Origin: Polyangiales bacterium
GTDB lineage: Bacteria; Myxococcota_A; Polyangia; Polyangiales; Ga0077539
Reading direction: 5' to 3'
NCBI GenBank assembly: GCA_044229975.1
Contig: JBGARZ010000001.1
Span: 192,001 to 256,000, forward strand
DNA: 64,000 nucleotides
Shown here: positions 1-64,000 of the stretch, in pieces
Layout of the letters: each line of letters opens with the position of its first letter
Position numbering within the stretch: the stretch's first letter is position 1
Notes under the pieces: generated by a model
Databases searched by the model: none
What the model was told of the DNA's origin: nothing
The model's input: the letters and a program-made list of their open reading frames with translations, nothing else
Made by a program: the position numbers and the translations under genes

Positions 1-2
1 AC

Positions 3-398
3 GCCGAGCTCGCCGAGCGCGTTCGCATCGTCGACGAGAGCGAGCACTTCGTCGCCCTCTGCCCGTGGGCCTCGGCCCGCTCACTGGAGACATGGGTGGT
101 CCCGCGCGCTCCCATCGCCCACTTCGGCGCCACGCCCGACGCGCTGCTGCTCCCCTTCGCGACGATGCTCCGCGCCACGCTTCGACGGGTGCGACAGGCT
201 TCGGGCGACGCCGACTACAACCTGCTCTTGCGCCAGCCCGCGCGCGCCCGGTGGAGCGAACCCTGGGCCCACTGGTTCATGGAGATCCAGGTGCGGCGCG
301 GCGGCGACGCGGGCTTCGAGCTCTCCAGCGGAACACCCTGCGCCGTCTTCTCTCCCGAAGAGTCGGCGGCCGCGCTGAGGGCGGTGGATGTTCTCTGA
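3..398 (+). CDS. Galactose-1-phosphate uridylyltransferase (GalT)-like / HIT-fold protein, C-terminal part (runs off window start)
   Basis: Frame is open from base 3: RIVDESEHFVALCPWAS..ETWVVP..YNLLL..HWFMEI..AGFELSSG..SPEESAAALR resembles the GalT C-terminal half. Confidence 0.7.
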   Translation, partial: AELAERVRIVDESEHFVALCPWASARSLETWVVPRAPIAHFGATPDALLLPFATMLRATLRRVRQASGDADYNLLLRQPARARWSEPWAHWFMEIQVRRGGDAGFELSSGTPCAVFSPEESAAALRAVDVL

Positions 399-1578
399 GC
401 GCACCGCCTGGATCACCGACCCTTCCCCGCTGAGCGTCGCCATCGCCGCGCGCCGCGCCAGCGCGGCTCCTCTCCTCGACCTCACCGTCTCCAACCCCAC
501 GCTGGTCGGACTCCCTCCCCTCCCCGACGCCCTCCGCGCGGCGCTCGCCGACCCCGGCGCCGCCGTCTACGACCCCGACCCCGCCGGGCCTCGGGCGGCG
601 CGCGTCGCCGTCGCGGACTACTACGCCTCGCTCGGTTGCGCCGTCGACCCCGACCGCGTGCGCCTCGCCGCCAGCACCAGCGAAGCCTACGGCTGGCTCT
701 TCAAGCTGCTCTGCGATCCGGGTGACTCCATCCTCGTCGCGCACCCGAGCTATCCCCTGCTCGATGACCTCGCGCGCCTCGAAGGCGTCGCCCTCGCGGC
801 CGTCCCCTCGACGTGGTTCGGTCGATGGGAGCTCGACCTCGACGCCCTCGATCGCACCATCACGCCGCGCACCCGCGCGATCACCCTCGTCCATCCCAAC
901 AACCCGTCGGGCGCCTACGTCACGCGCGAACTCCGTGACGCCGTCGTCGCGCGCTGCCGTCGGCACCAGCTCGCGCTCATCATCGACGAGGTCTTTCTCG
1001 ACTACGCGCACCGCGAAGACCCCGAACGAGCACCGAGCTTCGTGACCTGCGGTGACGTCCTGACGTTCACCTTGAGCGGGCTCAGCAAGGCGCTCGCGCT
1101 CCCGCAGATGAAGCTCGGCTGGGTTCACGTCGGCGGCCCCTCCCCCGACCGCGACGAGGCCCTCCGTCGCCTCGAACACATCGCCGACAGCTACCTCTCG
1201 GTGGGCGCTCCGGTGCTCCGCGCGGCGCCCGTCTGGCTGCGACGCCGCGACCAGCTCCAACGCCCCGTTCGCGAGCGCATCGCGCACAACCTCGGCTCAC
1301 TACGCCGCGCGGTGACCTCCGCGAGCGCGGTGAGCGTGCTGCCCGTGGAGGGCGGCTGGAGCGTGGTGCTGCGCGTCCCCAACACACGCCCCGAGGACGA
1401 GTGGGTGATGGCGTTGCTCGACGCGGGAGTGCTGGTGCAGCCGGGGTACTTCTTCGACCTGCCCGGCGACGGCTATCTGGTGCTGAGTCTGCTGACGGCG
1501 GAGGAGGACTTCGCGGAGGGAGTGGCCCGACTGCTGGCGCGCGTCGAGACCGACGAGGCGACTACTCCAGCTCGTTGA
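388..1578 (+). CDS. PLP-dependent aminotransferase, class I/II
   Basis: HPNNPSG, IIDEVF, SGLSKALALPQMKLGW (PLP lysine) motifs. Confidence 0.9.
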   Translation: MFSERTAWITDPSPLSVAIAARRASAAPLLDLTVSNPTLVGLPPLPDALRAALADPGAAVYDPDPAGPRAARVAVADYYASLGCAVDPDRVRLAASTSEAYGWLFKLLCDPGDSILVAHPSYPLLDDLARLEGVALAAVPSTWFGRWELDLDALDRTITPRTRAITLVHPNNPSGAYVTRELRDAVVARCRRHQLALIIDEVFLDYAHREDPERAPSFVTCGDVLTFTLSGLSKALALPQMKLGWVHVGGPSPDRDEALRRLEHIADSYLSVGAPVLRAAPVWLRRRDQLQRPVRERIAHNLGSLRRAVTSASAVSVLPVEGGWSVVLRVPNTRPEDEWVMALLDAGVLVQPGYFFDLPGDGYLVLSLLTAEEDFAEGVARLLARVETDEATTPAR

Positions 1579-2080
1579 CAACGTGCAGGCGCGTGCCCTG
1601 GATCTCGCCCGAGTTCATGACACCCGAGCGCTCGAAGGTGGACAGCACCGTGTCGCCGTCGATGTCGCCGATGGCGCGCGCGGTGAAGCCCGACGACGAA
1701 CCCTCCGTCGCGTACTGGTAGTAGTGCGGGCGGTCGATGACGAAGCCGAGGGAGTTCCACGAGCTGCTGTTCATCCAGAGGGTGACCGACGCGGGGTACT
1801 TGCTCGCGCTGGGGGCAGCCGTCGGGAGCTGCTCGCAGGTGGCGAAGGTCGTCGCGCTCGATCGCTCCTGGGTGTTCTCGTAGTAGGCGAGCTGGAGGCG
1901 GTACATCGAGCTCACCGTGGCCGTCGCCTCGGCGGTCTTTCCGCGCTTCACGTAGCGGCTGAAGGCCGGCACCGCGATGGCCGCGAGCAAACCCATGATG
2001 ACCACCACGATCATCAGCTCGACCAGCGTGAAGCCACGGCGCAACGGACCCCACACACGAGACACGCGCTCGACCTTCAT
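1562..2080 (-). CDS. Type IV pilin (PilA-like prepilin)
   Basis: Class III signal RRG|FTLVELMIVVVIMGLLAAIAVPAF; ATG at 2080 is preceded by an AGGAGG RBS. Confidence 0.9.
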   Translation of the reverse strand: MKVERVSRVWGPLRRGFTLVELMIVVVIMGLLAAIAVPAFSRYVKRGKTAEATATVSSMYRLQLAYYENTQERSSATTFATCEQLPTAAPSASKYPASVTLWMNSSSWNSLGFVIDRPHYYQYATEGSSSGFTARAIGDIDGDTVLSTFERSGVMNSGEIQGTRLHVVNELE

Positions 2081-2183
2081 GACGCCTCCTTCACCCACAC
2101 CGACGACACCTCGGGTGAGGGCAGCTGCCCTCACACCACCCTGTCGCATTGCCGACGCAACCATCACCACGGGTGACGCGCGG

Positions 2184-2199
2184 AGCACTTCGTATGCCG
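2184..2199 (-). promoter_or_regulatory. Putative sigma-54 -24/-12 promoter of the pilin gene
   Basis: Minus strand CGGCATACGAAGTGCT = GG-N10-GC with GGCA and TGCT context, about 100 bp upstream of the pilin ATG. Confidence 0.5.
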
Positions 2200-2347
2200 C
2201 GCGTACGAATGCCCGATGTCCCGATGGTGGCGCTGCGCAAGGCACAGACTCACTACGCAACCAATAGCAGGGCGGTGACGGAAGACGTCACCTCGTCCGC
2301 GGGTGGTGCGTTGAGGTCCAGCGACCGTTCGCACTACGATGTGCGCC

Positions 2348-3508
2348 ATGACCTCGCTCACGCACCTTTCCCCCGATGAAAAGATGTTCCGTGACGCCGT
2401 GACCGGGTTCGCCCGAGAGCGCGTCGCTCCTCGCGTCGCCTCGATGGACCACCACGGCGCCCTCGATAAAGAACTCCTCCCCGACCTCTTCGACCTCGGT
2501 GTCATGGGCATCGAGATCCCCGATCAGTACGGCGGTTCGGGCTCCAGCTTCTTCAACGCCGCGCTCGCCGTCGAGGCCTTCGCCACCGTCGACCCGAGCG
2601 TCTCGGTGCTCGTCGACGTGCAGAACACCCTGGTCGCCAACGCCGTCATCCGCTGGGCCACCGACGCGCAGAAGGAGAAGTACCTCACGAAGCTCGCGCG
2701 CGAGTGGGTGGGCTCCTACGCGTTGAGCGAAGCGGGCTCCGGCAGCGACGCGTTTGCCCTCGCGACGCGCGCGGAGAAGCGCGGCGACAAGTGGATCCTC
2801 AACGGCCGCAAGCTCTGGATCACCAACGCCAACGAGAGCTCGCTCTTCATCGTGCTCGCCAACGTCGACCCCACCAAGGGGTACAAGGGCATCACGGCCT
2901 TCCTCGTGGAGCGGAGCTTTCCCGGCTTCTCCGTGGGGAAGAAGGAAGACAAGCTCGGCATCCGCGCGTCGTCGACGTGTGAGCTCGTGCTGGAGGACTG
3001 CGAGGTGCCGCTCGACAACGTCCTCGGCGAGGTGGGCAAGGGCTACAAGATCGCCATCGAGACCCTCAACGAGGGCCGCATCGGCATCGGCGCGCAGATG
3101 CTCGGGACGGCCCAGGGAGCCTTCGATTTCGCCATGAAGTACATGCACGAGCGCAAGCAGTTCGGGCAGCTCATCGGCAACTTCCAGGGGATGCAGTTCC
3201 AGTACGCGCGCTGCGCGGTGGACATCGAGAGCGCGCGGTTGATGGTCTACAACGCCGCGCGCCTGAAGGACGCCGGGCTGCCGTTCATCAAGGAGGCGGC
3301 GATGGCCAAACTGCACGCGAGCGAGGTGGCCGAGCGGGTCGCGTCGCAGTGCGTGGAGTTCGTCGGCGGCGTCGGGTTCACCAAGGAGTACCCGTTGGAG
3401 AAGTTCTACCGCGACGCGAAGATCGGGAAGATCTACGAGGGCACGTCCAACATGCAGCTCCAGACCATCGCGAAGCTTCTCCAGTCGGAGTACGGCTTCA
3501 AGGCGTAG
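2348..3508 (+). CDS. Acyl-CoA dehydrogenase (short/branched-chain type)
   Basis: YALSEAGSGSDA, NGRKLWITN, KLGIRASST, IYEGTSNMQ. Confidence 0.95.
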   Translation: MTSLTHLSPDEKMFRDAVTGFARERVAPRVASMDHHGALDKELLPDLFDLGVMGIEIPDQYGGSGSSFFNAALAVEAFATVDPSVSVLVDVQNTLVANAVIRWATDAQKEKYLTKLAREWVGSYALSEAGSGSDAFALATRAEKRGDKWILNGRKLWITNANESSLFIVLANVDPTKGYKGITAFLVERSFPGFSVGKKEDKLGIRASSTCELVLEDCEVPLDNVLGEVGKGYKIAIETLNEGRIGIGAQMLGTAQGAFDFAMKYMHERKQFGQLIGNFQGMQFQYARCAVDIESARLMVYNAARLKDAGLPFIKEAAMAKLHASEVAERVASQCVEFVGGVGFTKEYPLEKFYRDAKIGKIYEGTSNMQLQTIAKLLQSEYGFKA

Positions 3509-4739
3509 TGCCCGCGTCCCCCCGATGGAGGTAGCGCTGCACGTTGCGGCGGTGCGCCTCCAGCGTCGGCGCGAAGGCCGATCGCCCGTCCCCCATCGCT
3601 ACAAAGTACAGGTCGTGATCGTCCGTCGGCGCGAGCGTCGCGGCGAGGGCGCGAGCACCCGGATTCGCGATGGGGCCGGGCGGCAGGCCCTCGTGCGCGT
3701 AGGTGTTGAAGGGGTTGGTGCCGTCGAGCAGCATCGCCCCGGTGATGACGCGGCGGACGCCGGCGTCGCCGTTGGTGCAGGTGGCGAGGGGCGTTCCGCG
3801 GGCGGCCATCGCGACGCAGCCGTAGGTGACGGTGGGGTCGCTCTGGAGGAGGCGCGGGCGAAACTCGGGGAGGCGCAGGCGGTTCCAGAAGACCGAGGCG
3901 ATGTGGGCGCGGTCGTCGGGGGCGCCGGTCTCGCGCTCGACGAGGGAGGCCAGCACGACGAGGGCGCGGTCGGCGGCGTCGAAGGTTCCAGTGGGCCCTG
4001 GTGGTGCGAGCGAGGCCGCGCGCGTGATGCCTTCGGGGTGCTGCTCCTTGAGGGCAGAGAAGCGCTGCGAGAACTCCGTGAGCATGCGATCGACGACGCG
4101 CTCAGGCGGTGAGTCGGGCGGCAGGTCGTAGGTCTCGGGGAAGAGGAAGCCTTCGACGGAGCCGGTGAGTCCGAGGCGCGCGAGCAGGGCCGGGTCTTCG
4201 GTGCGCGCGAGGAAGGCGGCGGCCGCACAGACGCCCGCGGACTCCAGGCGGCGCGCGATGTCGAAGCGGGTGTAGCCCTCCGGGATGGTCACGCGGACGA
4301 GCCCCGCGCTACCGCGGCGCAGCGTGCGGAGGATGGCGTAGGGCGTGAGGTCGTCGCGCAGCGCGATGGTTCCGCGGTGGGTGCTGCCGGCCGCACCGGT
4401 GAACGCCATCACGATGTGGAAGAGCCACGGGTGGTCGATGGCGCCGCCGGTCCAGAGGGCGCGCGTGATGGCGGCCGCGTCGGCGTCGTCGGCGATGGTC
4501 ACGCGGATGGGGCGACCGCGACCGTGGTGGGGCGTCTTGAGGTAGGCGAAGACACCGACGCCCGCGATGGCGGCGAGCACGGCGACGATGCCGAGGGTGA
4601 TCCAGAGCGGGCGGCGCGACGGAGGGCCGCCGCGCGAACGCGAGCGTGACCGGGACGCCCGCGGTTGCGGCGCCTTGCCGGGCGGCTTGGACGACGGCTT
4701 CGTCGGCTTGCTCGCTACGGGTCGGGGTCGTCCTGCCAT
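3498..4739 (-). CDS. mltG: Endolytic transglycosylase MltG (YceG)
   Basis: N-terminal TM helix; VTIPEG, EGFLFPETY, LASLVERET, LQSDPT, NTY..GLPPGPIANPG, YFVA. Confidence 0.92.
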   Translation of the reverse strand: MAGRPRPVASKPTKPSSKPPGKAPQPRASRSRSRSRGGPPSRRPLWITLGIVAVLAAIAGVGVFAYLKTPHHGRGRPIRVTIADDADAAAITRALWTGGAIDHPWLFHIVMAFTGAAGSTHRGTIALRDDLTPYAILRTLRRGSAGLVRVTIPEGYTRFDIARRLESAGVCAAAAFLARTEDPALLARLGLTGSVEGFLFPETYDLPPDSPPERVVDRMLTEFSQRFSALKEQHPEGITRAASLAPPGPTGTFDAADRALVVLASLVERETGAPDDRAHIASVFWNRLRLPEFRPRLLQSDPTVTYGCVAMAARGTPLATCTNGDAGVRRVITGAMLLDGTNPFNTYAHEGLPPGPIANPGARALAATLAPTDDHDLYFVAMGDGRSAFAPTLEAHRRNVQRYLHRGDAGTTP

Positions 4740-5149
4740 GTGCCTGGTCCCGCCTTCGCGTCGACGTACGCCTGCAACAGGATCGCCGCGGCCTCGGCGT
4801 CGATGCCGTCCCTCCCCTTGCGCCCGAGCGCGATGCGCGCGCGCTGGGCCTGCACCGTGGTCAGCCGCTCGTCCCACATGATGACCGCGACCTTCGTCTT
4901 GCGACCGAGCAGCTCACCGAAGCGCCGCGCCGCGCGGGCCTTCATCCCCTCGCTGCCGTCCATGTTGAGCGGGAGCCCGATGACCAGCTCCTCGGGCGCC
5001 TCGCGCTTCACCACCACCGACACCGCGTTGACCGCCTGCGTCGGCTCCGTCAGCACCACCGTCTCCAACGGCCGCGCCGGAACGCCGTCCTCCTCGTGCA
5101 GCGCCACGCCCACGCGACGGTCGCCGAGGTCGATGCCGAGGCGCTTCAC
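4715..5149 (-). CDS. ruvX: YqgF/RuvX family nuclease
   Basis: LGIDLGDRRVGVA, VIGLPLNMDG, WDERLTT, IDAEAAAILLQAY; GTG start overlaps the upstream stop. Confidence 0.93.
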   Translation of the reverse strand: MKRLGIDLGDRRVGVALHEEDGVPARPLETVVLTEPTQAVNAVSVVVKREAPEELVIGLPLNMDGSEGMKARAARRFGELLGRKTKVAVIMWDERLTTVQAQRARIALGRKGRDGIDAEAAAILLQAYVDAKAGPGTWQDDPDP

Positions 5150-6042
5150 GCGAGGCCCTCTTCGAAGACGACTGTCCCGTCGCCGCGCAGCGTGACCCGC
5201 GCGCCCTGCACCCACGGGCGATGCACGGTGCCGTGTCCGAAGGGAGCTCCCGCCAGGACGGGCACGCCGAGCGACCCCAATCGCTCGCGCAAGACCTCCT
5301 CGACAGTGACCCCATCGCGGCCGGGCTCACATCGAACGAACCCTCCCGACACCACGCCCACCACACCGTCGAGCGCGCCCGACGAGCGCAGCGTCGTGAG
5401 CATGCGATCGACGCGGTAGGGCGCTTCGCCGACCTCCTCCACGAAGAGCACCCGACCGCGCAGATCGAGCTGCCAGGGTGTCCCCACCAGGGCCGCGAGC
5501 AGCGCGAGGTTGCCGCCCGCCGCGACACCCGTGACAGTGCCCGCCGACCACGCCTGCAACCCCGTCCACGGCGCCGGAACAGCGCCCTCCAGCACCGCGA
5601 CGAGCTCGTCGTCACCGCCGCAGCGACCGAGGCCCAGCACCATGGTCCCGTGCACCGAGCGAACGCCCGCCCGCGACCACACCGCGTGCAGCGCCGTGAT
5701 GTCGCTGAACCCCACCAGGGGCTTCGGATCGTCGCGCAGCGTCGCGACCCAGCGATCCGCGTGTCCATCGAGCAAGCGCGTCGCTCCGTAGCCGCCGCGC
5801 GCCGCAACCACGGCTCGCACGGTGCGATCGGTGATGGCCGTCGTGACGTCCGCCGCCCGCGCGTCATCGGCGCCTGCGAGGAAGCCAGCGCGCTCTCTCG
5901 CTGAGGCACCGACGCTCACCCGGTAGCGCGTCGCGCACCACGCGAGGCCGACGTCGAGCGCGTCAGAGTCGACCGCCCCGCTCGGCGACACCACCGCGAT
6001 GGCGTCACCCGCCTTCAGCGGAGCGAGCGGGGGAAAGGTCAC
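5146..6042 (-). CDS. ldcA: LD-carboxypeptidase (peptidase S66)
   Basis: ARGGYGA, GFSDIT, GGNLALL, EEVGEAPYRVDRML, PFGHG. Confidence 0.9.
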   Translation of the reverse strand: MTFPPLAPLKAGDAIAVVSPSGAVDSDALDVGLAWCATRYRVSVGASARERAGFLAGADDARAADVTTAITDRTVRAVVAARGGYGATRLLDGHADRWVATLRDDPKPLVGFSDITALHAVWSRAGVRSVHGTMVLGLGRCGGDDELVAVLEGAVPAPWTGLQAWSAGTVTGVAAGGNLALLAALVGTPWQLDLRGRVLFVEEVGEAPYRVDRMLTTLRSSGALDGVVGVVSGGFVRCEPGRDGVTVEEVLRERLGSLGVPVLAGAPFGHGTVHRPWVQGARVTLRGDGTVVFEEGLA

Positions 6043-6905
6043 GGCTTGACCGGGCGACGACCGTCGGCCGTGAGCAGCACGTCGTAGAGGTCGGCGCGTC
6101 GATCGCGGAAGAAGCCCCAGGCCCCACGCATCCGGCGCGTCTCGGCGAGGTCGAAGGTCGCGATGGCAGCGCCCTCTTCGGTGCGCGACAGCTCGGCCAC
6201 CTTGTCGCCGCGGTGGTTGGCGCAGAACGAACTGCCGTAGAAGACCTGTCCCTCTTCGGTTCCGATGCGGTTGGCGCCGCACACGGGGACGATGTTGGAC
6301 ACGGCGTGGCCGATCATCGCGCGCTGCCACGGGTCGCGGGTGTCGAGCGTCGGGTCGTGCGGCTCGCTCCCGATGGCGGTCGGGTAGAGCAGCAGCTCGG
6401 CGCCCATCAGCATCATCGCGCGGGCGCACTCGGGGTACCACTGGTCCCAGCAGATGCCGACGCCGAGGCTGCCGTGGCGGGTGTTCCAGACCTTGAAGCC
6501 AGTGTCGCCGGGGCGGAAGTAGAACTTCTCCTCGTAGCCCGGACCATCGGGGATGTGGCTCTTGCGGTAGAGGCCCATCACCGTTCCGTCGGCGTCGACC
6601 ATCGCGAGGCTGTTGTAGTAGGCCTGCCCCGCGCGCTCGAAGAACGACACCGGGATCACCACCCCGAGCTCACGCGCCAGGTCGGCGAAGCGGGCGATGG
6701 TGGGGTTGCCCTCGAAGGGCATCGCGCGGAGCAGTTCGCGCTCGTCCTCGACCCGGCAGAAGTACGGCCCCTCGAAGAGCTCGGGCGGAAGGATGACGTT
6801 GGCGCCCTTCGCGGCGGCGGCGCGGACGTGATCGACGACCCGCGCGGTGTTGGTCTCGCGGTCATCACCGAGGGGACATTGGAGTACGGCGACGGTGGTG
6901 TTCAT
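6039..6905 (-). CDS. aguB: N-carbamoylputrescine amidase
   Basis: Nitrilase fold: PELF, YRKSHIPDGPGYEEKFYF, GICWDQWYPE, YPTAIGSEP. Confidence 0.93.
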   Translation of the reverse strand: MNTTVAVLQCPLGDDRETNTARVVDHVRAAAAKGANVILPPELFEGPYFCRVEDERELLRAMPFEGNPTIARFADLARELGVVIPVSFFERAGQAYYNSLAMVDADGTVMGLYRKSHIPDGPGYEEKFYFRPGDTGFKVWNTRHGSLGVGICWDQWYPECARAMMLMGAELLLYPTAIGSEPHDPTLDTRDPWQRAMIGHAVSNIVPVCGANRIGTEEGQVFYGSSFCANHRGDKVAELSRTEEGAAIATFDLAETRRMRGAWGFFRDRRADLYDVLLTADGRRPVKP

Positions 6906-7930
6906 GGGCGTGCCTTCGGCGAGGGCTGCTGCTGCGAGATGCAGTGGAACGCACCGCCGCCCGCGAGGATGGCGAGCGCGTCGACGGCCTCGACCCGGCG
7001 ACCCGGGAAGAGCTTCTCCACGGCCATCAGCGCCGCGTCGTCGTAGGTGGTCTGGTAGGTCGGCACCACCACCGTGCGGTTGCCGATGTAGAAGTTGAGG
7101 TGACTGGCGGGCATCACGCGGCCGTCGTGGTCTTCGACACGGCCCGGCGACGGCACGAACACCAGCTCGATGGGGCGGCCGAGGGCGTCGCGCTGGCCGG
7201 TGAGCTCGTCGCGCAGGCGGTGGAGGATGTCGCGGTTGGGATCATCGCTGCCCGACGGCTCCATGAGCGCGACGACGCCGGGCGCGACGAAGCGTGCGAT
7301 GGTGTCGATGTGGCCGTCGGTGTGGTCGTTGAGGAGGCCGTCGGTGACCCACAGCATCCGCTCGCCACCGAAGGCATCGAGCACCGCGCGGGTGATGGCC
7401 GACTCGTCGAGCCCGGGGTTGCGGTTGGGGTTGAGCAGACACTGTCGCGAGGTGAGCACCGTCCCATCGCCGTCGACCTCGATGCTGCCGCCCTCCAACA
7501 CCAGGTCGTGGCGCACCGTGCGAAGGCCCGCCGCGAGGGCGACGCGACCGCTCACCTCAGCGTCGTGGGGCAGGTCGTACTTGCCACCCCAGCCGTTGAA
7601 GGCGAAGCACGAAGCGACCACCGCGCCGGACGCGTCGTGCATGAAGACGGGCGCCGTGTCGCGCACCCAGATGTCGCCGAAGGGGATGGCGTGGAAGCGC
7701 GCGTCGAGGCCGTCGAGGGCGGTGCGCGCGAGGGCCTCGTTGGCGGGGTCGGGGCAGAGCACGTCGAGGCGCTCGCCGCCGTCGCGGGCGATGGCGCGGG
7801 CGAGTTCGACGAAGGACTCGCGGGCATCGGGGAGCGCCTCCTGCCAGAGGTGTTCGTGGCTCGGCCAGGCGAGCCAGACCGCGTCGTGGTGGGCCCACTC
7901 GGCGGGCTGTCGAAGGAGGTCGGTAGCCAT
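6902..7930 (-). CDS. aguA: Agmatine deiminase
   Basis: PAEWAHH, DIWVRD, LEGGSIEVDG, DHTDGHID, GGAFHCISQQQP. Confidence 0.93.
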   Translation of the reverse strand: MATDLLRQPAEWAHHDAVWLAWPSHEHLWQEALPDARESFVELARAIARDGGERLDVLCPDPANEALARTALDGLDARFHAIPFGDIWVRDTAPVFMHDASGAVVASCFAFNGWGGKYDLPHDAEVSGRVALAAGLRTVRHDLVLEGGSIEVDGDGTVLTSRQCLLNPNRNPGLDESAITRAVLDAFGGERMLWVTDGLLNDHTDGHIDTIARFVAPGVVALMEPSGSDDPNRDILHRLRDELTGQRDALGRPIELVFVPSPGRVEDHDGRVMPASHLNFYIGNRTVVVPTYQTTYDDAALMAVEKLFPGRRVEAVDALAILAGGGAFHCISQQQPSPKARP

Positions 7931-8015
7931 ATGGGGCGCGGACACTACTACCGCGACGCAGACGGAGCGAGCGTTGGCCCGACCGCAGGCGTTGTGCTCT
8001 CTTTCGCGCCCTCCC

Positions 8016-9107
8016 ATGGACGCCCGACACGAAGAACTCTCCACCGAGCTCGCCGCCGCCGCGGTGCGCGCACTCAACGAAGACTGGCGCAACCTCAACT
8101 ACGGCCTCTTCCAGGACCGCATGCGGCCGCCCTCGATGCTGCTCTCGTCGGCGACCGGCTTCCTCGGTCGCTGGGTGCGCGTCGGTCGCACCATCGAGAT
8201 GTCGCGGAGCTTCATCCTCGCCCAGCCCTGGGGCGTCGTCATGGAAGTGCTGAAGCACGAGATGGCGCACCAGTACGTCGACGAGGTCATCGGCGTGCGT
8301 GACGAGACCGCCCACGGCCCGGTGTTCCAGAAGGTGTGCGCCGACCGCGGCATCGACGGTGGCGCGACGGGCGTCCCCACGGCGAGCGGCGGCGGTGACC
8401 CGGGCACGGCCGCGGTGCTCGACAAGATCGCCAAGCTCCTCGCGCTCGCCGGCAGTCCCAACGAGCACGAGGCCCAGCTCGCGATGAACACCGCGCAGAA
8501 GCTGATGCTCAAGCACAACCTCGACGCGGTGCGCGCGAAGGCGGCGCGGGGGTACATCCACAAGCACCTCGGCGAGCCCACCGGGCGGGTGGAGGAGGCG
8601 GCGCGCTACCTCGCGGCGATCCTGTCGGAGCACTTCTTCGTGCAGTGCATCTGGGTCGGCGTGTGGCGCGTGCGCGAGGGCAAGTCGGGCTCGGTGCTGG
8701 AGGTCATCGGCACGACCGAAAACGTCGCCATGGCGGAGTACGTGTACTCGTTTCTCGACCACACGGCCGACGCCCAGTGGACGCTGCACAAGCGCGCCAA
8801 CAACATCCGCGTCGACCGCGACCGCCGCGCCTTCCGCACTGGCGTGATGATGGGCTTCTTGGAGAAGCTGCGCGCCGAGCGGAAGGGCCAGCAGGAGACC
8901 GGGCTCGTGTGGGCGGGCGATCCGGCGCTGGAGGCGCACTACCACCGGCGGTATCCGCGCATCCGCGCGATCAGTCGATCGGGGGCGACACGCACCGAGG
9001 CCCACGCGGAAGGCCGCGAGGCGGGCAAGACCCTCGTGCTGCACAAGGGCGTCGATGGTGGGAGAGGGTCGTCGGGCGGCGGCGGGTTGCTCGGCCCGTC
9101 GCGCTGA
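8016..9107 (+). CDS. SprT-like HExxH metalloprotease domain plus DUF2786-like domain protein
   Basis: LKHEMAHQY...AHGPVF; KIAKLLALAGSPNEHEAQLA is typical of DUF2786. Confidence 0.75.
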   Translation: MDARHEELSTELAAAAVRALNEDWRNLNYGLFQDRMRPPSMLLSSATGFLGRWVRVGRTIEMSRSFILAQPWGVVMEVLKHEMAHQYVDEVIGVRDETAHGPVFQKVCADRGIDGGATGVPTASGGGDPGTAAVLDKIAKLLALAGSPNEHEAQLAMNTAQKLMLKHNLDAVRAKAARGYIHKHLGEPTGRVEEAARYLAAILSEHFFVQCIWVGVWRVREGKSGSVLEVIGTTENVAMAEYVYSFLDHTADAQWTLHKRANNIRVDRDRRAFRTGVMMGFLEKLRAERKGQQETGLVWAGDPALEAHYHRRYPRIRAISRSGATRTEAHAEGREAGKTLVLHKGVDGGRGSSGGGGLLGPSR

Positions 9108-9110
9108 TCG

Positions 9111-11081
9111 TCACTCGTTGCCGAGCTGCTGCATCACGCCGTTGAGCAGCTCCTGCAACTGCTGCGGCGAGACGTCACCGCTCGGCAATCCCGGCACCGC
9201 GGGCGTCGCGCCCGGAGCCCCGCCCGCGGGCTGCTGACCGAGACCCTGGAGCATCGGCCCGAGCATCCGCAGCGCATCCTGAACCTCCGGCGAGACCTGT
9301 CCGCCGGGGCCGCCGAGCATGTTGCCCACCATGGCGCCGAGGTCCATCTGACCGAGGTCGGCGTCGCCGTGGGACTCCTGCAACCAGTGCCTCGCCAGCG
9401 CCCGGTAGCGCGTCGCGTTGGCGCGGTCTTCGGCCACCAACGCATCCGCGAAGCCCGTCGCAGGAGCGGTGCGCCACCGCCACGTCGTCACGTACCGCTG
9501 CAACGCCCGGAAGAACACCGCGTCGCCCGCGGCGCTGCGCCACGCGTTGTAGAGGTACGGCCCCTTGCCGTAGACGAGGCCCGCGTACCCGATGGGCGTC
9601 GCGAAGGCCGACGCGGGACGGTCGACGGCGCCGTCGGGCTGACCGAGCGTGCGCATGAACTGGTAGTTCATCTTCACCTGCATGTCCGAGTCGCGGCGGG
9701 CGCGCTCGGCGCCGTAGCGGTCTTCCAGGTAGAGCGACGCCGACCACTGGGCCAGCGACTCGTCGATGAAGGGGTGCGCGCGGGAGTCGCTCCCCACCAG
9801 CCCGTGCCAGTACTGGTGCGCCACCTCGTGGGCCGTCACGAACTCCAGCATCGCGGGGACGAGCTGGTCCATCACACCGGAGGTTCCGCCGCCCAGCATC
9901 GAGAGCAGACCGCCGAGCCCGAGGCCGTCGTCACCCTGCCCCGCGCCCACCCGCGTCGGCGGCCCTGACGTCCCTCCGTAGAACATGCTCGCGACCGTCA
10001 CGAGCCCCGGAAACTCCACGCCACCCGCACCGCCCACGAGCGGCGCCTCGACCACGTCGAGGTCGACGTACGGGTACTCCCCGAAGCGTCGCTGGTAGAC
10101 CTCCAGCGCCCCCGCCGCCACGTCGAGCACCCGCTGCCCCGCCTCGCGGTGCTGCCGGTTGAACACCGAGCGCACCTCCACGTCGCCGACGCGCCGCGTG
10201 GCCACCTCCAGCGTCGCCCCCGCCATCACCGCGAAGTCGCGCACCACCGCCGCGCCGACCTCCACCCGCTGCCGCGCCGCGCCTCCCGCGACGCCCTCCA
10301 CCCGCCGCAGCACTGTTCCCGTGGAGGCGATGGTGTAGCCCGTCGGGAAGTCGATGAGCGCGTGGACGTTGGCGAGGTCATCGGAGCCGAGGTCGCCGAC
10401 TGCGCCTGCGTTGGTGCGCTCCCAGCGGTTGCCCACGCGGCGCGCGAGCACCGGGTAGAAGTTGGCGAGGCTCACGATGCCGTCGCCCACCGAGAGCAGC
10501 CCGTAGTCGCCGCCGCTGTCGCCCGCGGACATCGCGCTCATGGACTCCATGCCCTGGGCGAGCAGGTTGGTGCGACCCGCGGCGATCTCGGGGAGCGTCG
10601 CCTCGACGTCGAGGACCGCGCGAATCCGCTGACCCGGCGCGAGCGGTGTCGATGGCCGCAGCACGATGACCGATGGCGACTCGGCGCTCACCGCACACGT
10701 CGCCCCGACGCACGACCCGCGAACGAAGCGCAGCGGCGGCGTCCACGGCGACGCGGCGCCCGCGCGAGGCGCCGGGGGACGGATGGCGTTGGCGTAGAGC
10801 CGCAGCACCACCTCGCGCATCGGGGCGCGCTCGTTGTTGGTGAAGTAGAGCTCCTCGCGCAGCGTGAAGGTGCGCGTCGTGGGCTGCACCGTCAGCCTGA
10901 GGTCATAGCCGGGGAGCGCGTCGAGGGCGGTGACGCCGGACGCCGCGAGCGTCTGCCGCGCCGCCGGACGCAGCGAGGCAAGCCACGGGGTCGCGTCGTA
11001 GAAGGGCGTCGTCTGCGCCGAGGCGGAAGCGCCGCCGAGCAGCGCGATCGCCAGCACCGTCACCATCGGGAGTCGCCTCAT
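9111..11081 (-). CDS. Secreted M1-family (gluzincin) aminopeptidase
   Basis: Signal peptide; GGVEFPG exopeptidase motif; HEVAH-X18-E (DESLA); YGKG. Confidence 0.85.
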   Translation of the reverse strand: MRRLPMVTVLAIALLGGASASAQTTPFYDATPWLASLRPAARQTLAASGVTALDALPGYDLRLTVQPTTRTFTLREELYFTNNERAPMREVVLRLYANAIRPPAPRAGAASPWTPPLRFVRGSCVGATCAVSAESPSVIVLRPSTPLAPGQRIRAVLDVEATLPEIAAGRTNLLAQGMESMSAMSAGDSGGDYGLLSVGDGIVSLANFYPVLARRVGNRWERTNAGAVGDLGSDDLANVHALIDFPTGYTIASTGTVLRRVEGVAGGAARQRVEVGAAVVRDFAVMAGATLEVATRRVGDVEVRSVFNRQHREAGQRVLDVAAGALEVYQRRFGEYPYVDLDVVEAPLVGGAGGVEFPGLVTVASMFYGGTSGPPTRVGAGQGDDGLGLGGLLSMLGGGTSGVMDQLVPAMLEFVTAHEVAHQYWHGLVGSDSRAHPFIDESLAQWSASLYLEDRYGAERARRDSDMQVKMNYQFMRTLGQPDGAVDRPASAFATPIGYAGLVYGKGPYLYNAWRSAAGDAVFFRALQRYVTTWRWRTAPATGFADALVAEDRANATRYRALARHWLQESHGDADLGQMDLGAMVGNMLGGPGGQVSPEVQDALRMLGPMLQGLGQQPAGGAPGATPAVPGLPSGDVSPQQLQELLNGVMQQLGNE

Positions 11082-11104
11082 GGGCACCGATGGTAGCGCG
11101 CGGG

Positions 11105-12958
11105 TCAGTCGTCGGGGTCGTCGTCGGAGTGATGGCGGTGACGGCGGTGGGTCGAGCGGTGCGTGCTGTGGCGCCGCGAACGGTGGCGGCGGTGGTGGTC
11201 GTCGTCCTCTTCGACCGCGGCATCCATCGGGGCAGCCATGACGGCTGCGTCGGCCGCGACCGAAGCGTCGGCCGTGACCGAAGCGTCGGCCATCACCGAG
11301 ACGTCCATGGTGGTCGCGGCATCGATCACCACGGCCGCGTCGAGGGTGACCACGGCGGCGACAGGCGGAGCGACGGCGGGTGGAGCGGGTGGGGCCGCCG
11401 CGATGACCGGGCGCGGTGGCGGTGATGGCCGGAGGAGGGCGACGGCGGGCGGGTTGCGGGTGAAGGTTCCGCGCAGGAGGAGCACGAACGCGCCGCAGAC
11501 GAGGCCGCCGAAGACGAGGCCGAGGGCCACCAGAAGCGCGCCCGCGGCACGGCGGGAGCGAGGCGGCGGACGAATCGACGAGGACGAACGCAGGGGCGGG
11601 TACGACGGAGCGACGAGCTCGGGCGGGGTATACGGGACCTCGTCGGCGGGCTCGTCGATCGCGAACTCGACGGGCTCTTCCGGCGGCGGCGCTGGAGGTG
11701 GTGTCGGCGGTCCCGGACGGAAGGTCCCGCGCGGCGGAACCGAGGCGGACGCCATCACCGTCGTGGTTCGCCCCTCGTCGTCGACGGGCTGCGGCGGACG
11801 CGACGACGGCGACGGTGGGTGCGACGACGGCGGCGCGATGGAGGGCGTGTAGCGCGGCACCTCGATGCGAGCGATGCCATCGGAGGGCGTCGGGAAGCCC
11901 GGCATGAGCTCCGTCGAGGACGGCGGCATCGACGAGTGGCGGACCTCGCTCTGCGAGGGCGTGCGACGGTGGGTGCCCGTCTGCGAGCTCCAGAGGTCGG
12001 AGTCGTGGTCGTCGACACCGGGCGGCAGGGCGTTCATCAGGGCGGAGAGAAACTCCGCCGCGTGCTCGTAGCGGTCGCTCGGCCGCAGCGCGAGGGCGCG
12101 AGCAAACACGGGCTCCCACGGCCCCACATCGACGCCGCGCTCACCCGGCGTGGGGCGACGCGGGGACAGCACGTTGGCGCACATCTCCATGGCGTCGCCG
12201 CCCTCGAAGGGAATCTGCGCGGTGAGCATCTCGGACATGAGCAGCGCGAGCGCGTGCACGTCCGTCCACGGCCCCGTGCGCATCCCGCTCACCTGCTCCG
12301 GCGCGGCGTAGTCGGGAGAGAAGGCCTGCACCTGCGTGAGCGTCTGCGCGCGATCGGCCCGGCGCTCTTCGGTGCCCATCACCTTCGCGATGCCGAAGTC
12401 CAACAGCTTGAGCCGCGCGTTGCCGCGGCGGCCGGTCACGATCATCAGGTTGCCGGGCTTGATGTCGCGGTGGACGATGCCCTCCTCGTGGGCGATGCCC
12501 ACGGCCTCGATGACCGGGTACATCAGCGCGATGGTCTCGGCCGGCGTGCGCCCCGACGAGCCGGTCTCGATGCGCTGGTTGAAGTCCGCTTCGAGCGTCA
12601 CGCCCTCCAGCCACTCCAACGCCATCCACGGCGCCTTGGCCCCGCTCGGCATGATGGACGTCCCGAAATCCAGCACCCGCACGATGTGCGCGTGATCGAG
12701 CTGCGCGACGGTGCGCGCCTCCTCCGTGAAGCGCAGCAGGAACTCCTTCTGCTGCCGCTGCGTGAGGTCGCTCGGGGTCTTGAGCACCTTGATGGCGACG
12801 GGCTTCCGCAGCTCGCGGTGCTGCGCCCGGTACACCACCCCGAAGCCGCCTTGCGCGACCACGCCGACGACGTCGTAGCGAGAGTCGAGGCGCGCACCCA
12901 CCAGGCCAAACGGGTCGACCCGACCCTCGGATGTTGTTGCGGCGGGCTTCACACTCAT
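11105..12958 (-). CDS. Membrane Ser/Thr protein kinase
   Basis: GGFGVVY, VAIKVL, HRDIKPGN, DFGIAK, YAAPEQ; Pro-rich linker, TM helix, His/Arg-rich tail. Confidence 0.93.
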   Translation of the reverse strand: MSVKPAATTSEGRVDPFGLVGARLDSRYDVVGVVAQGGFGVVYRAQHRELRKPVAIKVLKTPSDLTQRQQKEFLLRFTEEARTVAQLDHAHIVRVLDFGTSIMPSGAKAPWMALEWLEGVTLEADFNQRIETGSSGRTPAETIALMYPVIEAVGIAHEEGIVHRDIKPGNLMIVTGRRGNARLKLLDFGIAKVMGTEERRADRAQTLTQVQAFSPDYAAPEQVSGMRTGPWTDVHALALLMSEMLTAQIPFEGGDAMEMCANVLSPRRPTPGERGVDVGPWEPVFARALALRPSDRYEHAAEFLSALMNALPPGVDDHDSDLWSSQTGTHRRTPSQSEVRHSSMPPSSTELMPGFPTPSDGIARIEVPRYTPSIAPPSSHPPSPSSRPPQPVDDEGRTTTVMASASVPPRGTFRPGPPTPPPAPPPEEPVEFAIDEPADEVPYTPPELVAPSYPPLRSSSSIRPPPRSRRAAGALLVALGLVFGGLVCGAFVLLLRGTFTRNPPAVALLRPSPPPRPVIAAAPPAPPAVAPPVAAVVTLDAAVVIDAATTMDVSVMADASVTADASVAADAAVMAAPMDAAVEEDDDHHRRHRSRRHSTHRSTHRRHRHHSDDDPDD

Positions 12959-13111
12959 GCGCGGGGGATGCGGCCGCGGCGACGCTAACACATCTCCCCC
13001 GGCAGATGAGCCACGCGGCGCGAGGCCACGCGCGCGACGGACGAGGTCAGCGTCCCTGGAAGGTTGCGTCGCGGACAGCGCTGGCATATCTCGCTAGAAG
13101 GAACCCCTCCC

Positions 13112-13936
13112 ATGCCCTCGTTTCTCGTCTACCGCCTGGGGCAGCCGATGCGGCGGCTGACTTTCGAGACGCCCCCGATTCGTGTCGGGCGCGACCCGGA
13201 GAACGACATCGTGATCCGCAGCGAGACGCTCTCGCGCGAGCACGCGATGTTTCTCCAGGACGAGAGCAAGCGCTGGTACGTGACCTGTGTGTCCGAGACC
13301 AACCCCATCGTGGTGGGGGGCAAGCTCGTCGCGAAGTCGGCGCCGGTCGCCGACATGAGCGAGATCCTGGTGGGCAACGAGTGCCTGATCATCTTCGTGA
13401 CCAACCCGGCCAACGCGGCGCACCTCGTCGACTCCAAGTCGACCCAGCAGGTGGTCTGCCCGCAGTGCTGGTGGACCGCGATGATGTCCATCTACAACAA
13501 CCACGCGAACTGTCCGCGCTGTGGCGGCGGCCCGCTCGCACCGGCCGAAGAGCCGCTGCCGGGCACCGAGGACGGCGCCGCCCCGCTCGACGCCAGCACC
13601 CGCATGATGAGCGGCGTCGAGCTGCGATCGTCGTACCGCATCATGCGCGAGGCCAAGCGCTCGGTGCTGCTGCGCACCGACCAGTACGGCGGGAGGAAGT
13701 TTCTCTCCGAGAGCGAGACGGTGGAGATCACCAAGGACAACCCGGACATGCCCCTCAAGGGGATGTTCGTGGGCGGCGGCTTCACGCTCGCGTGGGACGG
13801 TCAGAGCTGGACCATCGAAAACCACCTCTCGTGGCGTCGGCTCTTCGTCAACGGGCAGTCGGTCAACACGACGCAGCTCAAGATGGGCGACGTCATCGAG
13901 GTCGGCTCCAACCGCTTCCAGCTCACCTCCGAGTAG
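13112..13936 (+). CDS. FHA - zinc ribbon - FHA-like protein
   Basis: GRDPENDI..LSREHA (FHA); CPQC..CPRC; C-terminal FVNG..LKMGDVIEVG. Confidence 0.8.
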   Translation: MPSFLVYRLGQPMRRLTFETPPIRVGRDPENDIVIRSETLSREHAMFLQDESKRWYVTCVSETNPIVVGGKLVAKSAPVADMSEILVGNECLIIFVTNPANAAHLVDSKSTQQVVCPQCWWTAMMSIYNNHANCPRCGGGPLAPAEEPLPGTEDGAAPLDASTRMMSGVELRSSYRIMREAKRSVLLRTDQYGGRKFLSESETVEITKDNPDMPLKGMFVGGGFTLAWDGQSWTIENHLSWRRLFVNGQSVNTTQLKMGDVIEVGSNRFQLTSE

Positions 13937-15389
13937 CGCGCGACTCTTCGAGCAGCTCGCGCGCCGCGATGCGCAGGATGCGCGGAAGCACGAAGCGAAA
14001 CACCTCGCAGTAGGGACTCCGACCGTCGACGTGACCGTCACGGCGGTGCAGCAACAGAGGACACCCGCCGGCGCACGAGTGCTTGAAGCGACACGCGTCG
14101 CAGGTGTCGTTGGGCGATCGCTTCTGGAAGGTCGCGCCCATCACCTCGGGGGCCATCCTCAATAGCGCGGTGTCGGGTTCGAGCGCGGCTGATCCTTCGC
14201 GGTGCAAGCCCGCCTGGCAGGGTGACAGCCGACCGTCGTGGGAGACCGCGAGGGAGCGCTCGCCCGCGGCGCAGGCCCGCCCGATGGGTTGCCGCCATTG
14301 CAGGTCGCAGAAGCGGTGCGTGCGGCGAAACGACGGTCGCACGGGCATCGCGCGCTCGATGCGGTCGTAACACTCGCCGAAGACGCGCAGCACCCGCGCG
14401 AGCGCATCGCCCTCCAACATCGGGGCTTCAGCGGGACTCGGGCGTGACGCGCGACGGAGCTTCACGAGACCCGCGCCGGGGCGCCAGCCGGGGAGGCGCG
14501 CGTCGAGCAGCGCGTCGCCGCCGTCGAGGTCGCGCACGAGCGAGTAGCGGAAGCCCATCTCGCGGCCGAGGAGCCAGTCGGTGAGCGCGGGGATTCCGTC
14601 GAGGTTGTCGGCGGAGACGGTGACGAGCGCGTAGGGGCGCAGGCCCGCCGCGACGAAGGCGTCGAGGCCGCGCTGGAGGTCGTCGAAGGACCCGCCGCCG
14701 CCGAGCGCGGGGCGCATGGTGTCCTGCGCGGCGCCGACGCCGTCGATGGACACGCTCACGGAGACGTCGTGGTCGCGCATCCAGCGGGCGGCGTCGTCGG
14801 GGACGGTGGTCCCGTTGGTGAGCACGGCCGCGGTGAGCGTGGCGCCTTCGCGGGCGAGCAGCGCGCGGGTCTCTTCGAAGAAGGTTCGGATGAACCCGAA
14901 GCGCAGCAGCGGCTCTCCCCCGGCGAAGCGGAGGTGAACCGCGCGCACGCCGTCCTCGCGCACGGTGGCGAGCAGCGACGACTGGAGCGCCCGCGCGGTG
15001 TCGTCGGAGAGCGAGCGGCCGTCCTTCTCGATGTAGCAGTAGGGGCAGTCGAGGTTGCACGCGTTGGTGACGTGAACCCAGAGGTCGAGCGAGCGCGGCG
15101 CGGGCCTCGACGGCGGCGGAACCGGGAGACCGTGGCCGGTGACGAAGCCGTTGCGCGCGAGCATCGGGAGCTCTCGCGCGAGGGACTCGACGGGGCGTCC
15201 GAGCGTCGCGGCGAGGTCGCGGAGGGGACGGCCGTCGGCGAGGTCGAGCAGCGAGGCGGCGTCGCGGGAGAGCAGGGCGAGGGCGTCGCGGCCGCGCGGG
15301 TTGTGCACGAAGCGCCGACCCTCGACGATGCCCAGGTAGAGCCCCTCGGCGCGACGAACGCGGGCTTCGGCGAGATCATGGACGGACAC
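13923..15389 (-). CDS. Radical SAM/SPASM protein with putative N-terminal RRE (PqqD-like) domain
   Basis: CNLDCPYC (15036-15059), AGGEPLL, TNGT, SIDG; SPASM cysteines ACAAG..SPC..CDACRFKHSCAGGC..YC. Confidence 0.9.
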   Translation of the reverse strand: MSVHDLAEARVRRAEGLYLGIVEGRRFVHNPRGRDALALLSRDAASLLDLADGRPLRDLAATLGRPVESLARELPMLARNGFVTGHGLPVPPPSRPAPRSLDLWVHVTNACNLDCPYCYIEKDGRSLSDDTARALQSSLLATVREDGVRAVHLRFAGGEPLLRFGFIRTFFEETRALLAREGATLTAAVLTNGTTVPDDAARWMRDHDVSVSVSIDGVGAAQDTMRPALGGGGSFDDLQRGLDAFVAAGLRPYALVTVSADNLDGIPALTDWLLGREMGFRYSLVRDLDGGDALLDARLPGWRPGAGLVKLRRASRPSPAEAPMLEGDALARVLRVFGECYDRIERAMPVRPSFRRTHRFCDLQWRQPIGRACAAGERSLAVSHDGRLSPCQAGLHREGSAALEPDTALLRMAPEVMGATFQKRSPNDTCDACRFKHSCAGGCPLLLHRRDGHVDGRSPYCEVFRFVLPRILRIAARELLEESRATRR

Positions 15390-15395
15390 GCGCCG

Positions 15396-16682
15396 TCACC
15401 AGTCCGACGAGCAGTCGCTCGAACAGTCGGAGCTGCAATCGCTCGAACAGTCGCTGGAGCAGTCGGAGCTGCAATCGCTGGAGCAATCCGAGGAGGAGCA
15501 GTCCGATGAGGAGTTGCAATCCGACGACGACCAGTCGGAGTCCTTGGAGCAGTCGCTGGAGACGCAGTCCGCGCAGTCGGTCTTGGTGACGCAGTCGGAG
15601 CAGTCGGCGGAGTTCCAGTCGGAGGTGGACGACCACGCGGGGTCGCTGGCGTAGACCGAGCCGTAGTCGGCGAGGTCGATGGGCTGGTCGGAGGGCGAGC
15701 CGAAGTCGTGACCGGCGAGCGAGTCGATGCCCGCGAACTTGTCCTCCATCGAGGGGATCGCATCGAACTCGCCCACGAGCGCGCCATCGGTGCGAACGAT
15801 GTGCACCGGCATCTCCCACGACCCGTGCATGTCGTGGTGATGGTGGTGGTGCATCGCGGCGTGCACGGCCGCGTCGAGGACGATGAGGTCGACCCAGTCG
15901 GAGTACGGGTCGCGGTAATAGACGTCCCAGGGGTCGTAGTAGGCCGACGGGTACGGCGGCGCGCGAAACCGCGTGTCGGTGCGCAGCGTCGGCGCCCGCA
16001 TCGCGGCGGCGTCGCGGGCCATGGCCTGCACCGCGCGCGGCGTCGGCTGCACCACCCGCGAGACGGTCGCGTACTCCTCGACCCTCGACCCGGGCAGCGC
16101 ATACGCGAGCCCGTCGCGCGCGCGGCCGACGAGGCCCTTGAAGACGTGCTGATGCGGCTTCGCCCGGTAGGGGTCGGCGCCCATGGCGGAGACGCGCGCC
16201 CGGGTCTGCGCGAAGGTCTCGCCGGGCAGCGGGCGCAGCTCCTCGATGCGCCCGCCGAAGGCGATGACCCCGGCGGCCGTCCCTGGCTGGAAGCGCGACT
16301 GGAAGGTCGCCTCGATGAGCGAGTGCACCCCCTGCTCGTGGTGCTCGAAGATCGCCCGCACCTCGCGAAATGGCTTCGTGAACCGCTGCGGCTGGGAGCG
16401 CATCGCCTGGAGCAGCCAGTGTGCGTCGTCGGCGTTGCCGAGCTCGTCGCGCCACACCACGGCGTCGTCGAGCAGCACGGCCACGGCGTCGCGCACCCCG
16501 AAGCTGAGCAGCAGGTTGCCCACCGCCTCGACGAGGCCGAGCGCGTGCATGCCGTGTTCGAGCTGACCCGAGCGCAGGTCGTGCTTCGCGCCGAAGGCCG
16601 CCGTGCAGGACTCCCAGAACGTCGGGCTACGCATGGCCTCACGGCCTGGCAGCCACACCCAGAGTCGAGCCGTCATTCGCAT
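15396..16682 (-). CDS. Hypothetical protein with His tract and C-terminal (SSDC)n Cys/Ser/Asp tail; candidate radical SAM substrate
   Basis: 428-aa ORF whose stop is 6 bp before the rSAM start; 14 Cys in the last 68 aa versus 1 Cys elsewhere. Confidence 0.8.
   Translation of the reverse strand: MRMTARLWVWLPGREAMRSPTFWESCTAAFGAKHDLRSGQLEHGMHALGLVEAVGNLLLSFGVRDAVAVLLDDAVVWRDELGNADDAHWLLQAMRSQPQRFTKPFREVRAIFEHHEQGVHSLIEATFQSRFQPGTAAGVIAFGGRIEELRPLPGETFAQTRARVSAMGADPYRAKPHQHVFKGLVGRARDGLAYALPGSRVEEYATVSRVVQPTPRAVQAMARDAAAMRAPTLRTDTRFRAPPYPSAYYDPWDVYYRDPYSDWVDLIVLDAAVHAAMHHHHHHDMHGSWEMPVHIVRTDGALVGEFDAIPSMEDKFAGIDSLAGHDFGSPSDQPIDLADYGSVYASDPAWSSTSDWNSADCSDCVTKTDCADCVSSDCSKDSDWSSSDCNSSSDCSSSDCSSDCSSDCSSDCSSDCSSDCSSDCSSDW
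15399..15602 (-). repeat. Peptide-level repeat: Asp-Cys units ending in (CSSD)x7-W
   Basis: 12-bp period with mixed synonymous codons (TCG/AGC/TCC/TCA, TGC/TGT, GAC/GAT). Confidence 0.9.
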
Positions 16683-16724
16683 GGTGGAGTGGTCGCCATC
16701 GCACCACGCGAGGGGGTGGCGGCG

Positions 16725-17933
16725 TCAAGCCGATCGGAGCACGAGGAGCGCGATCTCGGGTGCCATGCCGACGCGGGTCGGGACGCCGGTGGTGCCGACC
16801 CCCCGGCTCACGAAGAGGGCCGAGCCACGCGCGCGGAAGAGCCCGGCGGAGAAGCGCGACGCGAGGCGCCCGAGGTTGAGCTTCGGCCCTCCCCCCGGCA
16901 GTCCAAACTGTCCGCCGTGGGTGTGCCCGCTGAGGGTGAGCGCCACGCCGCGCGCCGCGATGTCGGGCCAGCTCGCCGGATCATGCGCGAGCATCACCAC
17001 CGTCGCGTCGGCCGGAACCCGGTCGAGCGCGAGCGCGACGTCGTCCTTGTGGGTCCAGCGATCGTCGATGCCCGCGAGGTGGATCACACCGTCGCCGTGG
17101 CGCAGCGGTGTCGAGCGGTTGCGCAGCAGCGTGGCGCCCCCCGCGTCGAGCGCGCGGATGACCCCATCCTCGGTCTGGAAGTAGTCGTGGTTGCCCATGC
17201 ACGCGAAGACCCCGTCGGGCGCTTCGAGGCCGCGCACGAAGGCCGTCACGTCATCGAGGTACCCTTCGCCCGTGGTGATGAGGTCGCCCGTGAGCGCGAT
17301 GAGGTCGGGCCGCAACGAGCGGGCGCGCCGGGCCCACCCCAGAAACATCCACGCCGGAACGTGCGGCCCGCAGTGCACGTCGCTGAGCTGCACGATGCGG
17401 TAGCCGTCGAAGTCCCTGGGCAGATCGCGGATCTTCACCTCGACCTCGGTGACGCGCGCCCAGGCGCGGCCGAGGGTGCTGCCCCAGAGCGTGAGCAGCC
17501 CCGCCACGGCGTAGAGCGGCCCGAGCCACGGCACCACCGCCGGAACGGGCGCCCCCCCCAACGACAGCGCCGCGCGAGCGATGAGGAAGAGCCACGCCAG
17601 CGGCGCCGCTAGGAAGCACGCGCTCGCGTACACCGCGTACGGAACCTCCAGCAGCCAGGCCCGCCACCACGGCATGCGGACGTCGTCGATCCACCAGGAG
17701 AGGCGATGCAGGAGGATGGTGACCGCCGCGACGTGGAGGCCCAGCGACGCGAGGGCGCAGACCATCCACGACCAGCCAGTGGTGTCGTGGAGCGCGGCCG
17801 CGAGCAGCACGGCCGCCGGGAGTTGCATCGAGCCCACCGCCCCGAGCGATCGGGCGAGAAACCTCCGCCTCCAGGCGTTGAGGGGCGGGCGACGTCGCGC
17901 GGTGCTGGGGGCGGTCACGGCGCCCTCTGGCAT
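16725..17933 (-). CDS. Membrane-anchored calcineurin-like metallophosphoesterase (YkuE-like)
   Basis: N-terminal TM helices; SDVH, TGDL, GNHD, AHDP, GHTHGGQ, VSRGVG. Confidence 0.88.
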   Translation of the reverse strand: MPEGAVTAPSTARRRPPLNAWRRRFLARSLGAVGSMQLPAAVLLAAALHDTTGWSWMVCALASLGLHVAAVTILLHRLSWWIDDVRMPWWRAWLLEVPYAVYASACFLAAPLAWLFLIARAALSLGGAPVPAVVPWLGPLYAVAGLLTLWGSTLGRAWARVTEVEVKIRDLPRDFDGYRIVQLSDVHCGPHVPAWMFLGWARRARSLRPDLIALTGDLITTGEGYLDDVTAFVRGLEAPDGVFACMGNHDYFQTEDGVIRALDAGGATLLRNRSTPLRHGDGVIHLAGIDDRWTHKDDVALALDRVPADATVVMLAHDPASWPDIAARGVALTLSGHTHGGQFGLPGGGPKLNLGRLASRFSAGLFRARGSALFVSRGVGTTGVPTRVGMAPEIALLVLRSA

Positions 17934-18014
17934 CGCACGCAGAGCGGCGGCCGGGCAACCCGCGGCTTGCGCGGCGACGGCTGCATCGCGTAGAGCCGCG
18001 CGGGAGGTCACCCG

Positions 18015-19217
18015 ATGGTCGCGATCGTTCATCTTCGCCCTGGGCACGTGCAGCCGGTCTGGCTCGGTCACCCTTGGGTGTACGCGCAGGCCATCGGTAC
18101 GGTGGAGGGAGAGCCCGCCCCCGGCGACGACGTGGTGGTGCGCGACCCGCGGGGCAACGCGCTGGGGCGCGGCTACTGGTCGCCGTCGAGCGCCATCCCG
18201 GTGCGCGTTCTCACGCGTGATGTGTCGGCCGAGCTCGACGCCCGCTGGCTGCACAAGCGCATCGCCGAAGCAGCCGCGTGGAGGCGCTCGCTGCTGGGTC
18301 TGCCGAGCGCGGACACCACGGGGTACCGCCTCATCAACGCCGAGGGCGACGGGCTCGCGGGGCTCATCGCGGATGTCTTCGGCGACAGCGTGGTGGTGCA
18401 GCTGCTCACCGTGGGGATGAAGCGCCGCGAGGCGGCCATCGCCGCGGCGCTGCGCGAGGTGACGGGAGCGAAGCGTGTCTTCGAGGTGGCGTCGCCCAAG
18501 CACCAGGCGCTGGAGGGCATCGAGGCCCGCGAGGGACTGCTGGCGGGAGACGACGCGGAGACGCTCGACTTTACCGAGGGCGGTATTGCGTGGAGCCTGC
18601 CCGCGCCGGGTCGCGCGGGCGCCGGGCAGAAGACCGGGTACTTCTTCGACCAGCGGGAGAACCGCGCGCGCGTCGGGGCGATGGCGGCGGGGCGGCGGGT
18701 GCTCGACCTGTACTGCTACCTGGGCGGGTTCTCGCTCGCGGCGGCGCGGGGCGGCGCGACGGCGGTGGTTGGCGTGGACAGCGCGGCGGCGGCCAACGCC
18801 GCGGCGACGGCGGCGGCGACGGCCAACGGGCTCGACGGCGTGGTGCGCTTCGAGCGCGGCGACGCCCTGAAGGTCGCGGTGGCCTTCGACCAGAAGAACG
18901 AGCGCTTCGACCTGGTGATCTGCGACCCGCCGAAGCTGGCGGGGAGCGCGCGTGAGGTGGAGGGCGCCCTGCGGCACTACCGCAAGGTCAACGCCGAGGC
19001 CGCGCGGCGGGTGACCACCGGGGGGTTGCTGGTGACGTGTTCGTGCTCGGGGCACGTGACGCCGGAGGAGTTCACCCGCGCCGTGCTCGCGGGCGTGCGC
19101 GACGCCGGGCGCGACGCGACGCTGCTGCGGCTGGACGGCGCGGCGAGCGACCACCCGACGCCGCTGGCCTTCGTCGAGGGGCGCTACTTGAAGTGCGCCA
19201 CGCTGCGCATCGTCTGA
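18015..19217 (+). CDS. rlmI: RlmI-like rRNA m5C methyltransferase (PUA plus class I SAM MTase)
   Basis: GHPWVY, RLINAEGDGL, GQKTGYFFDQRENR, DLYCYLGGF, DPPK, TCSCS, YLK. Confidence 0.85.
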   Translation: MVAIVHLRPGHVQPVWLGHPWVYAQAIGTVEGEPAPGDDVVVRDPRGNALGRGYWSPSSAIPVRVLTRDVSAELDARWLHKRIAEAAAWRRSLLGLPSADTTGYRLINAEGDGLAGLIADVFGDSVVVQLLTVGMKRREAAIAAALREVTGAKRVFEVASPKHQALEGIEAREGLLAGDDAETLDFTEGGIAWSLPAPGRAGAGQKTGYFFDQRENRARVGAMAAGRRVLDLYCYLGGFSLAAARGGATAVVGVDSAAAANAAATAAATANGLDGVVRFERGDALKVAVAFDQKNERFDLVICDPPKLAGSAREVEGALRHYRKVNAEAARRVTTGGLLVTCSCSGHVTPEEFTRAVLAGVRDAGRDATLLRLDGAASDHPTPLAFVEGRYLKCATLRIV

Positions 19218-19221
19218 CGGC

Positions 19222-20613
19222 CTACTCGCAGCGCAGCGGGACGCCCACGATGCGCATGGAGGGGGCCGACGGGTTCTGGATGGTCGCGAGCACCAGCGCG
19301 CCGACGGCGGTGGGTACAACGAGCATGGGCCCGTAGGACGCGATGTCCGGGGGAATGGGCAGCGCGACCGCGTCGCCCGCGGGGTGGCCGTCACCGCCGA
19401 TGGCCTGCGCGACGAAGTGCTCGACGACCCACTCGCGACTTCCGGTGCTCCGCGCGATCGGGACCACCGCCAGCGGACCGAAGCGGGTGTTGGTGGCCGC
19501 CGTCTGCACCCCCCCGAAGTCCGGCACGGGCCATGTGACCGCAGCGGTCGTGGGCCTCCCCGTGAGGTCGACGGGCTGCACGACGAAGGCGCCGCCGGCG
19601 GTGCCCACCCGATCGATGACGAAGGTGCGCGCGTAGGCGAGCAGGGCGCCCGTCGCGTGGGGAAGGATGGCGACTCCGCGGCGGACATCGCGCTCCTCGA
19701 AGGCCGTGGGGACGCCCGGCATCGACGCGCCCGGCGGGGTGATGGCCGAGGTGATTCGCACGTAGATGCCGTGGTCGGCGGTGGGCCCGGCCTCCTCGAC
19801 GGTGAGGTTGACCTCGCCACCGTCGACCGTTGTCGCGCGCTCGATCGCGAGCAGGGAGTCGTGCACGACGAGGCCAAGCCCGCGGGAGCGACCGCCCGCG
19901 GGGAGTCGGACCACGGTGTTGGTGAGCAGCGCGCCCGTCGGGTCGACGCCAATGCGATGCAGCCGAGGGGCCTCGTCGAGGACGCGGAGGAAGGAGAACC
20001 CCGAGGGCTCGGCTCGGAGGTCGATGCCGCCGACGAGGTCACCGGTGAGATCGACCCGACGCAGCCCGCCCGCCGCCGAGACGAACTGGAGGGCTGTTCC
20101 CACGAGCCCGCTCGTGAGCAGCGCGAGGCCGCCGTCGGGACGCAACGCGAGGCTCGCGCTCTCCGGGGCGATGTCGGCACCGAAGGCGACGGGGGCTCGC
20201 GTCGGGAGCCCGTCGGCGCCGAGGGAGAGGAGCTCGGCGTGCGCGGCAGACGCGGGCGCGTCGTAGCGGCTCACCACGACGGCGACCCCGCCATCGACCA
20301 TGAGCGCGCTGCGGAGGTACACCGAGGTCGACGGGGCGACGATCGGATCGACGAGCGCCCCCGCCGTCCAACGACAGGTGGCGACCGGCGGCACGTCGAC
20401 GACCGGTGGCGCGTCGATGACCGGTGGCACGTCGATGACCGGTGGCACGTCGATGACCGGCGGCACGTCGGGCGATCCCGCGTCGGGCGCCGCCTGAACG
20501 TCCTTCACGAGCGGGACATCGACGCCATCCGCGTGGGTGTTGGTGTTGGTGTTCGCGCAGGCCACCGCGCACGACAGCCACGCCGTCCCCCACCGCCGCG
20601 CCGCCATCTTCAT
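19222..20613 (-). CDS. Hypothetical lipoprotein
   Basis: Lipobox-like AVAC; DVPPVI repeat linker; beta-rich body. Confidence 0.7.
   Translation of the reverse strand: MKMAARRWGTAWLSCAVACANTNTNTHADGVDVPLVKDVQAAPDAGSPDVPPVIDVPPVIDVPPVIDAPPVVDVPPVATCRWTAGALVDPIVAPSTSVYLRSALMVDGGVAVVVSRYDAPASAAHAELLSLGADGLPTRAPVAFGADIAPESASLALRPDGGLALLTSGLVGTALQFVSAAGGLRRVDLTGDLVGGIDLRAEPSGFSFLRVLDEAPRLHRIGVDPTGALLTNTVVRLPAGGRSRGLGLVVHDSLLAIERATTVDGGEVNLTVEEAGPTADHGIYVRITSAITPPGASMPGVPTAFEERDVRRGVAILPHATGALLAYARTFVIDRVGTAGGAFVVQPVDLTGRPTTAAVTWPVPDFGGVQTAATNTRFGPLAVVPIARSTGSREWVVEHFVAQAIGGDGHPAGDAVALPIPPDIASYGPMLVVPTAVGALVLATIQNPSAPSMRIVGVPLRCE
20383..20470. repeat. 18-bp coding tandem repeat, about 5 copies (DVPPVI)
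   Basis: gaccggYggcRcgtcgaY units at 20383, 20401, 20419, 20437 and 20455 (partial). Confidence 0.9.
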
Positions 20614-20707
20614 GGGCTCGACGCTACATCCCCGATGGTCGGACCGCGAAGTCGACGTGGTGGCGTGCTGACGCCCGGTCGCAGTAGGTTCCGCGCAGCG
20701 ACGCCCG

Positions 20708-21547
20708 ATGCTCTCCCACGACGCTCCCAGACCTCCCTCCGACGCGGCTCACGGGCGCTGTCGACCGCTCGACTCGATCACCGCCGCGCAGTGGCGCTCC
20801 GCGCTCGGTCTCGCCACCGACCTCGACGACACGCTCACGAGACACGGTGAGATCCCCTCGAAGGTGATCGCCGCGCTAGAGGGTCTCCGCGCGATGGGCC
20901 TGCCGTGCGTCGTCGCGACGGGTCGCTCGCTGGGCTGGGGCGCGGTGCTCGCGCGGGTGCTCCCGGTGCGCGCGGTGGTGACCGAAAACGGCGGGGTGGC
21001 GGTGCTGCGGGAAGGCGACGGGGTGCGCGTGGCGTTCATCGACGAGGACGACGTGCGACGCGAGGGGATGGCCAGGGTTCAGGCGTGCGTCGAGGCGATC
21101 ACCGGGCGCTTCGCCGCGCTGCGGGTGGTCGAAGACGCGGCCGTGCGGGTGACCGACGTCGCGCTCGACGTCGCCGAGCGCACCACCGTCGACCCGGCCG
21201 TGGTGCGTGACGCCGTGTCCATGGCGCGCGACGCGGGCCTCTTCGCCGTGGTGAGCAGCATCCATCTGCACGTGAGCTACCGCGCGCCCGACAAGGTCGC
21301 CGGGATGCGCGACGCCCTCGCCCGCCTCGGGCTCGACGCCGACGCGCTCGCCGAGCGGTGGGTGTACGTCGGCGACAGCCCCAACGACGCTGGTCCCTTT
21401 GGCGCGATGGCGCTCTCCATCGGGGTCGCGGGTGTCCATCGCTTCGGCGATCGCATGCCCTCGTGGCCTGCCTACGTGACCCACGAGGACGGTCCCGACG
21501 GGTTCGTGTCGGTGGTCGACGCGCTGCGCGCGGGGCGCTCGGCGTGA
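20708..21547 (+). CDS. HAD-superfamily hydrolase, subfamily IIB
   Basis: TDLDDTLT, ATGR, ENGG, DK, VGDSPND. Confidence 0.88.
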   Translation: MLSHDAPRPPSDAAHGRCRPLDSITAAQWRSALGLATDLDDTLTRHGEIPSKVIAALEGLRAMGLPCVVATGRSLGWGAVLARVLPVRAVVTENGGVAVLREGDGVRVAFIDEDDVRREGMARVQACVEAITGRFAALRVVEDAAVRVTDVALDVAERTTVDPAVVRDAVSMARDAGLFAVVSSIHLHVSYRAPDKVAGMRDALARLGLDADALAERWVYVGDSPNDAGPFGAMALSIGVAGVHRFGDRMPSWPAYVTHEDGPDGFVSVVDALRAGRSA

Positions 21548-22158
21548 GTCCCAGGCGCGCCCGGGTCATCATCGTGGCGGTCGCCTCGATCGCGCTCGCG
21601 AGTGGCGCTGTGCTGCTGCTCACGCGCCCTGCGCCGACGCCCGTCGTGACCGACGGCGCTCACGACGAAGCGCCCGCGCCCCGGCAGCCCGGCGAGCCGC
21701 CGCCCGCCGTCGACGACGACCACGCCTTCGCGCCGGGATCACCGGGCGCGGTGGCGGAGCGCTTTCTGCGGTCGTTCTGGCGGCAGCACTACACCGACGC
21801 CGCGGCGCTCTCGACGGGCGAGATGCTCACCCGCTGCCAGCGTGACCAGCGCTCGGCGGCCGAGCTCGCGCCCGAGCACGCCGAGCTCTACCGCCGCATC
21901 AGGGTGTTTCGCGAGGCGTCGCGCTACCGGCTGGAGCGCGTGACGGTGACGGAGCTCCCTGCCCTCTCGGACGGCGTGGCGCGGCGGCTGGTGCAGGGCG
22001 AGGCGCACGCGTCGGGCCCGTCACCCGACGACGCCCGCATGATCGAGAGTCGACGCGGGCAGCGCGTGGTGCTGGTGCTGCGCGACGGCGCCTGGAAGGT
22101 GAGCGAGTGGACCGCGACGGCCACCGCGCCGGTCGCCGATGCTGGAGCGGCGCGATGA
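21544..22158 (+). CDS. Hypothetical membrane-anchored protein
   Basis: GTG overlaps the HAD stop; N-terminal hydrophobic helix; stop overlaps the next ATG. Confidence 0.65.
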   Translation: MSPRRARVIIVAVASIALASGAVLLLTRPAPTPVVTDGAHDEAPAPRQPGEPPPAVDDDHAFAPGSPGAVAERFLRSFWRQHYTDAAALSTGEMLTRCQRDQRSAAELAPEHAELYRRIRVFREASRYRLERVTVTELPALSDGVARRLVQGEAHASGPSPDDARMIESRRGQRVVLVLRDGAWKVSEWTATATAPVADAGAAR

Positions 22159-22946
22159 CACGACGCGAGCCGGGCGACCCGCTGGAGCGAGGCAGCCGCG
22201 AGCACTACGACGACGCCTCGTATTACGACCACACGTATGCACGGCGCGGGGAGGACATCGCGTTCTACCGCGAGGCGGCGCGGCGCTACGGCTCGCCGGT
22301 GCTGGAGCTCGGCGTCGGCAGCGGGCGCGTGGCGATTCCGACGGCGCTCGACGGGCACGAGGTGCTGGGGCTCGACCTCAACACCGCCATGCTCGCCCGC
22401 GGACGCGAGACAGCCCGCGCGAAGGGAGTGCCCCGCGGTCGGCTCTCACTGCGCCGCGGCGACATGCAGCGCTTCAAGCTCGGGCGCACGTTTCCGCTCA
22501 TCACGGCGCCCTTCAACGCCCTCCTCCACCTCTACGAACCCGACGAGCTCGCGGCCTGCTTCCGCTGCGTGCGCGACCACCTCGCGCCCGGCGGCCGCTT
22601 CGTCTTCGACGTGCACGTCCCCTCGCCCTCCGAGCTCGCGCGCGACCCCGAGCGCGCCTACGTCGGCCGTCCCATGAAGCACCCGACGCTCGGGCGCTGC
22701 CGCTACACCGAGCGCTTCCGCTACGACCCCATCAAGCAGGTGCAGCACGTCACCATCCGCTTCGAGCCGCTCGACGGCTCGGAGCCCCTGGAGACGCTGC
22801 TCACGCAACGACAGATCTTCCCGGGCGAGCTGCGCGCCCTGCTCACGCTCGGCGGGCTGCGCCTCGCGCGCCGCCTCGGCACCTTCGCCGGACAGCCCCT
22901 CGGCCCCGACGACGCGGTGCAGATCATCGAGGCCGTGGCGCTATAG
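22155..22946 (+). CDS. Class I SAM-dependent methyltransferase
   Basis: VLELGVGSGR, GLDLN, GDM, HLAPGGRFVFD. Confidence 0.88.
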   Translation: MTRREPGDPLERGSREHYDDASYYDHTYARRGEDIAFYREAARRYGSPVLELGVGSGRVAIPTALDGHEVLGLDLNTAMLARGRETARAKGVPRGRLSLRRGDMQRFKLGRTFPLITAPFNALLHLYEPDELAACFRCVRDHLAPGGRFVFDVHVPSPSELARDPERAYVGRPMKHPTLGRCRYTERFRYDPIKQVQHVTIRFEPLDGSEPLETLLTQRQIFPGELRALLTLGGLRLARRLGTFAGQPLGPDDAVQIIEAVAL

Positions 22947-22976
22947 GTGGTGCGCGCTGCGGAGTGCGCGCGGCCG

Positions 22977-23231
22977 TCAGTGCTTGAAGAACGATCGGAT
23001 GCCGCCCGCGACGCCCTGGCAGAACAGGATCGCGCAGTTACGGTGGTCCGCCTGCTTCATGCGGTTGCACAGCGCACCGAGGTCGTCATCGGCGTCGATG
23101 ACGGTGCCCTCGGCGGGCTGGCTGGAGCGCTCGTCGTAGCGGCAGTCATCGAGGGCGACCCAGCGCCCGCGGAAGCTGCGGTTCGAGCAGATTTCTGACC
23201 AAGACAACCGAGCCGTCTGACTGGTGCCCAT
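22977..23231 (-). CDS. Small hypothetical protein (84 aa)
   Basis: Balanced composition unlike shadow frames; GRWVAL..VIDADDDL; fills an intergenic gap. Confidence 0.6.
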   Translation of the reverse strand: MGTSQTARLSWSEICSNRSFRGRWVALDDCRYDERSSQPAEGTVIDADDDLGALCNRMKQADHRNCAILFCQGVAGGIRSFFKH

Positions 23232-23513
23232 CGCGGGTGACTACGCCCTCACGTCCCCAACCGCTGCTTCGCGGAAGGGGTGCCTCGACGCAACGCGCAC
23301 CGTGCGCGAAGGAGGCTCCGGGTCTGCCAGGAGAGAGACGGCGGTGTCGACCGGCAATGCGCATCGATGGGCGCAGGGAGGTGGATGAACCGTCATTCGT
23401 CTCGGTGCCTCGGTTGGCGAAACCCGGTGTCGCAACTCTCAGGTTCTGGCGAACCCTGTGAGCGACGAACCGGGGCCGAAGATGATCCTGTTCGGGGTGG
23501 GAAGCAAGAGGTT

Positions 23514-23539
23514 GGGAGGGAGAGGGAGAGGGAGAGGAG
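23514..23539. repeat. Purine-rich (GGGAGA)n tract just past the kinase stop
   Basis: gggagggagagggagagggagaggag. Confidence 0.6.
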
Positions 23540-23545
23540 CGAGGA

Positions 23546-25318
23546 CTACGGTGCCGAGCAGGCGGTGCCGAAGTGGTCGGACGCGCTCACGCGGCAGCCC
23601 GCCGAGCGGAGCTGACGGAAGAGCGACTGCGCCGCGGGGCAACGACCGTTGAGGATGAGGTCGTCGATGCGCGACTCGCCACCACAGGGGTTGGACGGAC
23701 GGCGAACGACCTGCGGCGGCGGCACCGGGGTGATGGTGTTGGTGTTGTCCGACGGCGGCGGGGTCGGAATCGGCTGGATGTCGTTGCCGTTGTTGGGCGC
23801 CGGAATGGGCTGCATCGTGTTGGCCGGCACGGTCGGCGTCGGCGGCTGCACCGGGTTGATGGCCGGAACAGTCGGCGTCGGGGGGGTCGGCACGACCGGC
23901 ACGGTCGGCGTCGCGACGGGCGCGGTGGGCGTCGGCGCCGGGTTGTTGTTGTTGTTGTTGTTGTTGTTGCTGTTGCCCGACAGCGCGAAGGCCGCGACGC
24001 CGCCGACGATGACCACGAGCGCGACGACGCCCGCGATGATCTTCCCGCTGCCGCCGCTGGGGCGCGGCGCGGTCGGAGCGCCGTAGGGGTTGGGCTGCGA
24101 GCCGTACCCGCCCTGCTGCGACGCGTAGGGGTTGTATCCCTGGTTGGAGACCGGCGCGAAGCCGGGGTTGGACGGCGGCGGTTGCACGGGGTTGAAGCCT
24201 GCGTTGGACGGCGCCGGGGTGTAGCCCTGGTTGGAGGGCTGCTGCATGAAGTTGGGGTTGGAGCCCGGCGTGAACGGCGTCGGCGTCGGGTAGTTGACCG
24301 CCATCGTCTGCGGAACCATCGGCCCGCCCGAGTTGTGGGCCGGGCCCATCGCGGTGGGCGGCATGCCGTGCGGAGACGAGGGCGAGTGGCCCTGGTTGGT
24401 CGAGACCGCCCAGTCGGCGCCCGCCCCCGTGTCGCCCGTGAACTCCTTCAAGAAGTCGATGACACCCTGCGGGCGCTGCGCGGCCTCCTTGGCGAGCGCG
24501 CGCATCACGGCGGACTTGTGGCGCGGGAGGATGGTCGCCCCGTTGGCGTGCATCTCGAACGGAACGGGCGGCGCGGTGAGGTGCTTGGTGGCCCACTCCC
24601 ACGGGGTGCTGGCCACGAAGGGGAGCTGCCCGGTGAGCATCTCGTACGCGACGATGGCGAGCGAGTAGACGTCGCTGGTCGCGCGCAGCGGCTGCCCCGT
24701 GAACTGCTCGGGGGACATGTACGGCGGCGTGCCGAGCACCATGCCCTGCTTGGTGAGCTTGGCGTCTTGCGCGTCGGACGACTCGTCGCGCTTGGCGATG
24801 CCAAAATCGAGCACCTTCACGAAGTCTCCCTTGGAGCCCTTCTGCGTGAGGATGATGTTTTCGGGCTTCAGGTCGCGGTGCACGATGCCGTGCTCGTGGG
24901 CCTCGGCGAGCGAGCCGCACACCTGCTGGAGGATGTGCTCGATGCGCTGCGGAGCCATCGCGCCGCGCGCGATGCTGTGCGCGAGGCTCTCGCCCTGGAT
25001 GAACTCCATCGCCACGAAGAGCTTGCCGCCCGGGAGCTCCCCCGACTCGTAGAACTTGATGGTGTTGGGGTGGTCGAGCAGCGAGACCGTGCCCGCCTCG
25101 CGGTGGAAGCGCGCGACGATCTGCGGGTCACCCGCGAGGTCGGGCTGGAGCGTCTTGATCGCCACCGGGCGCACGCGATCGCCGAGCTTCTGCTCGCCGA
25201 GGTACACCTTGCCCATGCCGCCCTCGCCGATGATCTTGACGATCTTGTAGCGGTTTTCGGCGATGTTCTGGCCGATGAGCGGGTCGTTGTCGTGTCCCTT
25301 GTCGTCCGTCGTGCTCAC
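23546..25318 (-). CDS. Membrane Ser/Thr protein kinase
   Basis: [40 protein letters not shown], poly-Asn, Pro/Thr-rich stalk, 4-Cys C-terminal domain. Confidence 0.93.
23942..23968. repeat. (GTT)9 microsatellite encoding poly-Asn
   Basis: Nine perfect GTT units (AAC on the coding strand). Confidence 0.95.
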
Positions 25319-25489
25319 GCGAAATGCTCCGTGCCGTCGCTGTTTCCGCCTTCGGGTCTTCAGGTACGCAGGGACTCCTCGTCCCCTCCACCAAAAACAC
25401 TCTGCGACGACGCCCTTGAGAGCGTTACGGCAGCCGCGCCCTTGGCGCAACCGCCCCCCTCGTCCGCGCGGGACATTTCCCGACGCGGA

Positions 25490-27586
25490 TCACGGCCCGG
25501 CAGGAGGCAACACCACGAGACCGCGTAGCGCTCCTGGTGTCTCGGCCGACACCGCGTCACCTGCCACCACCTGGGCAGGCGTCATCCCCGCCGTGCGAAG
25601 CGCCGCGATCACGGCGTCCCTCCGTCGATCAGCCCGCGCCGCGTCCACCCTCGTCGGACCCGTCACCGCGGGACGGGTTGTCGGCACCGCCAGGCGCACC
25701 GGCCCGAGGCCCGGCCGCGACACCGCGCGAATCGCCACCACGAGCTGAGCCAGCAGCGGCGCGTTGGTCGGCAGGAGCTGATCGCGCGCATCGAAGGCTA
25801 CGTTCTGGAGCAGCACCACGCGACCGGGTGACGTCGCGCTCGCGCCCTCGATCCGCACCCGCGGAAGCGCGCCCACGAGCGGAGCGCCCGGTCGCACCGG
25901 GGTCTCCGGGCAGCCGTCGTTGTCGCGCAAGCCGTTGATCGTCTCGGGTTGATCGGGGCAGCGGTCGGCCGGGTCGAGCACGCCGTCGTGGTCGCGGTCG
26001 AGCTCGGGGCAACCGTGCTGCTCGGGCGTGGCGTTGGCGCCCGCAGGCTCTGTCGGGCACACGTCGAGCGCGTCGGGAACACCGTCGCCATCACCATCGA
26101 CGGCAGGGCAACCCGGGCGCGTGGCGTCTTCGAGGGCGCCGCGGGCCTGGGCCGGGCACTGGTCGGCGGCGTTGGCCACGCCGTCGCCGTCCGTGTCGCC
26201 GTCGGGGCAGCCGGGGCGCGCGCGATCGGGCGTGTTGCCAGCGGACTCCAGCGGACACTGATCGGCCGCGTCGAGCACGCCGTCGTTGTCGTTGTCCGGG
26301 TCGGGGCAGCCGTCCTCGTCCTCGAAGTCGTCGGGGTCTTCGTCGACGGTGGGGCAGCGATCTTCGTCGTCGGGGATGGGGTCGCCGTCGTTGTCCTCGG
26401 GGCAGCCGTCGCCGTCCTGAAAGCCGTCGAAGTCTTCGCGCAGGCCGGGGCAGCGGTCTTCGGCGCCGTCACGGAGTCCGTCGCGGTCGTCGTCGATGAA
26501 GCGCGGCGCCCACTGAAGCGAGAGCACGCCGCGCACCGCCGACGCGCCGGGTGAGGCCGTGAGCCCGAAGGCCGCGCCCGCCGACACGGTGAACTCGCCG
26601 AAGACCCCCTGGAGACCGGCGCCGAGCTCCATCGGTGAGCTGCGCGCGTTGCCGAAGGGGTAGCGCGCGTCGATGGATCCGACGAGCGTGGCGTAGGTCG
26701 ATCCGTAGCTGCCCGCGAGCACGGCGGCGCCGGCCCACTCGGACTTGCCCGCGAGCAGGAAGATGCCCGCGAGCGCGGCTTCGAGCGGGCCGCGCAGGGC
26801 GACGGCGTAGGTGATCTCGTCGCGCAGCGCGCGGTCGAAGAGGCACGAGCCCGAGGTGGGGTCGAGGCAGAGGGCGGTCTGCGAGGGCCAGTCGTTGCCG
26901 AAGTGCGCGCGGTACCCGACGGAGACCGACGCGAAGAGGCGCGAGAGGCGGTAGTCGAAGACGGCGTAGGCGTGCGCGGTGGGAGCGCCCGCGGTGGCGT
27001 AGCTCGTGGCCTCGCTGAGAGGCACGGTGGCGGAGAGCTGGAGGGAGAGGCCGAGGCCCTCGCGGCTCTCGCGAATCTGCTGGGCGACCTGGGCGGGAGA
27101 GAGGGTCGCGCCGCGGCCCGCCGTCGCGTTGAGCTCGGCGCGCGTCGACCAGCGGAACGTCAGACGCGGATCACCGACGGCCGTGCTCGCGGGCTCGGAA
27201 ATGCCCGCGGGGACACCGCCCGACGCCTGGTAGAACATCATCGGAACCTGGAGCGCGAGCGCGGACCGGGTGCCGAGGCCGACCTGGAGCGAGAGGGTGG
27301 TCCAGAGCTGGTCGCGGAGGAGGGCCTGGCGTTGACCGTCGGGGGTCGAGAGCACCAGCGGGTCGCGGACGTACTCGGCGAGGAGGCCGAGGTTCCATCG
27401 GCCGTGGCCGGGGACGAGGGTGGACTCGGTCCATGGGAGGGCGTCGCCGTCGATGGCCGCGGTGGGTCGCCAGGGGCCGCCGTCGACGCGAAAGCCGGGG
27501 GGCGTCTGGGCAGCGGCGACGGACGGAGCGAGAGCCGCGGCGAGGGTCAGGGCCACCAGCGAACCACGGTTGGACAAGCGCTTCAT
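25490..27586 (-). CDS. Outer-membrane protein: putative beta-barrel, thrombospondin type 3 repeats and OmpA-like C-terminus (TraB-like architecture)
   Basis: Signal peptide; many DxDxDG..D.CP repeats; C-terminal VLLQNVAFD..LAQLV..RRRDAVIAAL. Confidence 0.8.
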   Translation of the reverse strand: MKRLSNRGSLVALTLAAALAPSVAAAQTPPGFRVDGGPWRPTAAIDGDALPWTESTLVPGHGRWNLGLLAEYVRDPLVLSTPDGQRQALLRDQLWTTLSLQVGLGTRSALALQVPMMFYQASGGVPAGISEPASTAVGDPRLTFRWSTRAELNATAGRGATLSPAQVAQQIRESREGLGLSLQLSATVPLSEATSYATAGAPTAHAYAVFDYRLSRLFASVSVGYRAHFGNDWPSQTALCLDPTSGSCLFDRALRDEITYAVALRGPLEAALAGIFLLAGKSEWAGAAVLAGSYGSTYATLVGSIDARYPFGNARSSPMELGAGLQGVFGEFTVSAGAAFGLTASPGASAVRGVLSLQWAPRFIDDDRDGLRDGAEDRCPGLREDFDGFQDGDGCPEDNDGDPIPDDEDRCPTVDEDPDDFEDEDGCPDPDNDNDGVLDAADQCPLESAGNTPDRARPGCPDGDTDGDGVANAADQCPAQARGALEDATRPGCPAVDGDGDGVPDALDVCPTEPAGANATPEQHGCPELDRDHDGVLDPADRCPDQPETINGLRDNDGCPETPVRPGAPLVGALPRVRIEGASATSPGRVVLLQNVAFDARDQLLPTNAPLLAQLVVAIRAVSRPGLGPVRLAVPTTRPAVTGPTRVDAARADRRRDAVIAALRTAGMTPAQVVAGDAVSAETPGALRGLVVLPPAGP

Positions 27587-27670
27587 GAAGAGGGCGCGGA
27601 CGCTATCACGATCGCCGACGGGGTTTGCTCGGCTCGACGCCACCGGGCCGAACGTGAGACTAGAGCGCCC

Positions 27671-29101
27671 ATGCATGTGCACCTGATTGGTGTGGCGGGC
27701 ACCGGAATGGGCGCCTTCGCGGGACTGCTCAAGGCGGCGGGGCACCGGGTGACCGGGAGCGACACGACGTTCTATCCGCCGATGGGGGACGCGCTGAAGG
27801 CGTACGGGGTGGAGACGATGACGGGCTGGGACCCGGCGCACCTCGACCCGCGGCCCGACCTCGTCGTGGTCGGAAACGTGTGTCGCAAGGACAACCCCGA
27901 GGCGCGCGCGGCCATCGACCACGGGATGGCGTACCGCTCGTTTCCGAAGGCGCTGGGCGAGCTGTTTCTCGCGACGCGGCGCTCGCTGGTCGTCGCCGGA
28001 ACGCACGGCAAGACCACCACCACCGCGCTGGTGTCGTGGTTGTTGGAAGCGTGCGGACACGACCCGTCGTTTCTGGTCGGCGGCCTCGCGAAGAACTTCG
28101 ACGCCAGCTACCGACTGGGCAAGGGCGCGGCCTTCGTGGTGGAGGGCGACGAGTACGACTCGGCGTTCTTCGAGAAGACCCCGAAGTTCTGGGCGTACCG
28201 GCCGTGGGGCGCGATCGTGACCTCCCTCGAACACGACCACGTGGACATCTACCCGACGGCCGACTCGTACCGTGATGCCTTCGTGGGCTTCGCGTCGCGC
28301 ATCGCACCCGAAGGGGTGCTGGTGGCCCACGCGCGGGACGCGGAGGTGGTGGCCATCGCGAAGCGGAGCAGTGCGCGGGTGGTGCACTACGGGCTGAGCG
28401 CGGATGAGTTTCCCGATGGGGTGACGCCGACGTGGACGGCTGCGGCCATCGCGCCGACGGCAGGGGTGCAGCCCTTCGAGTTGTTCATCGGGGGGTCGTG
28501 CGCGGGGCGGTTCTTCTCGCCGCTCATGGGCGAGCACAACCTGCGCAACACGGTCGCGGCGATGGCACTGCTCGCCGAGGGAATGGGGCTCCCGATTCCG
28601 TTGATGGCCAAGGCGCTGCGCGAGTTCAAGGGCGTCAAGCGCCGGCAGGATCTCGTCGCGACGGCGGGCGGCGTTCGCATCTACGACGACTTCGCGCACC
28701 ACCCGACGGCGGTCGACGAGACCCTCCGCGCGATGCGCGCGCACCACCCCGAAGGCAAGCTCATCGCCATCTTCGAGCCGCGCAGCGCCACGGCCTGCCG
28801 ACGCACCCACCAGCACGAGTACCCTGCGGCCTTTCGCGCCGCCGACCTGAGCCTCATCGCCCCGGTCGGCCGCCTCGAAATCCCGCCCGAAGACCGCCTC
28901 GACATCCCTGCCATCGTGCAGGACATCAACCAACATGGCGGCGCGGCCGAGACCTTCGCGGTCGGCCCGCAGAGCGTCGACGAGATCGTCGCCCGCGTCG
29001 CCTCCGTCGCCCGCCCCGGAGACACCGTCGCGGTGCTCTCCAACGGGGCCTTCGGCGGCATCCACGGCAAGCTCACCGCTGCCCTCCAAGGAACACCATG
29101 A
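27671..29101 (+). CDS. mpl: Murein peptide ligase (Mpl/MurC family)
   Basis: HLIGVAGTGMG, VAGTHGKTTT, EGDEYDSAFF, DDFAHHPTA, FEPRS, SNGAFGGIH. Confidence 0.88.
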   Translation: MHVHLIGVAGTGMGAFAGLLKAAGHRVTGSDTTFYPPMGDALKAYGVETMTGWDPAHLDPRPDLVVVGNVCRKDNPEARAAIDHGMAYRSFPKALGELFLATRRSLVVAGTHGKTTTTALVSWLLEACGHDPSFLVGGLAKNFDASYRLGKGAAFVVEGDEYDSAFFEKTPKFWAYRPWGAIVTSLEHDHVDIYPTADSYRDAFVGFASRIAPEGVLVAHARDAEVVAIAKRSSARVVHYGLSADEFPDGVTPTWTAAAIAPTAGVQPFELFIGGSCAGRFFSPLMGEHNLRNTVAAMALLAEGMGLPIPLMAKALREFKGVKRRQDLVATAGGVRIYDDFAHHPTAVDETLRAMRAHHPEGKLIAIFEPRSATACRRTHQHEYPAAFRAADLSLIAPVGRLEIPPEDRLDIPAIVQDINQHGGAAETFAVGPQSVDEIVARVASVARPGDTVAVLSNGAFGGIHGKLTAALQGTP

Positions 29102-30990
29102 CCGATCCCACTACCCGCACGGCCCGTGGCCGCGTCGCCGTCCACCCGCGAGGCTTCGGCTTCTTCACGGAAGAAGACACCGAACCCCCGCGCAGCGCCT
29201 TCATCGTCCCGCCAGAGCTCAACGCCTTCCTCGCCGACGACATCGTCGACGCCACCATCACCGTCGGCGACGACGGGCGCTCCAACGCCGCCGCGCTCCA
29301 CCTCGTCGAGCGGCCCCGCACCGAGCTCTTCGGCACCGTGGTCATCCACCGCGGCGCCCCCTACCTCAAGGTCGACCGCGAGGTCGCCAACACCGACTGG
29401 GCCCTTGTCCACACGGGGCCCGCGCCCGTCGCCGGAGCTCATGTGCTCGCGCGGGTCGACGGCACGAAGGCCGTGCTGGTCGACGTGCTGGAGACGCCCG
29501 ACGCACAGACGCTCGCGCAGGTGATCGCCCGTCACGGCATCGCCACCGTGGTGACGCCCGAAGCGCTCGCCGAGGCGCAGGCGGCGCGCGGCATCGCCCA
29601 CACGGCGACGGGCCGACGCGACCTGCGTGGCGTCCCCACGGTGACCATCGACGCGGCGTCGACGCGCGACATCGACGACGCCATCAGCGTGCTGCCCGCC
29701 GACGAGGAGGGTGCCATCCGTCTGCTGGTCTCCATCGCGGACGTGGGGGCGTTTGTCCCGGAGGGCGGCGCGCTCGACGCGGACGCACGACGACGGGCGA
29801 CGAGCGTGTACCTGGCGGGGCGGGTGATTCCGATGCTGCCCGACGGGCTGTCGTCGGAGTGGATCTCGCTGCTCCCGGGCGTCGATCGCATGTGCATGAC
29901 CGCGGAGCTGCGCATCGACGCCGAGGGCGCCGTGGTGGCGGTGGACGTGTACGAGAGCGTGATCCGATCGTGGGCGCGGCTCACCTACGACGAGGTGGCG
30001 GACTTCCTCGACCACGGCGACGTCTCGCCCGCGATGGAGCCCGTCTACGAAGCGGCGCCCTGGTGGCGCACGGTGTCGGCGCGGCTGCACATCGCGCGGA
30101 CGCGGCGAGGCGGCGTAGAGGTGGCGCGCGACGAGACCTTCGTGGTGCTCGACGCGGTGACGGGTCTCGCGACGGGCATCGAGGCGCACCGGCCCACGTC
30201 GGCGCACGTGCTCATCGAGCGGTGCATGGTGGCGGCCAACGAGGCCGTGGCGCGCTGGCTGGTGGAGCGCGGGGTGCCGGGGGTGTTTCGCGTGCACGAC
30301 GTTCCGGGGCCAGACGCGGTGCGCGAGCTGTCGGAGGTGGCCGAGCGCTTCGGGTACGCGTCGGGCTTCGGCGCGAAGCTGTCGCCGCTGTCGCTCGCGG
30401 CCTTCGATCATCAGATCACCGGGTCGCCGAGCGAGCCCGCGATTCGCGGCGTGCTGCTGCGGTCGCTCGGTCCGGCGCGGTACACGGTTCATCCGGCGCC
30501 GCACTTCGGGCTCGCGGCGCCGCTGTATCTGCACTTCACGTCGCCCATCCGTCGCTACGCCGACCTCGCAGTGCACCGTCTGTTGAAGGCGTACCTGCAC
30601 GGCGCACGGACGTGGTCGATGCGCGACCCGGAGGTGGAGTCGCTCGCGAAGCACATCAACACGCGCGCACGGTTGGCGGCGCGGGCGGAGACCGATCGTC
30701 ACCGGATGCTGGTCGCGGGGTACATGACCCGGCACATCGGCGAGAGCTTCAGCGCGCGCATCGTGAAGGTGCGGCCGTTCGGGCTGGTGGCGCAGATCGA
30801 CACGACGCTGGTGGAGGGGACGCTGGCCTTCGAGGTGCTGCCCGATGGGCCGTACCAGGTGGAGGCGGCGGGCGGTGCGGCGCGGTCGGTGAAGCGCCGG
30901 TACGCGGTGGGCGACGCCGTGCGGGTGACGGTGATGCGGACGGATGCATCACTGGGTCGGGTGGATCTCGCGCTCACTGCGGCGGGGTGA
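29098..30990 (+). CDS. RNB-family exoribonuclease (RNase R/II)
   Basis: HPRGFGF, TIDAASTRDIDDA, IERCMVAANE, HFTSPIRRYADL, C-terminal S1 domain. Confidence 0.9.
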   Translation: MTDPTTRTARGRVAVHPRGFGFFTEEDTEPPRSAFIVPPELNAFLADDIVDATITVGDDGRSNAAALHLVERPRTELFGTVVIHRGAPYLKVDREVANTDWALVHTGPAPVAGAHVLARVDGTKAVLVDVLETPDAQTLAQVIARHGIATVVTPEALAEAQAARGIAHTATGRRDLRGVPTVTIDAASTRDIDDAISVLPADEEGAIRLLVSIADVGAFVPEGGALDADARRRATSVYLAGRVIPMLPDGLSSEWISLLPGVDRMCMTAELRIDAEGAVVAVDVYESVIRSWARLTYDEVADFLDHGDVSPAMEPVYEAAPWWRTVSARLHIARTRRGGVEVARDETFVVLDAVTGLATGIEAHRPTSAHVLIERCMVAANEAVARWLVERGVPGVFRVHDVPGPDAVRELSEVAERFGYASGFGAKLSPLSLAAFDHQITGSPSEPAIRGVLLRSLGPARYTVHPAPHFGLAAPLYLHFTSPIRRYADLAVHRLLKAYLHGARTWSMRDPEVESLAKHINTRARLAARAETDRHRMLVAGYMTRHIGESFSARIVKVRPFGLVAQIDTTLVEGTLAFEVLPDGPYQVEAAGGAARSVKRRYAVGDAVRVTVMRTDASLGRVDLALTAAG

Positions 30991-31005
30991 TCGCGACGGC
31001 GGGCG

Positions 31006-31656
31006 TCACGTCGGCGACGCGAGGTCGGCCAGCATGAACACCCGACGTGCGTCGAACTCCAGTTCGTCGAAGGGAGCGAGGGCCTTCACGGCTGTTCGTC
31101 CCGCGACGTCGACCGGCTCGAAGTCACGCTCTCCGCGCCGGTATACGATGAGCTGCGAGCGCACGAGGTCCACCAACCAGTAGTGCCCCACGCCGGCGGC
31201 CCAGTACGCGCGCCACTTCAACCCGTCATCCTCGTCGCGTGCCCGGGTCGACTCAGACAGCACCTCGCACACCCAGTCGGGCGGCGTCATGTACACCCCG
31301 AGGTGTCGCTCGCCGACGTTGACCTTGCGCGGCGGCGCCGGGTGCGTCGCAACCCGCCAGCCGACAAGGGCGGGGCGCAAACCCTGGCCGCCGACGTAGA
31401 GGTCTACCTCCTGGCTCATCCACCACCCGCCACCGCCGGAGCGCGGCGGTCCCCGCAAGCGCCCGATCTGCTCGGACACCCCGATGACGGCGTCGCCGTG
31501 CTCGAAGCTCGGCATCGCCTTGTAGCGGATGCATCCGCCGATGAGCTCGGCGCGGTCTCCCGCGGGGAGCGACAGCCACGCATCCAGCCTGCTCTGGGCA
31601 ATGGACGGCGTCGCTGGCAGCTCGTTGGTCGACGGTCCGGTCCCGGTCGCTTCCAT
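31006..31656 (-). CDS. Uma2-family endonuclease-like protein
   Basis: AELIGG, PSFEHG, PDWVCEVLS, K..Y..AGVGHYWLVD. Confidence 0.85.
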   Translation of the reverse strand: MEATGTGPSTNELPATPSIAQSRLDAWLSLPAGDRAELIGGCIRYKAMPSFEHGDAVIGVSEQIGRLRGPPRSGGGGWWMSQEVDLYVGGQGLRPALVGWRVATHPAPPRKVNVGERHLGVYMTPPDWVCEVLSESTRARDEDDGLKWRAYWAAGVGHYWLVDLVRSQLIVYRRGERDFEPVDVAGRTAVKALAPFDELEFDARRVFMLADLASPT

Positions 31657-31849
31657 GCGTGCCAGCGTACCACCGCAGCGCGCTCACCCCCTGCGCCGCG
31701 CCGACGACCCGCGTGCCTCCCCTTCTCTCGGCCCAGTCCACCGACTACGGTGATGTCGTGGTGCTCCACCCATTGAGGCGCGCTTCGTCGGCGACGCGCT
31801 GTGCGCGCCCAACGCGCGCTGGGTCGACGTCAACGAGAGCTGGTACGAC

Positions 31850-32164
31850 GTGGTCGAGCCCACGTGGGATCCGCAAGGCGTCGGCCCGGGAGAGTGCCCG
31901 CTGGTCGAAGACCGATGCCCCGCCCACTGCTCGGAGGTCAGCGGCAATGTGTTGGATGGCACCAACCGCTGCGAGGCCCCGGCACGGACGGTCGCGTGCT
32001 CGCGCGCCGAGTTCGTGGTGAGCAACCACCAGCCGATGTGCCGGGTACTACGGGCGACGGGCCACCGCTATGTCTTCATCGTCGAGGCTCCGTTGGAGCC
32101 GGCGTTTGTCGGTTGGCGGGCGTGCACCGAGGCCGAGTCGGCGCCGTCGCCTTCGTGCCCGTAG
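31850..32164 (+). CDS. Small Cys-containing hypothetical protein, possibly a truncated remnant
   Basis: Frame is open from 31754 but has no start codon until GTG 31850; plausible composition. Confidence 0.3.
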   Translation: MVEPTWDPQGVGPGECPLVEDRCPAHCSEVSGNVLDGTNRCEAPARTVACSRAEFVVSNHQPMCRVLRATGHRYVFIVEAPLEPAFVGWRACTEAESAPSPSCP

Positions 32165-32177
32165 GGGACGCTTCCGC

Positions 32178-32819
32178 TCAGTAGTCGTTGTCCTCGTCGC
32201 GGCTCGTGCTGCGCCAGATCTCGGCGTACTTCTCGCGCACCATCGGCGCGAGCTCCCCGACCAGATCGAGCGGCAACCCGCCGTGTCGAATGAGTTCCTG
32301 AACGTCCGCCAGATCCTTCAGTCGATCAGGGTTGGTCAGGCCCGAAGCGAGCTTGAGCTCCACCAGATAGCGCACCGGCAGCACCATCACGGCATCGCCC
32401 TGCACCGCCACCGTCGGCGCAGGAAAGCTGACCTCCTTGGGCTTCCCGTCGCCTGGGAAGTCACCTGTCAGGAGCACGTCGATCTTTACCCCGAGCTCTG
32501 TGTCTCGCATGCCCTTCGAGCCGGGGAAGCGCTCCAGATAGCCGCGACCGAGATGCCTTGCCTTGAAGGCGGCGAGCCCCGCGACGTCGAGGAGTACGTC
32601 CACGTCCGTCGTGACGCGCCGGTAGCCCCAGATGTTGAGGGCCATCGCCCCCGCGATCGCGTAGGGAATCCCGTCCTCTTCGAGGGTCCGGCAGAGCTTC
32701 CGCATCGCCTTGTGGACTTCATCGGTGCCCAAGAAGAACCTCTCGGCGAACTGCACCCCTTCCCAGAAGCGCTGCGACTGCTGCGGCGTGAGGGCGGTGG
32801 GTGGGTGAACGGTGCTCAC
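32178..32819 (-). CDS. Nucleotidyltransferase-fold protein (AbiEii/DUF6036-like)
   Basis: IPYAIAGAMAL..GYRRVTTDVDVLL, LVELKLASG, R.KDLADV. Confidence 0.75.
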   Translation of the reverse strand: MSTVHPPTALTPQQSQRFWEGVQFAERFFLGTDEVHKAMRKLCRTLEEDGIPYAIAGAMALNIWGYRRVTTDVDVLLDVAGLAAFKARHLGRGYLERFPGSKGMRDTELGVKIDVLLTGDFPGDGKPKEVSFPAPTVAVQGDAVMVLPVRYLVELKLASGLTNPDRLKDLADVQELIRHGGLPLDLVGELAPMVREKYAEIWRSTSRDEDNDY

Positions 32820-33553
32820 GGTCGTTCGGAGCGTAGGCCCAACGGTCCGCCTGGGTCGAGTAGCTGCTCCGGCGGGGTGATCGGGGCAGCGCGTGGGGGC
32901 ACTCGGCGATAGCGCCCGGTATCGCCGTCGAGGCAGAGCCGGTCGACCTCGCGCGCGCCCTGCAGTCCGCTCAGACAACGCGGCTCGTCGGCTGCCGGCT
33001 GGAGTCGAAACCGTGGGGGCGGATGTCCCCGCTGAAGTCGCTCGTCGTAGACGAAACGGCCCAGTTCGCGGAACTCGCGCGGGGCAGGATCGTAAGCCCA
33101 GATGGAAAAGAACCAGCCGCCGTAGTCGCCGCCGTACAGGTTGGCCTCAGCGAAGAGGATGAACGCCCGACCGCCGTGGGTGAGCACCTGGAGCCCTTCG
33201 ACACCCCAGCCGTTCATGTCCTCTCGGCCGACCACCAGGCCGCGGCGAGGGCATGGACCCGCCGGGTTCGTAGGGCCCACGGAGACCTCGGCCAGCACTC
33301 CACTGGTCGAGTCGCGCCGCGCGACCAAGACGACGTCGTCGTGGCCGTCACCGTTCAGATCGGTCGTCGCGACCCGTCGCCGGACAGCGACGTCGGGCCG
33401 GAGCTGTAGCGAACGCGCAGGCCCAGGACCGCTCCACCAATAGGCCGGGTCGGACGCCTGGAGGTCCTCTTCGCGGGGGACGGGCGGCGTCTGTGCCAAC
33501 ACCGTCGACGAGAGCCACAGGCCGAGCACACCGCACCAACCGCCGACTCTCAT
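32816..33553 (-). CDS. Secreted hypothetical protein
   Basis: Signal peptide; one DLNGDGHDD motif; start and stop overlap the neighbours. Confidence 0.6.
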   Translation of the reverse strand: MRVGGWCGVLGLWLSSTVLAQTPPVPREEDLQASDPAYWWSGPGPARSLQLRPDVAVRRRVATTDLNGDGHDDVVLVARRDSTSGVLAEVSVGPTNPAGPCPRRGLVVGREDMNGWGVEGLQVLTHGGRAFILFAEANLYGGDYGGWFFSIWAYDPAPREFRELGRFVYDERLQRGHPPPRFRLQPAADEPRCLSGLQGAREVDRLCLDGDTGRYRRVPPRAAPITPPEQLLDPGGPLGLRSERP

Positions 33554-33885
33554 CGTTCCAGATCGTAGCGTGGTGGGTCCCAATCTTCGTGGAAGAACAC
33601 ATAAGCCCGAGGCCACGAGCGCGGTCCACCAACGGCCGACCAACGCTCCGCCAGCCACGGCAAGATCTCAGCTTCCAGCGGAGCGAAGACGTCCACGTCG
33701 GCCGCCACCGCGGCGTCGAGCAGCTCCGGGGTGAGCGCGTCGTAGACGGCCATGCCCGCCACGATCTCCTCCTCGGTCTCCACCAGCGTGACCCGGTAGT
33801 CGTCGGCGCTGATCTCGAAGCGCAGCGCTCTGTCGACCTCGCGCCCGGAATGGCGAGGAGAAACCGCAAGGGCGCGAGGGCGCAA
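33550..33885 (-). CDS. Small acidic hypothetical protein (start uncertain)
   Basis: Stop overlaps the next ATG; WLAERW..GGP..AYVFFH..RYDL. Confidence 0.4.
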   Translation of the reverse strand: MRPRALAVSPRHSGREVDRALRFEISADDYRVTLVETEEEIVAGMAVYDALTPELLDAAVAADVDVFAPLEAEILPWLAERWSAVGGPRSWPRAYVFFHEDWDPPRYDLER

Positions 33886-34067
33886 GAGTCACGGGGCGGA
33901 CGGTCTTCACTGCGAGCGATGCTTCGGCTTCGCGAGAGGATCGGGCCCACGAGAAGAAGCATGGTGAGCTGGTGGTTGGGGCGCCTCTCCTTCGCATCCA
34001 TTGCGACCATTGCGGTTTGAGGCTCCATCGTCGCCGCGTTGTGAGCGGTGATGGCATCATCGCGGCC

Positions 34068-36326
34068 ATGACGACCGGTGAGGGGCGTGAGGGTGGTGCC
34101 GCTGGGGCGTCGCGAGGGTTGCCCGCGGTCGCGTACACGTTCGAGAGCGCAAGCGCCGAACACCCCTGGCGGGTGCGGCGCGCGACCATCCACGAGGGCC
34201 TCTCGACGGTGACCGAGTCGTCGCTGGAGCTCACCTGCGAGCACGCCGACGCCGACCCGGCGCTGCTGCTCGGGCGCGATGCGACGCTCGCGTTCTCCCG
34301 GCGGAGCGACACGCGGCGGGTGCAGGGCATCGTGTCGCGCGTCGCGTCGCTCGGCGTGCGCGACGGAAAGGTGCACGCGCGGGTGACGCTCGTCCCGGCG
34401 ATGTGGTCGCTCTCGCAGCGACGCGACTCGCGGGTGTTCGAAGGCATGACAGTGGAGCAGGTGATACGCGCCGTCGTCGAGGAGGCGCTGCGGCCGTATC
34501 GGCGGGTCGTTCGCTTCGCCATCCAACGCACGATGCCAGTGCGCGAGCACTGCGTGCAGTACCGCGAGACCGACCTGGAGTTCGTCGAGCGCGTCGCGGC
34601 CGAGGAGGGCATCGGGTACGTCGTGGTCGAGGGAGAGGCACACGAAGAGGTGCTCTTCTTCGACGGCGCCCACGCGCACGCGGTCTACGCTGGGGCGGAC
34701 GGCGATCGCGTGGCGGTGACCGGCGAGGGCCACGGCACCCATCCCCACGAGTCGCTGCGCCGCTTCGAGGCCACCGCCGCCCTCACCTCCACCAGCGCCG
34801 CGGTCATGGACTACGACTGGACCAACCCCAGCCTCCGCGTCGCCCACGAGAGCCGCAGCGTCGATGCGGCGGGCGTCGATCGCGAGGTGTACCGCCACCC
34901 CGCGGACGTGATCTTCGACCGCTACGACGCGCATGCGTACGGCCGCAACGACGTGGCCCACCGCGCGACCCTGGAGGCGCAGCGATCGCGACAGGTCGGG
35001 CTCACGTTCACGGGCGAAGGGTCGGTCACCGGCCTGCGACCGGGGACGCTCTTTCGCCTGGAGGGTCATCGCATCGAGGGCGTCGATCGTGAGTACCTCG
35101 TGACCGCCGTGCGCCATCACTGCGTGGCCGCCGAGGAGACGCGAGACGACCACGACGGCGCGCGACACGAGGCGCCATACCGCAACGAGGTGACCTGCGT
35201 CGCGTCGACGGTGAGCGTGCGGCCCGAGCGGATCCACCGGCGGGCGCGCATCCATGGTCCGCAGACGGCGCGCGTCGTGAGCGCGGGCGGCGACGAGGTG
35301 GAGACGGAGCACTATGGGCGGGTGCGCGTTCGCTTCCACTGGGAGCGTGATGGGCGCTCGCCCGACGACACCCAGCGGGCGTGGGTGCGCGTCGCGCAGG
35401 CGTGGGCGGGCAACGGGTTTGGCGTGGTGTTTGTTCCGCGCAGGGACATGGAGGTGGTGGTGCAGTTCATCGACGGCGACCCCGACCGGCCGCTCGTCAC
35501 GGGCGCCGTCTACAACGGCACGCACCCGCCGCCGTACGACCTGGAGCGACCGGCGTCGGTGACGCGCTCGGTGATCCGTACCCAGAGCACGCCGGGCGGA
35601 GACCCCGCGCACTACAACGAGCTCAGCTTCCAGGATCAGGCCGGGCGCGAGGAGGTCTTCGTGCGGGCCCAGCGCGACCTGCGCGAAGAGGTGCTGCACG
35701 ACCACGCGACGCACGTGCACGCCGCGCAGTCCAACACCGTCGACGCGTCGCAGACCGAGCGCATCGGGGTCGACCAGAGCCTGCGCGTGCAGCGCGACCG
35801 CCACGGGGTCGTCGACCGCGACGACGCGCTGCTCGTGCGCCGCAACCGGGGCGTGAGGGTTCTCGGCGACGACACGCACGGGGTCGCGGGCGAGCACCGG
35901 GTGCGCATCGACGGGCGCGAGGAGCGGGTGGTCGGAGGCACCGGGCGGGACACCACCATCGAGCGCCGGGACGAGCTCACGGTCAACGGCTCGGTGCACA
36001 CGCACGTGCGCGACGGCTTCGACGTGCTCGCGGATGCGTCCATCGGGTTGATGGCGCCCAACATCACCATCGAGGCTGCCCACAACGCGCGGGTGCAGTG
36101 CGGTGAGAGCACGGTCGTCACGCTCGAACGCGACGGCGCGTTGGAAGCACGGGCGCCGAAGGCCATCCGGGTGATGGTGGGCGCCTGCACCGTCACGCTG
36201 ACGGCGGGCGGCGTGGAGCTCGACTCGGGCGGCGGCGCGAAGGTCTCGCTGGCCGGGCCCGACATCAACATCAACGCCACCGGCGAGGTGCGCATCAACG
36301 GCGCGATGGTGCGGCTCAACAGCTGA
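34068..36326 (+). CDS. vgrG: Type VI secretion spike protein VgrG
   Basis: CVQYRETDLEFVER, GPQTARVV, YGRVRVRFHW, WVRVAQAWAG, FIDGDPDRPLVTGAVYN, YNELSFQD. Confidence 0.95.
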   Translation: MTTGEGREGGAAGASRGLPAVAYTFESASAEHPWRVRRATIHEGLSTVTESSLELTCEHADADPALLLGRDATLAFSRRSDTRRVQGIVSRVASLGVRDGKVHARVTLVPAMWSLSQRRDSRVFEGMTVEQVIRAVVEEALRPYRRVVRFAIQRTMPVREHCVQYRETDLEFVERVAAEEGIGYVVVEGEAHEEVLFFDGAHAHAVYAGADGDRVAVTGEGHGTHPHESLRRFEATAALTSTSAAVMDYDWTNPSLRVAHESRSVDAAGVDREVYRHPADVIFDRYDAHAYGRNDVAHRATLEAQRSRQVGLTFTGEGSVTGLRPGTLFRLEGHRIEGVDREYLVTAVRHHCVAAEETRDDHDGARHEAPYRNEVTCVASTVSVRPERIHRRARIHGPQTARVVSAGGDEVETEHYGRVRVRFHWERDGRSPDDTQRAWVRVAQAWAGNGFGVVFVPRRDMEVVVQFIDGDPDRPLVTGAVYNGTHPPPYDLERPASVTRSVIRTQSTPGGDPAHYNELSFQDQAGREEVFVRAQRDLREEVLHDHATHVHAAQSNTVDASQTERIGVDQSLRVQRDRHGVVDRDDALLVRRNRGVRVLGDDTHGVAGEHRVRIDGREERVVGGTGRDTTIERRDELTVNGSVHTHVRDGFDVLADASIGLMAPNITIEAAHNARVQCGESTVVTLERDGALEARAPKAIRVMVGACTVTLTAGGVELDSGGGAKVSLAGPDININATGEVRINGAMVRLNS

Positions 36327-36329
36327 GGG

Positions 36330-36941
36330 TCACCGCGCGGTGCGGTCGATCCAGGCGAAGAAGTCGGCGCCGACGGCGCGGTAGAACGGCATCAGCGGGG
36401 GCTCAAGCACCAGCGGCGCGAGGTCTCGCACGCTGCGCGCGGCGGCGACCAATTCGGGGGTCGGCGTGGCCTGGTCGGCGTAGGGCCAGCGAACGCGTTC
36501 GAGGGCGGCGTAGTACTCGGTGCGCTTGTCCTCGAACTGCGCGAGCGACATGCCCGGCGGGAGGCTGAAGTCGCCCCCGCGGAACCCTGGCGGGACGGGG
36601 CCGTGGTACTCGCGGGTCGAGAGCAGCGCGCCCGTCTGGGCGTCGAACTCGACGAAGTGCTCGGTCGCCCAGTACGTGATGGACCCCGGCCGCACCGCCT
36701 GCGGGCCGTACATGAACATCACCGTTGGCCTGTTGCCCGAGCGCCCCGGGATGGGCTGCGACTGGAACGTCTGCGTCGGGTAGACCTGCGCCGTGGTGTG
36801 GCGGGCCCGATCGATGAGGTCTTCGAAGGTCATCAGCTCTTCTCGGCGGCAGGACAGGTAGCGGCCCGGTGGCTGGCACTGTGCCACCGGCGCGCCAAAC
36901 ACCCAGAGCACGAGAACCCAGCGGGTGCCTGCCAGGGTCAT
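36330..36941 (-). CDS. Putative immunity protein for the PAAR effector
   Basis: ATG overlaps the effector stop (ATGA); hydrophobic N-terminus; an alternative start at MTFEDL is possible. Confidence 0.55.
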   Translation of the reverse strand: MTLAGTRWVLVLWVFGAPVAQCQPPGRYLSCRREELMTFEDLIDRARHTTAQVYPTQTFQSQPIPGRSGNRPTVMFMYGPQAVRPGSITYWATEHFVEFDAQTGALLSTREYHGPVPPGFRGGDFSLPPGMSLAQFEDKRTEYYAALERVRWPYADQATPTPELVAAARSVRDLAPLVLEPPLMPFYRAVGADFFAWIDRTAR

Positions 36942-37894
36942 CGCTCCCACACCCGGCCCTCGGTGACCACGAGGTCGCCGCCGTTTCTCGTCATGGCCTT
37001 CTCCATGGCGAAGGCCGTGTACGTCCTGCCGCAGTTGGGAGGTCGGCAGCCCGTGTCGTTGACGACGAAGGCGACGACCCGTCCGTCGGCGTCGTACCGG
37101 GCCCCGGTCACGAGCACGACGTGCCCCGCGCCGGGCGGGGTGCCGTCGTCCCACAGCACCGCTGCGTCGACGGCCGCGAGCACGCCGCGACCCTCCGCGA
37201 CGGCCTGGGCGAGGTTGGCCACGGTCGGGGCCTGGGTTCCCGCGGCGACGCCGTTGTGTTGGAGGAGGGCCCGCGTGCTCCACGGCCACGAGCCGCCGTG
37301 TCGCCCTACCTCGTGGCTCTTCACCGCGAGCGGGAGGGCAACGGTGCCGCCCGGCGGAACCGCCGTCGTGTTGAGCGCCTGGGCGAGCAGCTGCTCCTGG
37401 GTCAACCGCGTGGGCGTGACCGTGTTGATGATCTGGCGCGCCGCTTCGAGCCCGCAGTTGCCGTAGCTCTGCTGGGTGGTCCCCGACGGCATCGGGACGC
37501 CGTGGTCGTTCACCGTACCCGGCGGCGGGTGCCTCGTCTTCGCGGCCTCGGCGCACGCGGCCGACCCTTCCCGGGTGCCGCCGAGCGTCACGCCGACGGT
37601 CGGGCCTCCGATGTCCACGGTGTCGCAACCCGTGATCACGGTGCCGGCCGGCTGGTGCATCGTTCGGTCGCCGCTGCGCGCCGCGGGCAGGCCATCGATC
37701 ATCACGGTCCCGGAGCCCGTGACGATGAAGTCCGGCGGCCCCGAACACACGCACGCATCGGTCGCCCGCGCTTGCGGGAGGAAGCCCGTCACGACGGTGG
37801 GTGACGCAGCCGGAAGCACCGGCCCGCCCACGTGCGGCCCCGGCGAAGAGGCCTGACACTTGTGAAGGTCGGTCAGTCTCGCGGCTCGTGCCAT
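36938..37894 (-). CDS. PAAR-domain protein fused to a papain-like (C39-like) cysteine peptidase; T6SS effector
   Basis: [12 protein letters not shown] motifs with His/Cys ligands; QQSYGNCG, GHVVLVTG, VVNDTG. Confidence 0.85.
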   Translation of the reverse strand: MARAARLTDLHKCQASSPGPHVGGPVLPAASPTVVTGFLPQARATDACVCSGPPDFIVTGSGTVMIDGLPAARSGDRTMHQPAGTVITGCDTVDIGGPTVGVTLGGTREGSAACAEAAKTRHPPPGTVNDHGVPMPSGTTQQSYGNCGLEAARQIINTVTPTRLTQEQLLAQALNTTAVPPGGTVALPLAVKSHEVGRHGGSWPWSTRALLQHNGVAAGTQAPTVANLAQAVAEGRGVLAAVDAAVLWDDGTPPGAGHVVLVTGARYDADGRVVAFVVNDTGCRPPNCGRTYTAFAMEKAMTRNGGDLVVTEGRVWER

Positions 37895-37910
37895 CGTGCC
37901 TCCCGTCGCG

Positions 37911-39170
37911 TCAAGCGCCCCGCTCCCAGCGTACACCGGCGTCGCGCCGCAGGGACTCCGCGAAGGCGCTGCCGAAGACCGTCGCGTGGAGCTCGCGCGC
38001 GTTGGCCACGTACCAGCCGAAGAGCGTTCGCCAGTGCTGCCACAAGCTCGCCTGCGCCTGCGCGTCGAGGGGCTGCCCGGAGCGGAGCGCGGCCATCTCC
38101 TGCTCCAGCGCGTAGGGGCTCAAGCGATCGAGGAGCGCGCGCACGCCCTCGAAGACGGCTCCGGCCATCAGCCCGGGGCGTTCGGCGAGCTCGGCGGCGA
38201 GCTGCCGCAGCCCCTGCACCTTGGTCGCGATGGGCGTGTCCGCCGCGAAGATCCAGCGCAGCAGAGCCGCTCCCTCGTCACCGCGCTGCCCATCGAGCGC
38301 GCTGCCCGGCGTCGCCGCTTCCACCAACGCGTCGGGTTCGAGCGCGGCGCGAAGCACGATGAGCGCGTCGGCCATGCCGTCGAGCGCGGCCGCGAGGCGC
38401 AGCACGACGTCGTCCACGTCGGCCGGCGTCGCGAGGGCCGCCGCTCCGTAGCGGTGCCCCACCTGCCGCAGTCGCAGCAGTGCGTGCTCGGCCAGCGCCT
38501 CCTCGGTCGCGATCCCGTGCTCGTGGGCCAACGCTCGGACGGGAGCGATCTCGGCGATCTCGGGGTGGTCGGTGAGGAGTCGTCTCAGCGTCTCGGCGCG
38601 CTCCGGGGGGCGAGCGACGGCGACCCGATCACCGACCAACGTGGCGATGTCGTCCGTGGCGGCGCGGCGTCGATCGAGCGCGGACGTCAGCGCGTCGGGC
38701 TTGGCGGTCGTGGGTGCGGGCGCAGCGTGGCCTTCGGCGTGGGCGCGCATCGCGGCGGGGTTGTAGGCAACGGTCGCGGGCACTTCGGCGACACCGCGGG
38801 AAGGGGCCCACGCGAAGCGATCGGAGAGCCACTCGGGCGCGACGTCGGGGCTCTGGTAGTCCATGGCGTCGAGCGTGCAGCGGAGGTTGATGGGGCCGAG
38901 GCTGACCTCCGCGCGCGCATCGAGGGTGACGCGCTGGCCCGCTGCCACGGCGCGGCCGTGGACCATCACCGCGTTGGTCGCGCGCCCCGGAACGAGCACC
39001 ACGCCGTCGCCCTCCACCACGAGCTGACAATGGAACTGGGAGATGGCCGGGTGTGGCAGCGTGAGGTCGTTGACCCGGTTGCGCCCGACGCGGACGAGGC
39101 CCGCGGGGAAGGCGCGCGTGTCGCGGGTGTTGCCTTCGAGGTTGTGGACTTCGACGAGCAGGGTGGGCAC
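37911..39170 (-). CDS. T6SS-associated FHA protein (TagH-like)
   Basis: VGRNRVNDLTL..ISQFHC; C-terminal LLDRLSP..LEQ..LW..FGSAFAE. Confidence 0.75.
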   Translation of the reverse strand: MPTLLVEVHNLEGNTRDTRAFPAGLVRVGRNRVNDLTLPHPAISQFHCQLVVEGDGVVLVPGRATNAVMVHGRAVAAGQRVTLDARAEVSLGPINLRCTLDAMDYQSPDVAPEWLSDRFAWAPSRGVAEVPATVAYNPAAMRAHAEGHAAPAPTTAKPDALTSALDRRRAATDDIATLVGDRVAVARPPERAETLRRLLTDHPEIAEIAPVRALAHEHGIATEEALAEHALLRLRQVGHRYGAAALATPADVDDVVLRLAAALDGMADALIVLRAALEPDALVEAATPGSALDGQRGDEGAALLRWIFAADTPIATKVQGLRQLAAELAERPGLMAGAVFEGVRALLDRLSPYALEQEMAALRSGQPLDAQAQASLWQHWRTLFGWYVANARELHATVFGSAFAESLRRDAGVRWERGA

Positions 39171-39247
39171 GCAATCTCGGAGCTTCCGTGACTGCGCGGG
39201 TGCGGGTCAACCCGTCGGGGTTTAGGACGGCCGGGCGACGGGACGCT

Positions 39248-39853
39248 CTACCGCGGCACGCGACGCGTGATCTTGTGCACGGCGAGGTCGTCGTCCGGCA
39301 CGAGCACGCGGAGCACGTCGTAGGAGAGTCCGACGAAGGGCATGCTCCTGCGATAGAGCTCACGCTCGATGCCCTCCCAGACGCGCCGCACCTCGTCATC
39401 GGAGGTCAGGGGATGGAGTTCCTCGAATCGATGCGCGCGGGGCTTTACCTCTTCGATGACGTGTTGCTCGTAGGCCTCGATGAGGCCGTCGCGATCGAGG
39501 CCGCAGAGCCAGATCGTCATGTCACCCCGCACACTCCCGTTGCGCGCGACGGGGCGCCACTGCGTCACACCACCAGGTAGTTCGATGCGTCGATATTCGA
39601 TGTGCTCGACGCCAGAGTCCTCCGGGGGATCCAGCAAGACGGGCTGCTCGAACCCGCGGTCTGCGCCATACGGATGTCGCTTGCAGAGCAGCGTCCCCGC
39701 GACCGTGTAGTCGTGGCGCTCGATCTCCTTGACGGTTGGGTTTCGCTGCTGACCAGACACGATGGCGCGGAGATCGGTGAGCGCGCGCGTCTCGATCGCA
39801 GCGAGCTTCTCCGCGCCATCAGCGTCGGGCTTGCCTCTCTCGACGAGGATCAC
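39248..39853 (-). pseudogene. PtuB/retron-type HNH endonuclease homologue apparently lacking the HNH core
   Basis: MILVERG start and EQPVLLDP..EHI..RG..TI..CGLDR tail fit this family, but no CxxC/H-N-H segment is present. Confidence 0.55.
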
Positions 39854-39856
39854 ACG

Positions 39857-40914
39857 TCACCCCGGATCCGCCCCCAACGAGCGTCGCGGCTCGTAGGATC
39901 CGGGGTCGATGCCTTCAGCCCGCAGGGCGGCGAGGAGCGCGTGGAGTTCGGTCTCTTCACCGTCGGTGCGCTCGTCGATCCCCGCGAGCAGTCCGTAGCG
40001 ACGCAGGCGGTTGCCAACCGACGACGGGAAGAGATCCTGCACGCCGAAGAACTCGCGGTAGAGCTGCGCGGCTGTGAGCATGCGCGGGTCCTCCTGAGGG
40101 AACTCCGCGCGCACGCTGCCCCGAGCGTCGGCACGCAACAACAGGACCTCGTGCGGCGCGAGGCCCGGAAGGATCATCGGCGAGTGGGTCGTCGCGATGA
40201 ACTGCAAACGCGGGAAGGTCCGACGAAGCGCGGGGACGAGGGACGCCTGCCATCGCGGGTGCAGGTGCAGGTCGATCTCATCGATCAAGACGAGACCCTC
40301 CATCTCCGCGGGTGGGACGACGGCGCCGGCATCGAGCGCGATCTGACCGATGAGGTCGGCGATCCACGCGATGGTCGACTGGTAGCCCGCGGAGAGCCAC
40401 ACGGCAGGGATCTTCACCTCGTCCGCGTCGCCGAATCGCAAGAGGAAGCGCTCCGCTTCCACGAGATCACCCGAACCGCGTGCCCCGCCCGAACCGCATA
40501 GCTCGACGTCCTCGACGCGCACTGCACCGTGACGGGGCAAGATGCCGGGAAGGTCGTCCGTGCCCACGAGCACGTCACGCAGGCTGGGAGACTGGGATAG
40601 TGACGGGATGCGTGAGCGCGTGCGGAGAGTCCGTACTCCGCAACGATCGTGCAGCCATCGTGGTGAGAGGCGATCTGCTCCGCGGTCGGAGTCCACCGCT
40701 TGTCAAAGAACGATGAAGAATTGGGAGCCAGCTTGTTGGCGCCAACCAGCCCGCTCGATGCCAACGCGATGGTCTGCAACAGCGTTGTCTTGGCGAGGCC
40801 GTTGTCCGCCAAGATCACGGTGAACATCCTCGGGGCACCCGACGCGTCCACGAAGGAGATGTCGTCGGCCTCGACGAGTCGCACGTGCTCCAAGCGCAGG
40901 CGTTCCAGGTACAT
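39857..40914 (-). pseudogene. PtuA-like ABC/AAA ATPase split by a frameshift
   Basis: Walker A-like ADNGLAKTT in frame 40414-40914; LSAGYQ, LIDEIDLHLHPRWQ, QFIATTHSP in frame 39857-40696; junction near 40585. Confidence 0.75.
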
Positions 40915-40961
40915 CGCCGGGCGACGCTACGTCATGCCCCGCGACGACGCGAGATCATCGC

Positions 40962-42005
40962 TCACCCCAGCCGTCGCAGCAGGTCGAGCGCCCGCGAGCG
41001 CCACGGCGCGCGGTGCCCCTCGGCGGTCCCCTCGCCCGCTTCCACGACCGGCGTTGCGAGGTGTGCCCGGTAGGCGTCGATGAGCGCCTCGGCCCCGGTG
41101 CGCTTCGACGACCACCCGAGCGCCTGGAGCTTCGTCGTCGAGAAGGTCATCTCCCGCGACGCCGCGGCCACCATCCACGGGTGCGTCGGCATCGCGCCCA
41201 GCGCATGGAGCGCGAAGAGCGCTCGCTCCACCGGCCACGCCACCGTCGCCACCGGGCGCGCCCGCGTCCCCGCCGCGACGCACAGCGCGCGCACCTCTTC
41301 GAAGACCGTCCCCACCTCCGCCGCGCCCACGTTGAACACGTCGCTCGCCCCACGCGCCGGCGCCGTGAGCAGCGTCTCCACCGCGTCGCATCCGTCGTCG
41401 ATGTGGAGGAGTTGAACCCGGTTGCGACCGTCGCCCACCAGCGGGATGCGACGCCCCTCGCGCACCCACTCGAAGAGGTGATGGAAGAGCCCGCTGCGCC
41501 CCGGCCCCACCACCGGCGGCAAGCGGAGCACTCCGACCGTCATCCCGTTGCGCCGCGCGTTCTGGCAGAGCGCCTCGGCCTCCTGCTTCGAGCGCCCATA
41601 CGGCGACACCGGGTCGACGCCTGCGCGCTCATCCCGCCACGGCGGACCGTCCAGCGCGTACAGCGTCGTCGTCGACAGGAACACCACCCGCTCCACGCCC
41701 GATCGCGCCGCCGCGTCGAGCACGTTGCGCGTGCCGTCGACGTTGCTGCGCCGCACGTCGTCCTTCGCCGAGATGGGGAGCTGCGCCGCCGCGTGCACGA
41801 CCGCGTCAGGGCGCCACCGCGCGAACTCCGCGAGCACTGTTTCGCGCTCGCACAGGTCGATGGTCACGCTCTCCGCGCCGTCGATCCTGCCGGGCACCCG
41901 ATCGACGCACAGCACGCTCCGCCCGCTGCCCACCTGGGCTCGCGCGATGGCCCCGCCGATGAACCCGCTCGCGCCCGTGACGAGCACCCGCGCGGGACCG
42001 CTCAC
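40962..42005 (-). CDS. NAD-dependent epimerase/dehydratase
   Basis: VTGASGFIG, HAAA, NVDGT, YGRSK. Confidence 0.9.
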   Translation of the reverse strand: MSGPARVLVTGASGFIGGAIARAQVGSGRSVLCVDRVPGRIDGAESVTIDLCERETVLAEFARWRPDAVVHAAAQLPISAKDDVRRSNVDGTRNVLDAAARSGVERVVFLSTTTLYALDGPPWRDERAGVDPVSPYGRSKQEAEALCQNARRNGMTVGVLRLPPVVGPGRSGLFHHLFEWVREGRRIPLVGDGRNRVQLLHIDDGCDAVETLLTAPARGASDVFNVGAAEVGTVFEEVRALCVAAGTRARPVATVAWPVERALFALHALGAMPTHPWMVAAASREMTFSTTKLQALGWSSKRTGAEALIDAYRAHLATPVVEAGEGTAEGHRAPWRSRALDLLRRLG

Positions 42006-42805
42006 CCGGCCGCCCCTTCGCCCCCGTCGACCCGGATGACATTGCCGGTCATCCAGTCGGTGTCCGGCGACGCCAGCGCCACGATGCTCGCCGCCACGTC
42101 CTCCGGGGTCGTCAGCCGCCCCCGCGGGTGCTTCGCCAGCGCGCGCTCGATGAGCGCCTCGTGACCCGGGATGCGCTCCAGCGCAGGCGTCTTCGTCACC
42201 CCCGCGCAGATCGCGTTGGCCGTGAACCCCCTCGCCCCGCCCTCCACCGCGAGCTGTCGCACGTACGACTCCAGCGCCGCCTTCGCCGCGCCCACCGCGC
42301 CGTACGAGGGCAGCGCCTGCGTGCTGCCGCCGCTCGTCATGGCGAACACCCGCCCGTGCGGCCGCAGCCCACCCATGGCGAGCAGGTCTTGCGACCAGTA
42401 GACGAGCGACGTCGCCATCACGTCGAGGGTCATCTCGATCTGCATGCGGGTGAGCGTCTCGGCGCCCTCGTCGGCCACGAGCGGGCGCAGCGATCCGAAG
42501 GCCAGCGAGTGCATGAGCACCCGCACGGTCTCTCCCTTGCCCCGCGCCGCGAGCCGCTCGCCCACCTCGGTGAGCACCGTGCGGCGCTTCGCGTCGTCGG
42601 CCGCGTTGACGTTGAAGAACCACGCCGTGCGCCCCGCCGCCTCGATGTCAGCCCGCACCGCCTCGGCCTGCGGGAGCGTCGCCCGCCGGTCGAGGTGAAC
42701 GCCCACGATGTCCATGCCGGCCCGCGCCAGGGCGCGCGCGGTCGCCGCCCCGATGCCGCTCGACGCGCCCAGCACCAGCGCGAATCCCTCCAGGGTCACG
42801 GCCAC
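42002..42805 (-). CDS. SDR oxidoreductase (FabL-like enoyl-ACP reductase)
   Basis: GASSGIG, YGAVGAAK, NAICAG, WMTGNVIRVDGG. Confidence 0.85.
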   Translation of the reverse strand: MAVTLEGFALVLGASSGIGAATARALARAGMDIVGVHLDRRATLPQAEAVRADIEAAGRTAWFFNVNAADDAKRRTVLTEVGERLAARGKGETVRVLMHSLAFGSLRPLVADEGAETLTRMQIEMTLDVMATSLVYWSQDLLAMGGLRPHGRVFAMTSGGSTQALPSYGAVGAAKAALESYVRQLAVEGGARGFTANAICAGVTKTPALERIPGHEALIERALAKHPRGRLTTPEDVAASIVALASPDTDWMTGNVIRVDGGEGAAG

Positions 42806-42816
42806 GGCGGCTCCTC

Positions 42817-43608
42817 TCAGAAGGTCAGGGTGTAGCGGGCCGAGAGCCCGAGCCAGAGGTTGAAATTGATGTCCGACGCCGGCGTGTACTCCGTCGAGGT
42901 GCGGGTCACCTCGTCGAGCCCGGGGCGCACCTCGCGCACCTGCGTGAGCTTCGTGGTGCTTCCCCCGACCAGGGTCGTGAACCCGAGGTTGACCCCGATC
43001 GCGAAGCGGGGAATCACCCGGTACTCCACGCCGACCACGAGGGGAATGCCGATGTACGAGGTGTTCCAGGACGTGAGGTTTTGCGGCTCCGTGTACGAGC
43101 GGCTGCGCTGGATGCCGCGCACGAAGTCGATGCCCAGCGAGACGAAGGGGTCGAAGCGCCGACGGTCGCCCGCGCCGTTGAAGAACACCCGCGGCTGTTG
43201 GCGCGCGCCGTTGAGCAGCGAGCCCAGGTAGAGCCGCGCGTACGCGCCGACGTTGTACGAGACGAAGGAGTCGCGCGCGCCGAAGCCCGCCTCCATGGGC
43301 GAGTACTGCCCCGCGGCGCCCAGAAACTGCACGCCCGTGGTGAGCCCCGCGCTCAGGTACGGGAGCATCCGGTAGCCAGCCCCGAGGCGCACGTCGAGGC
43401 CGCCCGAGAAGGCGTCGTAGGGCGTCGCCCCCGCGTCCGTCGAGGTGAAGAACACCCGGTCGCTCGCCGCCGTGAAGTTGCCGTAGCCGAGCGTGAGGTG
43501 CGCCTCGATGCCCCGCTCACCCTCGTGGTCGGGGTGCGTCGCCCACGCGGCGCTCGCCCCCGCCATGACCGCCGAAAACCATGCTGCCTGGGTGGTCGTC
43601 CTACGCAT
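42817..43608 (-). CDS. Small outer-membrane beta-barrel protein
   Basis: Signal peptide, amphipathic strands, terminal ..RYTLTF. Confidence 0.7.
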   Translation of the reverse strand: MRRTTTQAAWFSAVMAGASAAWATHPDHEGERGIEAHLTLGYGNFTAASDRVFFTSTDAGATPYDAFSGGLDVRLGAGYRMLPYLSAGLTTGVQFLGAAGQYSPMEAGFGARDSFVSYNVGAYARLYLGSLLNGARQQPRVFFNGAGDRRRFDPFVSLGIDFVRGIQRSRSYTEPQNLTSWNTSYIGIPLVVGVEYRVIPRFAIGVNLGFTTLVGGSTTKLTQVREVRPGLDEVTRTSTEYTPASDINFNLWLGLSARYTLTF

Positions 43609-43670
43609 TGCGGCGGCGGACTCTCGCACGCCCGAGCGCCTGCGGGGAAGGCCAACCGCAGCCCCGCCCC

Positions 43671-45158
43671 TCACCCCTTGGTGAAGGTCACGAACGACCG
43701 CCGCGGACGCTTGCCCTCGGCCGTCAGCGGCAGCGTGAGGACGAAGCGCGCCCCGCCTCCCGCGCGGTCGGCCACGCCCACGTCACCGTCGTGGTCGAGC
43801 GCGATCTTCCGCACGATGGCGAGTCCGAGGCCCGTGCCCGTGGCCTTCGTCGTGAAGTACGGATCGAACACCTTCTCCTGCTGCGCCGCGGGCACGCCCG
43901 GCCCGTCGTCCTCGACCACCAGCCACGCCTGCTGCGTGGTCTCGGGGCCGTCGGTCTCGCGCACGTCGCGCGTCTCGACCCGCACCCAGACATGACCCCC
44001 GCGGGTGGTCATCGCCTCCACGGCGTTGCGCAGGAGGTTCTCCACGGCGCGACGAAACATGATGCGGTCGATGCGCACCGGCACCGCCGCGTCGCCCGCC
44101 TCGAAGCGCACCTCGACGCCCGGGTCGAGCTCATCGAGCAGCGCCCGCGAGCTCGCCATGTCGCGCACGAACTCCGCGAGATCGGCCGGCGCGGGCTTCA
44201 CGTCGGGCAGCCGCGCGAACTCCGAAAACGCCCCGACGAGCCGACGCAGCGTGGCGACCTCCTCTTCGACCACCTCGCGCGTGGTCTCCAGGGTCTTCGC
44301 GAAGGCCGCGTCGTCGCCCTTGTAACGGCGGGCGAGCTCCTGCACCGCGAGCTGGATGGGCGTCAGCGGGTTCTTGATCTCGTGGGCGAGGCGGCGGGCG
44401 AGCTCCTGCCACCCGGCGATGCGCTGGAGATACTCGACGCGCGACCGCGACATCGCGAGCTCCTCCACCATCTGGTTGAACGCCGACGTCAGCGCCGCCA
44501 GCTCGCCCTCCGCCGCGACGCGCACCGCGAGGTCGCCGCCGCCCACCTTGCCCGCCGCCGTGATGAGCTCCGCGGTACCACCGCTCTTCGGCGCGCCTTC
44601 CTTCGCGGTGCGGAGGATGAGCAGCGCCGTGATGATCGAAGCGAGCGCCGCCGCTCCGAGGACGAAGTGGGTCGCCCTGGTGGACGGCCGCAGCCACGGC
44701 GACGGCGGCGGCGACAGCGACGGCGGCGCCAGGGCGGCGAGCGATTCGCAGTTCTCGTCGAGGGTGATCACGGCCATCACGCCGGGCCTGAGCAAGGACG
44801 ACAGCACCCTCGGCGGGCACCGCGCCGGGACGTGGGGGGCCCCGACGGCGCGCGCCAGCACGAGCCCGTCGGTGGTCATCACCTCGACGCTTCGCACCCC
44901 GCTCACCGAGGACGGGACGCGGGCGATGGTCTCGTCGTTGAGGTCCCGAATCGACGCCAGCTGGGAGAGCACGGCCGTCACCGCGAGGTGCTGCGAGGCG
45001 CGGGACCGCTCGACCAGCCGGTGGAGGTCCCCTTGATGGAGCATCTCCGCGGAACGCCGCATGCCATCCGCGATCAGCGACGAAGCCGCGGTCGGAATCA
45101 GCACGGCGACCAGCACCGCAACCAGGGTTCGGAGAGGGAGGCGCGGCGGGGTCGTCAC
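43671..45158 (-). CDS. HAMP-domain sensor histidine kinase (NtrY-like)
   Basis: Two TM helices, HAMP, LAHEIKNPLTPI, NLLRNA, DDGPG, PYFTTK..GTGLGL. Confidence 0.92.
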   Translation of the reverse strand: MTTPPRLPLRTLVAVLVAVLIPTAASSLIADGMRRSAEMLHQGDLHRLVERSRASQHLAVTAVLSQLASIRDLNDETIARVPSSVSGVRSVEVMTTDGLVLARAVGAPHVPARCPPRVLSSLLRPGVMAVITLDENCESLAALAPPSLSPPPSPWLRPSTRATHFVLGAAALASIITALLILRTAKEGAPKSGGTAELITAAGKVGGGDLAVRVAAEGELAALTSAFNQMVEELAMSRSRVEYLQRIAGWQELARRLAHEIKNPLTPIQLAVQELARRYKGDDAAFAKTLETTREVVEEEVATLRRLVGAFSEFARLPDVKPAPADLAEFVRDMASSRALLDELDPGVEVRFEAGDAAVPVRIDRIMFRRAVENLLRNAVEAMTTRGGHVWVRVETRDVRETDGPETTQQAWLVVEDDGPGVPAAQQEKVFDPYFTTKATGTGLGLAIVRKIALDHDGDVGVADRAGGGARFVLTLPLTAEGKRPRRSFVTFTKG

Positions 45159-45208
45159 CCGCGGGACAGTACGCTTTCGGCGCGGTGCGATACCATCGCG
45201 GCCCCGCC

Positions 45209-45907
45209 ATGGAAGACACCCTCTCGCCCGACGATTTCCTCGCTGCCCTGCGCGAGGTCGGGGCGCGCAAGTACCACGACAAGCACCGCTTCCACCTGCT
45301 GATGAACGAGGGGCGACTCACCCCCGCTCAGCTCAAGGTGTGGGCCCTCAACCGCTTCTACTACCAGCGCAGCATCCCCTCGAAGGACTGCGCCCTCATG
45401 TCCCGCATGCCCGCCCCAGCCGACCGTCGCCGCTGGCGTCAGCGCCTGCTCGACCAGGACGGCGCCGGGCCCGACGAGGAGGGCGGCATCGAGGCATGGC
45501 TGCGCCTCGTCGAAGCCTGCGGCGGGACGCGCGACGAGGCGTGGGGCGAGGTCGGGCTGCTGCCGGGCGTTCGCTACGCGGTCGACGCGTACGTCACCTT
45601 CGTGCGCGAGCGACCGTGGGTCGAAGGCGTGGCGTCATCGCTGACGGAGCTGTTCTCGCCGTCGCTCATGTCGCTGCGCATCGTGGCCTTCGAGCAGCAC
45701 TACCCCTGGGTCGCCGCCGAGGGGCTCACCTACTTCCGCGGCCGACCCAAGCGCGCCAGCAACGACAGCGACCACGCCGTCGCCATCGTGCTCAAGCACT
45801 GCACCACCCGCGCGGCGCAAGACCGGGCCATCGCGGCGCTCGACTTCAAGTGCGACCTGCTCTGGGCGCAGCTCGACGCCATCTACTGGCACTGCGTCTC
45901 ACCGTGA
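45209..45907 (+). CDS. pqqC: Pyrroloquinoline-quinone synthase
   Basis: YHDKHRFH, WALNRFYYQ..KD, EGGIEAWL, AVDAY, SSLTELF, FKCDLLWAQLDA. Confidence 0.93.
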   Translation: MEDTLSPDDFLAALREVGARKYHDKHRFHLLMNEGRLTPAQLKVWALNRFYYQRSIPSKDCALMSRMPAPADRRRWRQRLLDQDGAGPDEEGGIEAWLRLVEACGGTRDEAWGEVGLLPGVRYAVDAYVTFVRERPWVEGVASSLTELFSPSLMSLRIVAFEQHYPWVAAEGLTYFRGRPKRASNDSDHAVAIVLKHCTTRAAQDRAIAALDFKCDLLWAQLDAIYWHCVSP

Positions 45908-46188
45908 GCGACGACGCGCTCCGCCCGACGCTCGCCCGACGCGCGCGGATGCGCTGGGACGAGGCGCGCGGTCAGCACGTGGTGGTGGTGCCTGAAGGGG
46001 TGCTGCTGCTCACCGAAGAGGGCGCGGAGATTCTCTCCCTCGTCGACGGTCGCCGCTCGCTCGGCGACGTCACGGACGCTCTGTGTGCGGCGCACCCGGA
46101 GGCTCCGCGCGACGTCATCGCGGCCGACGTGCGCGACTACCTCGGGCGCCTCGTCGAGCGCGGGTATGTCACGCTGGACGCGCCGTGA
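45904..46188 (+). CDS. pqqD: PQQ biosynthesis peptide chaperone
   Basis: RWDEARGQHVVVVPEG..AEILSLVDG..DVRDYL; coupled by GTGA overlaps to pqqC and pqqE. Confidence 0.9.
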   Translation: MSDDALRPTLARRARMRWDEARGQHVVVVPEGVLLLTEEGAEILSLVDGRRSLGDVTDALCAAHPEAPRDVIAADVRDYLGRLVERGYVTLDAP

Positions 46189-47288
46189 CCGAAGCCCCCG
46201 TCGCCCTGCTCGCCGAGCTCACCTACCGCTGCCCGCTGCGCTGCGCGTACTGCTCCAACCCCGCCGACTGGAGCGCCTACACCGACGAGCTCGACACGGC
46301 GACCTGGACGCGGGTGCTGCGCGAGGCCGCCTCCCTCGGCGCGCTGCACGTGCACTTCTCGGGCGGTGAGCCTCTGCTGCGCGACGACCTCGAAGCGCTC
46401 GTGACCGCGGCGCGCGACGCGGGGCTCTACACCAACCTCATCACGTCGGCGTGGCGGGTGACGCGCGAGCGGCTCGCCTCCCTCGCGGACGCCGGGCTCG
46501 ATCATGTGCAGGTGAGCGTTCAGGACAGCGACGCGGCGCTCGCCGACGCGCTCGCGGGGACGACGGCCCACGACCACAAGCTCGTCGCCGCAGGGTGGGT
46601 GAAGTCGCTCGGCATGGCGCTGTCGATCAACGCCGTGCTGCATCGTCGCAACCTCGCGCGCGTCGGCGACCTCATCGCGCTGGCGGAGTCCGTCGGCGCC
46701 GAGCGCCTGGAGCTCGCCAACACCCAGTGGCACGGCAGCGCCCTCGCGCACCGCGACGCGCTGATGCCCGACCGCGAGACGCTGGCGAAGGCGCAGGCCG
46801 TGGCGCTCGCCGAGCGGGCGCGGCTGCGCGGGAAGATGGACGTCATCTGGGTGATCCCCGACTGGTACGAGGACGCGCCGCGGCCGTGCATGGACGGTTG
46901 GGGACGGCGCTTCGTGACGGTCATCCCGGACGGCGCGGTGCTGCCCTGCCCCGGCGCCCATGGGTTGCCCGGGATGGTCATGGACAACGTGCGCGACCGC
47001 TCGCTCGGCGACATCTGGCGGGCGGGCGCCGACTTCGAGCGCTTCCGCGGAACGTCCTGGATGCCCTCGCCGTGCGCCTCGTGCGACCGGCGCGAGGTCG
47101 ACTTCGGCGGGTGCCGCTGCCAGGCCTTCGCGCTCACGGGCGACGTCACGCGCACCGACCCCGCGTGCGCGAAGAGCCCCGACCACGAGCTCATCCGCGC
47201 GCTGCGGCGAGAGCACCCGGCACCCGATGAAGGGGTGCTCGCTCCGCTCTACCGCATCGACCTGCGGCGCTCGCGGCGCGCGTCGTAG
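46185..47288 (+). CDS. pqqE: PqqA peptide cyclase (radical SAM/SPASM)
   Basis: LLAELTYRCPLRCAYCSNP, LELANTQ, CMDGWG, DFGGCRCQA, DPAC. Confidence 0.95.
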   Translation: MTEAPVALLAELTYRCPLRCAYCSNPADWSAYTDELDTATWTRVLREAASLGALHVHFSGGEPLLRDDLEALVTAARDAGLYTNLITSAWRVTRERLASLADAGLDHVQVSVQDSDAALADALAGTTAHDHKLVAAGWVKSLGMALSINAVLHRRNLARVGDLIALAESVGAERLELANTQWHGSALAHRDALMPDRETLAKAQAVALAERARLRGKMDVIWVIPDWYEDAPRPCMDGWGRRFVTVIPDGAVLPCPGAHGLPGMVMDNVRDRSLGDIWRAGADFERFRGTSWMPSPCASCDRREVDFGGCRCQAFALTGDVTRTDPACAKSPDHELIRALRREHPAPDEGVLAPLYRIDLRRSRRAS

Positions 47289-47508
47289 CCACCGCACAGG
47301 GGGTGCGCCGTCGATGCGCTCACCGGTGATGTCCGACGACCTGAGGCTCCCGCCGCAGAGGCCGCGACGCGCCGCGCAACACGGGCGGCTGGTCCGGTGC
47401 CTGCTTCCATCGCAGCGGGAACTCCGATGACAACCGACGTGGACGGTCGGATGGCGGTGGGGCTCTCGTGCGTTGGCGGTTGAACAGACCCCGTTCGTGG
47501 AGGTGGCG

Positions 47509-47781
47509 ATGAACGCGATGGAGACGATCATGACGTGGCTCAAAGAGGGGGGAGACGCGCGGGTTCGCTACGCACGGGGACACCGCGTGGTGCGGCTCTC
47601 CGAGGTGCCCGAGGAGATGGCCGAGTCGGTCGTGTCGGGCATCGACGACCTGCGACCGGCGACCGTCGAGGACGATGTACGAACCCTGCTCGGGATGGTC
47701 ATCGAGGGCCCGCGGGACGTCGCCCCGTGGCTGCGACGCTACGAAGAATTCTTCGGCAGCCCCTGCGCCGTCGTGACCTGA
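47509..47781 (+). CDS. Small hypothetical protein
   Basis: GGAGG RBS before ATG 47509; acidic, non-shadow composition. Confidence 0.6.
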   Translation: MNAMETIMTWLKEGGDARVRYARGHRVVRLSEVPEEMAESVVSGIDDLRPATVEDDVRTLLGMVIEGPRDVAPWLRRYEEFFGSPCAVVT

Positions 47782-47962
47782 CGCACGCGGAAGATCGCCA
47801 CACTGAGACAGGTTTGATCACCCATCGGCTTTGACGCGCTCCCGAAGGAGTCCCCCCAACCACTGAACCGAATGACGGTGTGGCCGACGCCACGCGCCTC
47901 GCGCAGCGCCCGCTCGCGATGGGACGCGACACGCCGACGGTCCTGCGGGCATCCTCCGCGCG

Positions 47963-49093
47963 ATGAGGTTCCAGGGCGTCAAGCCGTCGCTGATTCTTAC
48001 GCAGGTTCGTAACACCGCCGCCTGGGCGCTCGACGGCCCGACCGACGGCGTCGCCCACTCGTGGCGCCGCTCACTGCTCTCGGCCGCGGACATCGCCCAG
48101 GGTCACGACCCCGAAGGCGCCTACCTCCGTCTCATGCTCGCGGCCCACCACGCCACCGTCGCGACCTTCGTCCCCACCGACCTCGACAGCCAGATTCGGT
48201 TCCACGCCTGGCAGCGGTGCAACACGCCCGACGAGCTTCGCGCCGCTGCCGCCGTGCTCGACGAGACGGCGTCGTGGTCGCAGCGCCAGGTGTCGGCCCG
48301 CGTCGTCGACGTGCCCGGCGTCGGGTCGCTCTCGGGTCACGACGGCGAGTGGCTGGCCGTGCGCGCGGGCGCCCTCGGGCGTGCCCTCACCCTCGACGAC
48401 GACGCCACCGCCGACGCGCAGGTCGCCTTCATCGACGCGTCGCTCCAGCGCCACGCCGAGGCCTTCGCCGCCGTGCGCGCCGCGAAGGGCCGCGAGCTCG
48501 TCGCGCTCTCGGTGGTCGCGACCATCGCGCACAACCTCGGCGACCTCTCGCGCGTGGTGGAGTCGTGGCCGTCGAAGTCACCCGCCGCCGTCGGGCTGCG
48601 GCGCCGCTACGCCCGCCTGGGACACGAGACCGAAGGCGACCCGCGCTTCGCCCTCGCGGGGCGCATCTACAAGCGCGCCATGGCCTCCGAAAACCCGCGC
48701 TTCCTCGGGCTGCGCGCGGCGCGCTCGCTGCGGGTGCACCGCGACCTGCTGTCGGGCATCGGGCCCTTCTTCGACGAGTGGGGCGAGGTCATCGCGCGGC
48801 ACCCGGTGCTCGCCGACGACGCGCCGGGCGGCGACCTCGGCGGGCGCGGTGCGGTGCTCGCCGCGCTGGTGTCGAGCCACCTGTCGGCGCCGACGGTGCA
48901 GGGGTTCTTGCGGGCCATCGCAGGATTCCACCGCGTGGTGCCGGGCGGCGTCGAGCGCTACGCCGACGAGGTCGCCGCGAGGGAGCGTGGAGCGTTGAAG
49001 ACGGGGGCGATTCGCGAAGCACTGGGGGTCGACCGCGAGCGCTTCGAGGCGAGGATGGTCAACCGCTACCGGGCGGCGGTCGACGCGGGGTAG
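47963..49093 (+). CDS. Hypothetical protein (helical, 376 aa)
   Basis: Long ORF with GC3-rich codons; no family recognised. Confidence 0.7.
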   Translation: MRFQGVKPSLILTQVRNTAAWALDGPTDGVAHSWRRSLLSAADIAQGHDPEGAYLRLMLAAHHATVATFVPTDLDSQIRFHAWQRCNTPDELRAAAAVLDETASWSQRQVSARVVDVPGVGSLSGHDGEWLAVRAGALGRALTLDDDATADAQVAFIDASLQRHAEAFAAVRAAKGRELVALSVVATIAHNLGDLSRVVESWPSKSPAAVGLRRRYARLGHETEGDPRFALAGRIYKRAMASENPRFLGLRAARSLRVHRDLLSGIGPFFDEWGEVIARHPVLADDAPGGDLGGRGAVLAALVSSHLSAPTVQGFLRAIAGFHRVVPGGVERYADEVAARERGALKTGAIREALGVDRERFEARMVNRYRAAVDAG

Positions 49094-49600
49094 TCAGTTG
49101 CCGCCGACGCCGGGGATGACCACCTGGACGCCGCCCACGTTGACCCGCGTCTGACCGTTGCCCTGCTGCACGGTAACCGGCGGACCGCCGTTGACGCCGG
49201 GGATGTTGATGGGTGTCGTGGTGGTTCCGTTGCGGGTCGACGGGCGCGCGGTGGTGGGCGCTGCCGCGGCAGCCGTCGGCGCGGCGGGAGCGGGCGCGGT
49301 GCCCGCGTCGGCGGTGGCCATGACCGGCGGTGCGGCCGGGGCAGCGGGCGGAGCGCCGGTCGGAGGCGCGGCGCCCGGAGCGAGGCCGGTCGCGGCGCCT
49401 GCGTCGGGGGTGGCCATGGCGTTGGGGCCGGGCATCACGGTGCCCGCGTCGACCACGGCAACGGGCATCGGCGGCGGCGGGGCGACGGGCGGTGCGGTGG
49501 TGGTCACGGGGGTCGGGGCGGGCGGCGCGGTGGTCTCGTTGCGCTGCTTGCAAGCGACGACCGAGAGGGCGAGGGCGAAGGCGATGCTGGGTGTCTTCAT
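49094..49600 (-). CDS. Pro/Ala/Thr-rich lipoprotein
   Basis: MKTPSIAFALALSVVAC lipobox. Confidence 0.7.
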   Translation of the reverse strand: MKTPSIAFALALSVVACKQRNETTAPPAPTPVTTTAPPVAPPPPMPVAVVDAGTVMPGPNAMATPDAGAATGLAPGAAPPTGAPPAAPAAPPVMATADAGTAPAPAAPTAAAAAPTTARPSTRNGTTTTPINIPGVNGGPPVTVQQGNGQTRVNVGGVQVVIPGVGGN

Positions 49601-49743
49601 GGAGGCTTCCGTGAGGGGTGTTGGGAGGGTCAGTCGGCGATGAGACGCGCGAGGCCCGCGATCATTGGCGTGCGCGTCGGCGCGGACACTTCAGTTCGAC
49701 CAGAGGCATCGGCTCACCCTCGGCGGAAGGTTGTACCAGAAGC

Positions 49744-51834
49744 TCAATCCGGTCGGCAGCCGTCGCCGCCGCAGGTGTCGATGATCTCGCCCGTGCGGAA
49801 GAAGGTGACCATCTGCCGCTGGTGCCACTCGCGCTGCCGCGGCTGCCCGTGCGGGTTGGCCATGAGGTCGGGCGGGGGGATGTTGCCCGGCGCCGGCCAC
49901 GCGTTGCCGAAGTTGTAGAGCACCACGCCCGAACCGCGCCGCGGGTACGGCGCCTGGGTGATGCCGAAGGGCGTACGGACGTCGTCGTAGTTCTGCATGA
50001 GCGAGATGCCGAAGTCCGAGCGGGCGGCGATCTCGTTGGTGAACACCGCCACCTCGTAGTCGCCGCGCGCGGGCGCCAGGATGACCTCGTGCGCGGTGTT
50101 GCCGGGGAAGGGTTCCTGGTGGATGTGCCGCAGGTAGCTCACCGGGTCGGTGGAGTCCCAGAGGAGCTGCACGTACGCGAGCCCGACGGCCTGGTCGGCG
50201 GTCGACGGGTACGAGCGGCGCAGGCCCTCGAAGTACCCGGTGAAGTCCCGCGAGCGGTGCAGCAGCGTGAAGTAGTTGTTGCCCGGGACCCCCAGGTGAC
50301 CGCGCGTCACGTCGGGCGTCACGGCCATGAAGGTCGCGCCGAAGATGCCGCCCTGCGAGATGCCCGAGTAGAAGAGCTCGTCGCGGTTGACGCGGATGTT
50401 GCGGCTGGCCACCTCGGGCAGCGAACCCAGTTGCTCACGCACGGCGCGGGCGAGCAGCACCCACTCGGTCATGCCCTGGTGCAGGCGGTCGGTGGTCGAG
50501 GTGAAGTTCGAGGCGTCGCGCAGGGTGGCGAAGACGCTCGCGAGGTCTTCCTCGGACATGCCCGTGAGGTTGGCCGCGACGAAGATGAGGTTGTTGGTGT
50601 TGGCGATGTGGCCGTTGTACCCGGCGCGCACCTCCTCGGCCGAACCGAGCAGCCCGTGGCCGTAGAGCACCAGCCCGTGCGGCGCGCCGCCCAGCGCCGA
50701 GTGCGGGATGCGAATCCAGAAGCGCGCTTGCCGCGTCCCGTTGGCGACGGGGCGCTCGCCGTCGACGTTCATCGCCCAGCCCGAGAGCGAGCCCAGCCGG
50801 CGCACGTGCATGTAGTGCGGAACCTCGATGTACCCGGTGAGCTCCAGCGCGATGTTGTCGTCGAAGGGTCGCCCGCTGCCGTCGCGCATCGGCAGGAAGG
50901 TCGTCGTCCCGTCCACCACCAGGCGCGGCCCGGTCGACCCCACGCGCATCAACGCGTCGTCGCGCATCGCGAGCAGCCGACCGTGGATGCGCTCCGAGCT
51001 GCCCGTGTGGAAGTCCCACGCGAGGGTGAGCGTCGAGCGCTGCACGCCCGCGCCTTCGAGCAGGGTGAACACCTCGTTGAAGCGCTCCTGTCGCGGGGCG
51101 AGCGCCATGTCGCCCGTCGTCATGTTGTCGCGCAGCCGCTGGAACGCTGTCGACGGTGCGATGGTCGCCCCCGCGGTGGTGCGTAGATCGCGGAAGGCCA
51201 CCACGTAGCGGGTGTTCTCCTTCAAGATCACCCCGGGCCGCAGGAACAAGATCTTCCGCGCCGTCATCGACTCCTGCGAGTCGAGCTCCACGAAGTACGG
51301 AACCCGCGTGAGGGTCGTGCCCTGCACCTCGTAGAGCAGCGCCGTCGCGGCCGGGGCCATGGAGCGGTCCATGTGCTCCTCGGTGGCCATCGCAGTGAGG
51401 TCGATGTTGGGGAAGCTCGTCATGATGGGCGAGCCGACGCCGTAGCCGTCGAGGCGCTGGAGGGGTCGCGGGTCGATGGGGTCGCCGCCGACGTTGGACG
51501 GCAGCGAAGTGGCGCCGAGGGTGAGCGAGTAGCCCGTGCGGCGCGTGGCGTCGCGGCGGAGGTAGAGGTTCGACGGCCACGGGAAGGCGCACACGCTCGG
51601 GTCGATGGGGTCGCAGTCTCCGCCCGGGAGCGTCGGCGCGACGCCCGCGTCGTCGTCGGGGAGCGGACCACTATCGACGATGAGCTTCGGCACATCGGGC
51701 GTCTGCACGACGACGTCGACGAGGCTCACGTCGGCGGCCGCGGCGTCGCGCGGTGGTTCGACGGCGGTCTCGGTGCAGCCCGCGAGGGCGGAGAGGACGA
51801 CCGGGAGGAAAGCGAAACGTCGGCGCGTGGACAT
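49744..51834 (-). CDS. Lipoprotein with Ig-like region and alpha/beta-hydrolase-like domain
   Basis: LAGC lipobox; YGHGLLG oxyanion-like and GISQGG nucleophile motifs. Confidence 0.75.
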   Translation of the reverse strand: MSTRRRFAFLPVVLSALAGCTETAVEPPRDAAAADVSLVDVVVQTPDVPKLIVDSGPLPDDDAGVAPTLPGGDCDPIDPSVCAFPWPSNLYLRRDATRRTGYSLTLGATSLPSNVGGDPIDPRPLQRLDGYGVGSPIMTSFPNIDLTAMATEEHMDRSMAPAATALLYEVQGTTLTRVPYFVELDSQESMTARKILFLRPGVILKENTRYVVAFRDLRTTAGATIAPSTAFQRLRDNMTTGDMALAPRQERFNEVFTLLEGAGVQRSTLTLAWDFHTGSSERIHGRLLAMRDDALMRVGSTGPRLVVDGTTTFLPMRDGSGRPFDDNIALELTGYIEVPHYMHVRRLGSLSGWAMNVDGERPVANGTRQARFWIRIPHSALGGAPHGLVLYGHGLLGSAEEVRAGYNGHIANTNNLIFVAANLTGMSEEDLASVFATLRDASNFTSTTDRLHQGMTEWVLLARAVREQLGSLPEVASRNIRVNRDELFYSGISQGGIFGATFMAVTPDVTRGHLGVPGNNYFTLLHRSRDFTGYFEGLRRSYPSTADQAVGLAYVQLLWDSTDPVSYLRHIHQEPFPGNTAHEVILAPARGDYEVAVFTNEIAARSDFGISLMQNYDDVRTPFGITQAPYPRRGSGVVLYNFGNAWPAPGNIPPPDLMANPHGQPRQREWHQRQMVTFFRTGEIIDTCGGDGCRPD

Positions 51835-51915
51835 CGGTGCCGGGGATTAGGTCGACGGTGCGACGGGCGGTCAAGGGCGTGACAGGAGCCCCGCGGATCA
51901 ACGACCATCCCGGAC

Positions 51916-53132
<1,217 letters not shown>

Positions 53133-53136
<4 letters not shown>

Positions 53137-54413
53137 GCGCAGCGCCTTCGGGGGGGCGGTTTCCGCTGTCGGCGCGCATCGTCGTGGCGGTGGTGCTGGG
53201 CATCCTCGCGGCGTGGGTGCTCGGTCCGCGCGCGGCGGTGCTGGGCGACGTCGGGATGCTGGTGATCCGCGTGCTCAAGGCGTTGGCGACGCCGCTCATC
53301 CTCTTCGCGGTGCTCGACGCCTTCGCGCGAACGGAGATCCCCGGTCGGCAGGCGGGGCGCCTCTTCGCGCTCTCGACGCTCAACGCCGTGGTGGCCATCG
53401 TGCTCGGGCTCGGCGTCTCGCACACCATCAACGCCGGCGCTCGCTGGCAGGGTCACCTCGACGAGCTCCTCGGGCCGGCCGCCCACGCCGGACCGGCCGC
53501 CCATGCGCGAGAGGGCGCCGCGCCCACGCTCAACCCGCTGACCAACCTCGGCCGGATGATTCCCGAGAGCGTCGTCGAGCCCTTCGTGAAGAACCAGGTC
53601 ATCTCCGCGGTGCTCATCGCCGTCGCGCTGGGCATCGCGCTGCGCGCCCTCAAGCGCGTCAACGACCCGGCGCTCGCGCCCGCCCTCGCGACCTGGGAGT
53701 CCTTCGCGCACGGCGGCCTCGCGCTCTTCACGACGGTGCTGCAAGGCGTCGTGAAGGTGGTTCCCTTCGCGGTGTTTGGCGTGGTGGCGAGCGTCGTCGC
53801 GCGCACCGGCGTCGGGGTGTTTGGTGCGCTCGGGCCCTTCCTCGGAACGGTGCTGCTCGGGCTCTTCCTCCACGCGGTGGTCTGGTACGGCATCCTCGTG
53901 ACCGTCGCCGCGCGGCGCTCGCCGCTCGCCTTCTTCGCGGGCGCCGCGGACGCTGCGCTGACGGCGCTCTCCTGCGGGTCGAGCCTCGCGTCGCTGCCCG
54001 TGACGCTGCGGTGCCTTCAAGAGAAGCTCGGCGTCTCGCCCGCGTCGGCGCGCCTCGCCGCGTGCGTCGGAACCAACCTCAACCACGACGGCATCATCCT
54101 GTACGAAGCGGCCGCGGCGATCTTCGTGACGCAGGCGCTGGGCGCGCACCTCACGATCTCGCAGCAGGTGACGGTGGCGCTCTCGTCGGTGATGGCGGGC
54201 ATCGGCATCGCGGGTGTGCCGGAGGCGGGGCTCATCACGCTGCCGCTGGTGCTGGGCGCCGCCGGGGTGTCGGACGCGACGGTGACGGCGGTGGTTCCGT
54301 TGTTGTTGCCCATCGACTGGCTGGTGGGCCGCGGGCGCGCGGCGACCAACGTGCTCAGCGACATGGCCGTGGCCACGGTGCTCGACCGCTGGGCCGACAA
54401 GGAGGCGACGTGA
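53133..54413 (+). CDS. Dicarboxylate/amino acid:cation symporter (DAACS)
   Basis: Multi-[32 protein letters not shown] overlaps the upstream stop. Confidence 0.88.
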
Positions 54414-55513
54414 GGGCGACGTTGCTGTGGGCGATGGCGCTCGCGATGACGACAGGCTGCGTGGAGTGGGCGCGCACGGACGGCAACGTGCCGGACGTCG
54501 TGACTCCGACAGACGCGGCAACGGACGCGGCGACAGTGGACACCGGGTCGACGGACACCGGGTCGACGGACGTGCCCGCGGTGGATGCGCCGAGCGACGA
54601 CGTGCCGACGATGGATGTGCCCGCGCGCGACGTGGTGACGGATGTTCCGGTCGACGCGCCAATCGATCGACCCGTCGGCACCGACGTGCAGGACGCGGGT
54701 GTTGCGGAAGACCGTGGGACGCCGGTCGACGTGCCGATGGATGTGCCTCCGCGAGACGTGGGTGTGGACGTTCCGGGCACCGACACGCCGACGGATGAGT
54801 GCACCACTGGAGCGACGCGCGCCTGCTACACCGGCCCGGACGGCACCGCAGGCATGGGAGTCTGCGTGCGCGGGATGCAGGGCTGCGTCGGCGGTCGGTG
54901 GGAGACGGCGTGCGCGGGACAGGTCGTCCCATTGGGAGCGGAGGTCTGCGGCAACGCGACGGACGATGATTGCGACGGGATGCTCAACGAGGGATGCGCG
55001 GTGACCTGCGCGGCGGGCACATCCGACTGCAACGGGACGTCGAGCGACGGCTGCGAGGTGGTGCACGCGACGGCCACCAACACCTGCGGCACCGGCGACG
55101 ACCTCGGCACCTACTGCGGCGACACGGCCTGCGGCACCCTCTGCGGAACCACCACGACGGTGCGCTCCGTTCGCTCGCCGACGGGCAACCGGTCGACGTT
55201 CTTCCGCGGGCGCATCAACGACTGCCAGTCGGGCTGCGGCACCAACCTCAGCGCGCAGCTCACGCTCGCCGTGCCCGCGGGAGCCGACTACGACCTCTTC
55301 GTGTACCGCCCCTGCGGCACGACCTCGGCCCGCAGCGAGATGCGCGGCGTGGGGTTGACCGAGCGGGCCACGCTGACCCAGCCCGACGGCCTCACCACCA
55401 CCGACTCCTTCGACTACGTCGTCGAGGTCCGATGGATCAGCGGCGCCTCGTGCTCGCCGTGGACCCTCACCCTCGAAGCCCGCAGCGCCACCGCCGCCGC
55501 CACCTGTCCCTGA
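54410..55513 (+). CDS. Cys-rich lipoprotein with myxobacterial metal-binding motif and PPC-like C-terminal domain
   Basis: AAGGAGG RBS; TTGC lipobox; DVP linker; EVCGNATDDDCDGMLNEGC; ADYDLFVY. Confidence 0.75.
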   Translation: MRATLLWAMALAMTTGCVEWARTDGNVPDVVTPTDAATDAATVDTGSTDTGSTDVPAVDAPSDDVPTMDVPARDVVTDVPVDAPIDRPVGTDVQDAGVAEDRGTPVDVPMDVPPRDVGVDVPGTDTPTDECTTGATRACYTGPDGTAGMGVCVRGMQGCVGGRWETACAGQVVPLGAEVCGNATDDDCDGMLNEGCAVTCAAGTSDCNGTSSDGCEVVHATATNTCGTGDDLGTYCGDTACGTLCGTTTTVRSVRSPTGNRSTFFRGRINDCQSGCGTNLSAQLTLAVPAGADYDLFVYRPCGTTSARSEMRGVGLTERATLTQPDGLTTTDSFDYVVEVRWISGASCSPWTLTLEARSATAAATCP

Positions 55514-55535
55514 CGACCCGCGCCTGCGTCCGCGC

Positions 55536-58500
55536 ATGGACGATATGGGCTTCCTGCGTTACGCCGTCCCCATGGTGGCCCTCCGCTCCGTCCTCGGCGT
55601 CCGTCCGTTCGCGCTCGCGCTGCTCTCCCTCACCCTCGCGCTGAGCTGTACCGCGCCGTCCCCGCCGGTCGGCCAGTGCCGCTACGACTCGGACTGTTCG
55701 GACGGGCAGATCTGCCAGGGCACCACCTGCCGCGCCACCTGCCGCACCACCACCGACTGCCCCACGGGTCAGACCTGCCAGGAGCGCGACGGCGCCCGCG
55801 CCTGCGTCCCGATGGGAGCTCCCGGCGAGTGCGCCTTCGCGAGCGACTGCCCCGCCGGACGGATCTGCACCCAGGACGGCGCGTGTCGCCCGCCCTGCGT
55901 CCAGAACTACGACTGCGAGGTCATCAACCCCTTCATGAGCTGCCGCGAGGGCGCGTGCGTCCTCACCTGCTCCGCCGGCCGCGGCGACTGCAACGTCGAC
56001 CCCGTCGACGGCTGCGAGACCGACCTCCGCTCCGCCCTCCACTGCGGCGCCTGCGGAACCGTCTGCACCGCCCCCGCCCACGCCGTCTCGGCCTGCGGTG
56101 CGACGGGGTGCACCTTCACCTGCGAGCCGGGCTTCGGCGACTGCGACGGCGACGCCACCAACGGCTGCGAGGCCGACCTCTCGCGCCCCGACCACTGCGG
56201 CACCTGCGAGACCGTCTGCGGCGGCGCGAGCCCCCTGTGCACCGTGTCCATCACCGGTGGCGTGCGGCGGGCGTCGTGCGCCGTTGCCTGCTCGGGCGAG
56301 ACCCCCGACCGCTGCGGCGACTCCTGCGTCAACCGCGTCAACGACCCCGGCCACTGCGGGGCCTGTGACAACCGCTGCCCGGGCGGCCCGCGCGGCGCCG
56401 CGGTGTGCGTCGCGAGCGAGTGCGTCCTGCGCTGCGACGACGCGACGGCGGTGGGTGACTGCGACGGCGTCGCGAGCAACGGCTGCGAGACCGACGTGAC
56501 CGCCGCCGCCCCCCACTGCGGCGCCTGCGGCAACGTCTGCGCCGCCGCCCCCAACTCGACGCCCGCGTGCATGCGCGGCGCGTGCGCCGTCGTCTGCGCG
56601 ACGGGCTTCGGCAACTGCGACAGCGCCCCCGCCAACGGCTGCGAGGTCGACCTCGCCGCGACCCCCGCCCACTGCGGAACCTGCGGCAACGCCTGCCCCG
56701 CCCGCCCGCACGCCGCGGCCACCTGCGCCGACTCGCGCTGCGGGTTCACCTGCGACGCGGGCTTCGCCGACTGCGACGGCGACCCGAGCAACGGCTGCGA
56801 GGTCGAGCTCGCGACGGCGCCCGCCAACTGCGGCGCCTGCGGGAGCGCGTGCGTCGTGGCCAACGGCGTCGCGGGCTGCGCGGCCGGGGCGTGCACCCTC
56901 GCGCGCTGCAACGAGGGCTTCGGCGACTGCGACGGTGACCCGGGCAACGGCTGCGAGACCAACCTCGGCACCAACGCCACCCACTGCGGGGCGTGCGGCA
57001 CGCGGTGCTCGTTCCCCGGCGCGGGCGCGCGGTGCAACGCGGGCCGCTGTGAGTCGACGCAGGTGTGCATGCCCTCGACGCTCGGCGACTGCGACGGCAA
57101 CGCGAGCAACGGCTGCGAGACCGACCTGCTCACCTCCTCGGCCCACTGCGGAACCTGCGGCGCCGCCTGCTCCCTCCCCAACGCCGAGTCGTCGTGCGGC
57201 GCGGGCCGCTGCGCCATCGTCCGCTGCAACGCGGGCTTCGCCGACTGCGACGGCATGCCCGCCAACGGCTGCGAGACCAACCTCAACACCAGCGCCACGG
57301 CGTGCGGCCGATGCGGCAACGCGTGTAGCACCAGCAACGCCACGCCCGCGTGCGCGGCGGGGGTGTGCCGCCTCACCTGCGCGGTCGACTTCGCCGACTG
57401 CGACGGCAACCTCGGCAACGGCTGCGAGACGCCCACCAACAGCAGCACCGCCCACTGCGGCGGCTGCGGGCGCGCCTGCTCGCTGCCCAACGCCACGCCG
57501 GTGTGCACCAACAGCCGCTGCGCGGTCGCGAGCTGCGCTGCGGGCACGGCCGACTGCAACGCCGCCGCGGCCGACGGCTGCGAGGTGGTGCTCGGCACCA
57601 GCGTTCTCCACTGCGGCATGTGCGGGCGCGCGTGCAGTCTCGCCAACGCCACGGCGGCGTGCACGGGCGGGAGCTGCACCATCGCGAGATGCAACGCCGG
57701 CTTCGGCGACTGCGACGGCGACCCGAGCAACGGCTGCGAGACCAACCTCGCCACGACGCCCGCCCACTGCGGCCGCTGCGGCGGGGCGTGCGGGGCCATC
57801 AACGGCTCGGCCACCTGCACCGCGGGCGCGTGCGGCATCACCTGCGCGACGGGCTACGGCAACTGCGACGGCAGCCTCGTCAACGGCTGCGAGACGCTCA
57901 CCACCAGCAGCAACAGCCACTGCGGTCGCTGCAACAACGCGTGCGGCACGGGCTTCGTGTGCAGCGCCGGGGCGTGCGGGTCGGTGTGCGGGTCGGGGAC
58001 GACGTTCTGCTCGGGGGCGTGCGTCAACACGCAGACGAGCCCGGCCAACTGCGGCGCCTGCGGGGTGACCTGCCCGGGCGCGGCCAACGCGACGGCGACG
58101 TGCGCGAGCGGGGCGTGTTCGTTCCGTTGCAGCGCGGGCTTCGGTGATTGCGACGGGTCGGCCGCCAACGGCTGCGAGACCAGCTTCGCCACCAGCCCCG
58201 CCCACTGCGGCGGCTGCGGCAATGCCTGCAACCCCACCAACGGCACGCCCACCTGCGCGGCCGGCGCGTGCGGCATCACCTGCGCGACGGGCTTCGGCAA
58301 CTGCGACGGCTCGGCCGCCAACGGCTGCGAGGTCGACCTCCGCAGCACCGTCACCTCGTGCGGGTCGTGCGGCGCCGCGTGCTCGCTCCCCAACGCCACG
58401 CCGGCGTGCATGGCGAGCGCCTGCGCGGTGTCGAGCTGCACCACCGGCTTCGCCAACTGCGACGCCGTCGCGAGCAACGGCTGCGAGATCGATCAGCGCA

Positions 58501-60857
58501 GCGACGTGCGCCACTGCGGCGGCTGCGGACGGGCGTGCAGCGCCACCAACGGCTCGCCGACGTGCAGCGCGGGAGCGTGCGGCATCACCTGCTCGGCGGG
58601 CTTCGGCAACTGCGACCTGAGCGCTGGCAACGGTTGTGAGGTCGACACCAACGTCACCCTCGCCCACTGCGGTGGCTGCGGCCGCGCGTGCAGCCTCGCC
58701 AACGCCACGCCGGTCTGCACCGCGGGGGCGTGCGCCGTGTCGAGCTGCGCCGCCGGCTTCGGCAACTGCGATGGCGTCGCCAGCAACGGCTGCGAGGCCA
58801 ACTTCGCCACCAACGCGGCCCACTGCGGCCGCTGCGGAAACGCCTGCGGCGCGGGCTTCTTCTGCGCGGGGGGCACCTGCACCCGCGACTGCGGGTCGCT
58901 CACCAACTGCTCCAACGTGTGCGTCAACGTGCAGACCGACGCGGCCAACTGCGGCGGCTGCGGGACGGCGTGCACCTACCCCAGCGCGACGGGCGTGTGC
59001 TCCGCGGCGACGTGCTCGCTGGGCGCCTGCAACGCCGGCTTCGGCAACTGCGACGCGGTCGCGAGCAACGGCTGCGAGACCAACACCAACACCACCCTCG
59101 CCCACTGCGGCGGCTGCGGGATGGCGTGCGCGCCGGCCAACGCCACCGGGAGGTGCACGGCGGGCGCGTGCGGCATCGCGGCGTGCGCCGCGGGCTGGGG
59201 CAACTGCGACGGCGCGGTGGGCAACGGCTGCGAGACCAACACCACCACCTCGGTGGCCAACTGCGGCGCTTGCGGCACCGTCTGCACCCCGCCCGCCGAC
59301 GGCACCGCGGTGTGCACCGGCTCGGTCTGCGACTTCACCTGCAACGCCGGGTACTACCGCGTCGGGACGCAGTGCGTGGGCATCCCCAACCCGCGGCAGC
59401 TATCGCCCATGTCCACGTCGACGGCGACCACGCAGCGGCCGACCTTCCGCTGGACCAACGCCGCAGGCTTCACCGAGGCGCGCATCCAGCTCTGCACGCA
59501 GCGCTCGTGCGCGACGGTGGCGCAGACCGCGGACGTCACCGGGTCGTCGTGGGCGCCGACGGCCAACCTCGCGCGGGGCGTGTGGTTCTGGCGCGTCGCG
59601 GGGCGGCAGGGCGCCAGCGTGGGCTTCGTGTACTCGCCGGTGTGGGAGGTGTTCGTCCCCGCCGTCGGCATCGCGGCGCGAGCGGGGTCGTTTGGCGCCA
59701 TCAACGACGTCAACGGCGACGGGTACGCCGACCTCGTCGTGGGCAGCAACCAGGGCGAGAACGTCTACATCTATCACGGCGCCGCGGGCGGCCTGCCGGG
59801 CTCGGCCTCGCAGGCGCCGCTCACGGCCGTCGCGGGCAACCGCTTCGGCTACGCGGTCGAGGCCGCGGGCGACGTCAACGGCGACGGCTACGGCGACGTC
59901 ATCATCGGCCTGCCAGGCGCCAGCACCGCGCGGGTGTACCGCGGGTCGGCGGCCGGGCTGACCGCCGCGGGCTTCACGACCATCAGCGTGAGCGGCACGA
60001 CGGGCTTCGGCGGCTCGGTCTCCTGGGCGGGCGACGTCGACGGCGACGGCTACGGCGACGTGATCGTGGGCGCGTGCTGGAGCGGCGCGGCGTGCTCGAA
60101 CCAGGCGTTCTTGTTCCGCGGGTCGACGCGCGGGCCTATCGCGACGCCGCACCGCATCTACAATTCGCCGTCGACGGGGCAGACCAACTTCGGTCGGCGC
60201 GTGCGCGGCCTCGGGCTCGCCGACAACGACGACCTCGCGGACGTCGCGGTCAGCTCGGACAGCGCGATCTCCGTCTACTACGACGGCACCAACACCGTCG
60301 GCACGAGCATCACGGTGAGCAACTTCACCGACTTCGACGCCGCGATGGACGTCAACAACGACGGCTACGGCGACCTCGTCTGGGCCAACCGCATCAGCAC
60401 CGCGGCGGTCGCGCAGAACGTCTTCATCCACCACGGCTCGGCCACGGGGATCTCGGTCACCAACAATTTCACCTTCCGCGCGGCGGTGACCTCGTACGGC
60501 GTGTGGGTGGCGGGCGTCGGCGACGTCGACGGCGACGGCTACGGCGACCTGCTCTACAGCTACCAGGGCAACTCGGCGGCGGTGCGCTACGGCAGCAGCG
60601 CGGGCATCGGGGCGCGCGGCAACGCGCTCACGACCATCGCGGGGACGGGCTACGCGCGCGGCGTGTCGCGCCTCGGTGACACCAACGGCGACGGCTTCAA
60701 CGACGTGTGGGTGGGCGCGCCGGACTGGTCGGGGGAGTTCCTGTGCACCGACGAGCAGTACATCCACCGCGGCGCGGCGGGCGCGATCACGCTGGGCGGG
60801 ACGGCCATCACGCCGGTCGACAACGGCTGCGTGGACTACAGCCCGTCGCTGGAGTGA
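55536..60857 (+). CDS. Giant Cys-rich repeat surface lipoprotein with C-terminal FG-GAP (integrin-alpha-like) propeller
   Basis: LALSC lipobox; about 19 DC.G..NGCE..HCG.CG repeats; seven D-x-D/N-x-D-G-like motifs. Confidence 0.88.
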   Translation: MDDMGFLRYAVPMVALRSVLGVRPFALALLSLTLALSCTAPSPPVGQCRYDSDCSDGQICQGTTCRATCRTTTDCPTGQTCQERDGARACVPMGAPGECAFASDCPAGRICTQDGACRPPCVQNYDCEVINPFMSCREGACVLTCSAGRGDCNVDPVDGCETDLRSALHCGACGTVCTAPAHAVSACGATGCTFTCEPGFGDCDGDATNGCEADLSRPDHCGTCETVCGGASPLCTVSITGGVRRASCAVACSGETPDRCGDSCVNRVNDPGHCGACDNRCPGGPRGAAVCVASECVLRCDDATAVGDCDGVASNGCETDVTAAAPHCGACGNVCAAAPNSTPACMRGACAVVCATGFGNCDSAPANGCEVDLAATPAHCGTCGNACPARPHAAATCADSRCGFTCDAGFADCDGDPSNGCEVELATAPANCGACGSACVVANGVAGCAAGACTLARCNEGFGDCDGDPGNGCETNLGTNATHCGACGTRCSFPGAGARCNAGRCESTQVCMPSTLGDCDGNASNGCETDLLTSSAHCGTCGAACSLPNAESSCGAGRCAIVRCNAGFADCDGMPANGCETNLNTSATACGRCGNACSTSNATPACAAGVCRLTCAVDFADCDGNLGNGCETPTNSSTAHCGGCGRACSLPNATPVCTNSRCAVASCAAGTADCNAAAADGCEVVLGTSVLHCGMCGRACSLANATAACTGGSCTIARCNAGFGDCDGDPSNGCETNLATTPAHCGRCGGACGAINGSATCTAGACGITCATGYGNCDGSLVNGCETLTTSSNSHCGRCNNACGTGFVCSAGACGSVCGSGTTFCSGACVNTQTSPANCGACGVTCPGAANATATCASGACSFRCSAGFGDCDGSAANGCETSFATSPAHCGGCGNACNPTNGTPTCAAGACGITCATGFGNCDGSAANGCEVDLRSTVTSCGSCGAACSLPNATPACMASACAVSSCTTGFANCDAVASNGCEIDQRSDVRHCGGCGRACSATNGSPTCSAGACGITCSAGFGNCDLSAGNGCEVDTNVTLAHCGGCGRACSLANATPVCTAGACAVSSCAAGFGNCDGVASNGCEANFATNAAHCGRCGNACGAGFFCAGGTCTRDCGSLTNCSNVCVNVQTDAANCGGCGTACTYPSATGVCSAATCSLGACNAGFGNCDAVASNGCETNTNTTLAHCGGCGMACAPANATGRCTAGACGIAACAAGWGNCDGAVGNGCETNTTTSVANCGACGTVCTPPADGTAVCTGSVCDFTCNAGYYRVGTQCVGIPNPRQLSPMSTSTATTQRPTFRWTNAAGFTEARIQLCTQRSCATVAQTADVTGSSWAPTANLARGVWFWRVAGRQGASVGFVYSPVWEVFVPAVGIAARAGSFGAINDVNGDGYADLVVGSNQGENVYIYHGAAGGLPGSASQAPLTAVAGNRFGYAVEAAGDVNGDGYGDVIIGLPGASTARVYRGSAAGLTAAGFTTISVSGTTGFGGSVSWAGDVDGDGYGDVIVGACWSGAACSNQAFLFRGSTRGPIATPHRIYNSPSTGQTNFGRRVRGLGLADNDDLADVAVSSDSAISVYYDGTNTVGTSITVSNFTDFDAAMDVNNDGYGDLVWANRISTAAVAQNVFIHHGSATGISVTNNFTFRAAVTSYGVWVAGVGDVDGDGYGDLLYSYQGNSAAVRYGSSAGIGARGNALTTIAGTGYARGVSRLGDTNGDGFNDVWVGAPDWSGEFLCTDEQYIHRGAAGAITLGGTAITPVDNGCVDYSPSLE

Positions 60858-60861
60858 GTCG

Positions 60862-61656
60862 TTAGCGCTTGTGCTTCTGGGCGTCCGACATCGCGGTGGC
60901 GATGCGGGCGCTCCCGCTCGCCTTGGTGAGCGCCGTCACGATCGCGGGCGAGACCGAGAAGAGGCCCGCCCCGAGCACCTGCTCGAAGGCCGCGACGTTG
61001 AGCTCGGCCTGGTTGCGCTCGACGCAGCGCATGACGGCGCGCGCGACGTCCTCGGGGCTGCGGGTTCCTGCGCCGGGCGGGAGCTGCACCTTCGTCTCGG
61101 CGAACATCCCCGCCTCGCGGATGAACCCCGGAAACACCGTGCTCACCCCGACGCCGCGCTCTTCGAGGTCGCCGCGCAGCGCGAGGGCGAAGCCGCGCAT
61201 CCCGAACTTGGTGGCGTTGTAGAGCGACTGCCCCGCCGTCGCGACCTTCCCCGAGATCGACGAGATGAACACGATGCTCCCTCGGCCCTTCGCGGCCATG
61301 CGCTCGCCGAAGTAGCGGGCGCTCTGCACGGGCGCGCGGAGGTTGACGTCGAACACCTTGTCGATCTGCTCGGCGCTGTACTCCAGCAGCGGTCCGCTGC
61401 CCGGGAGCGCGGCGTTGAGCACGGCGATGTCCACGTCACCGGCCTCGGTGTGCATGCGGTCGACGTCCTCGCGCCTGGCGAGGTCGGCCACGATGACGCG
61501 CGCGCCGGTCTCCTTCGCGATGGCTTCGAGCGCGTCGGGACGGCGGCCGGTGACGATGATCTTCGCGCCCGCGGCGTGGAGCGAGCGCGCGATGGCCATG
61601 CCGATGCCGCCGTTGGCGCCCGTGATGAGCGCGACCGTGTCTGGGGTGATCTTCAT
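60862..61656 (-). CDS. SDR oxidoreductase
   Basis: TGANGGIG, LNAA, YNATK. Confidence 0.9.
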   Translation of the reverse strand: MKITPDTVALITGANGGIGMAIARSLHAAGAKIIVTGRRPDALEAIAKETGARVIVADLARREDVDRMHTEAGDVDIAVLNAALPGSGPLLEYSAEQIDKVFDVNLRAPVQSARYFGERMAAKGRGSIVFISSISGKVATAGQSLYNATKFGMRGFALALRGDLEERGVGVSTVFPGFIREAGMFAETKVQLPPGAGTRSPEDVARAVMRCVERNQAELNVAAFEQVLGAGLFSVSPAIVTALTKASGSARIATAMSDAQKHKR

Positions 61657-61695
61657 GGCCGCAGCGGGTATCCCAGCTCCGCCGGGGCCGCAAGC

Positions 61696-62643
61696 TCAGG
61701 CCGGGGGAACGGGGCCCCAGTTGATGCGCTCGCGCTCCACGACGAGCGGGAGCTTCCGCACGTGGATGTGGATGGAGTTGATGTACTCGCCGAGGATGCC
61801 GATGAAGAAGAGCTGCACCGACGCGAAGAAGAAGAACCCGATGAGAATGGGCGCCGTGCCGAGGGTGAAGCGGTCCCAGAACACGAGCTTGGCGACGAGG
61901 TAACCCAACGACAGCAGGAGGCTGAGCCCCGACAGGATGAAGCCCGCGAAGGTGGCGAGTCGCAGCGGCGCGACCGAGTGCTTCACGATGCCGAGGATGG
62001 CGAGGTCGTAGAGCGTGAAGAAGTTGTTCTTGGTGATGCCGCGCACGCGGCGGGGCTTGTCGAAGAGCACGCGCGCTGGGGGGTAGCCGATCTCCGAGAT
62101 GAGCCCGCGGAAGTACGGCTGCGGGTCGTCGATGTGCCGCAGCGCCTCGATGACGGCCTGATCGTAGAGGCCGAAGCCGGTGAAATTCTGGATGGGCCGC
62201 ACGTCGGAGATGCGGTGGATGAGCGCGTAGAAGGTGCCGCGAAGCACCCGGTACACGAAGCTCTCGTCGGTGGTGCGCTTCACCGCCGCGACGATCTTGG
62301 AGCCCTCCTCCCACTTCGCGACGAGCTCGGGGATGAGCGCGGGCGGGTCCTGGAGATCGGACGCCATCATGATGACGGCATCGCCGCGACACTGGAGCAG
62401 GCCGTGGTGGGGCGAGCGCACGTGGCCGAAGTTGCGGACGTTGAGGATCGCCTTCACCGCAGGGTCCTTGGCGGCGAGGGCGCGCAGCTCGGCGACGGTT
62501 CCGTCGGTGGAGCAGTTGTCGATGAAGACGAACTCCAGCGTGTGCTGTGGCAGGCGATCGAAGACCGCCCGCACCTGTGTGTACAGCTCCGTGATGTTGC
62601 CCTCTTCGTTGTAACAGGGCGCCAGGACGGTGATGAGCGGCAT
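61696..62643 (-). CDS. GT2 glycosyltransferase (GtrB/ArnC-like polyprenyl-phosphate glycosyltransferase)
   Basis: PCYNEE, DNCSTDGT, RNFG, SDLQDPP, two C-terminal TM helices. Confidence 0.9.
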   Translation of the reverse strand: MPLITVLAPCYNEEGNITELYTQVRAVFDRLPQHTLEFVFIDNCSTDGTVAELRALAAKDPAVKAILNVRNFGHVRSPHHGLLQCRGDAVIMMASDLQDPPALIPELVAKWEEGSKIVAAVKRTTDESFVYRVLRGTFYALIHRISDVRPIQNFTGFGLYDQAVIEALRHIDDPQPYFRGLISEIGYPPARVLFDKPRRVRGITKNNFFTLYDLAILGIVKHSVAPLRLATFAGFILSGLSLLLSLGYLVAKLVFWDRFTLGTAPILIGFFFFASVQLFFIGILGEYINSIHIHVRKLPLVVERERINWGPVPPA

Positions 62644-62682
62644 CGGGGGGAATGGTCTACGGGGCGGTCGGGCGGTGTGACG

Positions 62683-63960
62683 TCAGCGCGGCGGCGTGAT
62701 GACGTAGGGGAACATCATGTTCTGCGTCGGCGAGCGGAAGGCCGGGAAGTGGGCGCGACGGACGACGCCTTCGATGCAGCTACCCACCGGCGATCCGGCG
62801 AACTGGCCGCTCACCGTGGCGGAGCGCACGGCGCCGTCGTTGCCGATGACGATGGCCACCGGCGCGGTGCCCGTCTCGCCGCCCGCGCATGAGCGCACGG
62901 GGCCGCTGAGGGGGGACAACACACCCATGATCTGCGAGCGGGTGAGGCGCTCGGGGAGGTCGGGCGCGGCGGCAGCGGCGGGCGCGGCGGCGGCCGTGGT
63001 GTTGGGCGCCACGCGGTTCATGATGTCGTCGAGGGAGCCACCGCCGGCAGCCGGACGCGCCGAGGCCGGAGCGGCAGCGGCGGGCGTCGCTGCACCACCG
63101 CGCGCAGCGGTCGGCGCGGGCGCGGCCGGAGGCGGAGCGGCCGGCGCGGGCGCAGCAGCGACCACCGGAGGCGTCGTCGGCGCGGGCGCCGCGGCGCGCG
63201 CGGGGGCAGGCGCTTCGGCGCGCTCGTGCCGCGCGGGCGCACGGTCGGCGGGCGCCGCGGCGGCGTGGGCTTGCGCGGGGGCCTGCACCGCGGGCTCCGG
63301 GGCCGGAGCCGATTCAGCCGCGGGTGTCGGCGTGGGCGCCGCGGCGACCACGGGCGCCGACTCGGGCTGCGCCACCGGCGGTGGGGGCGCGACGACGACG
63401 GGCGCGGGCGCAGGCGGCTCGGTCGGAGCAGCGGGCGTCGCGGTCGCGGTGGGCGCGTTGGAGTCGACGGCGCCGGGCGAGGTGGGCGACGGGCTCTGCG
63501 TGGAGTTGTAGACGAAGAAGGCCGCGGCCATGACGACCATGCCGCCGATGGCCCACACCGGGCCACCGACGCGCGAGGGCGGCGGAGCGTCGGGCAAGGG
63601 CACCGCCGCGGGCTTGGCGACGACCATGACGTCGTCCTTCTTCGCCGCGGGCTTCGCGTCGGCCTTCGGGGTCTCCCCGGGCTTCGCGGCCTCGGCCTTC
63701 GGGGCCTCCTTCGCGGGCTCAGGCGCGGCGGCCGCGGGCGGCGGCGCCGAGGCGGCGGCGTCGCGGGCGATGGCCGAGAGCTGCTTGATGTCGACGATGC
63801 CCGAGCTGGTGTCATCGGCGTCGTCGACGATGGAGGCCACCGCGTGCGGACGAACCGACGGCACCGCGCCGGGCGCGAGGGAGGTGCGGGTCAGGGCCGC
63901 GAGGTTCTCGAGGTCCGGGTCGTGTTCGTTGGGCTCGGACATGGCAGGTCGTGTCTCCAT
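62683..63960 (-). CDS. Bitopic Pro/Ala-rich protein with TonB-C/AgmX-like C-terminal domain
   Basis: SGIVDIKQL motif, one TM helix, long PA stalk, C-terminal two-Cys domain (VRSC..GAVRSA..GSCI..AHFP). Confidence 0.65.
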   Translation of the reverse strand: METRPAMSEPNEHDPDLENLAALTRTSLAPGAVPSVRPHAVASIVDDADDTSSGIVDIKQLSAIARDAAASAPPPAAAAPEPAKEAPKAEAAKPGETPKADAKPAAKKDDVMVVAKPAAVPLPDAPPPSRVGGPVWAIGGMVVMAAAFFVYNSTQSPSPTSPGAVDSNAPTATATPAAPTEPPAPAPVVVAPPPPVAQPESAPVVAAAPTPTPAAESAPAPEPAVQAPAQAHAAAAPADRAPARHERAEAPAPARAAAPAPTTPPVVAAAPAPAAPPPAAPAPTAARGGAATPAAAAPASARPAAGGGSLDDIMNRVAPNTTAAAAPAAAAAPDLPERLTRSQIMGVLSPLSGPVRSCAGGETGTAPVAIVIGNDGAVRSATVSGQFAGSPVGSCIEGVVRRAHFPAFRSPTQNMMFPYVITPPR

Positions 63961-64000
63961 CGGTGAAGCGTCGTCGTCGCGGAAGGCGGGCGGCGCGGAG

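Follow-up and report, generated by a model that had tools for sequence, protein, structure and literature searches.

Two adjacent genes in the window, the 64,000-nucleotide stretch of Polyangiales DNA analysed here, raise the question of whether a radical SAM/SPASM enzyme (P0002) modifies the cysteine-rich tail of the large protein encoded next to it (P0001) and, if so, with what chemistry and on what kind of product (Table 1). Judging from sequence comparisons, our preferred answer, to which we give a probability of roughly 0.6, is that P0002 would staple the Asp-Cys tail of the intact protein through thioethers and that the tail is likely a portable C-terminal tag. Action of P0002 on the tail is very probable, and given such action, a thioether is the probable product.

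Table 1. Location of the two genes and of their parts in the window
Feature	Position	Strand	Description
Carrier protein P0001	15396..16682	-	428 aa; folded domain of no named family and disordered Asp-Cys tail
Folded alpha/beta region of P0001	15648..16682	-	Residues 1-345
Candidate leader-like stretch near Tyr340 of P0001	15648..15700	-	Weak
Tail of P0001	15396..15605	-	Residues 360-428; 14 Asp-Cys units; predicted disordered; putative substrate
Radical SAM/SPASM enzyme P0002	13923..15389	-	488 aa; GTG start at 15389
RRE-like N-terminal domain of P0002	15135..15389	-	About residues 1-85; beta strands then helices; pLDDT about 97
CxxxCxxC motif of P0002	15036..15059	-	C111, C115, C118
SPASM region of P0002	14007..14309	-	Eight Cys, C361-C461

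The carrier protein and its tail

The initial annotation described a 428-aa ORF with a 14-Cys tail directly before a co-directional radical SAM gene, and the ORF coordinates and the translation agree with this, the start codon of P0002 lying 6 bp past the stop codon of P0001 on the same strand. P0001 has 15 cysteines, C26 and 14 at residues 361-424, and ends in seven Ser-Ser-Asp-Cys units followed by Ser-Ser-Asp-Trp. All 14 tail cysteines directly follow an Asp. The tail is neither a chance product nor the result of assembly slippage, since the repeat is perfect in the protein while its DNA copies are only 63-82% identical and differ in synonymous codons, the tail is unique among the 146,536 six-frame ORFs of the genome, and the start codon of P0001 agrees with that of 32 homologues.

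The folded region of P0001 belongs to a widespread family (349 clusters at 50% identity; homologues of 400-450 aa) in which many types of tail occur. Neither a signal peptide nor a clear membrane helix is predicted in residues 1-345. A Foldseek search gave no match at E<=0.001, the top VIA hit (Z 7.2 over 96 residues) was within background, the profile of P0001 had no match in the PDB, and the matches in the ESM Atlas were unnamed clusters only. The modelled fold appears to have no clear counterpart among solved structures, and we do not claim that it is novel. An NCBIfam search with P0001 returned no family, and the TIGR04222 domain was absent from P0001 and seven homologues.

Asp precedes Cys at 364 of the 376 tail cysteines across homologues, and at 93 of the 94 that have no other Cys within 5 residues upstream. 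The CX2D/CX3D register proposed earlier is not the one that this comparison favours: among 42 isolated cysteines, Asp is found at -1 in 41 and at +3/+4 in 14, and the CX3D motif native to PapB (Asp at +4) fits only 69 of the 376. PapB processes CX0-6D in vitro (PMC9413430). The tails vary freely in length and in spacing, with no invariant residues other than Cys and Asp, and in these alignments the conserved unit is an Asp directly before a Cys. None of the 97 cysteines in 23 homologues with generic Ser/Gly-Cys tails is preceded by Asp. Of 38 tails, 29 have a Tyr-Asp-Ala/Ser-like motif ahead of the first Asp-Cys; it is degenerate in P0001 and is also present in a Cys-free tail of the same genome.

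The enzyme and its co-occurrence with the tail

The CxxxCxxC motif and the SPASM cysteines (361, 373, 391, 430, 433, 439, 443 and 461) noted at the outset are present in P0002 and invariant in all 82 aligned homologues, and the eight SPASM cysteines are kept in 47 of the 48 rows of the enzyme clade. P0002 scores 56.5 bits against PF04055 (cut-off, 29.5), and PF13186 matches weakly in 39 of the 82 homologues. The predicted model matches CteB best in fold, along with anSME and SuiB, and the thioether synthase CteB is also the best profile match, in an alignment that takes in the CteB N-terminus. As to the RRE-like N-terminus suggested by the initial annotation, this description stands by the predicted fold, with its order of strands and helices, but not by sequence profile: PqqD was found in 1 of the 82 homologues (E 0.02), and a second profile search found none.

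P0002 is a member of a Myxococcota clade that falls under every NCBIfam cut-off listed. Its best scores were to PapB (NF047865; 106.4 bits, cut-off 340) and QhpD (TIGR03906; 100.1 bits, cut-off 453), and it also scored against the anaerobic sulfatase maturase (TIGR03942; 79.5 bits, cut-off 349), CrpC (TIGR04463; 68.9 bits, cut-off 525) and CteB/SCIFF (TIGR03974; 65 bits, cut-off 425), while the CXXX-repeat maturase (TIGR04115; cut-off 350) was not among the best 25 of 73 families, all at <=106 bits. The residues lining the active site are Y-A-L-S-Q-A in the P0002 clade and F-F-T-S-H-Q in CteB, a difference at five of six positions that weighs against our reading. Related enzymes that adjoin ordinary 35-55-aa Asp-Cys precursors in other phyla have the first four of these residues in common with the P0002 clade (Y-A-L/I-S), and one such locus (L090) encodes an integrase, a short peptide in which Asp-Cys occurs six times and an enzyme bearing the Y-A-L-S-Q signature. 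A quick tree supported the 48-row clade (SH-aLRT, 99) and gave no resolved sister placement for the short-peptide enzymes. Prediction of a complex between the enzyme and residues 290-428 of P0001 scored 0.00, which is no answer. No sigma-70-like promoter was found at the locus, and terminator-like sites were near chance level.

The gene pair is conserved in two Myxococcota families. A survey of the enzyme clade gave 46 species-genome loci at 46-83% identity, with the tail protein directly upstream in 29, within 6 kb in 3 and absent from the fetched DNA in 14; of these 14, 3 come from genomes that encode the carrier at another site, 6 from three genomes with TPM-domain carriers and 2 from fragmented genomes, which leaves 3 true orphans. 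Within a 401-genome sample of the phylum, the enzyme clade was present in all 23 genomes with a repeat-tailed carrier and in none of the 10 with a distant form of the carrier domain, the tails of which (6 + 3 of the 10 read) have no Asp-Cys repeat. The bacterium's own family, represented by 31 genomes, has the enzyme in 12 and the Asp-Cys tail in 10 of these 12. Counting against our reading, 4 of the 401 genomes, all 94-95% complete, have the enzyme although no tail was found in them; in one genus the enzyme has intact catalytic residues, and the locus lacks the carrier gene but is syntenic in other respects. These counts rest mainly on two families and are not independent.

The strict (DCxx)3 DNA pattern misses 5-residue tails, and the TPM genomes at first looked orphan; a tail-only profile was insensitive, finding 8 of 61 genomes and missing G001, G007 and G012. 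The census of tails in enzyme-less genomes covered 15 of the 30 pattern-positive ones, where the matches were out-of-frame or internal repeats; the sole exception was a 48-aa fragment at a contig edge. In another genome, the radical SAM gene that follows a homologue with a generic tail proved to be of another type (54.5 bits). Viral contigs had the repeat pattern at 105 loci and a radical SAM match at none of them.

Three genomes with a stand-alone enzyme gene carry the Asp-Cys tail in trans on five unrelated proteins, in four of which a TPM domain was seen. In two genomes of the same genus that lack the enzyme, the Ser/Asp tail of the TPM protein contains no Cys. The Asp-Cys tail is portable, being found on unrelated TPM-domain membrane proteins away from the enzyme gene. 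The original expectation that the tail occurs only beside a radical SAM gene is borne out for the link with the enzyme but not for adjacency. Because the same tail is found on unrelated membrane proteins in related genomes, the likely role of the enzyme is to cross-link a tag that can pass from one whole protein to another in evolution. For P0001-type and TPM-type carriers alike, the tail is predicted to be cytoplasmic.

Chemistry and fate of the tail

In the proposed reaction, the RRE-like domain would, with about even chances, grip the residues that immediately precede the first Asp-Cys. The 5'-deoxyadenosyl radical would take a hydrogen from a residue in each S/T-x-D-C unit, and the Cys sulfur would close a ring with a change of -2 Da per unit. 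The tail would not be cut off and would stay on the whole protein. If a thioether forms, the most likely acceptor is the Asp at -1, which would close a 6- or 7-membered ring, at somewhat less than even odds; an Asp at +3/+4 and the residue at -3 are each doubtful as alternatives. In a repeat of 4 residues, Asp(-1), Ser(-3) and Asp(+3) are tied to one another, so the acceptor cannot be read from their conservation. TqqB joins adjacent residues and NxxcB accepts Asp (PMC9389541). As a guess at the purpose, and a tentative one, the modification might give the floppy, acidic and thiol-rich tail rigidity, resistance to proteases and probably the ability to bind metal.

It is improbable that the enzyme acts on the tail without making a thioether, by anSME-like oxidation of Cys (or Ser) or by C-C or C-O cross-links through the aromatic residue of W/F/Y-Asp-Cys. 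Such chemistry would fit the eight SPASM cysteines, the place of anSME among the top fold and profile matches, the active-site residues unlike those of CteB and the aromatic residue at -2 of 34 of the 42 isolated cysteines. However, the P0001 repeat and the TPM tails are almost free of aromatics, which are thus dispensable, only Cys and Asp are invariant, and the RRE-like domain and the best matches point to thioether synthases.

The carrier could also be a very long leader, from which the tail would be cut as a RiPP after cross-linking. The short precursors beside related enzymes agree with this, as do an M1 peptidase gene, which in the window is located about 2 kb past the enzyme gene, and an M12/M43-like domain that matches weakly, below the cut-off, in 13 of 41 loci. 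We find it quite improbable nonetheless: as already remarked for this locus in the initial annotation, there is no exporter beside the pair, and none recurs among the loci; the weak peptidase-like gene is confined to the synteny block of one lineage and is retained even where the carrier is gone; the carrier domain is folded, widespread and joined to many kinds of tail; the tails vary freely in length and spacing; and TPM membrane proteins are implausible as disposable leaders.

No more probable is an unmodified low-complexity or metal-binding extension next to an enzyme with another job, the pairing being inherited synteny: orphan enzymes with intact motifs, the Ser/Gly/Cys and acidic tails that are frequent without the enzyme in the carrier-domain family (40 of 150 representatives) and the loose tie of TIGR04222 tails to their enzymes (PMC12452194) speak for it. 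Against it, tails of the Asp-Cys form accompany the enzyme in two families whose neighbouring genes differ, are found on an unrelated carrier in genomes with a relocated enzyme gene, and have counterparts in other phyla, in the short peptides next to related enzymes.

Thioether stapling of whole proteins might extend further, to trans-acting tagging in which one enzyme serves several unrelated tailed proteins, soluble and membrane-bound alike, and each adjacent Asp-Cys becomes a small sulfur ring. This would yield a poly-heterocyclic tail of an undescribed type and make enzyme-addressed tags of the common floppy Ser/Gly/Asp tails, an idea that we regard as rather unlikely in this full form.

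Known systems and significance

Stapling of a large Cys-rich protein by a radical SAM/SPASM enzyme is already known as a kind from CrpC/CrpA (2026). That system of Methanococcus voltae (TIGR04463; PMC13692751) likewise has an enzyme with RRE, radical SAM and SPASM parts and an adjacent large protein with a repeated Cys-rich C-terminal region, and its product is a modified protein, the product type proposed here. The same paper offers precedent for thioethers on a 29-kDa protein, so that the early suggestion of a modified whole protein has a parallel known from experiment. The open iron site of CrpC is proposed to bind the substrate thiol (PMC13692751). CrpC has seven SPASM cysteines and the P0002 clade eight, which counts against our reading; the CrpA repeat has 17 residues with C-x-x-Q/D in contrast to the 4-residue Asp-Cys unit, and the Cys precedes the conserved Asp in CrpA but follows it here. 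Unlike in CrpC/CrpA, the tail here is also found in trans on unrelated carriers. No myxobacterial radical SAM-linked entry was found in the supplements of that paper (PMC13692751). QhpD installs Cys-Asp/Glu thioethers on a protein subunit, QhpC, by way of its RRE (PMC13692751), and a thioether is what we propose here, but no amine dehydrogenase genes are among the recurring neighbours and the putative substrate is a repeat tail. By sequence, P0001/P0002 resembles CrpC/CrpA and QhpD in its apparent working and fits neither family.

PapB/freyrasin and CteB/SCIFF have a Cys/Asp-rich substrate in common with our pair, and they gave the best NCBIfam score (PapB) and the best profile and fold match (CteB), but the candidate substrate here is a protein of 400-700 aa. 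The ranthipeptide class has a short released precursor, whereas the candidate here has 428 aa and no recurring exporter. 'Cluster 59' of Kostenko et al. 2022 (PMC9062424) also combines a repeated Asp-Cys motif with a radical SAM enzyme, and L090 matches it by the paper's description only; its motif lies in a short peptide and not in the tail of large proteins. The short Asp-Cys peptides beside the nearest relatives of the enzyme resemble this uncharacterised cluster. In the TIGR04222/MNIO systems (PMC12452194), large proteins with unstructured Ser/Gly/Cys C-terminal regions are likewise proposed as substrates of RiPP-type enzymes, but the enzyme class differs, the tails are predicted to be periplasmic, and there is no Asp-Cys rule.

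Validated radical SAM thioether chemistry on whole proteins is limited to very few cases (QhpC and CrpA). The family described here adds a simple, perfectly repetitive candidate substrate, as well as a natural experiment, the tag having been transferred among unrelated carriers and separated from the enzyme gene. If our reading is true, it would settle what chemistry the Asp-Cys motif undergoes, a question from 2022, and provide a genetically encoded C-terminal stapling tag. It would also give a testable reason for the many Ser/Gly/Asp/Cys-rich ends of bacterial proteins and mean that RiPP-type maturases serve dispersed protein substrates that cluster-based mining misses.

The gene pair and its enzyme

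The carrier P0001 and the radical SAM/SPASM protein P0002 constitute a real and conserved enzyme-substrate candidate for protein-directed radical SAM cross-linking, and we put the probability that the enzyme acts on the carrier's Asp-Cys tail at about 0.85. The initial annotation had described a 428-aa ORF and a co-directional radical SAM gene 6 bp apart, and this arrangement was confirmed. Fourteen of the 15 carrier cysteines lie within residues 361 to 424, and the DNA copies of the tail repeat match at only 63 to 82%, with differences at synonymous positions, indicating that the repeat is maintained at the protein level. A whole-genome search found this tail to be unique in the 10-Mb genome, where the carrier and enzyme genes are each present in a single copy. 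Going by the labels on homologues, the organism belongs to Myxococcota. The neighboring kinase and double-FHA genes are not conserved across homologous loci.

Features of the gene pair, its surroundings and related loci
Feature	Position	Remarks
Carrier ORF, 428 aa	15396-16682 (-)	ORF reading
Radical SAM ORF, 488 aa	13923-15389 (-)	ORF reading
Divergent Ser/Thr kinase gene and double-FHA gene	11105-13936	double-FHA gene converges on radical SAM gene, overlapping its end by 14 bp
Cys-rich tandem repeats, ~52 aa, 9 and 3-5 copies	56457-58847	look like typical myxobacterial disulfide repeats
Unusually dense island, ~130 kb with 24 or more ORFs bearing a CxxxCxxC motif of radical SAM type	G000:C30 ~4,900-133,800	same genome, outside the window
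316-aa ORF, Cys-free Gly/Asp tail, Tyr-Asp-Ala motif, final Asp-Trp	G000:C23:282830-283780 (-)	generic form of the tail type
His-rich tail (Ser-His-Asp-Cys)n	L008:2-796 (G027)	directly before enzyme
Generic Ser/Gly-Cys-tailed carrier homologue and long ORF	L175:5517-9275 (G188)	6 bp apart
Generic-tailed carrier homologue and 300-aa gene	L177:4922-7744 (G175)	co-directional, ~750 bp apart
Short Asp/Cys-rich peptide loci	L090:212-3311; L060:5363-7104; L056:5968-7547	beside related radical SAM enzymes, several phyla

Pfam assigned Radical_SAM to P0002, which scored below the cut-off in every one of the best 25 NCBIfam models listed, led by PapB (106 bits; cut-off, 340), QhpD (100; 453) and DynA (98; 450). 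About 90 proteins match it at E<1e-100, and in a quick tree the 48 clade rows formed one group (SH-aLRT 99) for which no sister group was resolved. Its AlphaFold model (pLDDT 92) has an N-terminal domain of about 85 residues, strand-rich and then helical; in structure the model matches CteB best (E 3.5e-19, 489 columns), with which the family profile aligns starting at chain residue 24. The suggested RRE-like nature of the N-terminal extension is thus borne out by strand/helix order and the CteB match, and the call rests on predicted fold because sequence support is weak. At the six active-site-lining positions defined in PMC10288494, mapped here through the profile-CteB alignment, all 48 rows read Y-A-L/I-S-Q/H-A, whereas CteB has F-F-T-S-H-Q. 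The SPASM region has eight cysteines in 47 of 48 rows, and three conserved arginines (Arg154, Arg281 and Arg286) would be in keeping with an acidic substrate. The enzyme is present twice in each of G025 and G029. Four loci titled Enterobacteriaceae or Klebsiella (L019, L035, L041 and L043) are probably mislabeled, since their enzymes nest among Myxococcota.

Linkage of enzyme, carrier domain and tail

The clade was compared at 46 species-genome loci: 29 have the carrier immediately upstream of the enzyme, another 3 have it no more than 6 kb away, and at the other 14 it does not occur in the retrieved DNA. Among 401 phylum genomes, 34 had the carrier domain and 28 the enzyme clade; every one of the 23 genomes whose carrier has the repeat tail also has the enzyme, and none of the 10 with distant forms of the domain does. 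Since 22 of the 23 come from one family, this co-occurrence represents two lineages and not 23 events. In a 24th genome (G437, 81% complete), a contig end cuts the carrier and no enzyme match was found. Presence is patchy in the window's own family (enzyme in 12 of 31 genomes, over four genera), and the window's genus has both genes in three genomes and neither in six (n=9). There are counter-cases: three genomes of genus g128 have the enzyme but lack the carrier in an otherwise conserved block, and the G303 enzyme, on a long branch and lacking C361, has no tail found with it. No tail was found either in G023 (1,850 contigs) or G028 (76% complete), which have the enzyme. No exporter recurs beside the pair in 41 loci; the recurring neighbors, MscS (20), one nameless gene (22) and a weak metallopeptidase-like gene (13), are synteny of the other family and are missing from the window.

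The carrier matched no Pfam or NCBIfam family, and structure and profile searches gave no clear structural relative. Residues 1 to 345 are modeled as an alpha/beta fold and 348 to 428 as disordered. The protein shows neither a signal peptide nor any convincing membrane helix, with a single marginal window (1.63) and not even that in P0124. A profile search returned 349 clusters; of the best 150, 7 carry a terminal Asp-Cys repeat, 23 have generic Ser/Gly-Cys tails, 17 Cys-free acidic tails, and the remaining 103 are other, tail-less or fragments. The domain is therefore also found without the Asp-Cys tail. The long ORF at L175 comes after the carrier homologue and has two radical SAM domains of a type unlike P0002; the two genes may represent another enzyme-tail pairing built on the carrier domain. 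Judging by its start and end, the 300-aa gene at L177 may be MNIO (DUF692)-like.

Conversely, the tail occurs without the carrier domain. The enzymes of genus g5 at first seemed orphan, most standing behind a glutamate-cysteine ligase gene. Three genomes with such a lone enzyme also encode proteins with Ser-rich Asp-Cys repeat tails ending in Asp-Trp (one each in G012 and G025, three in G029). Four of these five proteins have a TPM domain (PF04536), and the fifth, truncated by a contig end, is a clear homologue of the one in G025; the TPM-type proteins do not resemble the carrier domain in sequence (E>=2.5). The enzymes of these genomes nest within the window's subclade in the quick tree. From the order of signal-like N-terminus, TPM domain and membrane helix (a single helix in three of the proteins, three helices in one), the tail would be located in the cytoplasm. 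In G019 and G030, the two g5 genomes lacking the enzyme, a TPM protein, perhaps not an orthologue, ends in a Ser/Asp tail that is free of Cys and closes with Asp-Trp.

The Asp-Cys rule and its likely chemistry

In 38 tails with 376 cysteines, Asp is at -1 in 364, Ser at -3 in 297, Asp at +3 in 235 and Asp at +4 in 69, counts that overstate independence because the tails are related. The rule is clearer where periodicity breaks (39 tails): Asp is at -1 in 93 of 94 cysteines with no upstream Cys, Asp is missing from +2 to +4 for 52 of the 94 that lack a downstream Cys, and of 42 isolated cysteines 41 directly follow an Asp whereas 14 have one at +3/+4. The CX2D/CX3D register first proposed is therefore not the one best supported. 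Such near-invariance points to Asp(-1) as either the acceptor or a recognition residue. The His-rich tail at L008 suggests a metal-binding variant.

Thioether stapling of an intact protein is the outcome toward which we lean. A ring between adjacent residues, on a trans-acting tag, would fit Asp directly before Cys, and enteropeptin thiomorpholine is a radical SAM ring between neighbors. TqqB also joins neighboring residues and NxxcB accepts Asp at the acceptor position (PMC9389541). The native motif of PapB is CX3D, and spacers of 0 to 6 with Cys first are also accepted (PMC9413430). We consider an adjacent-residue ring on a trans-acting tag less likely than not. Cross-linking by radical SAM enzymes directed at proteins is established as a kind by ranthionine-type links on a 29-kDa protein (PMC13692751), in whose supplements a search by taxon names gave one match, unrelated. 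Large Cys-tailed proteins have been proposed as MNIO substrates (PMC12452194). Searches of an open-access library turned up no paper on P0001 and P0002 as a myxobacterial pair, nor any in which TPM tails serve as substrates of radical SAM enzymes, although some supplements of PMC9062424 may list clade members.

Enzymes 25 to 33% identical adjoin Asp/Cys-rich peptides of 35 to 55 aa at 14 loci from Bacteroidota, Acidobacteriota, Patescibacteria and metagenomes (duplicates aside, L056-58, L060, L080-81, L085, L089-90, L099 and L124-125). Nine of the peptides were compared with NCBIfam and fell in no family, and Y-A-L/I-S is common to their aligned enzymes and the P0002 clade. L080 combines two precursors with a YcaO gene. 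L090, with an integrase, a six-Asp-Cys peptide and the enzyme, fits the gene set of Cluster 59 by description alone; its authors state that the modification cannot be predicted (PMC9062424).

The Asp-before-Cys rule holds in both carrier types and in the short peptides. This rule and the portability of the tail between carriers are new here. It is plausible that a short-peptide-type enzyme was captured and its motif then written into pre-existing floppy tails. The substrate lends itself unusually well to testing.
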